64,000 bases of DNA from Candidatus Peribacteria bacterium (lineage in GTDB: Bacteria > Patescibacteriota > Gracilibacteria > Peribacterales > Peribacteraceae). Each line of letters starts with the position of its first letter. Within the stretch, counting starts at the first letter, position 1. Location of the stretch: positions 133,812 through 197,811 of the forward strand of contig CALRAD010000001.1 in the NCBI GenBank assembly GCA_943350395.1, read 5' to 3'. Made by a program: the position numbers and the translations under genes. Shown here piece after piece: positions 1 through 64,000 of this stretch. The notes beneath the pieces are model-generated. The model had not been told where the DNA came from and searched no databases. It saw only the letters and a program-made list of their open reading frames with translations.

Positions 1-665
1 GCTCGCTCAAAAAAAGAAAACCGGCACTGATCGCCGAAGTGAAACCGAAATCTCCGTCGGAGGGAACACTCATGAGCCTCACAGATCTTCCAAGAATTCT
101 CCGAGTCTACAACGCCCATGCACAGGCAATCTCCGTTCTCTGCGACTCCGAAGCATTCGGGGGAGGCTACGAACTTCTCAGGATCGTTTCGTCGATGACC
201 GACCTCCCGATCCTCGCGAAGGAATTTATCGTGGATCCGAGGCAGATCAGAGCCGCAAGAAATGCCGGTGCGGACGCGATCCTTCTCATCGCCGCAATAC
301 TCACAAAGAAACAAGTGCAGGAACTTTCTGAAGAAGCTCATGCACTTGGGATGTGCGTACTCTTGGAACTGCATGACGAGCATGACATCGAAAAAATTCC
401 GACGCTTCCTGCGGAAGGATTGATCATCGGCATCAACAATAGAAACCTGAATAATCTGCAGATTGATTTGCAAACGACAGTTTCCCTCGCACCAAAGATC
501 AAAGCACTGCATCCGGAGAATCTTTTGGTTTCGGAGAGCGGCATCAAAACGGCAACAGATGTTGATACGCTCGGCAAGATCGTTGACGGCTTCCTTATCG
601 GCACAGCCTTCCTTAAAGCTGCTGATCCAAAAGCGACGATCCTCTCACTTTTTCCAAGACCATGA
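1..665 (+). CDS. trpC: indole-3-glycerol phosphate synthase, 5' end cut by window edge
   Basis: The frame stays open upstream of the listed ORF back to nt 3 (..KPALIAEVKPKSPSEG..). Motifs LAKEFIVDPRQI, GADAILLIAAIL and IGINNRNL are present. The stop overlaps the trpF start (ATGA at 662-665). Confidence 0.9.
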   Translation, partial: SLKKRKPALIAEVKPKSPSEGTLMSLTDLPRILRVYNAHAQAISVLCDSEAFGGGYELLRIVSSMTDLPILAKEFIVDPRQIRAARNAGADAILLIAAILTKKQVQELSEEAHALGMCVLLELHDEHDIEKIPTLPAEGLIIGINNRNLNNLQIDLQTTVSLAPKIKALHPENLLVSESGIKTATDVDTLGKIVDGFLIGTAFLKAADPKATILSLFPRP

Positions 666-1276
666 AAACCACCATCAAAATCTGCGGCTTCACGCAAACC
701 TCGGATGCACTGATGATCGAAGCGTTGTCCATCGATTTCGTCGGGATAAATTTCGTGCCATATTCTCCCCGCTGCGTGAGTATTGAGCGAGCTTTGGAAA
801 TCCGATCGACATTGAAACACGCGATCCCCGTGCTGATCTTCGAAAATGAAGATCTTGGAAAAGTGCTAGAAATAGCCAAAAAAATGCATTGTACACATGT
901 GCAGTTTCACGGCTCTGAAACAATCGAGAATCTTGCAAAACTTCCACTTACCGTCATCAAAGCCTATCGCTTCGTACCCGACGCTGCAGAGCTTCAAAAA
1001 GCGCTCGAGCACGTCGCATACGTTCTGGTCGACGGAACGAGAAACGGACAACTGACGGATATCGAGCGAGCCGCAATACTCCCGCAGTCGGTACGATCGA
1101 AGCTCCTGATTGCCGGCGGTTTGACTGCCGAGAATGTAGGGAACATCATCGAACGTGTCCGTCCCTTCGGCGTCGACAGCGCAAGCGGTGTCGAATCCTC
1201 GCCCGGCATCAAGGATGAGAAAAAAGTACGCGCATTCGTGAATGCGATCCGATCTGCTTCTTCTCCTACACCATGA
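662..1276 (+). CDS. trpF: phosphoribosylanthranilate isomerase
   Basis: KICGFT start and a C-terminal GVDSASGVESSPGIKD motif. ATGA overlaps on both sides (662, 1273). Confidence 0.9.
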   Translation: MKTTIKICGFTQTSDALMIEALSIDFVGINFVPYSPRCVSIERALEIRSTLKHAIPVLIFENEDLGKVLEIAKKMHCTHVQFHGSETIENLAKLPLTVIKAYRFVPDAAELQKALEHVAYVLVDGTRNGQLTDIERAAILPQSVRSKLLIAGGLTAENVGNIIERVRPFGVDSASGVESSPGIKDEKKVRAFVNAIRSASSPTP

Positions 1277-2517
1277 AATCTCTCGGTCAGTTCGGCTCAT
1301 TCGGCGGTATGTATGTCAGCGAACTTCTCGTTCCGGTTCTGTCGGACGTGGAAACCGCGTACCTCGATGTGAAGAACGATCCTGCGTTTCAGAAGGAACT
1401 AGATCGACTGCTGTCGGAATTTGCCGGACGCCCAACACCGCTCACACATGCGAAGAATCTCAGTAAGGCATTCGGATGCACGGTGCTCCTCAAGCGTGAG
1501 GATCTGCTTCACGGCGGTGCACACAAAACGAATAACGTTCTCGGGCAAGGACTGCTTGCTCTCCGTATGGGCCGCAAAGAACTGATCGCCGAAACGGGTG
1601 CCGGGCAGCACGGCACAGCGGTCGCGATGATCGGAGCACTCTTCGGGCTCCCCGTAAAAATCTTCATGGGATCGAAAGACATCAAGAGACAAGCGTCCAA
1701 TGTTGAGCGCATGCACCTGTTTGGTGCAGAAGTCATACCTGTCGAGTCTGGATCGAAATCCCTGAAAGATGCGATCAACGAAGCGCTTCGCTACTGGGTC
1801 TCTCACAGCAAGGAGACATACTACGTCTTCGGCACCGTTGCAGGCCCGCATCCGTTCCCGACGATGGTCGCAGACTTCCAACGCGTCATCGGCGACGAAG
1901 CGAGAATGCAGTGCCTTGAGCGTTTCAAGAAACTCCCGACGGTCGTCACTGCGTGCGTGGGCGGCGGGAGCAATGCGATCGGCATCTTCAAAGCATTTCT
2001 CGAAGATAAACATGTGAAACTGGTCGGCGTTGAACCTGCGGGGGAGGGACTGGAAACGAAGAAGCACGGTGCTGCACTCTGCAAAGGAACCGTCGGTTGC
2101 CTGCACGGTGCGATCAGTTATTGCCTCCAAGACAACGACGGTCAGATTCTGGAAGCACACAGTCTCTCCGCCGGACTCGATTACCCTGGTGTCGGACCAG
2201 AGCACAGCTTCCTGAAAGACAGCGGGCGAGTGCAGTACGAAGCAGTCACGGATCAGCATGCTGTGCAAGCATTTGAGTTACTGAGTAAAACTGAAGGCAT
2301 CATCCCCGCACTCGAGTCGTCGCATGCGATCGCGCAGGCGAAGAAAATCGCAACGTCTCTCTCCAAAGAAGACATTCTTCTCATCAATATCTCCGGTCGA
2401 GGTGACAAAGATATGGATCAGGTCCGGGAATATCTGTCTTCAAAGGAAAATCTCTCTTCATCAAAGGGAGCGGGATGTCTTCCCGCGGTTCCGCGTCTTA
2501 CCCCAAAACATTCATGA
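1273..2517 (+). CDS. trpB: tryptophan synthase beta chain
   Basis: Motifs GGMYVSELL, HGGAHKTNN and GGGSNAIG, and the expected 414 aa length. Confidence 0.95.
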   Translation: MKSLGQFGSFGGMYVSELLVPVLSDVETAYLDVKNDPAFQKELDRLLSEFAGRPTPLTHAKNLSKAFGCTVLLKREDLLHGGAHKTNNVLGQGLLALRMGRKELIAETGAGQHGTAVAMIGALFGLPVKIFMGSKDIKRQASNVERMHLFGAEVIPVESGSKSLKDAINEALRYWVSHSKETYYVFGTVAGPHPFPTMVADFQRVIGDEARMQCLERFKKLPTVVTACVGGGSNAIGIFKAFLEDKHVKLVGVEPAGEGLETKKHGAALCKGTVGCLHGAISYCLQDNDGQILEAHSLSAGLDYPGVGPEHSFLKDSGRVQYEAVTDQHAVQAFELLSKTEGIIPALESSHAIAQAKKIATSLSKEDILLINISGRGDKDMDQVREYLSSKENLSSSKGAGCLPAVPRLTPKHS

Positions 2518-3302
2518 ACAATCCTTATGCTGATCTTCGTGCAAATCTCAAACGACCTCTCTTCGTTCCCTTCGTCGTGATCGGTGATCCGAATCCGAAG
2601 GAATCTCTTGCCATCATCAAAACGCTGATCGCAAGTGGCGCTGATGCACTCGAGCTCGGCTTCCCCTTCTCCGATCCAACGGCTGATGGTCCGGTGATCC
2701 AAGCCGCCGACGTACGTGCTCTCGGAGCCAGAACAACGATTGACGATTGTTTCGAAGTACTGAAAAAAGTTAGACAGGATTCTTCTATCCCTATCGGTCT
2801 CCTCGTCTACTTCAATATCATTCTGCAGCGTGGAATCAAAAAATTCTATGAAGATTGCAAAGCATGCGGAGTCACCTCTGTTTTAATCGCAGATCTCCCT
2901 ACAGAACACATGCACGAGGTCAGCGATGTGGCGAAGAGGAACGGCATCCTGCAAGTCTGCATCGTAAGCGAACTCACGTCTGAAGAGAGACTCAAGACCG
3001 TACTCATGCACGCGGACGGCTACCTGTACCTCGTCTCATCGCCATCAGTGACAGGGGTGAAAGACAGCGTACTGCAGGAAAGTATTGCTGCACTGATCAC
3101 ACGTGTGCGTAGAAATACTGATCCGCCACTGTTCGTCGGCTTCGGTATTCATACTGCGTCAGATGTAACGAGCGTCGTGAAAGCAGGCGCAGACGGCGTG
3201 ATCGTCGGCAGCAGAATCGTGAAAGATATTCCGGATCTAAAACTTATCGAAGTCGCCTGCAAAGAATTACGCTCCGCCATTTCTTTCCCATCATCCGTAT
3301 GA
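2514..3302 (+). CDS. trpA: tryptophan synthase alpha chain
   Basis: FVPFVVIGDPNPKESL..GADALELGFPFSDPTADGPVIQ. The start was chosen at ATG 2514, which forms an ATGA overlap with the trpB stop. The ORF track start at 2475 is the alternative. Confidence 0.9.
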   Translation: MNNPYADLRANLKRPLFVPFVVIGDPNPKESLAIIKTLIASGADALELGFPFSDPTADGPVIQAADVRALGARTTIDDCFEVLKKVRQDSSIPIGLLVYFNIILQRGIKKFYEDCKACGVTSVLIADLPTEHMHEVSDVAKRNGILQVCIVSELTSEERLKTVLMHADGYLYLVSSPSVTGVKDSVLQESIAALITRVRRNTDPPLFVGFGIHTASDVTSVVKAGADGVIVGSRIVKDIPDLKLIEVACKELRSAISFPSSV

Positions 3303-3589
3303 CCTCCGATAAAAAAGCACTGCGAGATCTCTATGAACTCTTCTCCTCGATTGAGGACGAGAAAGAAAGCGAAATGCTCCTCAGAGACATTCTCACGCCA
3401 CAAGAACTGGAGACAATCGCAGAACGCTGGCAACTGATCCAAGCGCTCGGCAGCGGCATGTCGCAACGCGACGTCGCAAAGAAGTGCGGCGTGAGTATCA
3501 GCAAGATCACACGCGGATCGCATGAACTACAGTACGGCAGCGGTGGGTTTCGGCATTTCTTGGAGAAGCTACACATGACACGACCCTAA
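3299..3589 (+). CDS. TrpR-related YerC/YecD-family DNA-binding protein
   Basis: 96 aa with [41 protein letters not shown] (HTH). ATGA overlap with the trpA stop. Confidence 0.75.
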
Positions 3590-4039
3590 TCCCCTCTTCT
3601 TCAAATACTGCTGATGATAGTCTTCAGCCGGATAAAAAGTTTTCGCATCCTCGATCTGCGTGACGATCGGCTGCTTCCATGTTCCCGACTGTTCGAGTGA
3701 TTTCTTCGAAGCTTCTGCAATACTTCGCTGTTCTGGGGAATGCACGAAGATCACCGAGCGGTACTGCGATCCGAAATCCGGACCCTGCTGATTCTTTGTC
3801 GTCGGATTGTGATTCTTCCAGAATACTTCCAAGAGTTTTTCATACGCGATCAACGCAGGATCGTATGTCACCTGCACTACTTCCGCGTGACCGGTGAGGT
3901 CCGTACACACCGCTTCGTAGCTTGGATTCTCGGTCATGCCACCCGCATAACCGACAGAAGTCGCAAGCACGCCCGGAAGGACGCGAAATGTCTCTTCTAC
4001 TCCCCAGAAACAGCCTGCACCGAACGTCGCAATGCTCAT
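3569..4039 (-). CDS. msrA: peptide methionine (S)-S-oxide reductase
   Basis: N-terminal GAGCFWGVE motif, 156 aa. The 3' end overlaps the convergent TrpR-like gene by 21 nt. Confidence 0.92.
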
Positions 4040-4077
4040 ACACCGGCATTGTATCCGAGCTCATGATGCACGGACAT

Positions 4078-4114
4078 AAAAAAACGTCACTTCGTTTTAA
4101 ACGTCGTGACGTTT
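4078..4114 (-). terminator. putative intrinsic terminator downstream of the small basic ORF
   Basis: On the minus strand, stem AAACGTCAC/GTGACGTTT (9 bp, 15-nt loop) runs into a T tract (plus-strand A run 4078-4084). Confidence 0.45.
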
Positions 4115-4128
4115 CAGAAGGCGTCGAA

Positions 4129-4197
4129 CTAACGGCGCTTCTTCGGCTTCGACTTCGACTTCGACTTTGTCTTCTTGGTCTTTTTGGCTTTCGCCAT
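4129..4197 (-). CDS. 22-aa lysine-rich peptide (MAKAKKTKKTKSKSKSKPKKRR), hypothetical
   Basis: ATG..TAG ORF below the track cutoff. A TATAAT box lies upstream on the minus strand (plus 4232-4237) and a terminator hairpin lies downstream. No SD sequence and no homology recognised. Confidence 0.3.
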   Translation of the reverse strand: MAKAKKTKKTKSKSKSKPKKRR

Positions 4198-4831
4198 AAA
4201 TATGGAAGGGAAAAAATAAATCTTACTTAGTATTATACTCTTGATGACGTGAAAGAGAAGAGCGCAAGAAATATTTCATCACATGCGCACACGCATGATG
4301 CAGAAAAATATAAAATAGAAAAAGTAAAAAGTTTTTCTTCCAAAACTTTCAGATTTATTTTTCTCTGTTGGTCAATCTCAACATAAGCAGTGACTGATTT
4401 TGGCTTTCTGAAGCGAAATAATAATGATTAATATTTTTGCATTTCACGAAAATATTCAGTGTGCATTTTTTTGCAGCGAACAAATCGGAGAAAGTATGCA
4501 AAAAAAATTCTTCGATCGTGGTTACGAATAAAAAATTAAAAAACATTTACGCAACAAATAATTTTTATAAAAATATTTTTTTATTACATTTCTTGTAAAA
4601 AAAATAATTGCAATGAAAAAATATTTGTTGATTGAAAATATTTTCTGACGATCAGAAAAAAATTAGATTGTATATTTTGCGTGCGTCAAATTGTGATGAT
4701 CTCATCATCTTCACAATAACTATAACAAAATAGAATGTAAATTCTGCAACAACTCCGTCCATCTATGCCTTGCACGGACCTAAAGCCTCGCCCCATGATG
4801 GGGCGCACTCATTTTCCTTCTCCCCTCTCTC
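4198..4831. other. AT-rich non-coding region of about 630 bp upstream of hppA
   Basis: Runs of A/T and repeated AAAATATT motifs contrast with the roughly 50% GC flanks. The only ORF is a low-complexity 63-aa one. A 17-nt palindrome CGCCCCATGATGGGGCG sits at 4789-4805. Confidence 0.6.
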
Positions 4832-6892
4832 ATGTCCTTCGTCCAGATGCTCCTCGTCGTCATCGCCTCAGGCGTACTCGCACTGCTCTTTGCACTGCTC
4901 TTCCGCATCATCATCGGTGCGCAGCCTGCAGGCAATGACGTAATGCAGGGACTCGCGAAGAAAATTCGCATCGGCTCGATGGCGTTCCTCACGCGCGAAT
5001 ACATGGTAATCGTGCCGTTCATTGTGGTGACTGCAATCTTGATTTACATCTTCCTTGATACGGGATGGTCGAATGTCGGAACAGTCTGGGGCAAACCATT
5101 CACGGCTCTCAGCTTCATCGTCGGTGCAGTATCATCCGCACTCGCAGGCTTCATTGGCATGCGCACGGCAACGATCGCCAACGTCCGCACAGCAGAAGCT
5201 GCTCGCACGAGCATTGTGAAAGCACTGCGTGTTTCCTTCTTGAGCGGCGCGACGATGGGCCTTGCAGTCGTCGGTCTCGGTCTCATCGGATTCGTCGGCG
5301 TCTTCCTCCTCTTATTACAGTCAGTGGACGCGGCGACGGCACTCACGTCTCTCACGGGCTTCAGCTTCGGAGCATCGTGCGTCGCACTCTTCGCGCGCGT
5401 GGGCGGTGGCATCTACACGAAAGCCGCCGATGTTGGAGCGGATCTCGTTGGGAAAGTGGAAGCAGGCATTCCGGAAGATGATCCAAGAAATCCTGCCGTG
5501 ATCGCAGACAACGTCGGAGACAACGTCGGAGACGTCGCGGGCATGGGAGCAGATCTCTTCGAAAGTTACATCGGAGCAATTCTCGCCACGATGCTCGTGG
5601 GACTACATGTGAACTGGGGCACAGACACACAAAACTCAGCACTCATCTTCCCGCTGCTGGTTTCGGCAATGGGCATCGGCGCAGCCATCATTGGCATGGC
5701 GGTTGTGCGCACAAAGAATGTAGGAGGCGTGCAACGAGCACTGAAGAACGGCATGCTTCTGTCGTCTGTGCTGGCGGTTGCCGGAACGTACTGGCTCTCG
5801 ACGGTGATCCTCCCCGCAGACATCGCATGGGGAGTATTTGCCGCATCGACCGCGGGACTAATCGCTGGTGTGATCGTCGGAGGAATCACCGAGTACTACA
5901 CATCACAAATCTATAGTCCTGTTCAAAGACTTGCAGCCTCGGCAAAGACCGGTGCAGGCACGGCACTCATCGAAGGATTGGCACTCGGCTACATGTCGAC
6001 GATGCTTCCGATTCTTGTGATCTGTATCGCCATCGGTGTTGCCTATCTCGAAGCCGGACTCTACGGCATCGGCATCGGATCCGTTGGCATGCTCTCGACA
6101 CTCGCAATGACACTCGCCATCGACGCATTCGGTCCCGTTGCAGATAACGCAGGCGGCATCGCCGAGATGAGTAAGCTTCCGAAAGAAGTCAGAGAAACAA
6201 CAGACGCGCTCGATTCCGCAGGAAACACAACAGCAGCGATCGGCAAAGGATTTGCAATTGGTGTCGCTGGTTTCATGTGCTTGGCACTCTTCGGAGCTTT
6301 CAAAGAAGAATCGGGCCTTGCGGGCATCGATGTCAGTAATCCGTTCACGCTCATCGGGCTCCTGATTGGCGGGATGTTACCTTTCCTCTTCAGCTCTCTC
6401 ACCATGCGCGCAGTTGGCAGAGCGGCTATCGTTATCATCGTCGAGGTTCGTCGCCAATTCCGTGAGATCAAAGGTCTGATGCAAGGAACCGCGGAAGGAG
6501 ATCCTGCAACATGTGTTGCGATCGCCACGTCCGCTGCGATCCGCGAAATGATTCTCCCGGGACTTCTCGCGATTGTTTCTCCGGTTGTAGTCGGACTTGT
6601 GCTTGGTAAAGAAGCGCTCGGCGGCATGCTTGCAGGAGCCCTCGTCAGTTCGATCATGCTTGGCACATCGATGGCAAACAGTGGCGGAGCCTGGGACAAC
6701 GCGAAGAAATACATCGAAGCGGGAAACCATGGCGGCAAAGGCGGCGACACCCATAAAGCAGCGGTCGTCGGCGACACGGTCGGTGATCCTTTCAAGGATA
6801 CGTCCGGTCCGTCTTTGAATATCCTCGTGAAGCTGATGTCAATTGTGTCTGTGCTCACTGCAGGGCTGTATGGGACGGGACTCATTGGATAG
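4832..6892 (+). CDS. hppA: membrane-bound pyrophosphate-energised cation pump (K+-dependent type signature)
   Basis: GIPEDDPRNPAVIADNVGDNVGDVAGMGADLFESY is present. GNTTAAIGKGFAIG has Ala rather than Lys at the K+-dependence position. 686 aa and polytopic. Confidence 0.95.
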   Translation: MSFVQMLLVVIASGVLALLFALLFRIIIGAQPAGNDVMQGLAKKIRIGSMAFLTREYMVIVPFIVVTAILIYIFLDTGWSNVGTVWGKPFTALSFIVGAVSSALAGFIGMRTATIANVRTAEAARTSIVKALRVSFLSGATMGLAVVGLGLIGFVGVFLLLLQSVDAATALTSLTGFSFGASCVALFARVGGGIYTKAADVGADLVGKVEAGIPEDDPRNPAVIADNVGDNVGDVAGMGADLFESYIGAILATMLVGLHVNWGTDTQNSALIFPLLVSAMGIGAAIIGMAVVRTKNVGGVQRALKNGMLLSSVLAVAGTYWLSTVILPADIAWGVFAASTAGLIAGVIVGGITEYYTSQIYSPVQRLAASAKTGAGTALIEGLALGYMSTMLPILVICIAIGVAYLEAGLYGIGIGSVGMLSTLAMTLAIDAFGPVADNAGGIAEMSKLPKEVRETTDALDSAGNTTAAIGKGFAIGVAGFMCLALFGAFKEESGLAGIDVSNPFTLIGLLIGGMLPFLFSSLTMRAVGRAAIVIIVEVRRQFREIKGLMQGTAEGDPATCVAIATSAAIREMILPGLLAIVSPVVVGLVLGKEALGGMLAGALVSSIMLGTSMANSGGAWDNAKKYIEAGNHGGKGGDTHKAAVVGDTVGDPFKDTSGPSLNILVKLMSIVSVLTAGLYGTGLIG

Positions 6893-6912
6893 TTCGTGTA
6901 TACTCTCGACGC

Positions 6913-8331
6913 ATGTTCTCTCGCCGCACGTTTAGCTTCGCGCTCCTCAGCTGCATGCTGCTTTCTGTCGGCGGAGGGGCTCTCGCAGAACAAGCGAGTA
7001 CGTTTAACTACGATGCACAAACATTGACGATGCTGTACGAAGCATCGATCAGGAAAGACGGAAAGGACAGCTACGTCGAAAAGCGCATCATCGATGAGCG
7101 AGCAAAGGTGCGCGCACTTGCAGACCTCGAAGTAAAAACCTTGGTCGAGCCTGCTGAGAAAGATACTCAAGCGACGGAGACTGCCGCACCGACGAAAGCA
7201 GTGGATCGTCAGCGAACGATCGTCCAACTGCTCGAGGATCAGCTGAGTGACCGAAAAGCGGATCTGGAACTCTTAAAAGAAGAGGAGCAACAGTACTATA
7301 TTCGTTCATCTACTCTAGACGAGGGCGCAGATGACCTGAAGCTCACAAAAACCTATCCCGAACTTCTGGCAAAAAAAGCGGTGTTGGAGGAACGAATCGA
7401 CGCATTGGAAGCTGGGCTCGTGTTGCAGAAAGACCGACTCAGCAAATTAAACCGAACTCAGTGGCTCGATCAATTTACGACACTCATTGGATTCTTTAGC
7501 TACCTGCTCATCATCCTCGGCGCCGTGTTCCTGGAACGGATGCTCCGAAGACGCGTCGCTCGAAGATTCGAAGAGAAGGGCAGACGCTACATCGTGGCGA
7601 AATTCGTAAGCGCTGGCATCTACTCGATTGCCGCTCTGTGGATCCTTAGCAAAATTCTCTCGGATCATCCCGATGCTCTCGCCTCTCTCGCCATTGTGGG
7701 CGCCGGTATCGCCATTGCGCTGCAGGACGTCGTCAAAGACTTCATGGGGTGGATCATCATCCTTCAACGACGTCTCTATAAACTCGGAAACCGTGTCTCG
7801 ATCGGGCAGTACACGGGCGATGTCGTCGACATCGGACCGCTTCGCACCACGATGCTTGAGATCAGCGTCGGCAACACCTTCAATGCACACGAACGCACGG
7901 GGAAAATCCTCTATCTACCGAATTCTCTCGTTCTCAAAGAATCAGTTCTCAACTACAACACGACATCGGACTTCATGAGCGTCGAAGTCCAAGTAACCAT
8001 CACCTACGCAAGCAACTGGCACAAAGCTGAACAAATCCTTAGGGATGTCCTTCTGAAGCAAACAAAAGAATTTGCAGAACTTGCCCGTACCCAACAGCGG
8101 AGGAGAACGGCTCTCTTCTACACCATGTGGGAAGTCGGCGAACCCGAGATCCATGTCGATCTTGCGAGCAGCGGCGTTCTCTTCACGCTCAAGTTCATCG
8201 TCCCGATCGGCAAACGCAGATCGGTCGTCACGGCGTTATCCCGGGAAATCCTCGAACAATTTAACGCCGATCGCGAAGTGGAACTCGCCTACAACACGAT
8301 TCAGATCGTCGGTGGCAAAGAAGTAAGCTGA
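6913..8331 (+). CDS. MscS-family mechanosensitive channel with N-terminal signal peptide and coiled-coil region
   Basis: The C-terminal half has LQDVVKDFMGWIIILQRRLYKLGNRVSIGQYTGDVVDIGPLRTTMLEI, the MscS beta domain, preceded by TM helices. Confidence 0.85.
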   Translation: MFSRRTFSFALLSCMLLSVGGGALAEQASTFNYDAQTLTMLYEASIRKDGKDSYVEKRIIDERAKVRALADLEVKTLVEPAEKDTQATETAAPTKAVDRQRTIVQLLEDQLSDRKADLELLKEEEQQYYIRSSTLDEGADDLKLTKTYPELLAKKAVLEERIDALEAGLVLQKDRLSKLNRTQWLDQFTTLIGFFSYLLIILGAVFLERMLRRRVARRFEEKGRRYIVAKFVSAGIYSIAALWILSKILSDHPDALASLAIVGAGIAIALQDVVKDFMGWIIILQRRLYKLGNRVSIGQYTGDVVDIGPLRTTMLEISVGNTFNAHERTGKILYLPNSLVLKESVLNYNTTSDFMSVEVQVTITYASNWHKAEQILRDVLLKQTKEFAELARTQQRRRTALFYTMWEVGEPEIHVDLASSGVLFTLKFIVPIGKRRSVVTALSREILEQFNADREVELAYNTIQIVGGKEVS

Positions 8332-8376
8332 TAAAAATCTAAAACAATAAAAACCAAAATCCAAGACGGTGATAAC

Positions 8377-8411
8377 GTTTTGGAATTTGGATTTTTAATT
8401 TTGGAATTTCC
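8377..8411 (-). repeat. GGAAATTCCAAA-type 35-nt repeat, intergenic copy
   Basis: Minus-strand reading is GGAAATTCCAAAATTAAAAATCCAAATTCCAAAAC. Related copies lie at 36604-36636 and 56958-56994. Confidence 0.8.
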
Positions 8412-8830
8412 TACATTCGGTATTTCTCGATGTATTTCTTCAGGAGTACCTCCAGTGTTTTTTTCTCGGACGCAGAAAAAACATTCATACAATCTTTCGC
8501 ACGAACAGAAAGCAAGATCTTCAGTTGCGCACCGGCTTCGACTCCCTTCTTCGTGAGAACCAATGACGATACGCGCCGATCGTTCTCCTGCAGAGAACGA
8601 ATGATCAGCTCTTTCTTCTCCAGTCCCGAAACGACTTGGGTGATGTTGCTCTTATGACAACACATTTCTCTGCTCATTGCGGACATCGAAATCTTCCCAT
8701 CGGCAATTTTCAGGAGAATCGCTGCCTGACAATGATTGATATCGAGTGCGGAGAGCGCATCATTGAGCTCGCGCTCGCAGCAGGCTGAGGCGGCCTTGAG
8801 GGTATTGCAGAGGCAGAGCGAATCGTCCAT
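8411..8830 (-). CDS. MarR-family transcriptional regulator
   Basis: Winged-helix core: LDINHCQAAILLKIADGKISMSAMSREMCCHKSNITQVVSGLEKKELIIR..NDRRV..LTKKG. Confidence 0.8.
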   Translation of the reverse strand: MDDSLCLCNTLKAASACCERELNDALSALDINHCQAAILLKIADGKISMSAMSREMCCHKSNITQVVSGLEKKELIIRSLQENDRRVSSLVLTKKGVEAGAQLKILLSVRAKDCMNVFSASEKKTLEVLLKKYIEKYRM

Positions 8831-8878
8831 GACTGAACGATCATACCATAACCGGAAAAATCACCGACCACCAAAACC

Positions 8879-8923
8879 CAGCGTAGCCTTCCAGGCTGCG
8901 TCGCGGCTTGGAAAGCCGCGCTA
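8879..8923 (+). repeat. 45-nt double-hairpin repeat, family A copy 1
   Basis: CAGCGTAGCCTTCCAGGCTGCGTCGCGGCTTGGAAAGCCGCGCTA. It aligns position-for-position with the copies at 16276-16320 and 44694-44738. Confidence 0.85.
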
Positions 8924-8959
8924 GTTTCCTTGGGATCTCTGCTCTGATACCCTTCGACT

Positions 8960-10000
8960 ATGCTAAAGAAGATCACCTACGCCGCAGCCGGAGTCGATAT
9001 CTCTGTCGCGGACAAGATGAAGAAAGGAATCGCGAAGGATCTGGAGACCACCAATCCTCTCGTCCTCAATAAAATCGGCGCGTTCAGCTCGCTCTGCGAT
9101 GCCGCATTTCCAAGCTACAAACATCCGGTACTTGTCTGCAAGACGGAAGAACCCGGCAGCAAACAGCTGCTTGCGTTCAAGTACAAACGTGTACGCGGGA
9201 TCTGTTATGACCTCATCAATCACCTGATCAACGACGTGATCGTGATGGGTGCAACTCCTCTCTTCATTCAAGACCTGATCGTCTGCGGAAAACTGGAGAA
9301 AGACGTTGTCAGTGACCTTGTGAAATACATCGCAGAAGCTTGCAAAGTACAAGGGTGCGCACTCACGGGAGGCGAAACATCGGAACAGCCGAATGTGCTC
9401 GCTGCAGGTACCTACGTGCTCGGAGCAAGCTGCATCGGAGTTGCCGAGAAGGAAGAAATCATCGACGGGTCGAGCATCACAGAAGGCGACACGGTGCTGG
9501 CAATCGAGAGTAGCGGACCGCATACAAACGGCTATACGTTGATCCGAGCTCTCATCGATCAGGACAACATGATTCTCGATGCCGAGATTGGAGGAAGGAA
9601 ATTCCTGGATCTGATCATGGAACCGCATCGATGCTATTTTTCTGCGCTGAAAGATCTTTTTAAAAACCCGGGACTGCACGGAATGGCACACATCACAGGA
9701 GGAGGAATCCAAGGCAATCTGAACCGGATTCTGCCAAGCGGTCTCGATGCCGTCATTGATCTCTCAGCGATTCGTGTCTTGCCTGTCTTCTCCTTCATTA
9801 GAGAAAAATCAGGTAACGATGATGCGGACATGATGCGAACATTTAATCTAGGTGTTGGAATGACGATCGTCGTTGATAAGAAAGCAGTCGGTGAAGTAAT
9901 CGACCATCTCAAGAAACACAATCTTGCGTGCTATGAAATAGGCAACATTGTCAGTGGAGGATCGCAGAGTGTGAGAATGGAAGGAAAGCTGAAGTGGTAA
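8960..10000 (+). CDS. purM: phosphoribosylformylglycinamidine cyclo-ligase (AIR synthetase)
   Basis: ITYAAAGVDI start, plus HITGGG and other AIR synthase-like motifs, 346 aa. Confidence 0.92.
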   Translation: MLKKITYAAAGVDISVADKMKKGIAKDLETTNPLVLNKIGAFSSLCDAAFPSYKHPVLVCKTEEPGSKQLLAFKYKRVRGICYDLINHLINDVIVMGATPLFIQDLIVCGKLEKDVVSDLVKYIAEACKVQGCALTGGETSEQPNVLAAGTYVLGASCIGVAEKEEIIDGSSITEGDTVLAIESSGPHTNGYTLIRALIDQDNMILDAEIGGRKFLDLIMEPHRCYFSALKDLFKNPGLHGMAHITGGGIQGNLNRILPSGLDAVIDLSAIRVLPVFSFIREKSGNDDADMMRTFNLGVGMTIVVDKKAVGEVIDHLKKHNLACYEIGNIVSGGSQSVRMEGKLKW

Positions 10001-10027
10001 ATAAGTTCTTTTCATGCAACTCTTCTT

Positions 10028-10058
10028 GCCCTTTCTTTTTGCGCGAAAAAGAAAGGGC
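10028..10058 (+). repeat. 13-bp perfect hairpin downstream of purM
   Basis: GCCCTTTCTTTTT-GCGCG-AAAAAGAAAGGGC. There is no clear U tract, so terminator function is uncertain. Confidence 0.5.
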
Positions 10059-10220
10059 GAAAGAAAACGCGTGCGCCAACTCCCGCCAACTCACCCCCAC
10101 CTGTGGCGCACGCCTGCCCTTCGGATGCTTTTTAACTGACCGCATACTGTCGCTTCGAATTTGCTCGGATGAATCTTTGAATATGTAAAAGAAAAGTACC
10201 GTTAGGAGGGTAAAGGGGGT

Positions 10221-10263
10221 TTGGGGGACCTAGGGAACCGAACAAGGTTCCCTGGGCCCCCAA
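10221..10263. repeat. long imperfect GC-rich hairpin downstream of ftsE
   Basis: TTGGGGGACCTAGGGAACC-GAACAA-GGTTCCCTGGGCCCCCAA. It resembles a REP element and has no U tract. Confidence 0.5.
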
Positions 10264-10270
10264 GAAAAAT

Positions 10271-11068
10271 CTATATTGCTATCGGTTTTATCTTCCCACT
10301 CATGTGCATTGTCCGGTGCTCCTGCGGAGCGGAATGCGAAGGAGCTGCCTGCGCCGGAATCACATCAACCTTCGGCATATCGTGTACGACAGGGCTATGT
10401 CTGTACCCACCGACGGAATCTCGCACCAGCTTCCCGTTCTCGAGCCTGAGGACACGCATATGCAGCGAATCGATGACACGCTGATCGTGTGACGCGAGGA
10501 TCACCGTTGCACCCTCCACATTGACCTGCTTGAGAATTTCCAAAATTTCCATCGACTGATCGGGGTCGATGTTGCCGGTTGGCTCGTCGGCAATTAGGAT
10601 ACTTGGTCTGCCGGCAAGAGCGCGAGCAAGGGCCGTTCTCGTTTTCTCTCCACCGGAGAGCTCTCTGGGGAACGCATGCCGACGTCCGGTGAGTCGTAGA
10701 CGCTTCAGAAGTTCGTCCACGCGCGGCTGAATCTCACTGTCTTTGACATCCGAAACTTCGAGAGCAAACGCAATGTTCTCGGCAACCGTACGATCGGAGA
10801 GCAATTTGTAATCCTGAAACAGCACGCCCATGTTCCTGCGGTACATCTGCAAGATCGGTCTTGGAAGACTCGCAAGATCAGCACCGTCAATCGTAATCGT
10901 TCCCGCAGACGGAAGCTCCGCACGAATCAGCAGATGCACAAGTGTTGATTTTCCCGCTCCGCTCGGTCCCGTAAGACAAACGAACTCACCGGGCTCTATC
11001 GTGAAACTCACCTTGTCCACCACCGCGCGTCCATGGAACTGTTTGGTTACCGACGAGAAGACGATCAT
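10271..11068 (-). CDS. ftsE: cell-division ABC ATPase FtsE-like
   Basis: MIVFSSVTKQFHGR..GPSGAGKST (Walker A), LSGGEKTR (signature) and ILIADEPTGNIDP (Walker B). The start was set at the internal Met (11068), 5 nt after the rlmE stop. No ftsX is adjacent. Confidence 0.8.
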   Translation of the reverse strand: MIVFSSVTKQFHGRAVVDKVSFTIEPGEFVCLTGPSGAGKSTLVHLLIRAELPSAGTITIDGADLASLPRPILQMYRRNMGVLFQDYKLLSDRTVAENIAFALEVSDVKDSEIQPRVDELLKRLRLTGRRHAFPRELSGGEKTRTALARALAGRPSILIADEPTGNIDPDQSMEILEILKQVNVEGATVILASHDQRVIDSLHMRVLRLENGKLVRDSVGGYRHSPVVHDMPKVDVIPAQAAPSHSAPQEHRTMHMSGKIKPIAI

Positions 11069-11073
11069 GGAGA

Positions 11074-11679
11074 TCAGGATACAGCGATTGCATCCGAACA
11101 CACAACGTACACTTCTCTGCTTCTGTCTCTGCTTGCAAGTGCACTCATGACTTTCAAGCGCCCGAACTGGGTCTTCAGTTCATGCGTGAATGCATCGAAA
11201 TCTTTTCCGCGAAACACTTTCATGACCACTGCGCCGTGTCCGCGCAAATACTTCTGCGCGATCGCCGCGATCTTTCTGTTGAGCTCGATCGATCTCCACT
11301 GATCGACATCCTTGATGCCGCTCGTATTCGGTGCGATGTCGGAGAGTACCAGATCGACGTGCTTCCAACTCATCTCCGCAATGGCATTCGAGACAGCAGC
11401 ATCATCGAACACATCGATTACTTTCGTCGTCACATTCGGAGCAATATCTTTGATCGGCTTGAGATCAAGTCCGAGTACACGACCGTTTGGACCCAGCTTG
11501 TCACTCGTATACTGAAGCCATGATCCCGGTGCCGCACCAATGTCGAGTACGCGAAGACCCGGACGAATCAGTTCATACCTTGCATCGAGTTCCATGAGTT
11601 TATAAACAGAACGCGCGAGATATCCCTCTTTCGCAGCACGTTGGCTCCACTTGTCATTGGGGATGTATGGTTTTGGCAT
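11074..11679 (-). CDS. rlmE: 23S rRNA 2'-O-ribose methyltransferase RlmE/FtsJ
   Basis: YLARSVYKLMELD..VLDIGAAPGSWLQY..VLSDIAPNTSG. The start was set at MPKPYIPND. Confidence 0.88.
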   Translation of the reverse strand: MPKPYIPNDKWSQRAAKEGYLARSVYKLMELDARYELIRPGLRVLDIGAAPGSWLQYTSDKLGPNGRVLGLDLKPIKDIAPNVTTKVIDVFDDAAVSNAIAEMSWKHVDLVLSDIAPNTSGIKDVDQWRSIELNRKIAAIAQKYLRGHGAVVMKVFRGKDFDAFTHELKTQFGRLKVMSALASRDRSREVYVVCSDAIAVS

Positions 11680-11955
11680 GCGGCACGATGCTAGACACAA
11701 GACAAAAATTGTTCAATAGTTAAATAAAAGAAATGTTGCGCGAAGCTTCGGAAGAAGCCATTTTCAGCTCAAAAATAGAAGTTACAGAACAATGCAGAAA
11801 TATGACAATTGCGAGGACTCTCTGCCCGACTAAAATGATAGTCGCTGATCGCTTCCCCCGTCACTTCTATGCGTTCTCGCACTTTGGGAGTCTCCCCGCT
11901 TCTCGTCGTCTTCATCTCGTGTCTGGTCGTCGTCATGACAACACTGTCGCAACAA

Positions 11956-12630
11956 CTATAGAGGATTGCTTTTCGGTATTCCCACCTTCCTCGGATACTC
12001 GCTTGAGGTTGCTTTCATTTTGCGAAAAAACACAATGAGACGCTTCCCAAAATCCGGAGAAAGCTCGTACTCGTAGATTCCTGCAAAGCTCATGGACAAT
12101 GCCTTCTGCGCTTTGGTGGAACCGGCAAGTTCATCAGCAACCTTGCTGCTCTTCCAGAACGCGCAGAATCCTCCGACCTTGAGAAACGGCACAGCGTACT
12201 CGAGGAGAATCGAGATCGGCGCAACAGCCCTGGCAGTGACGATGTCATACTTCTCGCGGAAGTTTTTGTCTCGAGCCTTGTCCTCAAAACGTTCGGAGAA
12301 GAGCCCGACATTCGTAAGCCCCAGCGACTCTACGATTCTCGCTACGGCATCGACCTTCTTCTTTGTCGCATCGATTCCTGAACAATGTGTCTTCGGCAGA
12401 CAGATGGCGAGAGGGAGCAGAGGAAACCCTCCACCGGTACCGATATCGAGAAGTGTTTGCGGTGCGCGAAGACCTTCGATCTTCTCGAGTGCCTGGAGAA
12501 AAGACAACGAATCGAGCACATTCCCGACCCAGCAATGCTCTTCGGTCCGAAACGCCGAGAGATTCAGTTTCTTGTTCTCTTCAAGAAAAACTTGCACGAG
12601 TTGCCGGAGTTTCGTTTCGTCGATCGTCAT
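11956..12630 (-). CDS. rsmG: 16S rRNA (guanine527-N7)-methyltransferase
   Basis: GidB-like: LLDIGTGGGFPLLPLAI and a YDIVTARAVA motif. Confidence 0.88.
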   Translation of the reverse strand: MTIDETKLRQLVQVFLEENKKLNLSAFRTEEHCWVGNVLDSLSFLQALEKIEGLRAPQTLLDIGTGGGFPLLPLAICLPKTHCSGIDATKKKVDAVARIVESLGLTNVGLFSERFEDKARDKNFREKYDIVTARAVAPISILLEYAVPFLKVGGFCAFWKSSKVADELAGSTKAQKALSMSFAGIYEYELSPDFGKRLIVFFRKMKATSSEYPRKVGIPKSNPL

Positions 12631-12643
12631 AGATGGAGTTTAG

Positions 12644-12690
12644 CAGAGCTTCCTTCTCCAGATCGCTGGAGAAGGATTGAGGATGAGGGC
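12644..12690 (+). repeat. 47-nt hairpin repeat, family C copy
   Basis: CAGAGCTTCCTTCTCCAGATCGCTGGAGAAGGATTGAGGATGAGGGC. It matches the reverse complement of 43334-43380 at 46 of 47 positions. Confidence 0.9.
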
Positions 12691-12706
12691 TGTTCTCGGC
12701 TACTCT

Positions 12707-13345
12707 ATGGTCATGCACCACGGACTTCGTATCGCAGAGCATCTTCTCTCCATAGGAGCGGTGAAACTGTCGCCTGAGAAGCCGTTCACATGGACGAGCG
12801 GGATTTTGTCGCCAATCTACTGCGACAACCGGATGATCTACAGCCACCCCAAGGAAAGAGATTTCGTTGTGACCGCACTCGCAAAGTACGTGGAGAACCT
12901 GCATGTTCCGGCAGATGTCATCGCAGGCACTGCAACAGCAGCGATCGGCTGGGCTGCACTCGTCGCTGACCGCCTGAAACTGCCATTCGTCTACGTTCGC
13001 TCGCAAGCGAAAGAGCACGGTGCGAAGAAACGCATAGAAGGCGATCTGAAAGCAGGAAAGCACGTCGTTGTCATCGAGGATCTGATCTCGACCGCAAAAA
13101 GCTCTGTCTCCACCGTCGAGGCTCTTAGGGAGGAAGGACAGTGCATTGTCACCGACGTCGTTGCGATCTTCAGTTACGAACTGAAGGTTGCCCAGGAAAA
13201 AGCGAGCGAGTGCAAAGTGCGTCTGCATCCGCTGACAACACTCTCGACGCTTCTCGATGTTGCACTGCTCCAAGACCGTATCAAAAAGAGCGACGTCGAA
13301 AGCATCCTGAAATTCTCGAAAGACCCCGAGGGGTGGGGGAAATAA
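12707..13345 (+). CDS. pyrE: orotate phosphoribosyltransferase
   Basis: FTWTSGILSPIYCDNR, plus a PRPP-binding VVVIEDLISTAKS motif. The start is uncertain (TTG 12677, ATG 12683/12707/12713). Confidence 0.88.
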   Translation: MVMHHGLRIAEHLLSIGAVKLSPEKPFTWTSGILSPIYCDNRMIYSHPKERDFVVTALAKYVENLHVPADVIAGTATAAIGWAALVADRLKLPFVYVRSQAKEHGAKKRIEGDLKAGKHVVVIEDLISTAKSSVSTVEALREEGQCIVTDVVAIFSYELKVAQEKASECKVRLHPLTTLSTLLDVALLQDRIKKSDVESILKFSKDPEGWGK

Positions 13346-13346
13346 C

Positions 13347-13407
13347 TTCTCGATACGCCCCGCGACGGGGCTACTCGAAGTGACACAAAAAATAAGCGTA
13401 TCGAGAA
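13347..13407. repeat. nested inverted repeat between the convergent pyrE and pheS genes
   Basis: TTCTCGATACGC (13347-13358) pairs with GCGTATCGAGAA (13396-13407). These arms enclose the hairpin GCCCCG-CGA-CGGGGC (13357-13371). Confidence 0.5.
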
Positions 13408-13488
13408 CTAAAACTGCCTCAGAAACCTCAGATCCCCCTGAAAAAACGACCGGAGATCGGGCCTGCCCACCGAAGCTCTAGACCATCC

Positions 13489-14487
13489 TTAGAATTGCCT
13501 AAGGAATCGAAGGTCACCTTGAAAAAAGGAGCGAAGGTCGGGAATCTGGTGCCTGATCATGAGCATCCGCTCAACGCCGAAGCCGAAAGCAAAGCCTTGG
13601 AATTCCTCCGGATCGATTCCGACATTTTTAAGCACCTGCGGATGAACCATGCCGCAACCGACGACCTCAAGCCACCTTCCTTCGCGGCTTTTGCTTTCGT
13701 CTCCTCTCCAGCGAAGATCCATTTCGAGCCCTGGTTCCACGAACGGAAAATATCCCGTCCTCCAGCGAAACTCGACAGTGGGATCGACGAGTTCGCGAAT
13801 CGCCTGTTCCATCACGGCTTTCATGTTCGCAAGCGAAACTGACTTCCCGATCATGAGTCCTTCGATCTGATGAAACATCGGCGAGTGAGTCGCATCGCTG
13901 TCTTTGCGATAAACCTTTCCTGCACAGATCATCCGAAACGGAGGCTTCTTCTTCTCCATGTAACGAATCTGCATCGGTGAGGTATGCGTGCGAAGCACCG
14001 TGCGATCAAGAGAGCTCACCCAAAACGTATCCTGCAGATCTCTGGCAGGATGGCTTTCCGGAATATTCAGCATATCGAAGTTATAGTGCTCTGTTTCGAG
14101 CTCCGGTCCGTTTGCAGTGTCGAACCCCATGCGACCGAAGACTTCTTCTGCTTTGCGGATGTACTCATGAATCGGATGTTTGTGTCCAATTTCTGCTTCG
14201 GGTAAATCGAGAGTGACATCAAGACTATCACTCTCTCCAAGGCTGCCGAAAGACTCGGAGGCAATCGCAGCAAGTCTCGCATCCAGCAGTTGTTCCAGTT
14301 CGACTTTGATCACGTTCAGCGCCTGACCCTGCGTACGCTTGTCCTCCGGGGACTTGGTGCCAAGGTCTTTCATCGCGAGCGTCAGGACTCCTGCTTTGCG
14401 ACCGAAGAGCTCGAAGCGAATCGACTCGACCTCATCCGGCGTTTTTGCCGTTGCGATCTTCGCCGAGTATTGATCGAGGGTAATCAT
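13489..14487 (-). CDS. pheS: phenylalanine--tRNA ligase alpha subunit
   Basis: Class II motifs: HPARDLQDTFW, RTHTSPMQIR, GFAFGFGVERMLM. Confidence 0.95.
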   Translation of the reverse strand: MITLDQYSAKIATAKTPDEVESIRFELFGRKAGVLTLAMKDLGTKSPEDKRTQGQALNVIKVELEQLLDARLAAIASESFGSLGESDSLDVTLDLPEAEIGHKHPIHEYIRKAEEVFGRMGFDTANGPELETEHYNFDMLNIPESHPARDLQDTFWVSSLDRTVLRTHTSPMQIRYMEKKKPPFRMICAGKVYRKDSDATHSPMFHQIEGLMIGKSVSLANMKAVMEQAIRELVDPTVEFRWRTGYFPFVEPGLEMDLRWRGDESKSREGRWLEVVGCGMVHPQVLKNVGIDPEEFQGFAFGFGVERMLMIRHQIPDLRSFFQGDLRFLRQF

Positions 14488-14508
14488 ACGAGAGACAGAA
14501 TAGAGGGA

Positions 14509-14871
14509 TCAGGAATGCAACGCCACTTCGATAAGCACGAACACGAGGTAGATGAGCCCCGCAATCCACCACGTGAGAATGCCGAGAATCTGAAAAATAA
14601 ACAGAAGCACAGTCGCCGTCGCCAAAAGCAATCCTTCGCGAAGCGAAATACTGATCTTCCGACCTGCGTCCATACCCTCCACAGAGAGATTGCTCCAAAT
14701 AGCGTAACAGAGAAGCGTCGAGAGACTCGCAACCGTCAGGAAGACGGTAAGAAAGAAAAATGGTACAGCAAGGCCCGGCGACGTGAGTGGACTGACGCGA
14801 AAGAGCACAACGATGAGGGATGACAGCGAGAGAAATGCTGCGGCGGCGATGCGGAGGAGGAGTGGGGTCAT
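14509..14871 (-). CDS. small integral membrane protein, hypothetical
   Basis: 120 aa with 3-4 hydrophobic helices. It is packed tightly between pheS and the udg-like gene. No family recognised. Confidence 0.55.
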   Translation of the reverse strand: MTPLLLRIAAAAFLSLSSLIVVLFRVSPLTSPGLAVPFFFLTVFLTVASLSTLLCYAIWSNLSVEGMDAGRKISISLREGLLLATATVLLFIFQILGILTWWIAGLIYLVFVLIEVALHS

Positions 14872-14877
14872 ATTTTT

Positions 14878-15435
14878 TTATTGTACAGTCTTCAAGAAAT
14901 CTCCCAACTTGTAAAAATCTGACTGCAACGCACTGCGCAGGCTGCCGTTATGCAATGCGGCTGCAGGATGATAGACAGAGAAAAGTGTGACAGCAGCAGT
15001 GATTGGAAAAGCATTGCCATGTGCTTCGGAAATCGTGATGCCGGAAAAAAAATGTCCAAGAGAATGACGTCCGAGCGTGACGATAACTTTTGGTTTTACC
15101 AGAGCAATCTCCAGCATCAGCCAGGGCATACACTGCTCTTTCTCGATCGGTTTTGGATCACGCGTATCCGGTGGGCAATATTTGACGACATTGCTGATGT
15201 AGACGTCCTCACGCTTCAGTTGAATCGATTCGAGTAATTCATTAAGATATTTTCCTGCTGCACCGACAAACGGTCGCCGGAGTTCATTCTCTTTCTCACC
15301 CGGCGCCTCGCCGATTATCATGACGCTCGCTCTTGGATTCCCTTCGCCAAGGACGGCATTCGCTGTTGTACTCAAATCGCAGCCCTTCCAAACCGTGAGC
15401 TTCTCTTTGAGGAGATCGAGCGTAAGTATTGGCAT
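14878..15435 (-). CDS. uracil-DNA glycosylase, family 4
   Basis: GEGNPRASVMIIGEAPGEKENELRRPFVGAAGKYL and a HPAAAL motif. The start was set at MPILTLDLL, because upstream ORF sequence runs into repeat and tRNA-like sequence. Confidence 0.85.
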   Translation of the reverse strand: MPILTLDLLKEKLTVWKGCDLSTTANAVLGEGNPRASVMIIGEAPGEKENELRRPFVGAAGKYLNELLESIQLKREDVYISNVVKYCPPDTRDPKPIEKEQCMPWLMLEIALVKPKVIVTLGRHSLGHFFSGITISEAHGNAFPITAAVTLFSVYHPAAALHNGSLRSALQSDFYKLGDFLKTVQ

Positions 15436-15557
15436 ACAGTAAGGATTGTAGCATTGGAGAGGGAACGTTATACTCCTCCAGCTTTCCGGGGCTCTAGCTC
15501 CCACCTACGCTCCTTCGAGAGCTTCGGTCGGCAGGCATCTGTCCCTCGGAGTACTCT

Positions 15558-15633
15558 GGGGCTCTAGCTCATCTGGTAGAGCGCTTCCATGGCATGGAAG
15601 AGGTGAGGGGTTCGAGTCCCCTGAGCTCCACCA
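15558..15633 (+). tRNA. tRNA-Ala (anticodon GGC), CCA encoded
   Basis: Hand-folded cloverleaf with acceptor GGGGCTC/GAGCTCC carrying the G3:U70 Ala identity pair. The anticodon arm is CTTCC-ATGGCAT-GGAAG and the T loop is GGTTCGAGTCC. Confidence 0.9.
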
Positions 15634-15690
15634 TTCGAATCGCCACTGCGGCGTCTCGCTCATGGCAAGCAAAGTCTTTCACACCATCGT

Positions 15691-15768
15691 GCGCCCATAG
15701 CTCAGCCTGGATAGAGCATCAGCTTGCGGAGCTGGGGGTCGTAGGTTCAAATCCTGCTGGGCGCACCA
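15691..15768 (+). tRNA. tRNA-Arg (anticodon GCG as read), CCA encoded
   Basis: Acceptor GCGCCCA/TGGGCGC, D arm GCTC-AGCCTGGATA-GAGC, anticodon arm TCAGC-TTGCGGA-GCTGG, T arm GTAGG-TTCAAAT-CCTGC. Confidence 0.85.
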
Positions 15769-15815
15769 CTTTTTCTCCATTTGAAGGGCTTCTCTGTTTT
15801 CCCTATACTATTGCC

Positions 15816-16268
15816 ATGCCTTCCGTCACCTTTCTCCTCGGTTCCAAAGTCGACACCGAATTTGCTGAGAAGATCGGTGCGACGCTCAAAGAGTTTGGCG
15901 TGGAGTACGAGATCATCGTTGCCTCTGCTCACAAAGTTCCTGAGAAAGTCGTCGAGATTATCGCGAAGCTGAATGAGCGTACCGAGCCCACGGTCGTCAT
16001 CACGTGCGTTGGCATGAGCAACGGGCTCGCAGGCGTAACTGCGGGAAGCTGCGTACATCCGGTCGTGAACTGTCCTCCGTACAAAGACTTAAACGAGTAT
16101 ATGGTCGACCTGCACAGTAACCTCCGCATGCCGTCTGATGTTCCGGTTCTGACAGTTCTTCATCCGAAGAACGCCGCACTCGCAACCCTCAGGATTCTTG
16201 CAGAGAGTGACAAGGCACTGCAGAAGAAGCTGATGGAGAGAATCAGGAAGATCAAAGCTGAATATTAA
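15816..16268 (+). CDS. purE: PurE-like AIR carboxylase, class II-type motifs
   Basis: LGSKVD, SAHKVPEKV and VGMSNGLAGVTAGSCVHPVVNCPP resemble the class II (PAICS-type) GRSNGLGP..PVISCPP motif. The upstream part of ORF 15594-16268 overlaps the two tRNAs and was discarded. Confidence 0.75.
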   Translation: MPSVTFLLGSKVDTEFAEKIGATLKEFGVEYEIIVASAHKVPEKVVEIIAKLNERTEPTVVITCVGMSNGLAGVTAGSCVHPVVNCPPYKDLNEYMVDLHSNLRMPSDVPVLTVLHPKNAALATLRILAESDKALQKKLMERIRKIKAEY

Positions 16269-16275
16269 TGTGAAC

Positions 16276-16320
16276 CAGCGCGCCCTTCCAGGGCGCGTCG
16301 CGGCCAGGATGGCCACGCTG
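16276..16320 (+). repeat. 45-nt double-hairpin repeat, family A copy 2
   Basis: CAGCGCGCCCTTCCAGGGCGCGTCGCGGCCAGGATGGCCACGCTG. Confidence 0.85.
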
Positions 16321-16478
16321 ATTATTCCGCGAATGCGTGATTTTCTTGACTCCCATCTTTTCAAGCATATTCTTCGCTCATGCGCCCCACCCCATCCAAC
16401 ATCATCGGAGAAGGAATCACATTACTCGAACTTACTCCGGATCCAACAGGTCCACGCACCTTGCAGGAGGATTTATAC

Positions 16479-16784
16479 ATGAGTGAGTTTGCCCTAAGAA
16501 TTCATGAAAGAGTGTCTTGTGGAAACGGCTTTATTGCACCGGAAGCTCACGGGAATATGACAAGGAACATTGGGAACCTTTCAGCTCGCATGACACTTGT
16601 CACTCAGGCGCATCCGGAACTCAGCGAAATGTACGCAAGGCACATTGATCTCCGAAGAAGGCTTTCAACTGCAGTGCAATCCGATCAATCCCAAGTCCCC
16701 CAGCTTCAAGAAGAATGTTCGAAACTTGCTACGGAAATCGTGCAAATCGAGCAAAGCGTTGATCTCGGGGATAGAGAAGATTAG
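16479..16784 (+). CDS. hypothetical protein (101 aa)
   Basis: The ATG is preceded by AGGAGG 8 nt upstream. No family recognised. Confidence 0.5.
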   Translation: MSEFALRIHERVSCGNGFIAPEAHGNMTRNIGNLSARMTLVTQAHPELSEMYARHIDLRRRLSTAVQSDQSQVPQLQEECSKLATEIVQIEQSVDLGDRED

Positions 16785-17341
16785 AGATTCCTCAGAAAAC
16801 TCTTCCTGTGCTCAGTGCACATCCCGTATTTCTTGAGTTCCGCAAAATGTTCCGGTGTTCCGTAGCCTTTATGTTTCTCAAATTCGTAGTCAGGAAATTT
16901 CTTGCCGAGTGCCACCATGCGTTTGTCACGCGTGACTTTCGCGATGATCGACGCGGCACCAATGCAGAGTTCTGAGACGTCACCTCGAATGATCGAACTA
17001 TGGGGATAGTCGAACCAGAACTTGTCTCTGCCATCGACGAGGAGATATAAATTTTTGTGGATTTTTGCTACCTGCTTCACTGCCTTCTGCATCGCAATTT
17101 CGTTCGCAGCAAGAATACCGATGCGATCGATGACATTTGCTTCTACTCGTCCTATTCCATGAACACAATTTTTGATCAACCATGTGCAGGATTTCTCACG
17201 CTCGAGTGGCGTCATCTGCTTGCTGTCACCGATACGAACGGGATAATTTTTCATCGCAGGAAGCATGCATGCCGCAGCAACGACCGGACCCGCGAGTGCT
17301 CCGCGTCCTGCTTCGTCGATGCCGACAATCAAAGTACTCAT
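16781..17341 (-). CDS. rnhB: ribonuclease HII
   Basis: LIVGIDEAGRGALAGPVVAAA and a DSKQMTP motif. The start forms an ATGA overlap with the upstream gene's stop (17338-17341). Confidence 0.9.
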   Translation of the reverse strand: MSTLIVGIDEAGRGALAGPVVAAACMLPAMKNYPVRIGDSKQMTPLEREKSCTWLIKNCVHGIGRVEANVIDRIGILAANEIAMQKAVKQVAKIHKNLYLLVDGRDKFWFDYPHSSIIRGDVSELCIGAASIIAKVTRDKRMVALGKKFPDYEFEKHKGYGTPEHFAELKKYGMCTEHRKSFLRNL

Positions 17342-18852
17342 GACCCAAGTGTCGGATCGCAGAGAGCTTGATACTCCGACTCGAACGTATCGCAAACGGG
17401 CTTTCGCTTCTCAGGCGTGTTCTGGATATCGAGCAGGCGCGAAGCAATCAGCGAATAACAATCGCGCTTATGTTCCGAAGGAAGCAACACACACACCTCA
17501 CTAGCCTGACCACTCAGTCCGCTTCCCCAGAAATCGACGATCACATTGATCGCTCCCGTCATGCACCCTTGATAGTGAATAGCCGGAACTTTATCGCAAT
17601 GCTCGATGATCTTCCTTGCATCACGAAGCGTGAAACCGGCAACATCGCGCCCGAGACTTCGAAAGCACACCGGTATCATGTCTTCACTTGCCTGCTGACA
17701 CTGTCGAATGACTGTCTCGAAGTCGTACTTTGCAAGCGTCAGCATCCAGCTCGTCTGCATCTGGTAACACTGCACTTGAACCGCTTCATCCTGATCAATC
17801 TTGTTGCAGGGAAATTGCGGATCGGTTTGGTTCACCCAATTCGTCTTGTGGTCTGGGACGGCACCGAGACCCTGCCCCTGAACGATGTTCTCCATAAAGA
17901 TTCCTCCGTAGCACGATGTTTGATCGTAGCCTGTCGAGAGCTCTCTGCAGAGCTTCAGTGCCGCAGGCAGATCGTAATTTTTGTACGCAAGTACACCGTG
18001 ACCGACGCCATGCAGACACGAGAATTTGCTGAAATCGGTATCGAAGAGACTGCACGCTTCGCTCACCGTTGCAGGCAAATCGGCAACTCCTCGGGCCTTC
18101 AGCAGTCCTTCCATCGCTCCGTGATAGTAGCCCGAGTGACACGCTGGACTGCCGCCTGAGAATGCATTCATGCCGAATTCTTCGTACGCGACGCGCCCGA
18201 TGATGTGCGCAGGCTGATGACAATCGAGCTCGGCACCATTTCCCGCGCTCACGAGGAGACGCTCCATCAGTTTTGTGGAACCAAAAATCTGCAACCAATA
18301 GACGAGAGCATCCGCATCGTTCGTGATCGAAAACAGGTCGAGTGACTCGAGACGGCTCTTGGCCTTCACCGGCAATGCAACATAGAAAAGCTTCATGAAT
18401 CGGAGCTTCATACCCCGAAGTATCACAAGAGGCAGAGACACAATCCGACTCTCCTCTTTCACCGACTGCGGAATGAAATCAGGATCTTTCGCAACATGGA
18501 CGATACCCGTGTATTCGGCATCGATGTGATCATGCAAGCCCCATTCGCCGGCTTTCTCAAATTGAAACGTCCACGATTCCCCGGGCGCAATGCCTCCAAG
18601 CGAGTCAAATTCGGGATAAATTCCGTGAGATGGATGGATATCGGATGCCGGCCAGTGAGGTCTCTTCCCCGTGTTTCTAAACATAACACTGTCGCCTTGC
18701 AGCAGACTAATCTCGGAGGGCGCAAAACCGTTATCGCCGATGTCGACGGTCACGATCTCAACCTCGTGCGCAGAAACCTGAAACACGACGCAGAAAACCA
18801 TTGATGCCGCTACGGCACCAATCGCAATGCCGGTACAAAGTTTTCTGATCAT
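17338..18852 (-). CDS. secreted/membrane-anchored protein with an N-terminal cupredoxin-like domain and a Cys/His-rich helical-repeat C-terminal domain
   Basis: N-terminal hydrophobic anchor. The domain FAPSEISLLQGDSVMFRNTGKRPHWPASDIHPSHGIYPEFDS..PGESWTFQFEKAGEWGLHDH is paralogous to the C-terminus of 43469-44650. The C-terminal half has about 8 helices that each begin with Cys (CHQPAH, CHSGYYHG, CLHGVGHG..). Confidence 0.6.
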   Translation of the reverse strand: MIRKLCTGIAIGAVAASMVFCVVFQVSAHEVEIVTVDIGDNGFAPSEISLLQGDSVMFRNTGKRPHWPASDIHPSHGIYPEFDSLGGIAPGESWTFQFEKAGEWGLHDHIDAEYTGIVHVAKDPDFIPQSVKEESRIVSLPLVILRGMKLRFMKLFYVALPVKAKSRLESLDLFSITNDADALVYWLQIFGSTKLMERLLVSAGNGAELDCHQPAHIIGRVAYEEFGMNAFSGGSPACHSGYYHGAMEGLLKARGVADLPATVSEACSLFDTDFSKFSCLHGVGHGVLAYKNYDLPAALKLCRELSTGYDQTSCYGGIFMENIVQGQGLGAVPDHKTNWVNQTDPQFPCNKIDQDEAVQVQCYQMQTSWMLTLAKYDFETVIRQCQQASEDMIPVCFRSLGRDVAGFTLRDARKIIEHCDKVPAIHYQGCMTGAINVIVDFWGSGLSGQASEVCVLLPSEHKRDCYSLIASRLLDIQNTPEKRKPVCDTFESEYQALCDPTLGS

Positions 18853-18923
18853 GCTTCTTCAATTCTAGATATCCCACCGCAATACTCAAGTTCCGCTATA
18901 CTCGGGTCATCTTCCCTCTCCAC

Positions 18924-19592
18924 ATGAAACTCTTCCTCGATACCGCAAATGTCGCACAGGTCGCAGAGATCGCCGCATGGGGCGTACTCGACGGCGTGAC
19001 GACCAATCCCTCGCTTGTCGCTAAGGAAGCCAAAGATGGCACAAAGAATCCGCTTGATGCATTTAAAAAAACCGTCCTCGAGATGTGCAAACTTGTTCCG
19101 TGCGTGAGCGCACAAGTGACGGCGACCGACACAGAAGGCATGAAGAAACAGGGACTCGAGTACGCGAGATGGCACAAGAACGTCGTCGTGAAAGTCCCGA
19201 TGACCGTTGAAGGATTGAAAGCAGTCAAATTTTTCGCGAGCAAGAAAATCAAAACGAACGTCACGCTCGTTTTTTCGGCTGCACAAGCGATGCTCGCCGC
19301 GAAAGCCGGTGCCACGATCATCAGTCCGTTCATCGGCAGACTCGATGATCAAGGTGAGGATGGAATGTCGCTGATTGCAGAGATCATGGAGATTTGGCAG
19401 CAGTATAATTTCAAAACCGAAGTTCTCGTCGCATCCACAAGGCATCCGAGACATATCGTCGACGCAGCGCGCATCGGTGCGCACATCTGCACGATCCCGT
19501 ACGACGTCTTCAGGAAATTGCCGGGCCACGCACTCACGGACAACGGACTCAGGAAATTCCAGAGCGATTGGGGAAAAGTGATCGGTCAATAA
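18924..19592 (+). CDS. tal: transaldolase (short, fructose-6-phosphate aldolase-like subfamily)
   Basis: MKLFLDTANV..GVTTNPSL, a VKVP motif, 222 aa. Confidence 0.9.
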   Translation: MKLFLDTANVAQVAEIAAWGVLDGVTTNPSLVAKEAKDGTKNPLDAFKKTVLEMCKLVPCVSAQVTATDTEGMKKQGLEYARWHKNVVVKVPMTVEGLKAVKFFASKKIKTNVTLVFSAAQAMLAAKAGATIISPFIGRLDDQGEDGMSLIAEIMEIWQQYNFKTEVLVASTRHPRHIVDAARIGAHICTIPYDVFRKLPGHALTDNGLRKFQSDWGKVIGQ

Positions 19593-19606
19593 TTTTCTCT
19601 GCTTCT

Positions 19607-21001
19607 ATGCATCTTGGCCTCATCGGTCTCGGCACAATGGGCGCAAATCTTGCACGCAATGCGGCGAGGAACGGTGCAACCGTTGCCGTCTACAATAGAA
19701 CAACAGAGAAGACGGATGCATTTATCACAAGCCACGCGTCGGAAGGCGATTTTGTCTCATGCAAAACGATTGCTGATTTGATCGCTGCTTTGCCTTCTCC
19801 ACGTTCAATCGTTCTGATGGTCAATGCAGGCGCACCGGTCGACGCAGTCATCCAAGAACTTCTGCCGCATCTCGAGGCAGATGATGTACTGATCGACGCA
19901 GGCAACAGCCACTTCACCGATACCGAAAGACGCATTGCGGAACTGAAACCAAAAGGCGTTCATCTGCTCGGCATGGGCGTTTCCGGAGGCGAGGAAGGAG
20001 CTCTCCTCGGTCCCAGCATGATGCCGGGCGGCAGCCGCACCGCATTCGATCGACTCGAGCCACTGCTTCGAAAAATGGCGGCAAAAGACGGCAGCAGTGG
20101 AAAGTGTGTGTCATTCATCGGTTCCGGAGGATCCGGGCACTTCGTAAAGATGATCCATAACGGTATCGAGTACGGCGACATGCAGCTGATCGCGGAAACC
20201 TATCACCTGATGAAATCGGTGATAAAACTCGACAATCCGGAGATCGCAGAGACATTTGCATTGTGGAACAAGAGCCGCGAGCTCAAATCATTCCTGATCG
20301 AGATCACAACCGCGATCTTCCAAAAGAAAGACGAAGTGAATTCTGCTGATCTCATCGACGCAATCAAAGACGAAGCAAAACAGAAGGGCACCGGAAAATG
20401 GACGACGCAGAGTGCACTGGATCTTGGGGTCGCCGTCCCGACGATGACTGCCGCCGTCGACGCACGCCTGATGTCTTCTTTGAAGCCGCTTCGCGTAGAA
20501 GCAGAACAGATGATTGGTGTGCTCGATCTCAAACAACCGACAATCGCGCTCGGTGCGCTCAAAAACGCATTGTTTCTGAGCAAAATCTGCTCGTACGCGC
20601 AGGGATTCGCACTCATTACCGAAGCCAGCCGTATCCATGATTGGAAGATCGACCTCGCGGAGACCTGCAGAATTTGGAAGGGCGGTTGCATCATCAGATC
20701 CGCACTCTTAAAGACGTTCGAAGAAGCATTCCGCACGCAACCCGATCTCAAAAATCTTCTGCTCTCGCCCGCCATTGTCGAACTCTTCAAAGCACGCCAC
20801 ACGAAATGGCGAAAAGTCGTTGCTGCTGCAGCGCTGTCAGGGATTCCGGTTCCTGCGATGTCGGCATCCCTCGCCTATTTCGATAGCTTACGAACTGCGC
20901 GTCTCCCGCAAAACCTCACGCAGGCTCAGCGCGATTTCTTCGGAGCCCACACATTCGAGCGACTGGACACGAACGGTGTCTTTCATACGAACTGGAACTA
21001 A
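19607..21001 (+). CDS. gnd: 6-phosphogluconate dehydrogenase (decarboxylating)
   Basis: LGLIGLGTMGANLARN, GSGHFVKMIHNGIEYGDMQLIAE, AQRDFFGAHTFER. The start was set at ATG 19607. Confidence 0.93.
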   Translation: MHLGLIGLGTMGANLARNAARNGATVAVYNRTTEKTDAFITSHASEGDFVSCKTIADLIAALPSPRSIVLMVNAGAPVDAVIQELLPHLEADDVLIDAGNSHFTDTERRIAELKPKGVHLLGMGVSGGEEGALLGPSMMPGGSRTAFDRLEPLLRKMAAKDGSSGKCVSFIGSGGSGHFVKMIHNGIEYGDMQLIAETYHLMKSVIKLDNPEIAETFALWNKSRELKSFLIEITTAIFQKKDEVNSADLIDAIKDEAKQKGTGKWTTQSALDLGVAVPTMTAAVDARLMSSLKPLRVEAEQMIGVLDLKQPTIALGALKNALFLSKICSYAQGFALITEASRIHDWKIDLAETCRIWKGGCIIRSALLKTFEEAFRTQPDLKNLLLSPAIVELFKARHTKWRKVVAAAALSGIPVPAMSASLAYFDSLRTARLPQNLTQAQRDFFGAHTFERLDTNGVFHTNWN

Positions 21002-21390
21002 GCATCCTCCGACTGCGTCTCATCCTGTTTGATCTGCTGATCGACTTTCTGTTGGATATTTCCCTGGTCCACCATCTGATCAGTAGTCACTTTCGTTTCG
21101 GCAGTCATCTTTGATGCGGCAATTTCCTGTTCTCGGGTCTTGGTTCCAAAAGACTGTGACATGTTTTTGCTCTCCTGATCTTTCTTCGCCTGATCATCCT
21201 TCTTCCCCGAAACCTGGGCTTTCAATACGGAAAGCTTCAGATTCTTCAAATCAGTACCCTGTTTACTTGCGTCACTCTTCATCCCCTCCTTCTGGAGCTT
21301 TTTCTTGAGTGCCTCACGCTGCGCCTTGAGGGGAGACTCGAGGAATTCCCTGGAAGACGTGCCAAACTCAGAATCGTCGTCGGAGGACAT
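20998..21390 (-). CDS. hypothetical K/Q/D/E-rich low-complexity protein
   Basis: 130 aa, predicted disordered. The 3' end overlaps the gnd stop by 4 nt. No family recognised. Confidence 0.45.
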   Translation of the reverse strand: MSSDDDSEFGTSSREFLESPLKAQREALKKKLQKEGMKSDASKQGTDLKNLKLSVLKAQVSGKKDDQAKKDQESKNMSQSFGTKTREQEIAASKMTAETKVTTDQMVDQGNIQQKVDQQIKQDETQSEDA

Positions 21391-21417
21391 GCAATGACTA
21401 TAGCAGAATTTCTATTG

Positions 21418-21435
21418 CAATTGTAGCTACAATTG
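21418..21435. promoter_or_regulatory. perfect 18-nt palindrome, candidate operator of the TA operon
   Basis: CAATTGTAGCTACAATTG lies 15 nt upstream of the antitoxin ATG and is followed by the GTGTACAC palindrome. Confidence 0.4.
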
Positions 21436-21449
21436 TGTACACTATAGAT

Positions 21450-21698
21450 ATGCCTGTCACCCGCAGCATCAGCGTACGAAACTTCCGTGAAAATCTGAGC
21501 AAATTCCTGACGGAATCACAGGAGAAAGGCGTGCATTTCGTCATCATGAAACACTCTGTTCCCGTCGCACACGTGACGCCTGCCTGCAAAAGCGATTCGT
21601 ATGAGGATCTCACAAAAGATATTGCAAGAGCGCGCAAGGAAGTGAAGCAGGGCAAAATATTTTCGAGCGATGAAGTGCGGCACATTCTCGGACTATGA
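21450..21698 (+). CDS. Phd/YefM-like type II antitoxin
   Basis: SISVRNFRENLSKFL...VHFVIMKHSVPVAHVTP. ATGA overlap with the toxin start. Confidence 0.75.
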   Translation: MPVTRSISVRNFRENLSKFLTESQEKGVHFVIMKHSVPVAHVTPACKSDSYEDLTKDIARARKEVKQGKIFSSDEVRHILGL

Positions 21699-21955
21699 CA
21701 CTCGCCTATTCGTTCACTGCTCTGCGTGATCTTTCACGACTGCCAAAAAGCATTGCAAGGAGGATCACCAACAAGATGGAATGGTTCGCTATGCAAAAAG
21801 AACCGCTGTCTTTTGCAAAACCTATGAAAGGCAAAGAATTCGGTGAGTATCGATTTCGAATCGGAGACTATAGAGTCTTTGTGGATGTAAATCGTGAGAC
21901 CGTGCAAATACTATTTGTGCTCTCCGTACGACATCGAAAGGAGGCGTATCGATGA
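21695..21955 (+). CDS. RelE/ParE-family type II toxin
   Basis: LSRLPKSIARRI..., then GEYRFRIGDYRVFVDVNRETVQILFVLSVRHRKEAYR. Confidence 0.85.
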   Translation: MTLAYSFTALRDLSRLPKSIARRITNKMEWFAMQKEPLSFAKPMKGKEFGEYRFRIGDYRVFVDVNRETVQILFVLSVRHRKEAYR

Positions 21956-21959
21956 TCCC

Positions 21960-21997
21960 TGATGTATGCTGAACCTGCACATGCGCCCGTAGCTCAT
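21960..21997 (+). repeat. 38-nt direct repeat duplicating the leader and first 15 nt of tRNA-Arg(UCG)
   Basis: TGATGTATGCTGAACCTGCACATGCGCCCGTAGCTCAT matches 22048-22085 with 1 mismatch. Confidence 0.85.
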
Positions 21998-22070
21998 GTG
22001 GGCTGAGTAGCGCGATAGCGATACGAACAAAGAAAAAGGGTGTTCTTTGATGTATGCTGAACTTGCACAT

Positions 22071-22147
22071 GCGCCCGTAGCTCATTTGGATAGAGTACTT
22101 GGCTTCGAACCAAGGGGTAGCAGGTTCAAATCCTGCCGGGCGCACCA
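22071..22147 (+). tRNA. tRNA-Arg (anticodon UCG), CCA encoded
   Basis: Acceptor GCGCCCG/CGGGCGC, anticodon arm CTTGG-CTTCGAA-CCAAG, T arm GCAGG-TTCAAAT-CCTGC. Confidence 0.9.
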
Positions 22148-22223
22148 TTCTTCTCTCCGTACCACAAAAAATGCACAGAGAAAGGGACAAGCCGCAGTGG
22201 CCTGTCCCGTTTCCCCTCCGTTT

Positions 22224-22673
22224 TTACTCCTGTTCGGACTTTGGTGGCGTGTAGGTCATGCGGGCATAGAAATCCCGCATTTCTCTGAGCGTTCCCTGGA
22301 AATATCCAAGAGAATCGTTCGGGGCGTTATCCCTGTGATCCGTCCTCCAAACGATGTACGCGTTGTTCGGCAAGGCGATGTAGCGGATTGCGAAGAAAAG
22401 ATGCATCTTCGCGGCGTCATCGGCATCCGGTTCGGCAGAAGGAGTCTGTTCAACGTCATCGATTCCCAGCCAACATCCGTCGTTCTGGGAATTCCAGGCA
22501 ACGACGAAAGCCGCCTGAGTGACGTGCTCGAAATAAGCTTCAAGAACCTGCGATCCACCTGGCTTCTCGAGAAGCAGAATCACTTTGCAACCAAGCGGTT
22601 GCTGAGCGACCCGCATCTCGTGGGGCGTAAATTCGCTTCGCCCCGGGTGTCTCCAATGCAACGTTCGCATCAT
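22224..22673 (-). CDS. hypothetical protein (149 aa)
   Basis: The ORF has a GGA-containing SD-like sequence upstream. No family recognised. Confidence 0.5.
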   Translation of the reverse strand: MMRTLHWRHPGRSEFTPHEMRVAQQPLGCKVILLLEKPGGSQVLEAYFEHVTQAAFVVAWNSQNDGCWLGIDDVEQTPSAEPDADDAAKMHLFFAIRYIALPNNAYIVWRTDHRDNAPNDSLGYFQGTLREMRDFYARMTYTPPKSEQE

Positions 22674-22691
22674 TCGTTCCTTTCAGAAGTG

Positions 22692-22783
22692 TGTAGGGAG
22701 GGGAACTGACCCCTCGATGGTAGAAACCTTTGCAGCACTGTGCTGCACGCTTTCTGGCCAAAAGGGTCAGATGTCTCCCTACA
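22692..22783 (-). ncRNA. candidate structured 5' leader of gene 22224-22673
   Basis: Long-range stem TGTAGGGAG..CTGACCC (22692-22712) pairs with GGGTCAG..CTCCCTACA (22764-22783). It encloses an inner GCAGC/GCTGC hairpin. The element lies between a minus-strand promoter-like TTGTAT-17-TAGAAT and the SD. Confidence 0.3.
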
Positions 22784-22826
22784 AAAAATGATGTAAAGGA
22801 TCAGGAAAGTTGCGTATTCTAAAGCA

Positions 22827-22856
22827 TTGACAAAATAGATACAATACATTTAAATA
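22827..22856 (+). promoter_or_regulatory. sigma70-like promoter candidate for gene 22862-23914
   Basis: TTGACA (22827-22832), a 17-18 nt spacer, then TTAAAT/TAAATA. The ATG lies only about 6-10 nt downstream, so the transcript may be leaderless. Confidence 0.3.
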
Positions 22857-22861
22857 TTCTT

Positions 22862-23914
22862 ATGTGTCCCAATACGCCCCGGTCGCAAGACAGAGGACCA
22901 CTGCGCCATGCGTGGAAGCGATGGGAAGATCTCCAAAGAGAAGTGACTGCTTTTCTTGCTTGCGGTGACGTGCAGCGTGCTCTCAAAGAAGATGCATTTC
23001 GAACAGTCGATTTCCAAAGGCCGTGGGAAATGGCTCCTGAGGGAGTCAATGTGCAACTCATCAGTAAAATGTATGACGAAGAGAAAATAACAGACCTAGC
23101 AACGCTCGCTGCGGCATTGCGAGCAATGGCAAACCAAACGCAGAAATATCTTGCAAGAAACGGAGCTCCAAGTGGCATGCGTGAGACAGCAGTGATGCAG
23201 GAATGGATGAACTTACTTCTCGATGGAGATACGCCGCGTGGGCACTACAAGGTCCTGGAGCATTTCATCCCGAATGCCGTACGTACGATTGAAGACTTCC
23301 GTGTTCATGCAATCGTTGCCATCGAAATACTACTCAAGATTACCAAAGGCGAACTTGATCCCGATCGTCTAGATCCGATCGTCACAAAGACACATGGTCT
23401 CTATATCGTTGGAACGGATCTCCAAACCAAGCGACAGGCAACTATCCAAAGAGCAAGCTTGATAGGGACAGAGGAACAATTGAAGCAGGGATATCGATAC
23501 GGACTTCGTGAAGGTCCTGGAATAACCGAAGCAGATATACAAGATAAAGTACGTCGTAGAATACAAGGAGCATTTTTCCGAGCCCTCCAAATGCGGGAAC
23601 TTGGCACGCAAACAATGGAAGGACTACGAAAGAGCAACCAATGGAGGTGGCCGAATGGAAATATCAAAACCGTCCTCCTTTCCGAGGTGTGCACAGAACC
23701 CGAAATTCTTAAAGGCACAACACCGACATTCTTCCGTGGACAGTGGAGAATAGGAACTGCAGTACCACGAGAGGAATCCATCGATCTCAAGGCAGGATCC
23801 ATCAGAAAACAAATGGAACCTGCGCTCAAACACATCGTTTCAACCATTGTGCACCAAGACCATTCTCCCTCTTTAGCTGACATACTTCATAAACGAGGAA
23901 GAGAGTATTCATGA
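22862..23914 (+). CDS. hypothetical protein (350 aa)
   Basis: A long ORF with ordinary composition. No motif recognised. Confidence 0.55.
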   Translation: MCPNTPRSQDRGPLRHAWKRWEDLQREVTAFLACGDVQRALKEDAFRTVDFQRPWEMAPEGVNVQLISKMYDEEKITDLATLAAALRAMANQTQKYLARNGAPSGMRETAVMQEWMNLLLDGDTPRGHYKVLEHFIPNAVRTIEDFRVHAIVAIEILLKITKGELDPDRLDPIVTKTHGLYIVGTDLQTKRQATIQRASLIGTEEQLKQGYRYGLREGPGITEADIQDKVRRRIQGAFFRALQMRELGTQTMEGLRKSNQWRWPNGNIKTVLLSEVCTEPEILKGTTPTFFRGQWRIGTAVPREESIDLKAGSIRKQMEPALKHIVSTIVHQDHSPSLADILHKRGREYS

Positions 23915-24577
23915 TCCCTTCTTCTCCGACCTCTTCGTCATCGCCTTCATCAATCCGAAGGCACGTTCGATGTCTTTGTCATCGACAATAAATGTTACTT
24001 CGGTGAAGTACGAAATGATCTGGTACACGTTGATCCTGTTCCAGGCGAGCGTCTTCACGAACGGATAGTACACACCGGGAATCGTCACGGTACCGAGAGG
24101 CAAGCGAATGCTGATCGCCGATAAATTGTCGAACTTCGCGATCCTCTTCTCTCCCTTGGTCATCGTTAGCAATGCCGGCAGAAGCACCGTGCTGATGTCA
24201 AACGTCGTTTCGCCGACACCCTGTCCGTACGAAAGAAAAGGGGTATCGAATTTCTCTGCAATCGCAAGCAGCTTCTGGTGCACCTTATTGAGGTTCGGTG
24301 TCGACTGAAACGCAATTTCCGTGATCTCGGAACGAACGGTGATATTGCGAATCTGATGGACGGATTCTCGAGGCATCTTCGATGAAAGTTCTTTCGCATG
24401 CCGACGAAGCGCCATGACGACGGCACCCTCGGTCACGTCCTCCAGGAGAATCTCCTCAATGCCGGGCTTGAGTTTCCGCGCAAGCGCGCTGAAGTTCACG
24501 ATCTCCTCACTCATCGCCTCTCCGTAGCTTGGATGAGCGGAAATCAAAAGTTCAATGGCGTTGGTGATCGTAATCAT
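23909..24577 (-). CDS. hypothetical protein, possibly an ACT-domain regulator of the archaeal COG2150-like type
   Basis: The N-terminus (..NFSALARKLKPGIEEILLEDVTEGAVVMALRRH) recalls predicted amino-acid-metabolism regulators. This is a weak call from memory only. Confidence 0.35.
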   Translation of the reverse strand: MITITNAIELLISAHPSYGEAMSEEIVNFSALARKLKPGIEEILLEDVTEGAVVMALRRHAKELSSKMPRESVHQIRNITVRSEITEIAFQSTPNLNKVHQKLLAIAEKFDTPFLSYGQGVGETTFDISTVLLPALLTMTKGEKRIAKFDNLSAISIRLPLGTVTIPGVYYPFVKTLAWNRINVYQIISYFTEVTFIVDDKDIERAFGLMKAMTKRSEKKGS

Positions 24578-24599
24578 ACGATGTTCATTTTACAGTATT

Positions 24600-24615
24600 T
24601 TTGTTTTAAAACAAA
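24600..24615. promoter_or_regulatory. 16-nt perfect AT palindrome in a divergent promoter region
   Basis: TTTGTTTTAAAACAAA lies between the divergent genes 23909-24577 and 24666-25313. Confidence 0.3.
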
Positions 24616-24665
24616 CAAAATGTTCAAAAAAATACTTTTCTATCGATAAATTTTACGCCTACTCC

Positions 24666-25313
24666 ATGAGCGCTTACGGTGTGCGCGTACTGCAGTACCT
24701 GAAGTGTTCAGGTCGTCTCGTTCCTTTCCATCATCGGAGAACTATCATGTGCGGCGGACTCTGTTTCTCTCCTGCTCCCACTCGTTTACCACTCGCGCAC
24801 TGTGCGCGAACGGTCACAGACCACGTGTCTGTGTTCCCACACTCTATTGCAGAGGAGACTATTCGATGCTGTTTCCCCGACGTCTTCAGTACCATGGTCG
24901 TCTTCATGTTTCTGAGCCCGTACGGCTACACCGGCGTTGTCGACAACGACTACGTTCCCTGTGCACGTCGCTGGTACGGACTGAGTTACGGTTGCATCAA
25001 TCGGGATGCGCTTCCTCTCTGGAGGAAGTGTGCCCGGATGATCCGACAGACGTTCTGGAGTCAATTATGGAAATGGATTCGGTCATTTGGCAAAGCGCCG
25101 TGGCCGGACCCAAGCGAACTCCCGATCGTGCTGCTTGCCTTTATCGATCCGTTTCCCGAACGACTCTTCGACCGGGCGATTCAACGCTTGATCGATCGAA
25201 AGTTCCTCACGATGAAGAAAGCCTACGTGAAGAGCCTCGATGAATCCGTCATGATGTACTATCCGACGAAAGCTCTGGGAGAGTGTCTCCTCGGGCATTC
25301 TCCAAAGACTTGA
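24666..25313 (+). CDS. hypothetical Cys-rich protein (215 aa)
   Basis: The start was set at MSAYGV because the upstream part of the listed ORF is AT-rich promoter sequence. An intrinsic terminator follows. Confidence 0.45.
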   Translation: MSAYGVRVLQYLKCSGRLVPFHHRRTIMCGGLCFSPAPTRLPLAHCARTVTDHVSVFPHSIAEETIRCCFPDVFSTMVVFMFLSPYGYTGVVDNDYVPCARRWYGLSYGCINRDALPLWRKCARMIRQTFWSQLWKWIRSFGKAPWPDPSELPIVLLAFIDPFPERLFDRAIQRLIDRKFLTMKKAYVKSLDESVMMYYPTKALGECLLGHSPKT

Positions 25314-25321
25314 ACCCTTTC

Positions 25322-25360
25322 CCCTCTGAACAACGCTAGCAGCGTTCAGAGGGATTTTTT
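25322..25360 (+). terminator. rho-independent terminator
   Basis: CCCTCTGAAC..GTTCAGAGGG stem followed by ATTTTTT. Confidence 0.7.
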
Positions 25361-34590: not shown

Positions 34591-35938
34591 GGAGAGAAGA
34601 GGTAAAGTGTTGAAATTGCTTCTGTGCCTGATTCACAAGCATTGGCATGCCATCACATACACGATACCCGAGTTTTCCCGCATCGCGCATGAACGAGGTG
34701 ATTTTCCCATAACGCAGGTCAATCGCGACTGCGGATTTGGAAGAAGGCTTCGGAACAGGAAGACTCACATCTTCGGATACGGCACAGATAACAGCATCCG
34801 ACTTGAAAGACGCTACGTAACACATCGGCTCTATCGAAACACAAAATTTCTGAAGTGCTGCTTTTGCTTTCTTCGTATTGCGGGCAAAGATCGTGATACT
34901 TGCATTTGTATTCAGACGTCGTATCGCAATAATGGCTGAGGGAAGGGCTCCGCCTGCACCAAGAATAGCAATGTCTTTCGCTTTCTTTAGTTCCGGATAG
35001 CCCTTCTGTATGCCATACACATCCGTATTGAACGCTCTGAAGCCTGTACCAGACTTCACCAGTGTGTTCGCAACACCAAGTCTGCGCGTAATAGCGTCGT
35101 GCTTTTTCGCCATCGCGAACGCCTCTCTCTTGAACGGTGCGGTAACAGAGAAACCCTGCACGCCTATCTTCTGGAGAATCTTTATCGTCTTCTTAAAATT
35201 CTCCGTAGGAAAACAGGAATACAGAGCATTGATCTTGTGCTTTCGGAAAAGGGTATTATGAATGACAGGGCTTAAAGAAGAGACAATCTGATTGCCTCCG
35301 ATAATGCCAAACAGAGCTGGCGCCTGCCTTGCCGGTAGGCAGGTTCTCGCCTGCGGCAATAATCGATAGAACGACAGAGGAAGCTGCCCGATTGCCGAAG
35401 GTTCTGTGCCATCAAGAAATGTATAGGTCAGCTCATTTCTTATCGGTGAGGTGACACGAAGAAGATGCGCCTTCTCACCCATGCCTGAAACAGTAGATCG
35501 TATACTTTTTTTGTTCAATAATTCCTGCAGATTCCAAAGCTTTAAAACATCATCGTAGTCATTCACTACTGTTGCCAGCTTGATCATCCATGGTTTTAAT
35601 GAATACATTTTTTGTACAATATTTTTCAATGCTGTCAGGGCTGGAGTGGATTTGTAATCATGCAAACTAAGTATTACTTTTACTCTTATCGGAAGAGAAC
35701 GAAGCAGTAAGCATTCAGCCGTATCAAGATCAACGTAGGAAGGCTTGAATCGCCGAATGAATCCAAGGCCTGCACCTCTCGGAGAGACAAGAATCGGCAA
35801 CGATGAATCGAATGCCTTCACATTCGGCGTAATATCTCCGCGTATTTCCAGAAGCTTTGCACCTGCTTTCTTTGCCTTCAATGCAAACTGTCTTGCACGC
35901 TTCGTTGCCGAGAGAGGAAGAGTGACGACGAGCATCAT
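34580..35938 (-). CDS. aroDE: bifunctional type I 3-dehydroquinate dehydratase / shikimate dehydrogenase
   Basis: The N-terminal domain has LLEIRGD and SLHDY (AroD). The C-terminal domain has FGIIGGNQIVSSLSPVIHN, NTD and GAGGA (AroE). It is a single 452-aa ORF. Confidence 0.88.
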   Translation of the reverse strand: MMLVVTLPLSATKRARQFALKAKKAGAKLLEIRGDITPNVKAFDSSLPILVSPRGAGLGFIRRFKPSYVDLDTAECLLLRSLPIRVKVILSLHDYKSTPALTALKNIVQKMYSLKPWMIKLATVVNDYDDVLKLWNLQELLNKKSIRSTVSGMGEKAHLLRVTSPIRNELTYTFLDGTEPSAIGQLPLSFYRLLPQARTCLPARQAPALFGIIGGNQIVSSLSPVIHNTLFRKHKINALYSCFPTENFKKTIKILQKIGVQGFSVTAPFKREAFAMAKKHDAITRRLGVANTLVKSGTGFRAFNTDVYGIQKGYPELKKAKDIAILGAGGALPSAIIAIRRLNTNASITIFARNTKKAKAALQKFCVSIEPMCYVASFKSDAVICAVSEDVSLPVPKPSSKSAVAIDLRYGKITSFMRDAGKLGYRVCDGMPMLVNQAQKQFQHFTSSLHGK

Positions 35939-37743
35939 CAGAGTGAATCGGAATGAACGAGTGCGCGCAAAGCCTTCACTGCAAAGGGAACCTGAGCGGA
36001 ATAGCGGAGTTTCGGCGGAATCATGATCGTTGCAACTTCTTTGTAGTTGGGCGCTCGCTCGACGAGAAGCTTATGGACCTCTTCATGAAGCGGAAGTCCT
36101 GTGATCGCAGGTCTCTTCCCCGATTCCAGTCGTTGAAGAAGTTCTGCCTTCGTAGCTTGCACCCAAATCACCACGGCACGACCCTTGAGCATTGATCTGG
36201 TCTTTTTGGACTCCGTCGCACCGCCACCGAGAGAGACAACGCTTCCTGCGGTCAAAAGAGCTTCGATGATTTGCTCTTCTTTCTCTCGAAACTCCGCCCA
36301 TCCGTGCGCCGCAATGTATTCCTTGATCGGACCATGCTTTTCCACAAAAACATGATCGCTGTCCTTCGACTTCAGTTTGAGCTTAGCAGCGAGCCGTCTC
36401 CCGAGACTCGACTTACCGGCTCCGCGCATGCCGACGATGACGATCGGTCGGGGCGATGCGGTGACCGAGACTAGATGATCGAAGAATGCAGGATAACTTT
36501 TTGCAGTGCAGTGAGGATCCTTGATGCCAATGGCTCCGATCTTCAGACCAAGAATAGAAAAGCACATCGCCATGCGGTGATCGTCGTGAGGATCAAGACA
36601 GATATTGGAATTTTGTTTTTGGTTTTTGGAATTTCCTACAATGATTACACCATCGGAATGCTCTGTTATCAAAACGCCGACTTTCTTCAGCTCACTTGTG
36701 ATCACGGCAAGTCGATCGCATTCTTTGTGACGGAGATTTTTGGCACCCGTGATCGTCGTCTTGCCATTTCGGAATGCCGCAAGCACCGCAAGGTTCATCA
36801 CTTGATCCGGAATGCTGCTGCAGTCGATCGTGATATCACCCCTCTTTCTCAAGGTGACGATGAACTCCGGAAGACTTCGATCCGCCTGAGTGGAATCAGC
36901 ATGAAGATTAACGCAGCGGATACGACTCCGCGAGAGTTCGTTCAGAACAAGCCAGCTACCGGCCGCACTCCAGTCTCCTTCGACGTCGTACGTTACGACA
37001 CCGCTAATGGGGACGCGCGCGCTAATTTGAACAATAAATGTATTCAATTTTCTCTCTATCTTGAAGCCATAATCCATCATTGTCTGCAATGTAAGTTCCA
37101 TATATGACTCCGACGCAAGCGGACCGTCCAATTCGATCGTCAGACCGCTTGGCAGCATCGGTGCGATGAGCAGAAGTGACGTAAGGTATTGGCTGCTCAT
37201 GCTTGCATTCAAACGAACGACCGAGCCCTTAAGGCTGCCACCTTTCACTCTGATCGGAGGACAGCCATTGGTATCCGTGATCTCCGCACCGAGCGAGCGC
37301 AGAGCCGAGACAAGATCCCCAATTGGACGTTTCTGCATGTGTGCATCTCCTGTCAGTGTCCAGTCACCGGGAACAAGAGCCGCAACGGACACGAGAAAAC
37401 GGAGAGCGGTTCCTGCGTTGTGGCAATCGAGCACGGTGCCTTCCTCCACCCCCATCCTCGATCCTTCCCCCGAGGGGGGAAGGAAGCTCTGCTGAGGGAG
37501 ACCTCCAATGATCTTCAACTCTCCTTTTTCCTTATCAATCCATTGAATCTGAAATTTCATCTTCTGCAAATTCTCGACCATGACGAGCACATCATCACAC
37601 GGAGTGGCATTCCGAATGATCGTGGTACCCTGTGAAAAACAGGCGCAGATGATCGCACGATTGCTGTGTGACTTCGAGCCGGGAAGTATCAGATCTGCTT
37701 CGACGGGAAATTGAAGTGCCGGCACATCGAAGACTGTATTCAT
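35938..37743 (-). CDS. aroAK: bifunctional EPSP synthase / shikimate kinase
   Basis: LPGSKSHSNRAIICA, LDCHNAGTALRF and RHKECDR (AroA), followed by IVIVGMRGAGKSSLGRRLA and LGGGA (AroK). It is a single 601-aa ORF. Confidence 0.9.
   Translation of the reverse strand: MNTVFDVPALQFPVEADLILPGSKSHSNRAIICACFSQGTTIIRNATPCDDVLVMVENLQKMKFQIQWIDKEKGELKIIGGLPQQSFLPPSGEGSRMGVEEGTVLDCHNAGTALRFLVSVAALVPGDWTLTGDAHMQKRPIGDLVSALRSLGAEITDTNGCPPIRVKGGSLKGSVVRLNASMSSQYLTSLLLIAPMLPSGLTIELDGPLASESYMELTLQTMMDYGFKIERKLNTFIVQISARVPISGVVTYDVEGDWSAAGSWLVLNELSRSRIRCVNLHADSTQADRSLPEFIVTLRKRGDITIDCSSIPDQVMNLAVLAAFRNGKTTITGAKNLRHKECDRLAVITSELKKVGVLITEHSDGVIIVGNSKNQKQNSNICLDPHDDHRMAMCFSILGLKIGAIGIKDPHCTAKSYPAFFDHLVSVTASPRPIVIVGMRGAGKSSLGRRLAAKLKLKSKDSDHVFVEKHGPIKEYIAAHGWAEFREKEEQIIEALLTAGSVVSLGGGATESKKTRSMLKGRAVVIWVQATKAELLQRLESGKRPAITGLPLHEEVHKLLVERAPNYKEVATIMIPPKLRYSAQVPFAVKALRALVHSDSL
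36604..36636 (-). repeat. GGAAATTCCAAA-type repeat, in-frame copy inside aroA~aroK
   Basis: Minus-strand reading GGAAATTCCAAAAACCAAAAACAAAATTCCAAT encodes GNSKNQKQNSN in the EPSP synthase part. Confidence 0.8.
37449..37491. repeat. family C hairpin repeat, in-frame copy inside aroA
   Basis: CCCCCATCCTCGATCCTTCCCCCGAGGGGGGAAGGAAGCTCTG shares both flanks with 43334-43380. It encodes ..QSFLPPSGEGSRMGV.. Confidence 0.8.
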
Positions 37744-38843
37744 GGAAATAGTGTCAGGAATTGCTCACCTGTAAGAGTCTTTACTGCACCCTCCCCGATG
37801 CTGATTGGAACAGCACAGCGTACAGCTCCGTTCTCGTTCTTCTTATCCGAGAGCATCACTGCCCAGAGTGCATCGGCACTCATCGAATCAAGAATCGACA
37901 GAGGCATAGCGATGGCTTGCAGAAGGTCTGAAACACGCTTCAGATCTTTGGATTGCAGAGTTTTCATTTCTGCGATCATCCCAATCGACACTGCTGCTCC
38001 ATGCGAAAGTTTGTACCGGGACAGTGCTTCGACCGCGTGCCCGATCGTGTGACCGAAATTGAGAAGCAGACGCGTATCGCGATCGTGTTCATCTTGCTCT
38101 ACGATGCGCACTTTTGCCTCGATCGCGCGCGACACACATTCGGAAAGTTCGGTGGACGTGCGTTTCATGACTTCTCCAATGTTCTCTTCGAGCCACGAAA
38201 AGAAAGGCGCATCAACCATGGCAGCGATCTTGATGACTTCGACCAATCCTTCCGAGAACTGCGCCTGAGGAAGTTTTTTGAGAAGTTCGAGATCGATCAT
38301 CACAGACTCTGGATGCGACAGTGTGCCGATCATATTCTTGCGTCCTCCCGCGTTCACTGCAGTCTTCCCGCCGATCGCCGCATCGCACACGGCAAGCAGG
38401 CTGGTCGGCACGAGTACACACGCAATGCCGCGCATAAAGACACCGGCGACGAAGCCGCCGAGATCAGTGAGCATCCCGCCGCCGCTGCAGATCAGGAGAG
38501 TGTTGCGCGTACAACCGGCATCGAGCATGAGTGCCGTAATACGCTCGACTTCCTGAAGAGATTTGGAAGCATCACCCGGAGGAACCGGAATCGAAATGCA
38601 GGAGGGGAGAGATTTCTGAATGCGCTGTGCAATCGCTTCGATGCCTTTGTCATAGAGGAGGACGACACGATCGAAAGATTCTGTTTTCAGGGCGGATGCG
38701 AGATCATCGATCAGGCTTTCGCCGATCACAATCTTCGTCGGTTTTCTTTCTCTTGCCGGAGGAGTGAGGGTGAGAGTGTGCACGGGATAAGGGTTAGGGA
38801 GAGAGGGTAGAGACGCAAAATTTTGCGTCTCTACGAAAATCAT
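37740..38843 (-). CDS. aroB: 3-dehydroquinate synthase
   Basis: GGGMLTDLGGFVAGVFMRGI, LNFGHTIGHAVE. The start was set at the ATGA overlap with the DAHP synthase stop (38840-38843). The listed ORF start at 39023 lies inside the upstream gene. Confidence 0.9.
   Translation of the reverse strand: MIFVETQNFASLPSLPNPYPVHTLTLTPPARERKPTKIVIGESLIDDLASALKTESFDRVVLLYDKGIEAIAQRIQKSLPSCISIPVPPGDASKSLQEVERITALMLDAGCTRNTLLICSGGGMLTDLGGFVAGVFMRGIACVLVPTSLLAVCDAAIGGKTAVNAGGRKNMIGTLSHPESVMIDLELLKKLPQAQFSEGLVEVIKIAAMVDAPFFSWLEENIGEVMKRTSTELSECVSRAIEAKVRIVEQDEHDRDTRLLLNFGHTIGHAVEALSRYKLSHGAAVSIGMIAEMKTLQSKDLKRVSDLLQAIAMPLSILDSMSADALWAVMLSDKKNENGAVRCAVPISIGEGAVKTLTGEQFLTLFP
38807..38834. repeat. perfect 28-nt palindrome inside the first codons of aroB
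   Basis: GTAGAGACGCAAAATTTTGCGTCTCTAC lies 7-36 nt downstream of the aroB ATG. Confidence 0.9.
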
Positions 38844-39859
38844 ACAACACGCTTTCCGATTGCCTTCGCAACTGCGGTGACACCATCCATGCATTCGTTC
38901 CAGTGTTCCTGGTCCAGCAGCTGCGACGCATCGCAGCTTGATTCGCACGGACGAGGGTGAATCTCGATGATGAGTCCGTCCGCTCCGACAGCAACCCCGC
39001 CGAGTGCGGCATCTTTGACCCAACGGGTCTTTCCCATCGCGTGACTCGGATCGACGATGATCGGCAGATGTGTGAGTTCACGGAGTGCAGGCACCGACCC
39101 AAGACAGAGCGTGAAACGCACTTCTTCTTCAAACGTCCGTATTCCCCTCTCGCAAAGCATCACATTCGGATTACCGCCCGAGAGAATATACTCGGCGGCG
39201 AGGAGCCACTCTTCAAGTTTCGCGGCAAGTCCGCGCTTGAGCATCACCGGCTTTTTCGATTTTCCGAGCGCTTTGAGAAGCTCGTAGTTCTGCATGTTTC
39301 TGGCACCGACCTGAAACATATCGACGTACTGCTCGAAGAGAGGGAGATCTTCGGCTTTCATAATCTCGGAAATCGTTTTCATCCCATACTTGTGTCCGGT
39401 CTTTGCGAGAAGCTTCAAGCCTTCTTCCCCTTTTCCCTGAAACGAGTACGGACCCGTGCGAGGCTTATATGCTCCGCCTCGGAGAACTTTTACGCCTCTC
39501 GACTTCGCCATGGCAGCCGTTTCATCGAGTTGTCCTTCGGAGTCGATAGAACAAGGACCCGCGATCATGACGACGGACTTCGGATCACCGATGATGCATT
39601 CTTTGGTGACCTCAATGAATGTCCGATCTTTCTTCTCTCTCGATGCCAGCTTGTACGGACGATCCACACGATCAACCGAACGAATGCCAGACATATTCCT
39701 GAGGAACTCGACATCGATACCCGACGTGTCCCCTGTCACCGCAAGCACTCGCTTGTTGCCGCCGATGATGTGCGACTCGCAACCGTGCTTGTCTTTGAGA
39801 AGCGACTGCAATTCTTGGATCAGGGATTCATGATTTTTCTCTTTGATGACGATGAGCAT
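38840..39859 (-). CDS. aroF: 3-deoxy-7-phosphoheptulonate (DAHP) synthase, class I-beta with N-terminal regulatory domain
   Basis: KLASRE.., IAGPCSIDSE, LRGGAYKPRTGPYSFQG, DPSHA. It has an N-terminal extension of about 70 aa like Thermotoga-type enzymes. Confidence 0.9.
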   Translation of the reverse strand: MLIVIKEKNHESLIQELQSLLKDKHGCESHIIGGNKRVLAVTGDTSGIDVEFLRNMSGIRSVDRVDRPYKLASREKKDRTFIEVTKECIIGDPKSVVMIAGPCSIDSEGQLDETAAMAKSRGVKVLRGGAYKPRTGPYSFQGKGEEGLKLLAKTGHKYGMKTISEIMKAEDLPLFEQYVDMFQVGARNMQNYELLKALGKSKKPVMLKRGLAAKLEEWLLAAEYILSGGNPNVMLCERGIRTFEEEVRFTLCLGSVPALRELTHLPIIVDPSHAMGKTRWVKDAALGGVAVGADGLIIEIHPRPCESSCDASQLLDQEHWNECMDGVTAVAKAIGKRVV

Positions 39860-39887
39860 AAAAGCGAGGGTTAGGGATGAAGGATAG

Positions 39888-39924
39888 GCCTGCCCTCCGT
39901 AGCTTTAGCGAAGGAGGGGTGAGG
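39888..39924 (+). repeat. family B repeat (GCCTGCC..CCGWAGCT..GAAGGAG)
   Basis: GCCTGCCCTCCGTAGCTTTAGCGAAGGAGGGGTGAGG. Related copies lie at 13461-13488 and, reverse-complemented, at 15500-15535. Confidence 0.7.
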
Positions 39925-40157
39925 AATGTGAAAGTAACCCGCTCTCTCTTTGAGGGGAGCAGGTGCTCTGGGATCAAAGAGGGAGATTAGAGGAAGGTAA
40001 AGTATGCAAAACCAAAGGCACCAAAAGCGGCTGCCCAATAAAAAGCCTTGAGACTCGGACGCCTGAGGGCGAGAACTTTGGTACGCATGTACAGGGAAAG
40101 GATAGGCTTGGAGAGGGAGAAGTCAAGCAAATTGGCATCTCTGCTACTATTGAATGC

Positions 40158-41582
40158 GTGATACAAGATTTAAAAAAACTAAGGCAGAAACACGTGTGGT
40201 CATGGGACATCATCATCGTCGCAGGATTGGCGCTGCTGTTCTTCTGGCTACAGGTGCGGTATCTGCATCTTGCAGCATATCCAAAAACGGATGAAGGCAT
40301 ATACGCAGAAGCCGGTGCAATGATGATGAGAGGACTCAGACCTTATGAGGACTTTCCTCTTTCACATATGCCGCTCCTGCCGTTTTTGATCGGCATTGGT
40401 CTAAAACTGTTTCATGGGATGTATCCCTTACGGCTTCTCTATCTAGCGATGAACTGCATTGCCATTCTTCCACTGTATGCCGTGATGCAAAAAATTATTA
40501 CAGATAAGTTTGCAGGAATCATCGCCATTTTTTTCTACCTTACTTTTTATGAAATGGTGAATCACGATTTCCGTTTTCTTGCAATTCGGCAAACTGCAAA
40601 TGCACTCTTCATCATCTATCTGTGGCTCATTGTTGCCGGTAAACCGACGAAACTGAACATGTTAAGTCAATGCATCATCGCAGCTCTCTCTACTCTTCTT
40701 TTTCTGCCTGCAGCAATCAACATCGCCATTGTTTCAACGGTAGTGAGTTGGAACGCTTCAGAATTTCATCGAAAACATGCTTACGAGCAAAGCATTCTGA
40801 TCTACACCGGTATCGGCGTGACATTCATTCTTGCGTCAATCCTTCTGCCTGGACTGGTGCAAGAATCCATTGTCTCCCAACTCGGACGCGACGGATCGGA
40901 TCGACTCACGCGTATCGGACTCATGGCACTCACAACATGGGATATATCCTTTTTGCTCATGGCAATTACCGGAATTGTGATCGGATGCCAGCAAAAGAAA
41001 TCATCTATCATTGCATGTGCGCTCGGCTTCATCATCTTTGTCACGATTTTTCTGCCAGAGTCGTACTACCCTCACTACCTGTCACTTGCCGGTCCCGCAC
41101 TCGCTATAGGAGCTTTTTTCCTGCTAGCATGGGTTTTGAAATTTTTAGAATATAAATTCTTTATCATCCTTCCATTCGCAGTCGGACTCACTGTCTGGCA
41201 TTTGCTTCAAGCCATGCCTTCATTACTGAAAGAATGGAAATACAATCCAAATTCCGACTATCACGCTCTGGTAGCCATCTTGCAAAAAAGCCATGCTCCT
41301 CTGCTGACACTCGAACCTATTTACGCCGTAGAATCGGGTCTTTCGATTACTGAAGATGTTATTGAAGATGCCTTCCGTATGCCATGGAAACCACAAAATT
41401 TCACAAATCAAGGTACAAAAAACATGTCTGAAGAAGCTTGCACAATCTTACTTGAAGCAAAGGCACGCTTGTACTTCCCTATCGAAACTCAAAAAGAATG
41501 GCTTCGAAAATATCCCGTACTATTGCACAATAGTTCCGGAACTGTTCTTTGGACCGAGAATTCGTTCTGCGAGAAAAACTGA
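40158..41582 (+). CDS. polytopic membrane glycosyltransferase (ArnT/PMT_2-like)
   Basis: About 12 TM helices. The first loop, YPKTDEGIYAEAGAMMMRGLRPYEDFPLSHMPLLP, is typical of GT39/83-like enzymes. The start is uncertain: GTG 40158 was chosen because upstream ORF sequence is repeat-derived. Confidence 0.65.
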   Translation: MIQDLKKLRQKHVWSWDIIIVAGLALLFFWLQVRYLHLAAYPKTDEGIYAEAGAMMMRGLRPYEDFPLSHMPLLPFLIGIGLKLFHGMYPLRLLYLAMNCIAILPLYAVMQKIITDKFAGIIAIFFYLTFYEMVNHDFRFLAIRQTANALFIIYLWLIVAGKPTKLNMLSQCIIAALSTLLFLPAAINIAIVSTVVSWNASEFHRKHAYEQSILIYTGIGVTFILASILLPGLVQESIVSQLGRDGSDRLTRIGLMALTTWDISFLLMAITGIVIGCQQKKSSIIACALGFIIFVTIFLPESYYPHYLSLAGPALAIGAFFLLAWVLKFLEYKFFIILPFAVGLTVWHLLQAMPSLLKEWKYNPNSDYHALVAILQKSHAPLLTLEPIYAVESGLSITEDVIEDAFRMPWKPQNFTNQGTKNMSEEACTILLEAKARLYFPIETQKEWLRKYPVLLHNSSGTVLWTENSFCEKN

Positions 41583-41634
41583 CGCCTAGCAAAATTTTCC
41601 ATTAGACAAAAATTGCACTATCGTTCCAGTTGTT

Positions 41635-43314
41635 ATGCCTTCCTGCTCACTCTGCCGGCAAACGTTCGTCATCGAGTCCGATGAGACGGCATTTGTACAA
41701 AAGATGACATTCACCTTTGGGAAAGTCGTCGTGCATCCCGAGGTACCGCGGGAGTGTCCGATGTGCAGACTGAAAATACGAACGGCGCACAGAAATGAAC
41801 GGTTTCTCTACAAAAGAGAATCCGACAAGTCGGGACGTGACATCGTCTCGGTGTTTCATGCAAAGCCCATGAGCCCCTGCACGGTCTGGTCGCACGAGGA
41901 ATGGCACAGAGACGACTGGGATGCGATCGAGTACGGAAGGCCGTTTGATTTCAACCAATCGTTTTTCCGGCAATTTCAGGAACTCCAGAGCAGAGTCCCG
42001 AAGATGGCGGTCGTGACCGTCGGCAACGAAAACTGCGAATTCACAACGGGTACCGGATACTGCAAGAATTGTTACCTCATCAATTCATCCGAATACTGCG
42101 AGGACTGCTGCTACGGAAAACTTTTTCAGAAATGCAGAAGCTGCTTCGACTGCGCGTACATCTTCGACTCGGAGCTCTGCTACGAATGTTTCTCGGTCTA
42201 CACGTGTTACCAGTGCCGCTTTCTTTCCTTCGCAAAAAACTGCACCGACTGTCAGTTCTCCACTGACCTCCTCGGTTGTAAGAACTGCTTCCTCTGCGCC
42301 AATCTCAGTCGCAAAGAGTACTGCTTCCAAAACCGACAACTCACGAAAGAAGAATACTCAAAACAAATCGCCGTCTACGAAAACTCGTATGAGAAACAAC
42401 AGGAAGCACTCGGTGAACTTACAGAGCTTCGGAAGAGGAGCATTCACCGAGCAGCAAACATCGTGAACTGCGAGAACTGCACGGGCGATTACCTCGAAAA
42501 TTCCAAAAACTGCCGTGACTGCTTCGATATGACGGAGAGTGAGGACTGCAGACACGTCACCGTCGGCATCGGCACCAAGGACTGTCTCGATTGCAGCAAC
42601 ATGTACATCAAGCCGGAACTCTGCTTTATGACACTGGGCACCATCGAAGCCTATAACACCGCCTACTCGCTCTACATTTTTCACAGCCAAAACATTCTGT
42701 ACTCCGAAAACTGTTTTCATAGTGCGGACCTCTTCGGCTGTTCCGGACTGAAGCACAAGAAACACTGCATTCTGAATACGCAGTACATGAAAGAAGAGTA
42801 CGACGAACTGGTGCCGAAAATCATCGAACACATGAAGCGGGGTGGGGAGTGGGGTCACTACTTCCCGGTAACGTCTTCGCCCTTTGGCTACAATGAATCG
42901 CTCGCACATGAGTACATGCCACTCAAGAAAAATGAAGCGTTGAGTTTTGGCTTTCACTGGCGCGACTCGCACGACGAAATCCCTGCAGCATCAAAAGTCA
43001 TCAATGCCAAAGATCTTCCTGATCGGATGAGTGAGACACCCGATGATATTCTGAACTGGGCAATACGATGCGAAGCCTCCGATCGTCCGTATAAAATACA
43101 GAAAGCAGAATTGCAGTTTTATCGGCAACAACAACTCGGGATCCCACGTCTGCATTCGGAGATCCGCTACGAGAACCGCATGAAACTCAGAAATCCGAGA
43201 ACACTCTTCGAGCGTGCGTGCGGCAAGTGCGAAAAGAAAACGATGTCGACATTTGCACCGGAGAGACCGGGGATTATCTACTGTGAAGAGTGTTATAGGA
43301 AAGAAGCAGAGTAA
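41635..43314 (+). CDS. cysteine-repeat protein with terminal zinc-ribbon-like motifs, hypothetical
   Basis: CSLCRQ..CPMCR lies at the N-terminus and CGKCEKK..CEECY at the C-terminus. Two central arrays have CxxC every 12-16 residues. Confidence 0.6.
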   Translation: MPSCSLCRQTFVIESDETAFVQKMTFTFGKVVVHPEVPRECPMCRLKIRTAHRNERFLYKRESDKSGRDIVSVFHAKPMSPCTVWSHEEWHRDDWDAIEYGRPFDFNQSFFRQFQELQSRVPKMAVVTVGNENCEFTTGTGYCKNCYLINSSEYCEDCCYGKLFQKCRSCFDCAYIFDSELCYECFSVYTCYQCRFLSFAKNCTDCQFSTDLLGCKNCFLCANLSRKEYCFQNRQLTKEEYSKQIAVYENSYEKQQEALGELTELRKRSIHRAANIVNCENCTGDYLENSKNCRDCFDMTESEDCRHVTVGIGTKDCLDCSNMYIKPELCFMTLGTIEAYNTAYSLYIFHSQNILYSENCFHSADLFGCSGLKHKKHCILNTQYMKEEYDELVPKIIEHMKRGGEWGHYFPVTSSPFGYNESLAHEYMPLKKNEALSFGFHWRDSHDEIPAASKVINAKDLPDRMSETPDDILNWAIRCEASDRPYKIQKAELQFYRQQQLGIPRLHSEIRYENRMKLRNPRTLFERACGKCEKKTMSTFAPERPGIIYCEECYRKEAE

Positions 43315-43333
43315 AAAGATGCACCTGCGTACA

Positions 43334-43380
43334 GCCCTCATCCTCAATCCTTCTCCAGCAATCTGGAGAAGGAAGCTCTG
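43334..43380 (-). repeat. 47-nt hairpin repeat, family C copy
   Basis: Its reverse complement matches 12644-12690 at 46 of 47 positions. Confidence 0.9.
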
Positions 43381-43407
43381 TTTCACAGAAAAAAAACTTT
43401 GATTTCC

Positions 43408-43464
43408 TGAAGCTCGGGTCTCCTCCTCTCCAGAACGCTGGAGAGGAGGTCGGGAGGTGAGGGC
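43408..43464 (+). repeat. family C-related hairpin repeat
   Basis: The CCTCCTCTCCAG-AACG-CTGGAGAGGAGG hairpin has GAAGCTC and GGTGAGGGC flanks. Confidence 0.7.
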
Positions 43465-43468
43465 TTGT

Positions 43469-44650
43469 CTATTCAACTATCACCTGCCCTCCTCTGCTTG
43501 GAAGAAAATGATTGTGATACCCCCATGTTCCTCTCTTCCGGAACGTAAAGACGTACTCACCGTCTCTCGGAATCGAGAAACCCGAATCGAACCCTGCGTA
43601 ATCGGTATGGGTCGGATGCGGATTGCTTGAAACACGCAGATCGTCGATCACTGTATTCTTAAAGATCACTGTTTGTCCGGAGCCAATACGAACGACGGAG
43701 GGCGTAAAGCCGTTGACTGTATAAAGAACTGTTACTGCAGTCTGCACGCTGCTGCTTAAAGAACTGGATGATGAACGTGACGAAGAGGAAGAACGTGACG
43801 AGGAAGAAGAATTGAGGCACTGACGAATCAGCCAACCGCAGCGACCGTCTGGCAAACGCTCACAGGAGGGACCGCCGATACTTCCATCGGGGCACTGCCA
43901 ATTCGGCATGCCGGGCGCGACACCGCAATCCTGAAACGTGCAAATACCACTGGAATTTGAGCTATAACTTGACGTACTTCCTGAGCGGCTGCTGGAGCTG
44001 AACCTCGAGGAGCTACTGCTGCTGTTTCGATAGTGCGATCTCGCAATGACTGCAATCTTCACGGTTTCCGCACGATTGATGCTGTCATTCGGACGAAAGA
44101 AACCGTTCGGTTCACCGCTCGCATCGGTATCGCCTGAAACGATACCGTCTCGTTTGAGTGCCGCAATTTCAAAAGCAAAACGATTGGAAGCGGAGACATC
44201 CGAGAAGGCAGAAGTGAACGACGGTGAGATCGAGACACGAAATGCGTCGCTGAAGAGCGATGCAACTTCTGCCCGCGTTGCAGGACGATCGAGAGAGACA
44301 TTCTGATTCGGCGCAAGTGAAAAATGTTCACCAATGGCAATCGAAAGATAGCGCGCAGCCCAATGACCGTAGCCCTGACCGAGATTGACATCAAACTCCG
44401 CACTCTCGAGGGCGATCTTCAGTGCTTCCGCAAATGTCACAGGATTTTCGGGACCGAATTTTCCTGTGGAATTGCCATTGCTGTCTTTATAGCCGCTTGC
44501 GATACCGAGATCGACGGCCTCCTGCACGGATGAAGCGAACCAGGCATCTGCAGGAACATCTAAAAATAGGAAGCGAGGGCTCAAAGCATTGGCGATCAGC
44601 GGAACAGCGATCAACGCGGAAAGGATCATCGGTAGACGCAAAATCTTCAT
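43469..44650 (-). CDS. secreted SLH-domain protein with Ser-rich linkers and a C-terminal cupredoxin-like domain
   Basis: Signal peptide. SLH-like FLDVPADAWFASSVQEAVDLGIASGYKD and FSDVSASNRFAFEIAALKRDGIVSG. C-terminal FTPSVVRIGSGQTVIFKN..NPHPTHTDYAGFDS..GEYVFTFRKRGTWGYHNH. Confidence 0.75.
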   Translation of the reverse strand: MKILRLPMILSALIAVPLIANALSPRFLFLDVPADAWFASSVQEAVDLGIASGYKDSNGNSTGKFGPENPVTFAEALKIALESAEFDVNLGQGYGHWAARYLSIAIGEHFSLAPNQNVSLDRPATRAEVASLFSDAFRVSISPSFTSAFSDVSASNRFAFEIAALKRDGIVSGDTDASGEPNGFFRPNDSINRAETVKIAVIARSHYRNSSSSSSRFSSSSRSGSTSSYSSNSSGICTFQDCGVAPGMPNWQCPDGSIGGPSCERLPDGRCGWLIRQCLNSSSSSRSSSSSRSSSSSLSSSVQTAVTVLYTVNGFTPSVVRIGSGQTVIFKNTVIDDLRVSSNPHPTHTDYAGFDSGFSIPRDGEYVFTFRKRGTWGYHNHFLPSRGGQVIVE

Positions 44651-44693
44651 AGGAGGAGGGTGATGATGCTGGAGTCTACACCATTTCCAACAT

Positions 44694-44738
44694 CAGTGCG
44701 GCTTTCCAAGCCGCGTCGCAGCAAGGATGGCTGCGCTG
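44694..44738 (+). repeat. 45-nt double-hairpin repeat, family A copy 3
   Basis: CAGTGCGGCTTTCCAAGCCGCGTCGCAGCAAGGATGGCTGCGCTG. Confidence 0.85.
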
Positions 44739-44837
44739 GATCTACAAGACTTCGGATATGCCACACTGGACAAACCCCGCCCGTTGCTGTACCCTCCCTC
44801 GGCTATGGTTCAATACTAAACCATACGATTTTTTCCT

Positions 44838-47750
44838 ATGGATAAGATCAAAGTCAAAGGCGCGCGGATGCATAACCTCAAGAATATTGATGTGGAGATT
44901 CCGAGGAATTCTCTCACCGTCATCACCGGGCTTTCGGGCTCCGGAAAGTCCTCCCTCGCCTTCGACACGATTTTCGCTGAAGGTCAGAGACGTTACGCCG
45001 AATCACTGTCTGCGTATGCACGTCAGTTCATTTCGCAGATGGAGAAGCCGGAAGTCGACTCCATCGAAGGCCTGAGTCCCGCGATCTCGATTGACCAGAA
45101 AACTGCACCGAGAAACCCGCGATCGACCGTCGGCACCGTCACCGAAATCTACGACTATATGCGTCTCCTCTGGGCAAAAGTTGGACGAGTGCACTGCCCC
45201 ATTACAGGGAAGCCGCTCACCAAACAGTCCCCGAGCCAGATCGTCGACATGATCACGAAGATGCCGGACGGTCGGAAGATCATGCTCCTCTCTCCGCAGA
45301 TCATCGGTCGCAAAGGTTCACACCAAAAAATTCTGGATACGATCAAGCGCGAGGGTTTCGTGCGCATGCGCGTCGACGGTCAGATCGTCACCACCGACGA
45401 AGAACTCGTACTGGATCCGAAAGTTGCTCATGACATCGAGATCGTCGTCGATCGCATGATCATCAGGGATTTCGCACCCGTCAAAGAAAAACTGAGCGAC
45501 GGAACGGAAATCGAAACGCCGAACCCCAACCGCACGAGACTTGCAGACAGCGTCGAGCTTTCACTCAGAAAAGGAGAAGGATTGATCTCGGTGCTCGACA
45601 GCGATACCGGAGAAGTCATCAAATACTCGGACAAGTTCATCAATCCGGACTACCCAGATATGAGCATCCCCGAGATCGAACCCCGAAGCTTCAGTTTTAA
45701 CTCTCCGCATGGCGCATGCGACCACTGCCACGGCATCGGGAGCATCCTCCAAATCGATGTCGGAAGCATTGTCCCAAACCCCGAACTCACCGTAAACGAA
45801 GGTGCGATTCATCCCTGGGCAACCTCTGCAGGACGCATGAGTTTTATGGTCCAAACACTCGCCGCACTTGCGAAGAAGCACAATTTTTCGCTGGATGTGC
45901 CGTGGAAGAACATGACGCCCGAGGCGCAGAAAATCGTTCTCCACGGTCACCCTGATAAAGTCGACGTCGACTTCAGCTCCGAGAAGTTCGACGGGCACTA
46001 TCAAACCGCGTACGAAGGTGTGATCCCGAATCTCGAGCGCAGGCACAAAGAAACCGACAGCACCTACACTCGCTCCCAGATCGAAGCCTACATGTTCGAG
46101 CTCCCCTGCCCCAAGTGCGAAGGCAAGCGCCTCCGAAAAGAAATCCTCGGTGTCACCGTCGGCGGCAAGAATATTGTCGACGGTACAGAGATGAGCATTT
46201 CAACCGCAAGGAAGTTCTTCGAAGGACTCATTCCTTCTCCTTCGAAAGGAGAGGAGGGTAGGAAACTCACAACCTACGAATACACGATCGTGAAGAAAGT
46301 CATTGCCGAAATTGTCTCTCGTCTCACGTTCCTGGAGAACGTCGGCCTCAAGTACCTCACTCTCAACAGATCGGCTGCAACGCTCTCCGGCGGAGAAGCG
46401 CAGCGCATCCGACTCGCAACGCAAATCGGATCCGCTCTCGAAGGCGTTTTGTATGTGCTGGATGAACCAAGCATCGGACTGCATCAACGAGACAATACGA
46501 AACTGATCAACACGATGTTCAACCTGCGAGACATCGGCAACACGGTGATCGTCGTCGAACACGATCAGGAGACGATCGAGTCCGCGGACTATCTGCTCGA
46601 AATCGGACCGGGAGCGGGAAAACTCGGCGGTGAAGTGGTTGCGCAGGGAACGCCGAAAGAGCTCATCGCCAATCCGAAATCCGTCACCGGACAGTACCTG
46701 AGCGGCAAAAATAAAATTTCAGTTCCAAAGACACGCCGCAAAGGCAACGGAAAGTTCATCGAGATTCTTGGAGCAACGCATCACAATTTGCAGAACATCA
46801 ATGCACAGTTTCCTCTCGGCTGTCTCATCGGCATCACGGGAGTTTCTGGCTCTGGAAAATCGAGCTTGATTCACGGCATTCTTGCGCCGGAATTGCAGCG
46901 AACATTGAACAAAGCACACTCGAAAGGACAGAACTTTAAAGAGATCAAAGGACTCGGGCACTTGGATAAAGCGATCGTCATCGACCAGTCGGCAATTGGC
47001 AGAACCCCCAGAAGCAACCCTGCGACCTACACCGGCATCTTCACCGAAGTCCGAGATGTCTTTTCGATGACACCGGAGGCGAAAACCAGAGGGTACAAGC
47101 CGGGTCGATTCAGCTTTAACGTGTCGGGCGGTCGCTGCGAAGAATGCGAAGGCGACGGACTCAAGCGCATCGAAATGCATTTCCTCCCCGACGTCTATGT
47201 CACGTGCGAAACATGCAAAGGCAGACGCTACAACCGTGAAACACTCGAAGTCACCTACAAAGGAAAGAACATCGCCGACGCTCTCGAGATGACGATCACA
47301 GAATCGCTCGAATTCTTCTCGGCATTCCCGTCGATCAAGAACAAATTGCAGACCTTAAGCGACGTCGGACTCGGGTACATCCACCTCGGACAAAGTGCGA
47401 CCACACTTTCCGGTGGAGAAGCGCAGCGCATCAAGCTCGCGACGGAACTCACGAAACGTGCAACCGGCAAAACATTCTACATTCTCGATGAACCCACAAC
47501 CGGACTCCACTTCGACGACATTGCGCGACTGCTTGATGTGTTGCAACGCCTCGTCGAAAAAGGCAACACCGTGCTTGTGATCGAACACAACCTCGACGTC
47601 GTCAAATCCGTCGACCACGTCGTTGATATCGGTCCGGATGGCGGCGACGGCGGCGGAAGAATCATTGCAACGGGAACACCCGAAGAAGTTGCGCAGTCGA
47701 AAGAGAGCTATACGGGACAGTACTTAAAGAAAATGCTCAAGCCCGTCTAG
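44838..47750 (+). CDS. uvrA: excinuclease ABC subunit A
   Basis: [14 protein letters not shown], two ABC signature LSGGEAQR motifs, zinc-finger CxxC pairs, 970 aa. Confidence 0.97.
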
Positions 47751-48268
47751 TTCACCGCAGGACACGACACATTCACATAGACAAACGCAAGGTTATTGGC
47801 CACATTCGGATCATTGGTTTGGCTATTCGAAGCGACGTTTGCCCTCGCAACCTTCACCTGATTGTTCGGAGTCAAAAGCGAGCATGCATCCTGCCGAAGT
47901 CTCACCCTGAATTCCCTGAACTTTGCGATCTGTCCGTCGACCCGGAAAAGATTGCAGACGAACGTACCATTGCGACCACGCACACAACCCGGTGATGTTG
48001 GAGAGAGGAATGAAATGGCGGCGACGATCGGTCGCACGACAACCGTGACACCGAATGCCGACTGACCGACAGATTCATTGAGATTGAACACGCGCACTTT
48101 CATCGAAGCGATTCCACCGGCTGTGTACGGAGTACCGACCGGTGCAGGAACGGGACGATCCGAAATTTCCAGATCCGCATCGGGTTTCACGGCGAGAGCA
48201 GAGCTTGTGAGTGCGACAAACATTGAGACACCGAAGACGCCTCTAAGCATCACGTTCTGTAATGACAT
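47747..48268 (-). CDS. secreted hypothetical protein, DUF11/CARDB-like beta domain
   Basis: Signal peptide after MSLQNV. The C-terminal ..NDPNVANNLAFVYVNV motif resembles DUF11 repeats. Confidence 0.5.
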   Translation of the reverse strand: MSLQNVMLRGVFGVSMFVALTSSALAVKPDADLEISDRPVPAPVGTPYTAGGIASMKVRVFNLNESVGQSAFGVTVVVRPIVAAISFLSPTSPGCVRGRNGTFVCNLFRVDGQIAKFREFRVRLRQDACSLLTPNNQVKVARANVASNSQTNDPNVANNLAFVYVNVSCPAVN

Positions 48269-48325
48269 GTGTGGATGGGGAAAGAACGATTCACAGTGTA
48301 TCACGATCGCGTATCATGAAGCCAT

Positions 48326-48838
48326 ATGAGAAGACATTTCACGGCGACTGCGTTCATTATCGATTCGAAAAAACGCACGCTGCTTCTTTGGCACAAGCGC
48401 CTGCAACGCTGGATGCCCCCAGGCGGTCATCTCGACGAGAACGAAACTCCTGAGGAGGCCGCGAAGCGCGAGTGCAAAGAAGAAACGAATCTCGACGTCG
48501 ACATTATCGGAGAGTCTCAAGTTGATTTATTTTCAGGAAATCCCACAGAAGGACGAATGCTGATCAAACCGATTGGCATGCTCCTAGAAGTTATCCCCGC
48601 CTGTCCCGATCGCAACGAACCTGCACATCAACATATGGACTTTCTCTTCATCGCAAAACCGCTGGATGAATCTCAAGTCGTTACGATCGCAGAACACGAG
48701 AGTGAGAAGATGCGCTGGTTCACGAGAGCAGAAGTCGAAATGCTCGATGAAGCGACAGAGATATTTTCGAATGTGAAAGCATATATTCTAAACGCAATTG
48801 TTCCCCTCTCCCAAGCCTCAGCGAGGGAGAGGGGTTAG
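48326..48838 (+). CDS. NUDIX hydrolase
   Basis: Nudix box GGHLDENETPEEAAKRECKEETNL. The last ~12 codons are encoded by a family C-type hairpin repeat (48803-48834). Confidence 0.88.
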   Translation: MRRHFTATAFIIDSKKRTLLLWHKRLQRWMPPGGHLDENETPEEAAKRECKEETNLDVDIIGESQVDLFSGNPTEGRMLIKPIGMLLEVIPACPDRNEPAHQHMDFLFIAKPLDESQVVTIAEHESEKMRWFTRAEVEMLDEATEIFSNVKAYILNAIVPLSQASARERG

Positions 48839-48894
48839 GGGTGAGGCGAAAATAGCTTCCACAAGCCATAGAAGAGGGTGTATACTGTCTCTCT

Positions 48895-51642
48895 ATGCAG
48901 TGGCAGGAATTCCGATCTCAGATCCGGCATCTCTCCGCACGGGACACAACGAGGGTGGAGCATGCATTCCAGCTAGGCAAGAAAATGCACGAGGGACAAA
49001 AGAGGCGTTCGGGTGAACCCTACTTCAGTCATCCCATTGCCGTCGCGCACATGCTGAGCGATCTCGGTGCCGACGCCGACACGATCATCGCGGCATTGCT
49101 GCACGACACCGTTGAGGACACGCCTCTCACACTCAAAGAAATAGAACACGCCTTCAGTCCGGACATCGCAGCACTCATCGACGGAGTGACCAAACTCAAC
49201 TCGGATGACGTTTCCATGAGTCCGAAACTCGACGAACAGATCGAGACGCTCCGCAAAATCTTCACGCTGATGGAACAGGATGTGCGCATCATGGTCATCA
49301 AACTCGTCGACCGACTCCATAACATGCAGACGGTGGAATTTTTGCCTGCTGAGAAGCAGCAACTGCTCGCGAAAGAAACGCTCGAGATCTACGTGAAGAT
49401 CGCAGACAAACTCTGCATGCAGGATCTCAGAGATGAGCTCGAAAGCCTCTGTCTCTCCGTACTCGAACCGGTGCCGCTTCGGAAACTGGTGGACGTTCGA
49501 ACCCAAAACGAACAGTTGGGAACGGTGCTCATCCAAGAAATGCGCTCGACCATACGACATCACGACAAGCTGCTGACATCGCGTACGGACATGCATTTCG
49601 AAAATAAAACATGGGGGCAACTTCGCGATCAAATGACGAAAGGATCGGCGGTCGCAACGGGTGTAGCATCGCTCACCGTCGCATTCGTGTGCGAGGACAT
49701 CGACAGTTGTTATCAGGTGCTTGGTGTTCTGCATCAACTCTGGAAACGTGAGGTTTTGTCTTTTCAGGACTTCATCAATGCGCCGCAACTCAACGGATAC
49801 CGAGGATTGCATACGACGATCATCGCGCAGGACGGCACGCGCGTTCGATGCAAAATACGCACTCGCATGATGCAGACATATGCTCGAAAAGGGATATCGA
49901 CGGTTTGCTTCCAGGGTACATCCGAATCGAGTGAGATTCTCCCGTGGACAAAGCGAATCACCTCGCTCACATCCGACACCGAAGGCAGCAGCAATGACTT
50001 CTGGGAAACGCTCAAGAACGACATCCTCGGAGAGTCGATCACCATTCACGGACCTGACGACACCACTGTACAACTCCCAACCGGTTCAACTGCACTCGAC
50101 GGAGCATTCTACCTCTTCCATGAAAACACACTGAAGACGCTGTCGATCAAAATGAACGGAGCCGAAGTACCGTTCGCCCAACCGATCACCAACGCGGCAT
50201 CGATCGACATCACCGTTTCGGATCGCATCACCTGCACGAGAGACTGGCTTAGACAGGTTCAGACCGGATTTGCAGCCGCTAAAATCCGTTCCACGCTCGC
50301 GGAACAAACGAGAGATCATAAACTTACCATTGGTCGAGAAATGCTGCAGATGACCTTCACCGAACGCAAGAAGGGCTTCATCGAAGAATTTGAAGAGACG
50401 ACCATGCAAACAAAAATTCAAAGTCTCGGTTACGCTTCCCTCGATGACATCTTCATTGCCATCGCGGACGGACGATTGGAACCCGCGGATATTTATTCCG
50501 CACTGTTCGAAAAGCAAGTGCAACGCCGTCAAAAAACACCGACGTTTATCATCCGATACGAGATCAACATGGATGATGTCGACATGATGGACCGCATGAA
50601 TCTCCTGCACAGAAAACACGGACCGATGCTCTCTGACATCCGTTATCAACGAGCGGCGAGCGGCAATGCATCGGTATCTCTTTCGGCACACATCGCTCCG
50701 CAGGATCTCGAAAAATTCCAACAAGAACTCTTGCTTGCGGGAGCAAAACGATTGACCTCGGTACGGCAGAGCAGAACCATTGCGATTCTCATTGTCACGA
50801 TCATCACCCTCTGGGGACTCGATCCCGTCTTTGCACACTTGCTCCTAGAGCACACGCCGATTACTCCGGTCGATCTCACGCTCATCCGCTTCGCCACATT
50901 CTTCATCGCATCGACAGCCACATTCGTTCTGCACCGGTCATTCTCGCAAATAAGAGCGAAAGGAATCGGACTCTGGAAGCCGTCTCTCATTCTGTCGGGA
51001 GCCTCCCTGTTTGCCACGGCAATTCTGTCCTATGTCGCGCTTCAGCACCTCTCGGCCGGACAATACATTCTCTTCATCATCGCAGGTTTGATCCTGATGG
51101 AAACCGTGCGCAGAGACACCGCAGATCGATCTTTTCTGCGTTCGCTCCTCTCTCTCCTCACTCTCTCCGGTGCTATCACCATCATGCTTGCGACGAAAGA
51201 AAGTCCCAATGTTGGCATCCTCGCTGCGATCGGCAGCGCTATCGGTTTCGCTCTCTACTCCCAGTGCAGTAGGCACTACCTAGAAACCGAAGCGCGAATC
51301 CATGCTCGCTATCCGGCGTTCGTACTCTGGCTTTCGATCATCGCGCTGCCCTTCTGCATCGCACTTCTGCCGCTTTCCTCGGACATACAGACTCTCGGAT
51401 GGAGCGTGATTCTCCAGAGCGTTCTCTTCGCCTTCGTCTTTACCTTCCTGCCGTACGTCCTCTACTTCGAATGCATGCGAAAAACGAACATCGATATTTT
51501 AAACCGCCTCCTGCCCTTCGTAAGCGTCGTTGCGATCGTGGGAGATCTCACGCTCAACCGCTCTGCTATTCCCCTGCCTGCAGCTGCCTGCGTCGGACTC
51601 TTCCTGCTGGTGTACAGAACAAAAGTCGCGACGCACGATTAG
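48895..51642 (+). CDS. long RelA/SpoT homologue (HD hydrolase, degenerate synthetase, TGS, ACT) fused to a C-terminal EamA/DMT-like membrane domain
   Basis: HD motif HPIAVAHML..LLHDTVEDT. Synthetase remnant NGYRGLHTTI, but ..VRCKIRT in place of E-x-Q-I-R-T. TGS ITIHGPDDTTVQLPTGSTALDGAF. About 9-10 TM helices from about residue 626 onward. Confidence 0.8.
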   Translation: MQWQEFRSQIRHLSARDTTRVEHAFQLGKKMHEGQKRRSGEPYFSHPIAVAHMLSDLGADADTIIAALLHDTVEDTPLTLKEIEHAFSPDIAALIDGVTKLNSDDVSMSPKLDEQIETLRKIFTLMEQDVRIMVIKLVDRLHNMQTVEFLPAEKQQLLAKETLEIYVKIADKLCMQDLRDELESLCLSVLEPVPLRKLVDVRTQNEQLGTVLIQEMRSTIRHHDKLLTSRTDMHFENKTWGQLRDQMTKGSAVATGVASLTVAFVCEDIDSCYQVLGVLHQLWKREVLSFQDFINAPQLNGYRGLHTTIIAQDGTRVRCKIRTRMMQTYARKGISTVCFQGTSESSEILPWTKRITSLTSDTEGSSNDFWETLKNDILGESITIHGPDDTTVQLPTGSTALDGAFYLFHENTLKTLSIKMNGAEVPFAQPITNAASIDITVSDRITCTRDWLRQVQTGFAAAKIRSTLAEQTRDHKLTIGREMLQMTFTERKKGFIEEFEETTMQTKIQSLGYASLDDIFIAIADGRLEPADIYSALFEKQVQRRQKTPTFIIRYEINMDDVDMMDRMNLLHRKHGPMLSDIRYQRAASGNASVSLSAHIAPQDLEKFQQELLLAGAKRLTSVRQSRTIAILIVTIITLWGLDPVFAHLLLEHTPITPVDLTLIRFATFFIASTATFVLHRSFSQIRAKGIGLWKPSLILSGASLFATAILSYVALQHLSAGQYILFIIAGLILMETVRRDTADRSFLRSLLSLLTLSGAITIMLATKESPNVGILAAIGSAIGFALYSQCSRHYLETEARIHARYPAFVLWLSIIALPFCIALLPLSSDIQTLGWSVILQSVLFAFVFTFLPYVLYFECMRKTNIDILNRLLPFVSVVAIVGDLTLNRSAIPLPAAACVGLFLLVYRTKVATHD

Positions 51643-52670
51643 ACGGTGAAGAGCGAGTTCAGAAAACGCACGTCTTTGCGAGGCTGGATCCCCGCGAGTT
51701 TCTGGGCAGTGATGTACCAGTCGACGAGCAGCGAGACCGGAGTGCCATCGGGCAAAGTGGCAGATACCTTTCGATTCGTCTGACGACCGAGCATGCAACC
51801 GGGTAAATTTGCACGAGTATGCAGGATGACGCTAGCAACATTCAGAAGACCGGGATCGAACTCTCTGCCTATCGGTTCACCCTGCTCGTTCTCGAGGCCC
51901 TTCACGCTCGCAATAGCGGCAATCGCATACTTCAGCTGATGCCTGCGAGTCGCATTCAAGAGTGAGATCTGATGCAGTGCGACGTCTTCCGTCGCCGATG
52001 CAAAGCCCATTTTCGGGGTCGTTGCACAGATGTCGGCAATTAATACGGCACAAGCGGGATCCGACAGAATCTCTTCAATGATCTTCTCGCCCTCGAGAAC
52101 GACGTCTTCATCGGCTATCGGCAACGGAAGATCACCAAGATCGATTTCTCGATCCGGCGGCACCCAAAAATGACCGTCTCCTCCGACAATCCTCTCGCCA
52201 GGCTGCCAATTCGTCTCGCTATTCACCGGTCTACCGCTGGTTTCCGCCATCACCCAACCACCTTCTTCCGACCAACGCGAATCAAGCCGATTCTCAATCC
52301 TCTGCTCGCCGACTCCCTTATAAGACATGAGAAATCCTCCTTGTCCTTGAATATCTTTGGTCAATTGGGCGATCTGATTGTCTGTACCGAAACGTATCGT
52401 TTCGATCACCCTCGCAGAGACATTCAGCAATTCATGTCTGGCATCGAAGTCGGAACCGCGTTTCGCATCGGCCACAAATTGCACTTCGATTTCATCCGCC
52501 GGAAAATGCACGCGCACGGCAGATCCAATTCGCTGCATCAGTCTCCTCTGGATTTTCTCTCTTTCACTGTCTTGTCGAAGCTGATCGGGCAAGGTTGGAT
52601 CTCGTACCGCGTCGAGAACCATCTGAGTAACTGATGATTTAGAGTGCTCAAGCATAAGGAGGAGAGGCAT
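51639..52670 (-). CDS. hypothetical protein (343 aa)
   Basis: A long ORF whose 3' end overlaps the convergent RSH gene by 4 nt. No motif recognised. Confidence 0.5.
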   Translation of the reverse strand: MPLLLMLEHSKSSVTQMVLDAVRDPTLPDQLRQDSEREKIQRRLMQRIGSAVRVHFPADEIEVQFVADAKRGSDFDARHELLNVSARVIETIRFGTDNQIAQLTKDIQGQGGFLMSYKGVGEQRIENRLDSRWSEEGGWVMAETSGRPVNSETNWQPGERIVGGDGHFWVPPDREIDLGDLPLPIADEDVVLEGEKIIEEILSDPACAVLIADICATTPKMGFASATEDVALHQISLLNATRRHQLKYAIAAIASVKGLENEQGEPIGREFDPGLLNVASVILHTRANLPGCMLGRQTNRKVSATLPDGTPVSLLVDWYITAQKLAGIQPRKDVRFLNSLFTV

Positions 52671-52756
52671 TCTAACATAAAAAAGACATCATTCAATGGT
52701 TTTGCAAGTATACCATAATTCCCATTGGGAACGACAGCAGAGTAAAGTTGAAGCCT

Positions 52757-53161
52757 CTAGAGCGACACTGCTGTATCCATCAAGGACGGTTCCAATTCGT
52801 CTACGATACTCTCGGCAATCGGACCCAATTCAACATCCTGCAGATCCCCTGCCCCCTCATCGACAATCGCAATCGCAGCTGATTGGACACTTTCATCACA
52901 ATGATCCAAACACTGTTCCACTCTTTTATGGGCTTCCTCAGCCGTTGTGTCTGGCGACTTCGACGAAATTCTCTTCAAGAGCGAAAGCCGGATACACGAA
53001 CGCAGTACACCTTTGACATTGTGAATCATTTCTCTCACAACTCTTCGAACTTCAACCTGCCAAGCATTGTTCGCTTCTACTGTCGAAGGCTGCTCCTTTG
53101 GCACGGAGCTAGGAGAGGTTTCCCGATGATCTAAGGCAGTGGACATAGAAGGACGTTTCAT
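52757..53161 (-). CDS. hypothetical acidic protein (134 aa)
   Basis: An ORF between the M20-like gene and the 343-aa ORF, on the same strand. No motif recognised. Confidence 0.4.
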   Translation of the reverse strand: MKRPSMSTALDHRETSPSSVPKEQPSTVEANNAWQVEVRRVVREMIHNVKGVLRSCIRLSLLKRISSKSPDTTAEEAHKRVEQCLDHCDESVQSAAIAIVDEGAGDLQDVELGPIAESIVDELEPSLMDTAVSL

Positions 53162-53203
53162 TGTAGAGATTTTCCGAAAAAAGGAAAGAAAATTGGCGGG
53201 ATT

Positions 53204-54670
53204 CTACACGGTTTTCCGCAGAAGGGAACGGAAACCGTCCTCATCCTGGATAAGCGCCTGAATAGCCCTCCGAACCTGCAAAATACTGCTTTTGGATACC
53301 CATTCGTCCGGATGGTGCGCATCGTCGCCATTGATCGGAATGGTGATGATTCCTTTTCCGGTATCTTGGAAAGAACTGACACCCGCTTCGCGCAGCATGC
53401 TCTGGGCATAATCGCACTCGTCTGCAACGGACGGTGCCCCCATAATCTCAGGTACAACTTCGGAAATGCGCTCGAGAACGGCACTCGCCATCAGGACTAA
53501 CTTATGATCGGGCGGCATTGCATAGGATTCATACGATGCAACACCGGCATCACGACCGAATGTGGAACTGATGCCGAACTCATCCCACCTCCCCGCCTTA
53601 CGTATTCCGCGCGTCCAACGATCAAAAATTCTGCTGTACTCGGCAATGGTGCTCGGCGAAACCATTTTGACCGCGAACGAAAAATTTGCCCTGTTTGTTG
53701 GAAAGTACCCTTCACGAGTCGACAGTGCGGCGTACGGACCAAGTTCAAAGCTCTCGGTGCCAAGTAGATCGTGCGATCGCTGTTGGGGCGGCTCGCTCTC
53801 CGCGGGTACAGGGGCTTGATAACCATGATGAAAACGATGCTTCAATTTGTTCAAAACTTCCATCATCGCATCTCCTGCATTCGGCAAATTATCCACAGCA
53901 CCATGTCCCTGCGCACGAGGATCTATGCGAATGTCTCCATGAAATTTGATTCTGCCTGAGCGTGCGGTAATGAGTCGCATGCGCGGGTCCTCATCAGGCA
54001 AAGGCGGAAGCGGGCCTATTTCAGACGAGACAACACAGTCGATATGAGGCCAAACGTGCCAGTGTTCCTTATCCGACAGAATCCTAGCACCGCGCGATTC
54101 GACTTCTTCATCAACGGTAAAAGCAAAATAAACCTTCATACCTTTTGGCACATTCACCTCTGCTGCAAGGGCAATATTATTGAGCGCTGCCGCACCCATG
54201 TCGTACACCCCGAGACCCGTGACGCGATCAGGATGCTGAAGATCCTGATTCAACTCCGTGCGTGCACCACTGCTGACGGTATCAATGTGTGCCGGAATCA
54301 TCACTCGATACAGAGAAGGGTCGATCTCGTCATCGTTTCCATCCCCTTTTTCCACAATCAGATTGAACCACTCCTTCACCTCTTCGGTGTCACCGTTTTT
54401 GATGATGACATCACGAATCTTAAGACGCTTGATGCGAATCTTCTGGATTTCCTGCAACGCCTCATTCAGAGCTGCACCGCTTAAGCCCCTCTCCTGTTTC
54501 AATTGCTGCTCAACCTTTCGAACGTGCCCTTCCCATCTGCTTCTGACCATTGCTTCCACCATCTCCATTTTTTTGATCTGACCCTCGACGGTGAAAGATT
54601 CCTGAGCCGTCAGATGAGAAAAGTCATCCAGATCCTGCGTCTCCAGCGTTGATGAATGCTCAAGGGGCAT
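53204..54670 (-). CDS. M20-family metallopeptidase/deacylase (ArgE/DapE-like) with N-terminal coiled-coil extension of about 110 aa
   Basis: IPAHIDTV, GVYDMGAA, FTVDEEVESRG and DDAHHPDEWV match the M20 metal ligand pattern. Confidence 0.7.
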   Translation of the reverse strand: MPLEHSSTLETQDLDDFSHLTAQESFTVEGQIKKMEMVEAMVRSRWEGHVRKVEQQLKQERGLSGAALNEALQEIQKIRIKRLKIRDVIIKNGDTEEVKEWFNLIVEKGDGNDDEIDPSLYRVMIPAHIDTVSSGARTELNQDLQHPDRVTGLGVYDMGAAALNNIALAAEVNVPKGMKVYFAFTVDEEVESRGARILSDKEHWHVWPHIDCVVSSEIGPLPPLPDEDPRMRLITARSGRIKFHGDIRIDPRAQGHGAVDNLPNAGDAMMEVLNKLKHRFHHGYQAPVPAESEPPQQRSHDLLGTESFELGPYAALSTREGYFPTNRANFSFAVKMVSPSTIAEYSRIFDRWTRGIRKAGRWDEFGISSTFGRDAGVASYESYAMPPDHKLVLMASAVLERISEVVPEIMGAPSVADECDYAQSMLREAGVSSFQDTGKGIITIPINGDDAHHPDEWVSKSSILQVRRAIQALIQDEDGFRSLLRKTV

Positions 54671-54788
54671 GAAGAAAAGAAGATGTACTGAAGAACTACA
54701 GTAAACTGAAGAAAGGATAATGTCAATTTTCTATGACATAGGAGTTTCATGCGTTCTCAGTGCGGATATTTTGCTCTACACTCGGAGC

Positions 54789-57700
54789 ATGTTCGATCCC
54801 GTCGACCCAAAGCAGAGATTCCCAGACCTTGAGCTTGGCATTCTCAAATACTGGAGCGAAGAAGATACGTTCAAGCGTTCGATCGGCAGGCGCGCGGGCG
54901 GGGAGGAATTCAGCTTCTACGACGGACCACCGTTTGCAACAGGGCTCCCCCACTATGGACACATCCTTGCGGGGACGATCAAAGACGTTATTCCTCGATA
55001 CCAGACAATGCGCGGCAAGCACGTGCGTCGTCGCTTCGGCTGGGACTGTCACGGACTTCCGGTCGAGAATGAAATCGAGAAAGAACATCATCTGAAGAGC
55101 AAAAAAGACATCGAAGCGCTCGGCGTTTCGAAGTTTAATGATCTCTGCCGAGGAGCCGTACAGCGATACACGAAAGAATGGAAGAACACCGTCGAGCGTA
55201 TGGGTCGCTGGGTCGATATGGATCACGACTACAGAACGATGGACCCGGATTACATGGAGAGCATCTGGTGGGTCTTTAAGCAGCTTCATTCACAGGAACT
55301 GATCTACGAAGGACACAAGCCGATGCACGTGTGCCCGCGGTGCCAGACGCCTTTGTCGAATTTCGAGGTCACACAGGGATACAAAGACATTCAGGACTAT
55401 TCGGTCACGGCGATGTTTGAGCTGGATGCCCCCACCCCAACCCCTCCCCCGAGGGGGGAGGGGCAACGTAAAAATGGCTCGGAAAAAATTTTCGTGCTCG
55501 CATGGACAACAACCGGATGGACACTCCCCGGGAATCTCTTTCTCGCCGTGCATCCCGAGACGACCTATGTCACGGTGAAGTGTGAAGGCAAGAAATTCAT
55601 CGTTGCAAAAGATCTGACAGAGAAAGTGTTTGCAAAAAAAGAATACAAGATAGAGAAAGAGCAAATGGGGAAAGACCTCGTCGGCCTTACGTACAAGCCA
55701 CTATTCCCGTACTACGCAGAGCAGTTTCAGGGCAAAGCCTTTAGGATTGTTGCAGGCGATTTCGTGACGACGACCGACGGTACCGGCATCGTGCATATCG
55801 CAACGGGCTACGGTGACGACGACTTTCAGGTCGGACAGCGCGAGAAGACCGGTGTGCTGCAACATGTCGACATCGACGGAACGTTCAAGAAAGAGGTGAC
55901 AGATTTCGCGGGAAAAGATGCAAAGCCGAAAGATGATCATCAGAGTGGGGATAAGATGATTGCAAAGTGGCTGCAAAAACATGGCAAACTTTTCGCCTCT
56001 GAAAGCTTCAGTCACAGCTACCCGCACTGCTGGCGTTGCGACTCGCCTCTCCTCAACTACGCAACGAGCTCGTGGTTCGTGGCCGTCGAGAAGATCAAAG
56101 AGAGGATGCTCGAAGCGAACGCGAAGACCGAGTGGGTGCCAAGCCACATTCGAGACGGTCGCTTCGGAAAATGGCTCGAGGGTGCGCGTGACTGGGCGAT
56201 CTCCCGCAGTCGTTACTGGGGCACGCCACTCCCAATCTGGCGAAACAGCATCACGGGGCAGATCGAAGTCATCGGTTCCAGAGACGAGCTTGCGGCAAAA
56301 GCACCAAATCGGTTCACGAAGATCATTGTCGCAAGACACGCGGAGAGCGAAGGCAACGTCGCGAAGTTCTACCAAGGAAAACTCCCAGGAACGGCGCTCA
56401 CCGAGACTGGACAGAAGCAAGCCAAAACGCTCGCAAAATCAGTCGAGAGCAAGAAAAACGAAAGTCTACCGCTTAAAACCATCTACTGCTCCCCTCTCCA
56501 GAGAACGCAGCAAACGGCTCGTGCGATCGCGGAAGAAACGGGAGCGAACATCGTGATCGATGAACGTCTCCGCGAAGTCGACTTCGGCGAGTACGAGGGC
56601 AAGCACATCGATTTCGACGATCTCACCTTTATCAAGGAACGTCGAGCGCACAAGATGAAGAAAGGTCAGATCGAGAGCGTTTTTCATTTTCAGGGCATGG
56701 AAACATGGGAACATACGCAACTTCGAATGTCTGCATTTCTGGATGACGTGCTGAAGAAACACCGTGGCGAGACGATCACCGTCGTCACGCACGCCGACCT
56801 CGTGATGAATGCGATTCATCACTTCACGGGGATCGATCCGCATAAGATCGTCCATCAGCCGTATCCCGACGTCGCCTCGCACAGAGTCTTCTACTGGGAT
56901 CATGAGAGAGGTGCGCAGATGGATCTGCACAAGGAGACAGTGGATGAGATTACGTGGGGAAATTCCAAAACTGAAATTCCAAATTCCAAAAATGCTGTCG
57001 AGCTCACGCTCGTGCGGCATGGAGAGACCGATTTGAACAAACAGAAGATCGTGCAGGGATCGGAGATCAATGCGCAGCTGAATAAAGTCGGAAGAGCGCA
57101 GGCGAAGAAAGCTGGTGAATCGCTCAAAGGAAAAATGTTTGACGTGATCATCTCTTCGCACCTCGACCGTGCATCGGAAACGGCACGCATCATTGCCAAA
57201 GAAATCGGTCTCGAATACGCAGGGGGATTCGAAATCTTCCGCGAACGGGATCTCGGTGACTGGACAGGCAGACCCATCGAAGAGATTCTTGCACAGGAAA
57301 AAGCTCCAAAAAAACAAGTAGGTGCCGTCATGCTGAAAGGAACACCGAAAGGCGGTGAATCATTCAATCAATTCACCACGCGCGTGCAAAAAGCGCACGA
57401 TTGGCTCCTGAAAGAATATGCGGGAAAGAAAGTGCTTCTCGTCGCACACGGCGGATTCAATCGAGCATCCTTGATGATTGCGCAGGATATTCCGTATGAA
57501 ACCATCGCAACAATCCATCCAAAGAACGGTCAAATTGAAGAAATACAACTTTCACCCCAGATGCGAAGGATCGACGAAGTCCTCGACTGCTGGTTCGAGT
57601 CGGGCTCGATGCCCTATGCGCAAGAACATTTCCCGTTTGATGTCCAAAACGGTAAGCCCGATTCCCCGCGCGGCTTTCCCGCTGATTTCATCGCCGAAGG

Positions 57701-59156
57701 CTTGGACCAGACCCGCGGATGGTTCTACACACTCACAGTCCTCTCGTCCGCACTCTTCCAGTGTCCTGCATTCCGTCACTGCATCGTGAATGGCATCGTA
57801 CTTGCGGAAGACGGCAAGAAAATGAGCAAGCGTCTCAAGAACTACCCAGAACCGACCGTTGTCGCAGAGCGTCATGGAGCAGACGCCGTGCGCTTCGCAC
57901 TGATGAGTTCGCCTGCAGTCCGCGGCGAAGACCTCCGGTTCTCCGAGAAGCTGATCGAAGAAACCGTACGAGCGGTCCTGCTCCCTCTCTGGAATGCATA
58001 CCGCCTCTTCGTGACGTATGCGAATGCCGCAGACTGGAAACCATCACTCGATTTTTCTTTGAAGAACGGACAGTCCAAACATCTCCTGGATCGATGGATC
58101 GTTCTCAAAACTCAGGCACTTGTGAACAATATGACAACCGAACTCGACAGTTACGACTTGTCGGCAACGTGCGCGCACCTCACAGACTCGATCGATGATC
58201 TCACCAACTGGTACGTGCGCTTAAGTCGAAGACGTCTTTCGGGGAAAGAGGAAGAGCAGAAAGACCTGCCAGCCGAAGCCTCCTCAGAGGCGCAGGCTGG
58301 AGCGCTCGACACGCTCTACCGTGTGCTCCTCGCCAACGCACAACTCCTCGCTCCGTTCTGTCCATTCGTCTCCGAAGCGATCTATCTGAATCTCGTGAGC
58401 GAAGATCACGGGTCGATCCACTTCACCGATTGGCCGCAGTCCGTGAAAATCAGCGATGACGATCAACATATCCTCACGCAGATGGATAACACCCGAAGCA
58501 TTGTCACTCTCGGCCTCAAACTCCGAAGCGACGCGAAGATCCAAGTACGTACGCCACTCTCGTCGGTGACCGTTGCGCTCCCGACGAAAGACAGCGAACA
58601 GATCGTGAAAGATCTCATCAAAGAAGAGCTCAATGTAAAGCAGGTCCTTTCAGTGATCGACGCGAGTTCGATTGCCTCTCGCTTCCTGCAGATCGATGCA
58701 CGCAAAGCCGGTCCGCGTTTCGGCTCGAAAGTGCAGGAGCTGATCCGCGCAGGGAAAGAAGGAAAATTTGAGGAGAAAGACGGCGTCTTCTCCGTCATGG
58801 GAGAAGCACTACTCCCCGGAGAAGCGACGATCGTCTACAAATCCAAAGAAGGAAAGAATGTCGCGGCCGACCGCGGCATTGTCGTCAGTCTCGATACGAT
58901 ACTCACGGAAGCGTTCACGCTCGAAGGTCAAGCCAGAGAGCTCGTGCATGCGATACAAATCCTCCGGAAAGATGCAGGACTCGAATTCACCGACACGATC
59001 AAACTGACGGTGACCGGAGCTGACAACATCATGACCGTTCATCAGGATCTGATCCTGCAGGAAACGAAAGCGACGCTTGCTCCGAACAAAGGCAAAAAAG
59101 AAACAGTCGAGATCGATGGAATAAAAGTGCAAATAACATTCGAACGAAGTAATTGA
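54789..59156 (+). CDS. ileS: isoleucine--tRNA ligase (type 2) with two inserted histidine-phosphatase domains
   Basis: PPFATGLPHYGHIL (HIGH), WAISRSRYWGTPLPIW, EVLDCWFESGSMPYA, GKKMSKRLKNYP (KMSKS). The inserts carry ARHAESEGN and VRHGETDLN motifs. The start was set at MFDPVDPKQRFP. Confidence 0.93.
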   Translation: MFDPVDPKQRFPDLELGILKYWSEEDTFKRSIGRRAGGEEFSFYDGPPFATGLPHYGHILAGTIKDVIPRYQTMRGKHVRRRFGWDCHGLPVENEIEKEHHLKSKKDIEALGVSKFNDLCRGAVQRYTKEWKNTVERMGRWVDMDHDYRTMDPDYMESIWWVFKQLHSQELIYEGHKPMHVCPRCQTPLSNFEVTQGYKDIQDYSVTAMFELDAPTPTPPPRGEGQRKNGSEKIFVLAWTTTGWTLPGNLFLAVHPETTYVTVKCEGKKFIVAKDLTEKVFAKKEYKIEKEQMGKDLVGLTYKPLFPYYAEQFQGKAFRIVAGDFVTTTDGTGIVHIATGYGDDDFQVGQREKTGVLQHVDIDGTFKKEVTDFAGKDAKPKDDHQSGDKMIAKWLQKHGKLFASESFSHSYPHCWRCDSPLLNYATSSWFVAVEKIKERMLEANAKTEWVPSHIRDGRFGKWLEGARDWAISRSRYWGTPLPIWRNSITGQIEVIGSRDELAAKAPNRFTKIIVARHAESEGNVAKFYQGKLPGTALTETGQKQAKTLAKSVESKKNESLPLKTIYCSPLQRTQQTARAIAEETGANIVIDERLREVDFGEYEGKHIDFDDLTFIKERRAHKMKKGQIESVFHFQGMETWEHTQLRMSAFLDDVLKKHRGETITVVTHADLVMNAIHHFTGIDPHKIVHQPYPDVASHRVFYWDHERGAQMDLHKETVDEITWGNSKTEIPNSKNAVELTLVRHGETDLNKQKIVQGSEINAQLNKVGRAQAKKAGESLKGKMFDVIISSHLDRASETARIIAKEIGLEYAGGFEIFRERDLGDWTGRPIEEILAQEKAPKKQVGAVMLKGTPKGGESFNQFTTRVQKAHDWLLKEYAGKKVLLVAHGGFNRASLMIAQDIPYETIATIHPKNGQIEEIQLSPQMRRIDEVLDCWFESGSMPYAQEHFPFDVQNGKPDSPRGFPADFIAEGLDQTRGWFYTLTVLSSALFQCPAFRHCIVNGIVLAEDGKKMSKRLKNYPEPTVVAERHGADAVRFALMSSPAVRGEDLRFSEKLIEETVRAVLLPLWNAYRLFVTYANAADWKPSLDFSLKNGQSKHLLDRWIVLKTQALVNNMTTELDSYDLSATCAHLTDSIDDLTNWYVRLSRRRLSGKEEEQKDLPAEASSEAQAGALDTLYRVLLANAQLLAPFCPFVSEAIYLNLVSEDHGSIHFTDWPQSVKISDDDQHILTQMDNTRSIVTLGLKLRSDAKIQVRTPLSSVTVALPTKDSEQIVKDLIKEELNVKQVLSVIDASSIASRFLQIDARKAGPRFGSKVQELIRAGKEGKFEEKDGVFSVMGEALLPGEATIVYKSKEGKNVAADRGIVVSLDTILTEAFTLEGQARELVHAIQILRKDAGLEFTDTIKLTVTGADNIMTVHQDLILQETKATLAPNKGKKETVEIDGIKVQITFERSN

Positions 59157-59182
59157 GAATGTAGAATGTAGAATGTAGAATG
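59157..59182. repeat. left inverted repeat of the four-helix-bundle cassette, (GAATGTA)x3.7
   Basis: GAATGTAGAATGTAGAATGTAGAATG begins immediately after the ileS stop. Confidence 0.85.
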
Positions 59183-59187
59183 ATGCA

Positions 59188-59562
59188 ATGCAAAAATCCC
59201 CTGACAAGAATCCTGTGCTTGTAAAGAGCTATGCTTTTGCATTACGAACAATCAAGGTCTATCAATTCTTAGCAAAAAAGAAACAGGAATTTGTATTAAG
59301 CAAACAATTCTTACGTTCAGGCACAAGTATCGGAGCAAATATAAAAGAAGGCATTTATGCGCAAAGCAGAAAGGAATTTATTGCAAAGTTAAATATCTCA
59401 CTCAAAGAAGCGCATGAATCCGAATACTGGATTTTTCTGATGCGCGACAGCGGATATTTGACTGTGATCCAGGCACAATCACTTCTTAAGGACGTCGATG
59501 AATTGATCAGATTGCTGACTTCGATCATTAAAACAAGCCGAAAGAACAATTCTACATTCTAA
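59188..59562 (+). CDS. four-helix-bundle protein (23S rRNA intervening-sequence protein family, TIGR02436-like)
   Basis: SYAFALRTIKVYQFL....E.VLSKQFLRSGTSIGANIKEG..AQSRKEFIAKLNISLKEAHESEYWI.L is the family signature. Confidence 0.85.
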   Translation: MQKSPDKNPVLVKSYAFALRTIKVYQFLAKKKQEFVLSKQFLRSGTSIGANIKEGIYAQSRKEFIAKLNISLKEAHESEYWIFLMRDSGYLTVIQAQSLLKDVDELIRLLTSIIKTSRKNNSTF

Positions 59563-59579
59563 ATTCTACATTCTAAATT
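59549..59579. repeat. right inverted repeat of the four-helix-bundle cassette
   Basis: ATTCTACATTCTAAATTCTACATTCTAAATT is the reverse complement of TAGAATG/TAGAATT heptamers and overlaps the last codons of the ORF. Confidence 0.85.
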
Positions 59580-59590
59580 TATCCCTCCCT

Positions 59591-59953
59591 CTCCGGCTCA
59601 TCCTCAACGCAGTCCTGAACTCGGTTCTTGCGTACATTCTGGATGCCTTCTTCCCGAGCTACATCACGATCTTCGGCGGAGTCGCCGCGTACATCATCAT
59701 CGGAAGTCTCCTGACACTTTTAAATTTCTTCCTGAGACCGCTGCTCAATCTCGTCACGTTCCCGCTGCACCTTCTCTTCACGCTCTTCACGACGATCTTC
59801 GTGAACATGATCTTCCTTTGGATCGTCTATTGGATTGCTCTCAAGATGGACCCGAATATCATTGCCGTGACGCTAACCGGAGGCATATCAGGTTGGATGA
59901 CGATCGGACTGACGATCGGGATCGTGAATTGGGTGATGAAGCATATCCTCTAG
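59591..59953 (+). pseudogene. DUF360 / phage-holin-4_2 (YvlD-like) membrane protein gene lacking a canonical start codon
   Basis: The frame is open from 59519 and encodes ..LILNAVLNSVLAYILDAFFP...LLNFFLRPLLNLVTFPLHLLFTLFTT..., the family pattern. The first in-frame ATG/GTG/TTG is at 59801, which leaves only 50 aa. Confidence 0.6.
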
Positions 59954-59997
59954 TTCATCGTTTCATGCTATACTGAGCTTTCGCTCCGTCACATCAT

Positions 59998-60393
59998 GGG
60001 GATGACAGGCTTCGACAGCGTGATTCTATGTTGTTTGAGTTTCGATCCGGGACGGCAACGGTTCCCGATATCCACTTGTTGCAAAACCTAATTGCAAACA
60101 GCAATTTCATGGCTAGCGTGAAGAGGATTGCGAACTCTGTTCGTATCCCCTCTCTCGTCGCTGCCTAAGTCCGATTCAGTTCGGACACGCCACCCTTTTG
60201 ATCCTCGCTGGATTGGAGTGGCGTCACTAGCGAGGTTGGATTCCGACTGACGTGACGGACTCCGTACTAAAGCGTCATCTCTCTTCGCCCATCTCTGTTT
60301 CTCTCTCAGGGCTGAAGAAAACGAGAGAAGCATGATCGTACAAACCGGCGGCATACACGTTGGACCCGGGTTCAACTCCCGGCATCTCCACCA
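59998..60393 (+). ncRNA. ssrA: tmRNA (ssrA)
   Basis: The 5' GGGGATGACAGGCTTCGACAGCG pairs with the 3' ..CATCTCCACCA and includes a G3:U pair. T arm CCGGG-TTCAACT-CCCGG. Tag ORF GCA AAC..GCT GCC TAA (60094-60168). A TATACT box lies at 59969-59974. Confidence 0.9.
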
Positions 60394-60610
60394 CTCGACT
60401 CGGCGTGCGCGCCTCGCTCGTGGTAAACCATCCTCCTCGCTCATTATTTCTTATAGCGCCGAGGAGAGTGACCCTGAGTGAGATTTTGCGTATGCAAAAT
60501 CGAATCGAAGGGCCATTCCCACCGGAGTGGGTGATTTGGTGAATTTTCTGTTGCAAGATGCTGCCTCCCGCCTGCCGGCCGTAGCCACCGCATAAGCGGG
60601 GCGTAGGTTG

Positions 60611-60624
60611 GGCATCTCCACCAC
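60611..60624 (+). repeat. 14-nt direct repeat of the tmRNA 3' end (att-like)
   Basis: GGCATCTCCACCAC is identical to 60381-60394. Confidence 0.7.
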
Positions 60625-60801
60625 ACTTTTTATTAACGTTATTTAATGAATATACCGTTAAAAGGCATTAAATTTTGTAATTATTAACGTGATATCGATC
60701 AAAAATCATTAAAAATCATGTCCTCAGTAACGCGGTGCGAGACAGACAATACCCGCATTCCGCAAGGCGGGGATGTGGAAAATCGGTGTCGAGCATGCTC
60801 T

Positions 60802-63800
60802 TTAGGCACGATCGCTCCAATCCTCGGCCAATAGTTCTGATTGTTTGAGGACACGATCTACTGCCATCTTCTCTAAATCCGGTGGATATCCATATTTTTT
60901 CAAAAGACGCTTCACAATGACACGCAGTTTGGCACGAGCATTTTCACGAACAGTCCAATCGACGGAGATATTTTTCTTCACTTGATCAACAATGGCATGC
61001 GCAAGTTCTCCAAGTATTTTATTGCCCAAGACCTCCTGTGCACTGTCATTGACCATGAGAGCATCGTAGAAAGCCTTTTCTTCGATCGTAATACCAAGAG
61101 CGACCGCCTCTGCATCCTCTGCACGAATTTCTCGTGCTATGTTCATCAATTCTTCAATGACTTCTGTAGAGGTCAGGAGATTGTTCTGATACTTTTGAAT
61201 CGCCATCTGCAGCCTCTCCGAGAGCTTCCTACTCTGTACTGCATTGCTTTTCGATCGAGTTTTAATTTCATCTCCTAAAAGCTTCTTGAGTAATTCCAAA
61301 GCCAAATGACGATGCTTCATCGTACGTACTTCTTCCAAAAATTCTTCAGAGAGAATGGAGATATCCGGCTTTTTGATTCCTGCAGCGTCAAAAATATCTA
61401 CAACACCATCGGCAACGATCGCTTCATCGATGATTTGACGGATAGCAGTTTCTAGATCAACCCCCGTCGTGGTACGTGCAGAGCTTGTAAACTTTCGGAG
61501 TCGCGTCCGCACAACCTCGAAGAATCCTGTTTCTGCGGCAACCTCACGAGCAAAAGATTCTGCTGCACAAAGAGCATGTGTCATCGAGAGGGCATCGACT
61601 GCTTTCGCATATCGGTCATTTCCATTGGTCAGCGATAAAACGTGCTCTTGCGCTTCCAAAATGATGTGAAGCTTTTGCTGTGTTGTTGCAGAAAAGTAAC
61701 GATGATAATCGAATCCGTGAAACATCTGCCGTACGATTTCGATGTTCTTTTTTAGCGTTTGGACAGCAACACTGATATCAAACGTTGGCTCTCCTTCCCC
61801 TCCACTTTCCGTATACACCCGCAATGCACGCTTCAAGTCGGTTGCAATACCAATGTAGTCCACAACTAATCCTCCTGTTTTGTCTTTGTAAACACGGTTC
61901 ACACGCGCAATGGCTTGCATCAGGTTATGCCCCTTCATCGGCTTGTCGATATACAGCGTATGCAAGCACGGAGCATCAAAGCCCGTCAGCCACATATCAA
62001 TCACAATGACTATCTTCAGCGGATCTGCCGGATCTCTCATCCGTTCCGACAATCGCTTGCGACCCTCTTTGGTCGTTTCGTGACGCAACATTTGTTCGGT
62101 ATCACTGGTGGAAGTCGTCATCACTACCTTCATGCCTCCTTTTTCGATATCATCGTCATGCCACTGCGGACGTAATTTTTCGATTTCTTCGTACAGAGCT
62201 GCAGCAATTCTTCTACTCATACAGACAATCATTGCCTTACCCGTCAAACGAGACGTACGCGCTTCAAAATGATCCACGACATCCTTCGCAATCAAACGGA
62301 GCCTGTCCGCTTGACCAACGATTGCTTCCACTTGCGCCCACTTTGCCTTCGCCTCTTCCGCAACGCTCGCATTCGTTTCTACGAGCAACTCGTCCACTTC
62401 TTCATCAATTTTTGCGAGCGCCACAGGATCTACCCGCACTTTTGCCAGTCGGCTTTCGTAGTAAATAGGCACGGTCGCCTTATCCTCCACTGCACGTTGA
62501 ATATCGTACACGTCGATATACCTTCCAAAGACAGCAGGCGTATTGGCGTCATCTTTCTCAATCGGCGTACCCGTAAAACCGATGAACGATGCATTTGGCA
62601 AGGCATCGCGCAAATATTTGGCAAATCCGTATGTCGTTTGCACATCTGTTTCTTCACCCATTTCATCTTTCACGACCTTTGTTTTTGCACCGAATCCATA
62701 CTGCGTACGATGCGCTTCATCTGCAATCACAATGATATTCCTACGATCACTCAAGAGATCATGCACTTCTCCGCGATCTTCCGGGAAGAATTTCTGGATC
62801 GTAGTAAAAACAATGCCACCGCTTTGCACACGTAACAGTTTCTGCAGATGCTCTCGGTTCTCCGCCTGCACGGGCGGCTGACGAAGTACATCGGTTGCAT
62901 TACTGAACGTATCGAATAATTGATCATCCAAGTCATTGCGATCGGTGATGACCACAATCGTTGGATTTTGAAGCGATTGAACGATTTTCCCTGCAAAAAA
63001 CACCATACTGAGGCTTTTTCCGCTCCCCTGCGTATGCCAGACAACCCCTGCCTTGCGGTCTCCGGTTTCTGCAGAAGCCTCCTTTGCTCTTTCTACCGCT
63101 TTATTCACCGCATAGTACTGATGGTACGCCGCAATCTTTTTTACAAGATCGATATGGATCTGTTTTGTCTTCGGATCTTCGGTTTTTGTCCGCTCAAACA
63201 CTGAAAAATGCAGCAGCATATCGAGAAGGACATGTGGTCGTAGCAATCCTTCTGTGAGCGTCACCAACTCTGGATCGGTTTTTTTGGCCAACGTTTTCCC
63301 ATCTTTGCTCTTCCATACAGCAAAACGGTTATAATCTGCCGAGAGCGAACCTGCACTCGCATCGTAACCATCGGAAGCAACAAGGAATGCATTCGTGATG
63401 AATAACGAAGGAATCACGCGTTTATAGGTCTGCAGTTGCTGATATGCCTTTTGCACTGTCGCCTGTTCATCGTCGGGGTTTTTGAGCTCGATGACGACAA
63501 GAGGCAACCCATTCACAAACAGAAGAACGTCCGGTCTTTTATTCACATTCTTCTCGATAATCGTGAACTGATTGGTGACCAGGAGATCATTCTTGCTCGG
63601 GTCTGGATCGATCACTGTGATGCGAAGCCCTTTCTCCTCGCCATTCACTTGTGCCGTGACCTCGATACCCACGGTGAGATACCTCTGCATCGTGCGATTC
63701 TTTTCGATAAGATCCGCTCCTTCGATATTGCGAAGCAGGCGCAGGGCTTGAGCAATTGCCTGCTCGGACACCTTCGCATTCAGCTTCCTAATAGCAACCT

Positions 63801-63954
63801 CCACCCTACCCCACAGAATGACATCCTCGTAGCTTGCACGCTCTGGCGTTTCCCCATCGGGGCTCATCTGTGGTCCTGCAACATAGCTGTATCCCAGCTC
63901 GACGAGATGTTCGATGAGTGCCTGTTCGAGGTCGGATTCGTAGAGGGAGGTCAT
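60802..63954 (-). CDS. hsdR: type I restriction endonuclease, R subunit
   Basis: N-terminal nuclease region (PDVLLFVNGLPLVVIELK). Helicase motifs WHTQGSGKSLSMVF, IADEAHRTQ, FTGTP. C-terminal helical domain. 1050 aa. Confidence 0.93.
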   Translation of the reverse strand: MTSLYESDLEQALIEHLVELGYSYVAGPQMSPDGETPERASYEDVILWGRVEVAIRKLNAKVSEQAIAQALRLLRNIEGADLIEKNRTMQRYLTVGIEVTAQVNGEEKGLRITVIDPDPSKNDLLVTNQFTIIEKNVNKRPDVLLFVNGLPLVVIELKNPDDEQATVQKAYQQLQTYKRVIPSLFITNAFLVASDGYDASAGSLSADYNRFAVWKSKDGKTLAKKTDPELVTLTEGLLRPHVLLDMLLHFSVFERTKTEDPKTKQIHIDLVKKIAAYHQYYAVNKAVERAKEASAETGDRKAGVVWHTQGSGKSLSMVFFAGKIVQSLQNPTIVVITDRNDLDDQLFDTFSNATDVLRQPPVQAENREHLQKLLRVQSGGIVFTTIQKFFPEDRGEVHDLLSDRRNIIVIADEAHRTQYGFGAKTKVVKDEMGEETDVQTTYGFAKYLRDALPNASFIGFTGTPIEKDDANTPAVFGRYIDVYDIQRAVEDKATVPIYYESRLAKVRVDPVALAKIDEEVDELLVETNASVAEEAKAKWAQVEAIVGQADRLRLIAKDVVDHFEARTSRLTGKAMIVCMSRRIAAALYEEIEKLRPQWHDDDIEKGGMKVVMTTSTSDTEQMLRHETTKEGRKRLSERMRDPADPLKIVIVIDMWLTGFDAPCLHTLYIDKPMKGHNLMQAIARVNRVYKDKTGGLVVDYIGIATDLKRALRVYTESGGEGEPTFDISVAVQTLKKNIEIVRQMFHGFDYHRYFSATTQQKLHIILEAQEHVLSLTNGNDRYAKAVDALSMTHALCAAESFAREVAAETGFFEVVRTRLRKFTSSARTTTGVDLETAIRQIIDEAIVADGVVDIFDAAGIKKPDISILSEEFLEEVRTMKHRHLALELLKKLLGDEIKTRSKSNAVQSRKLSERLQMAIQKYQNNLLTSTEVIEELMNIAREIRAEDAEAVALGITIEEKAFYDALMVNDSAQEVLGNKILGELAHAIVDQVKKNISVDWTVRENARAKLRVIVKRLLKKYGYPPDLEKMAVDRVLKQSELLAEDWSDRA

Positions 63955-63956
63955 GA

Positions 63957-64000
63957 TTAGAACGGTAAATCTACTGGAATAATAGGTTTTTCAGAAGGCA
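63957..64000 (-). CDS. 3' end of an upstream gene (possibly another hsd component), truncated by window edge
   Basis: The frame reading ..PSEKPIIPVDLPF* ends 2 nt before the hsdR ATG. Only 14 codons are visible, and another frame also has a stop nearby. Confidence 0.25.
   Translation of the reverse strand, partial: PSEKPIIPVDLPF

What the first reader, a model, noticed from the sequence alone, without database searches (positions are those of the whole stretch)
48895..51642. RelA/SpoT homologue with a degenerate synthetase domain fused to an EamA/DMT-type membrane domain
The 915-aa ORF has an intact HD hydrolase motif, a TGS domain and an ACT-like region. It then continues for about 290 aa with about 9-10 hydrophobic helices resembling two EamA repeats (from about nt 50771). 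Long RSH enzymes are normally soluble and ribosome-associated. In the synthetase region only the NGYRGLHT block is recognisable. The basic R-x-K..S..K block, the D-x-x-G-x-R block, the catalytic Glu of E-x-Q-I-R-T (here VRCKIRT) and the AHW-YK block are not recognisable. This suggests a hydrolase-only, membrane-tethered enzyme, perhaps coupled to a transported metabolite. A NUDIX hydrolase gene lies directly upstream on the same strand.
Basis: partly seen in the sequence, partly recalled or inferred. Interest (0 to 1): 0.6.

Follow-up and report, generated by a model that had tools for sequence, protein, structure and literature searches.

The report
Membrane-embedded alarmone hydrolase fused to transporter
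A tiny-genome Peribacteria (candidate phyla radiation) bacterium makes its only SpoT-like enzyme for destroying the starvation signal (p)ppGpp as a single protein with a complete 10-helix DMT-type transporter. I found no description of this conserved arrangement, which would place control of the stringent response at the membrane rather than on the ribosome.

Summary
Window 48895..51642 (+) is one uninterrupted 915-aa ORF. Its domain order is HD hydrolase, pseudo-synthetase, Core, TGS, helical domain, ACT/RRM-like domain and a 10-helix DMT/EamA domain.

- **Catalytic residues:** all eight HD residues checked are invariant in 54 homologues. The synthetase Asp, Arg, Glu and Gln are replaced. The zinc-finger (ribosome-intersubunit) domain is deleted.
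- **Membrane part:** a model of it alone (pLDDT 92.5, pTM 0.91) matches only DMT-superfamily structures. Lys+Arg counts of 17 inside and 2 outside fit an N-in/C-in topology.
- **Not an artefact:** more than 100 full-length homologues exist in Peribacteria and Peregrinibacteria. The membrane domain lies in roughly 911-1047-aa frames in 103 of 200 genomes of the same family. Its profile finds essentially only fusion proteins among 1.84 billion representatives.
- **Genome context:** this 1.25-Mb genome has three more RSH genes. Two have a dead hydrolase and an intact synthetase. One is a cNMP-binding/synthetase/hydrolase fusion.
- **Class context:** all 19 DMT-fused RSHs examined keep the hydrolase and lack the synthetase. 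All 16 soluble Rel enzymes keep both. The fused proteins form one lineage (SH-aLRT 99; 94 on HD alone).

Most likely this is a membrane-integral, hydrolase-only SpoT analogue. Coupling of hydrolysis to transport is inferred, not shown. I found no published description.

The parts
48326..48838 (+). NUDIX hydrolase gene (170 aa), 56 nt upstream on the same strand. Probable operon partner.
   Evidence: Pfam NUDIX 6.6e-18. The Nudix box GHLDENETPEEAAKRECKEETN is intact. The best PDB match is 3f6a, of unknown function. A NUDIX gene is the immediate upstream neighbour in 6 relatives at 42-60% identity. It was not found upstream in G182, G105 or the DMT-fused genes of other families.
48895..51642 (+). 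Whole RSH-DMT fusion gene (915 aa plus stop).
   Evidence: A single open frame. Full-length homologues at 41-73% identity. AF2 mean pLDDT 87.6.
48895..49464 (+). HD (p)ppGpp hydrolase domain, residues 1-190, with all catalytic residues present.
   Evidence: HD_4 2.4e-40. R37, H46, H70, D71, E74, D75, D139 and N143 are invariant in 54 of 54. Foldseek NTD against 7oiw and 1vj7 gives TM 0.86.
49567..49914 (+). Pseudo-synthetase domain, residues 225-340. The fold and the G-loop (N300 G301 Y302 H306 T307 T308) are kept. The catalytic Asp, Arg, Glu and Gln are replaced by A258, A263, R318 and K320.
   Evidence: Alignment to B. subtilis Rel. Column counts. Mean pairwise identity 56%.
49915..50031 (+). 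Core linker helices between pseudo-SYN and TGS, residues 341-379.
   Evidence: AF2 helices 345-377. Length is 39-41 aa in 53 of 54 members. W351, S366, F369, L373, I377 and L378 are invariant.
50032..50229 (+). TGS-like beta-grasp domain, residues 380-445.
   Evidence: Aligns to Rel TGS. Pfam TGS is found in 8 of 54 relatives. The tRNA-CCA-sensing His (B. subtilis H420, here H409) is not conserved: G21, Q10, H7, R6.
50230..50514 (+). Alpha-helical (AH) domain, residues 446-540. No zinc-finger/RIS domain follows it.
   Evidence: RelA_AH_RIS profile positions 4-93 of 185 only. The AH-to-ACT span is 30 aa, against 108 aa in soluble Rel of the class.
50536..50772 (+). ACT/RRM-like domain, residues 548-626. 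Its last strand runs directly into TM1.
   Evidence: AF2 b-a-b-b-a-b at 550-625, with TM1 starting at 627. The L612-W640 spacing is 26-31 aa in 54 of 54. This is the least conserved domain, at 20% pairwise identity.
50773..51639 (+). Complete 10-TM DMT/EamA-type domain, residues 627-915, with N-in/C-in topology.
   Evidence: 10 hydropathy peaks. K+R counts are 17 inside and 2 outside. EamA is found in 30 of 54 members, best 1.3e-8. TIGR00950 matches 2 of 20 members at 6e-10. The TM-only AF2 model has pLDDT 92.5 and pTM 0.91. The top 36 Foldseek PDB hits are all DMT proteins: TPT 5y78, SLC35B1 9i20, YddG 5i20 and others.

Best explanation
This gene encodes a membrane-integral, hydrolase-only long RelA/SpoT homologue of type [Hs]. 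It is a functional analogue of SpoT.

**Shown by sequence and model**
- The N-terminal HD domain is catalytically complete.
- The synthetase domain is retained as a conserved non-catalytic pseudo-domain.
- The zinc-finger domain, which in Rel/RelA reaches into the ribosome, is deleted.
- The ACT/RRM-like domain is joined without a linker to TM1 of a complete 10-helix DMT transporter domain, with the enzyme on the cytoplasmic side.

**Inferred**
- The protein degrades (p)ppGpp to GDP/GTP plus pyrophosphate at the inner face of the membrane.
- It is the main alarmone hydrolase of the cell.
- Synthesis is supplied by two paralogous long RSHs that have a dead hydrolase and an intact synthetase, and by a cNMP-binding/SAS/HD protein. 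This would be a RelA/SpoT-like division of labour that arose inside the Peregrinibacteria.
- Hydrolase output is set from the membrane rather than from the ribosome. In A. baumannii SpoT, contacts between RRM and pseudo-SYNTH tune hydrolysis. By analogy, the state of the DMT domain (ligand-bound, or cycling between conformations) would be passed through the rigid ACT-TM1 junction to the pseudo-SYN/HD pair.
- The upstream NUDIX enzyme may assist nucleotide clearance in the subclade where it is linked.
For: **One gene, conserved**
- More than 120 full-length homologues of about 915 aa at 41-73% identity, named Peribacteria or Peregrinibacteria.
- The TM domain lies in frames of mostly about 911-1047 aa in 103 of 200 genomes and 54 of 84 genera of the family.
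- The TM profile finds almost only fusion proteins or their C-terminal fragments among 1.84e9 representatives. Two apparent free-standing or split cases proved to be a 942-bp contig fragment and a scaffold gap.

**HD intact, SYN dead**
-, and class-wide: 19 of 19 DMT-fused proteins keep 8 of 8 HD residues and lack the synthetase catalytic residues. 16 of 16 soluble Rel enzymes keep both.

**One lineage**
- The fused proteins fall on one side of a branch with SH-aLRT 99 on the NTD and 94 on HD alone.

**ZFD deleted**
-.

**DMT fold and topology**
-.

**Tight junction**
-.

**Other synthetases in the genome**
-.

**Precedent**
- A monofunctional SpoT exists whose pseudo-SYNTH is regulatory and whose RRM contacts set hydrolysis: PMC9974481.

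**Ecology**
- Peribacteria make nucleotides but few amino acids, which they must acquire: PMC4736985.
Against: - There is no biochemical, transcript or read-level evidence.
- The EamA hit in this protein is below Pfam's cut-off, and the N-half is invisible to sequence methods.
- pTM for the full-length model is only 0.59, so domain packing against the membrane part is not established.
- The ACT-like adaptor is the least conserved part, at 20% identity. That is not what one expects of a finely tuned allosteric relay.
- The short-IDR trend described for SpoT[Hs] is not clearly reproduced. Core length is 49 aa against 52 aa, and the alpha6-alpha7 loop is not shorter.
- About half of the sampled family genomes gave no TM-domain hit. 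This could be divergence or true absence.
- NUDIX linkage is limited to a subclade.
Confidence: 0.7

Rival explanations
1. Anchor only. The DMT domain no longer binds or transports anything. It merely tethers a constitutive or otherwise-regulated (p)ppGpp hydrolase to the membrane.
For: - The TM domain evolves fast: 32% mean pairwise identity, falling to 22-30% within the family.
- No curated transporter family matches this protein.
- Relatives exist with only 3-5 TM helices and no DMT (L024, L025, L038). Membrane attachment alone is therefore a recurrent solution in this class.
Against: - A full 10-helix DMT fold is maintained. A single helix would be enough for anchoring.
- Polar and aromatic positions inside the helices are invariant or nearly so: W640, D643, R665, Y713, Y724, Y788, R805, Y854.
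- The domain has been kept across at least four GTDB families.
Confidence: 0.3
2. Reverse coupling. The RSH part is the regulatory module of a transporter. Binding or turnover of (p)ppGpp or a guanine nucleotide would gate solute flux, making this an alarmone-gated permease.
For: - The pseudo-SYN keeps the guanine-stacking G-loop (N300, G301, Y302, H306 invariant). It replaces the acidic Mg2+ ligands with invariant basic residues (R316, R318, K320, R322).
- SpoT_Ab differs: it lost the G-loop Tyr and does not bind GDP.
Against: - The basic signature is confined to this GTDB family. DMT-fused relatives in other families read L/K/G, K/V/Q and so on at those positions.
- The fully conserved HD catalytic set argues that turnover, not just binding, is under selection.
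Confidence: 0.15
3. Nucleotide-handling unit. The DMT domain moves a nucleotide-type substrate, such as an alarmone, GDP/GTP or pyrophosphate-bearing compounds. Together with the NUDIX enzyme it would form an uptake, efflux or clearance pathway.
For: - The best structural matches include nucleotide or phosphate carriers: SLC35B1 ATP/ADP, TPT, Vrg4 GDP-mannose and CST.
- Arginines R665 and R805 are invariant.
- The NUDIX gene is adjacent.
Against: - Foldseek scores across DMT members are nearly equal, and YddG, an amino-acid exporter, ranks alike. They carry no substrate information.
- The only curated sequence match is the carboxylate/amino acid/amine family TIGR00950.
- NUDIX linkage is not general.
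- Peribacteria synthesise their own nucleotides.
Confidence: 0.1
4. The enzyme still synthesises an alarmone or related product using a non-canonical active site.
For: The pseudo-SYN is highly conserved and has an intact acceptor G-loop.
Against: - Both metal/ATP ligands (Asp to Ala/Ser/Thr, Glu to Arg) and the ATP-phosphate Arg/Lys residues are gone in 54 of 54.
- Equivalent substitutions abolish synthesis in SpoT_Ab.
Confidence: 0.03
5. Assembly or annotation artefact joining two genes.
For: One relative (L015) appears split into 563-aa and 410-aa genes.
Against: - That split is an N-run scaffold gap containing a foreign piece.
- More than 100 independent assemblies carry the continuous frame with constant junction spacing.
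Confidence: 0.01

Closest known systems
Hydrolase-only SpoT[Hs] of Moraxellaceae (A. baumannii SpoT, PDB 7QPR; Tamman et al., PMC9974481)
   Same: - Both are long RSHs with an active HD and a retained, non-catalytic, regulatory pseudo-SYNTH.
- Both are partnered with a separate synthetase-only long RSH in the same genome.
- 7QPR is the top Foldseek hit (2.8e-27).
- The substitution logic is the same: the catalytic Asp and Gln/Glu are replaced.
   Different: - SpoT_Ab is soluble, keeps ZFD and RRM, has lost the G-loop Tyr and does not bind GDP.
- This protein lacks ZFD, keeps the G-loop, has an invariant basic RVRCKIRT strand, and is fused to a 10-TM DMT domain.
- It arose within the Peregrinibacteria, not from proteobacterial SpoT. 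The class-level tree supports this, but no proteobacterial outgroup was included.
Bifunctional Rel (B. subtilis Rel 6YXA, S. equisimilis RelSeq 1VJ7, S. aureus Rel 7OIW)
   Same: - The best sequence match is 6yxa (3.2e-77 over residues 12-541).
- The NTD fold has TM 0.86.
- The domain order HD-SYN-TGS-AH is the same.
   Different: - Rel has intact synthetase motifs, ZFD and RRM, and is switched by starved ribosomes and deacylated tRNA.
- Here the synthetase residues and ZFD are missing, the tRNA-sensing His is not conserved in the family, and the C-terminus is a membrane domain.
DMT superfamily 10-TMS carriers (EamA/PF00892; TIGR00950 carboxylate/amino acid/amine transporters; structures YddG 5I20, TPT 5Y78, SLC35B1 9I20)
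   Same: - 10 helices with N-in/C-in topology.
- A WG-containing TM1 motif (LWGLDP).
- Fold TM-scores of 0.62-0.73.
- EamA hits in 30 of 54 members.
   Different: - The sequence is very divergent. No PDB sequence hit was found even with a profile.
- It is never found free-standing.
- The substrate is unknown.
14-helix (4+10 TM) RSH-DMT proteins of other Peregrinibacteria/CPR genomes (L049-L052; earlier scan notes e1-4514908 and e1-3068449)
   Same: - They belong to the same RSH lineage in the NTD tree.
- They have the same intact HD, dead SYN and missing ZFD.
   Different: - They are about 1100-1150 aa, with four extra helices before the DMT domain.
- Their DMT domain shows only generic similarity to this one (10-12 bits).
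- This genome has only the 915-aa, 10-helix form.
Transporter-sensor fusions ('transceptors'), such as the SLC5-domain sensor kinases CbrA and CrbS (recalled from memory; the earlier scan note e1-2721460 also names them as its closest known)
   Same: A complete transporter fold is covalently joined to a cytoplasmic signalling enzyme.
   Different: The output there is a histidine kinase, not an alarmone hydrolase, and the transporter superfamily is different. This is a resemblance of principle only and was not tested here.

Membership tests
Long RelA/SpoT homologue (RSH) | N-terminal HD hydrolase domain of the RSH type | tested here: met
   HD_4 2.4e-40. TIGR00691 spoT_relA 6e-118, but below its cut-off. 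Catalytic residues are invariant.
Long RelA/SpoT homologue (RSH) | SYNTH domain fold following HD | tested here: met
   RelA_SpoT 9e-14, partial. NTD TM-score 0.86 to 7oiw and 1vj7.
Long RelA/SpoT homologue (RSH) | Synthetase catalytic residues (Asp and Arg of DxxxxR, Glu and Gln of ExQIRT, basic RxKxxxSxxxK) | tested here: not met
   The positions read A258, A263, R318, K320, E236 and Q246. They are replaced in 54 of 54 members.
Long RelA/SpoT homologue (RSH) | C-terminal regulatory region TGS-AH-ZFD-RRM/ACT | tested here: inconclusive
   A TGS-like beta-grasp and AH are present, and an ACT/RRM-like fold appears in the model only. ZFD is absent.
Monofunctional hydrolase class SpoT[Hs] (functional class, not orthology) | Intact HD plus inactive pseudo-SYNTH, with a separate synthetase elsewhere in the genome | tested here: met
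   and for the two [hS] paralogues. Enzyme activity itself is not testable with these tools.
Monofunctional hydrolase class SpoT[Hs] (functional class, not orthology) | Orthology to proteobacterial SpoT | not tested
   The trees held only sequences of this class. The fused lineage separates from the class's soluble Rel, so an independent origin is likely but was not tested against SpoT.
DMT superfamily / EamA | 10 TM helices arranged as 5+5 with N-in/C-in topology | tested here: met
DMT superfamily / EamA | Sequence match to EamA (PF00892) above the curated threshold | tested here: inconclusive
   This protein scores 24.1 bits against a 28.2 cut-off, and one half only. 30 of 54 relatives match, best 1.3e-8. 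The two halves are not alike by hhalign.
DMT superfamily / EamA | DMT fold | tested here: met
   The top 36 Foldseek PDB hits are all DMT proteins (E 2e-5 to 4e-3, TM up to 0.73). The next hits have E > 0.08.
DMT superfamily / EamA | Transport of a substrate | not testable with these tools
   Needs proteoliposome or whole-cell assays.
NUDIX hydrolase (upstream gene) | Nudix box GX5EX7REUXEEXGU | tested here: met
   GHLDENETPEEAAKRECKEETN, with the final G replaced by N. Pfam NUDIX 6.6e-18.

The most novel reading that the evidence does not exclude
The protein is a stringent-response 'transceptor'. The DMT domain binds or transports an acquired nutrient, most plausibly an amino acid or related metabolite. 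Its conformational cycle is passed through the linker-less ACT-TM1 junction to the pseudo-synthetase/HD pair. (p)ppGpp hydrolysis would then read nutrient flux across the membrane directly. This would replace ribosome and tRNA sensing, since ZFD is deleted and the tRNA-sensing His is not conserved, in an amino-acid-dependent CPR bacterium.
Probability: 0.3. Interest if true: 0.85.

Novelty: new variant of a known kind. Interest (0 to 1): 0.62.

Why it matters
Long RSH enzymes are the textbook case of soluble, ribosome- or partner-regulated stringent factors. This lineage shows three departures from that picture.

- The hydrolase-specialised member is built into the membrane as part of a transporter fold and has lost its ribosome-intersubunit domain. 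That suggests a different input logic for alarmone breakdown.
- It would be a second, independent RelA/SpoT-type split into synthetase-only and hydrolase-only enzymes, this time in the candidate phyla radiation.
- A 1.25-Mb genome spends four genes on RSH proteins. Alarmone signalling is therefore important in these reduced, nutrient-dependent cells.

The idea that nutrient transport can be wired directly to (p)ppGpp turnover becomes experimentally testable with one clonable gene.

Tried and rejected
- **Free-standing relatives of the DMT domain.** The word-index search gave 2 hits, and full HMMER on 1.84e9 representatives gave only fusions or fragments. The 295-aa hit is a 942-bp contig fragment. 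The 563+410-aa 'split' is a scaffold N-gap with a foreign EF-G_C-like piece.
- **Sequence-level PDB match for the TM profile.** None found.
- **NCBIfam on the TM domain.** Nothing for this protein. Only TIGR00950 matched, in 2 of 20 relatives.
- **Internal 5+5 repeat by hhalign.** No signal, probability 0.3%.
- **'Shorter IDRs' of SpoT[Hs].** Not clearly reproduced.
- **Restriction to one GTDB family.** I first concluded this and then rejected it. The class scan and fetched loci show the same 10-TM form in other families.
- **Mapping of the catalytic Glu.** I first mapped it to C319. The HMMER alignment puts it at R318.
- **Promoter and terminator scans.** These gave only chance-level matches.
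- **Cys clustering.** I could not measure whether C266, C319 and C338 cluster, or whether E236 and R318 pair.
- **Literature.** Searches and readings of the RSH classification papers found no mention of a membrane or DMT-fused RSH. The only related item is an old, later-revised proposal of TM segments in plant RSH1.
Full report
**Observation**

Window 48895..51642 (+) is one uninterrupted 915-aa ORF. Pfam finds the following:
- HD_4 at 24-173, E 2.4e-40.
- A partial RelA_SpoT match at 264-335, covering profile positions 31-103 of 113.
- The helical half of RelA_AH_RIS at 455-548.
- A sub-threshold EamA match at 773-882, 24.1 bits against a 28.2 cut-off.

Hydropathy shows ten hydrophobic peaks, all after residue 628. 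A NUDIX gene with an intact Nudix box ends 56 nt upstream on the same strand. An AlphaFold2 model built on 54 homologues has mean pLDDT 87.6 and pTM 0.59. It resolves these domains:

| Domain | Residues |
|---|---|
| HD | 1-190 |
| Pseudo-SYN | about 225-340 |
| Helical Core | 345-377 |
| TGS-like beta-grasp | 381-441 |
| Helical domain (AH) | 449-538 |
| Low-confidence linker | 541-546 |
| ACT/RRM-like b-a-b-b-a-b domain | 550-625 |
| Ten TM helices | 627-908 |

The last strand of the ACT-like domain runs straight into TM1.

**Catalytic state**

I aligned the protein to B. subtilis Rel (6YXA, E 3.2e-77) and counted residues over 54 family members.

All HD residues checked are invariant: R37, H46, H70, D71, E74, D75, D139 and N143.

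In the synthetase domain:
- The ATP-phosphate Arg is E236 (49 of 54) and the later Lys is Q246.
- The catalytic Asp is A258 in this protein, and Ser, Ala, Thr or Pro across the family.
- The following Arg is Ala or Val.
- The Mg2+-binding Glu is R318 and the Gln is K320, both 54 of 54.
- AHWxYK is lost.
- The G-loop N300-G301-Y302...H306-T307-T308 is invariant.

The domain is not decaying. Its mean pairwise identity is 56%, second only to HD at 64%. The other domains score TGS 45%, AH 39%, TM 32% and ACT 20%. In A. baumannii SpoT, substitutions at the catalytic Asp and Gln abolish synthesis and the pseudo-SYNTH acts as a regulatory domain. That enzyme also lost the G-loop Tyr and does not bind GDP (PMC9974481), so the retained G-loop here is a real difference.

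**Ribosome-sensing parts**

- Only the helical half of the AH_RIS profile matches.
- The span from AH to ACT is 30 aa in the fused proteins, against 108 aa in soluble Rel of the same class. The zinc-finger/RIS domain is therefore deleted.
- The TGS histidine aligned with B. subtilis Rel H420 is His in this protein but not conserved in the family: G21, Q10, H7, R6. Its role in sensing the tRNA 3'-CCA end is from my own knowledge.

**Membrane domain**

- A model of residues 621-915 alone has pLDDT 92.5 and pTM 0.91.
- Its top 36 Foldseek PDB hits are all DMT-superfamily carriers: TPT 5y78, SLC35B1 9i20, YddG 5i20, Vrg4, CST, LicB and PfCRT. TM-scores reach 0.73. The list then drops to E > 0.08. 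The full-length model gave the same DMT hits.
- Lys+Arg counts are 17 on the predicted cytoplasmic side and 2 outside. This fits N-in/C-in topology with the enzyme in the cytoplasm.
- EamA is detected in 30 of 54 relatives, best 1.3e-8. TIGR00950 (carboxylate/amino acid/amine transporter) matches 2 of 20.
- The two halves show no mutual sequence similarity, and no PDB sequence matches the profile.
- Conserved intramembrane or interface residues include LWGLDP 639-644, R665, Y713, Y724, Y788, R805-Y806 and P853-Y854.

**Reality of the fusion**

- The best 120 homologues listed are nearly all full-length (about 890-965 aa, 41-73% identity, mostly 94-100% coverage). They come from Peribacteria and Peregrinibacteria assemblies.
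- In the window's GTDB family the TM domain is found in 103 of 200 genomes and 54 of 84 genera. Almost all hits lie in frames of about 911-1047 aa.
- A profile of the TM domain, scored against 1.84 billion representatives, finds 130 proteins at E <= 1e-30. The 150 best are all fusion-length proteins, with the domain at about 625-915, or C-terminal fragments.
- The two suspicious cases are a 942-bp contig fragment and a scaffold N-gap.
- The spacing between ACT helix 2 (L612) and TM1 (W640) is 26-31 aa in 54 of 54.
- Read mapping was not possible.

**Genome and lineage context**

The assembly is 1.25 Mb and 97.7% complete, and it holds four RSH genes:
- This gene.
- A 654-aa long RSH with a dead HD (QH..KF and CDGIRH) and an intact synthetase, TGS, AH and ZFD.
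- A 476-aa long RSH, also with a dead HD and an intact SYN.
- An 1122-aa protein with two cNMP-binding domains, a SAS-like synthetase and a C-terminal HD.

This gene is therefore the only long RSH with a complete hydrolase site.

Across the GTDB class, which includes genomes with in-frame TGA, I fetched relatives and tabulated their catalytic residues:
- All 16 soluble Rel enzymes of about 700 aa keep both sites.
- All 19 DMT-fused proteins keep 8 of 8 HD residues and lack the synthetase catalytic residues.

The fused proteins come in two forms. A 10-TM form occurs in this family and as L046-L048 in other families. The DMT domains of L046-L048 match the profile at 1e-21 to 1e-34 with Z = 1.8e9. 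A 4+10-TM form of about 1100-1150 aa (L049-L052) has a DMT domain that is only generically similar. Forms with 3-5 TM helices and no DMT also exist, and one of them (L024) is still bifunctional by its residues.

In maximum-likelihood trees the 19 DMT-fused proteins fall on one side of a branch. Support is SH-aLRT 99 on HD plus SYN and 94 on HD alone. This is consistent with a single origin of the fused, hydrolase-only lineage inside the Peregrinibacteria. The trees are unrooted and contain no proteobacterial sequences.

**Neighbourhood**

A NUDIX gene is the immediate upstream neighbour in six relatives at 42-60% identity, although the genes between uvrA and NUDIX vary. A strict Nudix-box search found none within 1.5 kb upstream in G182, G105 or the 10-TM genes of other families. 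The link therefore holds only within a subclade.

**Mechanism**

Shown: the architecture, the residue states, the fold, the topology, the conservation and the paralogue complement.

Inferred:
- The protein hydrolyses (p)ppGpp at the membrane and is the cell's SpoT analogue.
- Its regulation no longer comes from the ribosome.
- Because RRM-to-pseudo-SYNTH contacts and compaction set hydrolase activity in SpoT_Ab, the rigid ACT-TM1 junction could transmit the state of the DMT domain to the catalytic pair.

Peribacteria synthesise nucleotides but few amino acids (PMC4736985). This makes an acquired amino acid or metabolite a plausible signal. The substrate is unknown, and structural neighbours do not discriminate between candidates.

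**Comparison and novelty**

The closest known enzyme is the hydrolase-only SpoT of Moraxellaceae. This protein differs from it in four ways: the DMT fusion, the loss of ZFD, the retained G-loop with a basic RVRCKIRT strand, and a likely independent origin.

Neither RSH classification paper mentions membrane-embedded or transporter-fused RSHs. Targeted full-text searches found none either. Public annotations call these proteins 'HD domain-containing protein' or 'RelA/SpoT family synthetase'. Earlier notes of this scan describe the 14-helix relatives and one similar 10-TM case in other genomes. I treated them as leads and re-derived the 14-helix form independently.

**Verdict**

This is a real, conserved, apparently undescribed variant of a known enzyme family. 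Its biochemical identity is well supported. Its regulatory logic is still hypothetical.

Noticed in passing
window 54720-59156 (+): A 1478-aa isoleucyl-tRNA-synthetase-like protein (tRNA-synt_1, Anticodon_1, DUF5915). Two His_Phos_1 (histidine phosphatase) stretches (E 1.2e-82) are inserted between the catalytic halves. The same architecture appears in relatives.
   Followed up: partly
own genome G000:C19, L053 703-4071 (-): An 1122-aa protein with two cNMP-binding domains, a SAS-like RelA_SpoT synthetase and a C-terminal HD domain whose HD..ED and DRLxN motifs are intact. This may be a cyclic-nucleotide-controlled alarmone synthetase/hydrolase.
   Followed up: partly
own genome G000:C2, L001 757-2721 (+) and L002 796-2226 (+): Two long RSH paralogues (654 aa and 476 aa) with dead hydrolase motifs and intact synthetase motifs. 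The genome therefore holds four RSH genes in 1.25 Mb.
   Followed up: yes
L052 (G182:C1:46400-50700) and L018: In a genome of the same family, a 1100-aa 4+10-TM RSH-DMT gene lies head to head with the 10-TM-type gene.
   Followed up: partly
L024, L025, L038 (other families of the class): RSH proteins of 758-797 aa carry only 3-5 C-terminal TM helices and no DMT domain. L024 keeps both hydrolase and synthetase residues, which suggests a membrane-anchored bifunctional Rel.
   Followed up: partly
window 48804-48835: A 10-bp-stem inverted repeat (CCCCTCTCCC ... GGGAGAGGGG) overlaps the 3' end of the NUDIX gene, just before the RSH gene. It has no T-tract, and its function is unknown.
   Followed up: no
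window 51639-52670 (-): A 343-aa orphan gene with no Pfam or NCBIfam match is convergent with the RSH gene and overlaps its stop codon by 4 nt. A gene of 341-368 aa sits in the same position in most relatives.
   Followed up: no
L015 2205-5233 (GCA_964508225.1): The fusion gene is apparently split, but the cause is an N-run scaffold gap flanked by an EF-G_C/LepA-like foreign segment. This is a likely local misassembly in that public genome.
   Followed up: yes

What the first reader, a model, noticed from the sequence alone, without database searches (positions are those of the whole stretch)
56958..56994. A ~35-nt GGAAATTCCAAA repeat inserted in frame in two essential genes and once intergenically
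There are three copies. The first is at 56958-56994 in ileS: GGAAATTCCAAAACTGAAATTCCAAATTCCAAAAATG, encoding GNSKTEIPNSKN. The second is at 36604-36636 in the aroA part of aroA~aroK on the minus strand, encoding GNSKNQKQNSN. The third is at 8377-8411, intergenic and abutting the marR-like stop. Both coding copies have the same orientation and reading frame relative to the host gene (GGA AAT TCC AAA = G N S K), and both keep the ORF open. This behaviour recalls Rickettsia palindromic elements, which insert in frame into protein genes. Here the element is AT-rich, in contrast to the surrounding composition.
Basis: seen in the sequence. Interest (0 to 1): 0.6.

Follow-up and report, generated by a model that had tools for sequence, protein, structure and literature searches.

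The report
Heptamer-repeat module inside essential genes
A roughly 30-base, A-rich module built from 7-base units (AAATTCC-type) mostly forms hairpins just after stop codons in this small uncultured Peribacteria genome, and single copies are also read in frame in floppy loops of ileS, aroA and three other genes; related species carry different 7-base units at the same spots, so it behaves more like a replaceable filler than a Rickettsia-style jumping element.

Summary
**Observation.** It is confirmed. All three copies lie exactly where stated and belong to a real repeat family. AAATTCCAAAA is the commonest 11-mer in the 1.25-Mb genome. A model built only from intergenic arms finds 43 arm matches at about 23 loci; a reversed-genome decoy gives none.

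**What the unit is.** It is a heptad-periodic arm of about 30 nt: AAATTCC AAAANNN AAAAACC AAATTCC.
- About 18 loci are inverted pairs or single arms next to genes. The pairs form 60-80-nt hairpins, and 15 of the 18 lie within 19 nt of a gene's 3' end.
- The "intergenic copy" is the right arm of such a hairpin.
- Five copies are single arms inside genes (ileS, aroA, dnaE, a GT2 gene, rnpA). All have the A-rich strand as sense, and none can fold.

**Comparison with relatives.**
- The peptides are derived and sit in hypervariable loops or linkers.
- These sites are long-standing "slots". Sister species hold other heptamer units there (GAAAGTG, AATTCTC, CAAAGCT, AGCGRNN), or nothing.
- Intergenic sites show clean filled, empty and replaced states with no target duplication.

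**Verdict.** This is one instance of heptamer modules, which other notes of this scan report across Peribacteria. I found no published description. How the modules spread is unresolved.

The parts
56958..56994 (+). Family F1 heptamer module, five 7-nt units (GG AAATTCC AAAACTG AAATTCC AAATTCC AAAAATG). It is translated as GNSKTEIPNSKN in the linker between DLHKETVDEITW and the second histidine-phosphatase domain of IleRS.
   Evidence: nhmmer E=1.7e-4 with a profile built from intergenic arms only. TRF finds period 7. No RNA fold (z -1.4). An orthologous copy exists in G002, and other heptamer units occupy the site in G005, G004, G013 and L093-L097.
36604..36636 (-). Family F1 heptamer module (GG AAATTCC AAAAACC AAAAACA AAATTCC AAT). 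It is translated as GNSKNQKQNSN in the loop before LDPHDDHRMAM of the EPSP synthase part of AroA-AroK.
   Evidence: nhmmer E=0.015. The loop varies from 10 to 25 aa among orthologues; G002 has AATTCTC heptads there and G003 has CAAAGCT heptads plus another dispersed repeat. AlphaFold: coil at 370-380, block pLDDT 66. No fold (z +0.33).
8333..8411 (.). It fills the whole spacer between the TGA of the MscS-like ORF (8329-8331) and the TAG of the MarR-like ORF (8411-8413).
   Evidence: Fold -25.1 kcal/mol with z -6.2 on the + strand, and -17.7 with z -3.0 on the - strand. An orthologous hairpin with the same loop exists in G002. In G005 it is absent and the two stop codons overlap. No Rfam match.
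54720..59156 (+). Host gene ileS: 1478-aa ORF with tRNA-synt_1, two His_Phos_1 domains, Anticodon_1 and DUF5915.
   Evidence: Orthologues in 31 of 31 relatives.
35938..37743 (-). Host gene aroA-aroK fusion (EPSP_synthase + SKI), 601 aa.
6913..8331 (+). MscS-like gene whose stop lies 1 nt before the hairpin.
8411..8830 (-). MarR-family gene whose stop codon overlaps the last base of the hairpin's right arm.

Best explanation
**What it is.** The repeat is one family (F1, unit AAATTCC/AAAATCC/AAAAACC) of the heptamer modules of this Peribacteria genus. A module is an array of about 30 nt made of four to five 7-nt units.

**Between genes.** Modules usually occur as inverted pairs. These pairs form AU-rich hairpins of 60-80 nt placed directly after stop codons. 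The genome has no Rho, so they plausibly act as bidirectional intrinsic terminators or 3'-end stabilisers. That function is inferred, not shown.

**Inside genes.** Single modules, always with the A-rich strand as sense, occupy structurally permissive 'slots': disordered loops and inter-domain linkers. There they are simply translated into hydrophilic N/S/K/Q/P-rich filler of 10-13 residues that neither folds as RNA nor, most likely, affects the enzyme.

**History.** The slots are older than their present content. The same positions in ileS, aroA, dnaE, rnpA, a GT2 gene and carA hold different heptamer units in different species. The ileS and aroA copies are therefore the current occupants of replaceable slots, written in as whole modules: outer AAATTCC units and inner AAAAACC-like units, as in the intergenic consensus. 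They were not grown locally by slippage and are not fresh transposition of a palindromic element.

**Shown:** family membership, anatomy, location, derived state, slot turnover, clean presence/absence.

**Inferred:** terminator function, neutrality of the peptide, and replacement of whole modules by gene conversion or an unknown enzyme.
For: **Family and periodicity.**: 43 arm hits against 0 in the decoy, and TRF period 7 with 4.3-4.4 copies per arm.

**Hairpins.** z is -3.0 to -7.7, and 0 of 200 shuffles fold as well.

**Position.**
- 15 of 18 intergenic loci lie within 19 nt of a 3' gene end. Eleven are between tandem genes and 6 between convergent genes. One counts as divergent only when ORFs under 120 aa are ignored; it lies 4 nt from the stop of an 82-aa ORF.
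- The Rho_RNA_bind family is absent from the genome.

**Coding copies.**
- In G000: ileS, aroA, dnaE, GT2 and rnpA.
- In G002 only: carA and a purP-like gene. G000's purP-like protein is 7 aa shorter with conserved flanks.
- All 7 independent copies have the A-rich strand as sense.
- The coding copies are unstructured as RNA and lie in a lower-confidence coil of the protein model.

**Slots with changing units.**
- ileS linker: F1 in G000 and G002; GAAAGTG in G005 and L095-97; AGCGRNN in L093/94; AAGTCAC in G013.
- aroA loop.
- dnaE linker and 3' end.
- rnpA and GT2 loops.
- carA linker.

**Intergenic turnover.**
- The window hairpin is present in G002 and absent in G005, where the two stops overlap.
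- C4:70411 is empty in G003, with flanks 91-99% identical, and holds an ACCTACC-unit hairpin in G005.
- C6:53480 holds three different hairpins in three species.

**Other families behave alike.** A GC-rich repeat sits in aroA. G003's aroA loop matches an intergenic repeat of G002 at 30 of 34 positions.
Against: - Terminator activity and population-level indels are therefore untested.
- Hairpin stability shows no bias toward the transcribed strand: 6 loci favour sense and 5 antisense. The stems are AU-rich, unlike canonical terminators, and the simple terminator scan flags only a weak inner stem.
- Position at 3' ends could simply reflect where insertions are tolerated in a genome that is 92% coding.
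- No donor, enzyme or recombination tract for the 'overwrite' was identified.
- On the IleRS tree, G005 (which lacks F1) is sister to G000 with 89/94 support, and G002 (which shares three F1 sites with G000) lies outside. Shared sites therefore need either several losses in G005 or a wrong or recombinant tree.
- Some unit differences (CCAAATTCC against CCAAACCCC in dnaE and rnpA of G005) could be ordinary divergence under GC drift rather than replacement.
Confidence: 0.6

Rival explanations
1. RPE- or MITE-like selfish mobile element. A palindromic non-autonomous element transposes around the genome and now and then lands in frame in genes. The coding copies would be remnants that kept only the harmless arm.
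For: - Dispersed family with conserved, non-uniform internal order.
- Clean filled and empty orthologous sites.
- In-frame copies in housekeeping genes.
- Two HUH/Y1 (RAYT-like) transposase genes in the genome.
- RPEs behave similarly in outcome (PMC10969869).
Against: - No target-site duplication and no conserved target at the empty/filled site.
- No parent IS was found.
- The Y1 genes are flanked by different, GC-rich palindromes, not by F1.
- The coding copies are single complete arms, never whole palindromes.
- The same sites are occupied by other units in other species, which a random-insertion model predicts only if the insertion rate is extremely high.
Confidence: 0.2
2. Purely local heptanucleotide microsatellites. 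Each array arose and is kept in place by polymerase slippage on 7-nt units, as proposed for bacterial long SSRs. Similarity between loci would then reflect a shared mutational bias, with no transfer.
For: - The genome has many period-7 arrays with many different units.
- Heptamers are the commonest long SSR class in prokaryotes, and slippage on a 7-nt polymerase footprint has been proposed (summarised in PMC4679880).
- Units differ between species at the same site.
Against: - F1 arms are not uniform tandem arrays. They share a fixed order of different units (AAATTCC, AAAANNN, AAAAACC, AAATTCC) at more than 20 loci and in the coding copies.
- Single-unit slippage inside ileS, aroA or dnaE would shift the frame of an essential gene.
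- Filled and empty sites differ by the whole hairpin.
Confidence: 0.12
3. A selected sequence signal, for example a DNA-uptake-like sequence or the binding site of a nucleic-acid-binding protein. Inverted pairs would double as terminators, and intragenic copies would be tolerated only in certain orientations and frames.
For: - Top 11-mer of the genome.
- Inverted pairs at gene ends, and a strict sense-strand bias of 7 of 7 coding copies.
- From my own knowledge: uptake sequences of Neisseria and Haemophilus show the same three features.
- Cold-shock proteins bind heptamer repeats one protein per unit (PMC4679880).
Against: - Only about 43 copies of the 10-mer in 1.25 Mb, far fewer than uptake sequences, which occur about once per kb.
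- The motif is nearly absent from the sister species G005, and several unrelated units play the same positional role in one genome. No single word is conserved.
Confidence: 0.06
4. Chance resemblance of AT-rich low-complexity coding segments to an intergenic repeat.
For: The segments are short and of low complexity. The GT2 and rnpA copies score only E of about 1.
Against: - The decoy search gives 0 hits at E<10, against 43 real hits.
- Three of the genome's four exact GGAAATTCCAAA 12-mers lie in this window.
- The ileS and aroA copies reach E=1.7e-4 and 0.015 with a model that excluded them.
Confidence: 0.02

Closest known systems
Rickettsia palindromic elements (RPE; Ogata et al. 2000, as summarised in PMC10969869)
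   Same: Dispersed repeat DNA is found both between genes and in frame inside unrelated housekeeping genes. It adds a short peptide in positions compatible with the fold.
   Different: RPEs are about 100-150 bp and are inserted whole, so they are translated as 30-50 aa. They are not 7-nt periodic. Here the coding copies are single arms of 30-37 nt (10-13 aa) that cannot fold. The sites are recurrent slots whose content changes between species. The lineage is CPR, not Rickettsia.
Heptanucleotide repeats of bacteria: cyanobacterial STRR (Mazel et al. 1990, from my own knowledge), long SSRs of Mrazek et al. 2007, and TAACTGA repeats of Beggiatoaceae and Cyanobacteria (PMC4679880)
   Same: Short arrays of two to six 7-nt units, mostly intergenic, with many copies per genome. 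Some overlap gene ends. A slippage or single-strand-binding rationale has been proposed.
   Different: Those are direct tandem arrays of one unit, mostly upstream of genes. TAACTGA carries stop codons and is excluded from coding sequence in the forward orientation. Here the module has a fixed order of non-identical units, is usually paired into a hairpin at 3' ends, and is translated inside essential genes.
Terminator-like dispersed repeats: SPRITE of Streptococcus pneumoniae (listed in PMC10969869), and REP/BIME elements of enterobacteria (from my own knowledge)
   Same: A repeated hairpin family sitting at gene 3' ends, which may terminate or stabilise transcripts.
   Different: REPs carry a conserved GTAG head and are mobilised by RAYT genes that they flank. 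F1 has neither feature: the RAYT-like genes here are flanked by other, GC-rich palindromes. Neither SPRITE nor REP is heptad-periodic or routinely translated.
DNA uptake sequences (DUS/USS) of Neisseria and Pasteurellaceae (from my own knowledge)
   Same: The over-represented word occurs as inverted pairs forming terminators. Its intragenic copies are confined to tolerated orientations and frames in poorly conserved protein segments.
   Different: The density is 20 to 50 times lower here. The word is not conserved even within the genus. Several unrelated units share the same role.

Membership tests
Rickettsia palindromic elements (RPE) | Whole palindromic element of about 100-150 bp, able to fold, inserted as a unit | tested here: not met
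   The coding copies are 33-37 nt single arms. Folding of ±30 nt gives z -1.38 and +0.33 with the repeat unpaired. The intergenic hairpins are 60-80 nt.
Rickettsia palindromic elements (RPE) | In-frame presence in unrelated protein genes, with the peptide absent from orthologues | tested here: met
   ileS, aroA, dnaE, GT2 and rnpA in G000; carA and a purP-like gene in G002. The peptide is absent or different in orthologues.
Rickettsia palindromic elements (RPE) | Sequence homology to the RPE-1 to RPE-10 families, in a Rickettsiales host | not tested
No RPE sequences were compared. Rfam gave no match for the hairpin.
REP elements / RAYT system | Imperfect palindrome of 20-40 nt with a conserved GT[AG]G head; copies flank a RAYT (Y1 HUH transposase) gene | tested here: not met
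   F1 arms have no GTAG head. Two Y1_Tnp genes exist, but their flanks carry GC-rich palindromes such as CGCGGGTNGGTANACCCGCG, not F1.
MITE | Terminal inverted repeats plus target-site duplication, and a related autonomous IS | tested here: not met
   Inverted arms are present. The filled (G000 C4:70411) versus empty (G003) site, with flanks 91-99% identical, shows no duplication. No IS with F1 termini was seen, though only PF01797 was searched.
Heptanucleotide simple repeats (STRR / long SSR) | Tandem array of 7-nt units | tested here: met
   TRF finds period 7 with 3.3-5.1 copies for F1 arms and for other families.
Heptanucleotide simple repeats (STRR / long SSR) | Uniform unit; arises and varies locally by slippage (copy-number polymorphism) | tested here: inconclusive
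   Units within an arm differ in a fixed order shared by more than 20 loci, which argues against a purely local origin.
Rho-independent (intrinsic) terminator | Stable stem-loop followed by a U-tract at the 3' end of a transcription unit | tested here: inconclusive
   Hairpins are stable (z down to -7.7). 15 of 18 lie within 19 nt of a stop. The inner stem CCAAAUUCCAAG is followed by UUUUU, and Rho is absent. But the stems are AU-rich, there is no strand bias, and only a weak hit appears in the consensus scan.
Rho-independent (intrinsic) terminator | Transcript 3' ends map to the U-tract | not testable with these tools
DNA uptake sequence (DUS/USS) | Hundreds to thousands of copies (about one per kb) of one conserved word across the genus | tested here: not met
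   43 copies of AAATTCCAAA in 1.25 Mb. 11-mer counts are 29, 75 and 11 in G000, G002 and G003, but 3 or fewer in G001, G004 and G005.

The most novel reading that the evidence does not exclude
Peribacteria may possess an undescribed copy-and-overwrite micro-element system. Modules of about 30 nt, made of 7-nt units, would be written as whole units into fixed slots, both at gene ends (as hairpins) and in protein loops of essential genes. Each species' currently active unit would replace the previous occupant. The agent could be an ssDNA-acting enzyme (for example the HUH/Y1 proteins) or a dedicated conversion process, rather than slippage or classical transposition.
Probability: 0.25. Interest if true: 0.8.

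Novelty: new variant of a known kind. Interest (0 to 1): 0.55.

Why it matters
- **Protein loops.** If the slot-and-overwrite picture holds, essential enzymes of a minimal-genome CPR lineage carry loops whose coding DNA is exchanged with the pool of intergenic hairpin repeats. That would be a mechanism of protein-loop turnover and of terminator renewal not described for any bacterium.
- **Annotation.** These N/S/K-rich or P-rich inserts are repeat-derived filler. They are not functional motifs and not assembly errors.
- **Markers and experiments.** Unit identity at a slot is a fast-evolving marker for Peribacteria species. It is also a concrete substrate for testing what writes heptamer arrays, an open question since cyanobacterial STRR repeats were described.

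Tried and rejected
- **Rfam.** An E-value-threshold scan of the hairpin gave no family.
- **REP/RAYT link.** Y1 transposase genes exist, but other, GC-rich palindromes flank them.
- **RNA-level strand selection.** The free-energy difference between sense and antisense hairpins is 6 to 5, so there is no bias.
- **Hidden partner arm.** Folding of the ileS and aroA contexts shows none.
- **Target-site duplication or conserved target.** None at the G000/G003 filled and empty site or among flanks.
- **Closest relative, G003.** Its ileS linker is not in the assembly; only the N-terminal 441 aa lie on a contig end.
- **Metagenome scan for near-identical strains.** The best hit was only 73% identical, so presence/absence among close strains could not be seen.
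- **23S_rRNA_IVP four-helix-bundle gene as a regular cargo of heptad hairpins.** There is only one such gene in this genome.
- **Uptake-sequence idea.** The density is far too low and the word is not conserved in the genus.
- **Frame bias.** 5 of 7 copies use the NSK frame, which is not significant after allowing for three frames. Only the orientation bias (7 of 7) stands.
Full report
**1. Observation**

- 56958-56994 (+) lies in a 1478-aa IleRS ORF and reads GNSKTEIPNSKN.
- 36604-36636 (-) lies in a 601-aa AroA-AroK fusion and reads GNSKNQKQNSN.
- 8377-8411 abuts the stop of a MarR-family gene.

The 12-mer with up to 1 mismatch occurs 6 times in the window, against 0.53 expected.

The window is C1:133812-197811 of a 1.25-Mb, 27-contig, 51% GC genome. 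I did not verify that independently. Genome size and the recoded relatives in the same class are consistent with it.

**2. The family**

AAATTCCAAAA is the most frequent 11-mer of the genome, with 29 copies. AAATTCCAAA occurs 43 times.

I built an nhmmer profile from 14 intergenic arms only.
- It finds 43 arm matches at about 23 loci.
- These include the ileS copy (E=1.7e-4), the aroA copy (E=0.015), a copy in dnaE (E=0.095) and weaker ones in a GT2 gene and in rnpA.
- The reversed genome gives no hit even at E<10.

The arm is about 30 nt and 7-nt periodic, with a fixed order of non-identical units: AAATTCC AAAANNN AAAAACC AAATTCC AA. TRF calls period 7 with 4.3-4.4 copies.

**3. Intergenic anatomy**

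Most of the roughly 18 intergenic loci are inverted pairs of arms.
- **Folding.** The hairpins fold at -16 to -33 kcal/mol with z of -3.0 to -7.7, and none of 200 shuffles does as well.
- **Position.** Fifteen of 18 lie within 19 nt of a 3' gene end. Eleven are between tandem genes and 6 between convergent genes. One counts as divergent only when ORFs under 120 aa are ignored; it lies 4 nt from the stop of an 82-aa ORF.
- **Rho.** The genome has no Rho RNA-binding domain. A role as bidirectional intrinsic terminators or 3' stabilisers is therefore plausible.
- **Cautions.** That role is only inferred.

**4. Coding copies**

G000 has five: ileS, aroA, dnaE (C5:30769-30799, EKPNSKNEIPSP), a GT2 gene (C16:8510-8539, ENSKNKKLNPN) and rnpA (C4:50581-50610, KNQIPNTKFQ). 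The last 13 residues of DnaE are also encoded by the left arm of a hairpin.

A 390-kb sample of the sister species G002 adds carA (KFQNPNIKFQE) and a purP-like gene (RNSKNQKPNSN).

- **Orientation and frame.** All seven independent copies have the A-rich strand as sense. Five use the AAT-TCC-AAA (NSK) frame. The orientation bias is real, but the frame is not universal. The T-rich strand would encode L/F/W/G-rich peptides, so selection on the peptide is a sufficient explanation.
- **RNA.** The ileS and aroA copies are single arms that do not fold (z -1.38 and +0.33).
- **Protein.** In an AlphaFold model of AroA-AroK (mean pLDDT 89.3), the repeat peptide (residues 370-380) is coil between two strands, with pLDDT 66 for that block.

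**5. Comparison with relatives: the peptides are derived and sit in old slots**

*ileS.*
- Most family members have an 8-aa linker between DEITW and the second histidine-phosphatase domain.
- G000 has 13 aa.
- G002 has the orthologous F1 copy, GGAAATTCCAAAAACCAAATTTCAAATTCCAAAGAA.
- G005 and three metagenome relatives have GAAAGTG units.
- Two other metagenome relatives have AGCGRNN units.
- G013, from another genus, has AAGTCAC units.
- G004 has a tandem GC-rich duplication.

*aroA.*
- The loop before LDPHxDHRMAM ranges from 10 to 25 aa.
- G002 has AATTCTC units at the site.
- The closest relative, G003 (84% aa identity), has CAAAGCT units plus a 33-nt segment. That segment matches an intergenic repeat downstream of ileS in G002 at 30 of 34 positions and recurs elsewhere in G003.

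*Other genes.*
- dnaE, rnpA, GT2 and carA show the same pattern.
- G000's purP-like protein lacks G002's module. It is 7 aa shorter, with conserved flanks.

**6. Intergenic turnover**
- The window hairpin has an orthologue with the same loop in G002. In G005 it is absent, and the two convergent stop codons overlap (TTAG).
- The hairpin at C4:70411 is absent from G003, although the flanks are 91-99% identical and show no target duplication. In G005 an ACCTACC-unit hairpin replaces it.
- C6:53480 holds three different hairpins in three species.
- C10:22432 is empty in G005.
- C3:40301 is conserved as F1 in G003.
- 11-mer counts are 29 (G000), 75 (G002) and 11 (G003), but 3 or fewer in G001, G004 and G005.
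- On an IleRS tree, G005 is sister to G000 (support 89/94) and G002 lies outside. The three F1 sites shared by G000 and G002 therefore imply losses in G005, or an unresolved tree.

**7. Wider context in this genome**

Period-7 arrays with other units build similar hairpins: AGAATGT/ACATTCT, GAATTAW/WTAATTC, GAATCAG and AAAGTGG. A GC-rich hairpin family of about 25 copies also has an in-frame copy in aroA. That copy encodes LPPSGEGSRMG, has pLDDT below 50, and is absent from two orthologues.

After finishing my own analysis I read earlier notes of this scan. They report the same heptamer modules in many Peribacteria genomes, including different units at the same sites. I treat those notes as leads, not as evidence.

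**8. Mechanism**

Best reading (confidence about 0.6): F1 is one family of dispersed heptamer modules.
- Paired, the modules make hairpins at gene ends.
- Single and sense-oriented, they are translated filler in permissive loops.
- The loops are long-standing slots whose content is replaced as whole modules.

The shared irregular unit order argues against purely local slippage, and so does the frameshift that single-unit slippage would cause in essential genes. Four points argue against classical MITE- or RPE-type insertion: no target duplication, no parent element, single arms in genes, and recurrence at the same sites. The enzyme or recombination route is unknown. Two RAYT-like HUH genes exist, but they are flanked by other palindromes.

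**9. Comparison with known systems and novelty**

- **RPEs.** The outcome resembles RPEs (PMC10969869), but the defining features of whole palindromes of about 100-150 bp are not met.
- **Heptanucleotide repeats.** The 7-nt periodicity links F1 to cyanobacterial STRR, to long SSRs and to TAACTGA arrays (PMC4679880). Those are uniform direct arrays that are largely excluded from coding sequence.
- **Literature.** The Peribacteria genome paper mentions only tens-of-bp indels in twelve proteins and no such repeats (PMC4736985). My searches found no description in CPR.

I rate it a new variant of a known kind. This particular finding is one instance of a phenomenon that other notes of this scan report in many Peribacteria genomes.

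Noticed in passing
window 54720-59156: IleRS is 1478 aa. Two His_Phos_1 (RHG-motif) domains are inserted around the native DLHKETVDEITW segment of the catalytic core. Both are conserved across the family. Other families of the class have one domain (e.g. G020, 1237 aa) or none (e.g. G027, 1037 aa).
   Followed up: partly
window 37449-37491 and about 25 genome loci (e.g. C1:41448, C2:31538): A GC-rich MITE-like hairpin family, CCTCATCCCCTAACCCCTTCTCCG..CGGAGAAGGGGGAGCC, itself with C-runs 7 nt apart. An in-frame copy in aroA encodes LPPSGEGSRMG (AlphaFold pLDDT below 50) and is absent from two orthologues. A related PPPRGEG segment lies in ileS near residue 240.
   Followed up: partly
window 59157-59183, 59188-59562, 59549-59580: Directly after the ileS stop, four AGAATGT units and an inverted ACATTCT-type arm flank a 124-aa 23S_rRNA_IVP (four-helix-bundle, Avd-like) gene. 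The roughly 360-nt insert is absent from G002 and G005. It is the only such gene in the genome.
   Followed up: partly
genome C5:21999-22511 and C11:402-605: Two RAYT-like HUH/Y1 transposase genes (PDHCHFLL ... YIHENPV) are flanked by GC-rich REP-like palindromes (CGCGGGTNGGTANACCCGCG; GCGCCCTTCCAGGGCGC). This may be a separate REP/RAYT system.
   Followed up: partly
whole genome G000: No Rho RNA-binding domain (PF07497) was detected in a 97.7%-complete genome.
   Followed up: no
L083 (G002 dnaE linker): The F1 module in G002 dnaE is itself interrupted by a 21-nt mini-hairpin, CTGCCTACCGGACAGGCAGGC (LPTGQAG). A similar CCTGCCTGCCGGTAGGCGGG core lies in a G003 intergenic hairpin. This looks like nested repeat insertion.
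   Followed up: no
L024 (G004 ileS linker) and L027 (G001 ileS): G004 carries two tandem GC-rich copies of about 28 nt (GCCCGCCCGGATGCGGTCGGACGGGGAAAGT) in the same ileS linker. G001 has an insertion of at least 60 aa, starting LPPSPSPKGRGG, at the other variable ileS site.
   Followed up: no
L031 (G008:C10:20711-25174): The open frame holding IleRS in G008 is listed as 2528 aa, far longer than in any relative. This could be a fusion or read-through.
   Followed up: no
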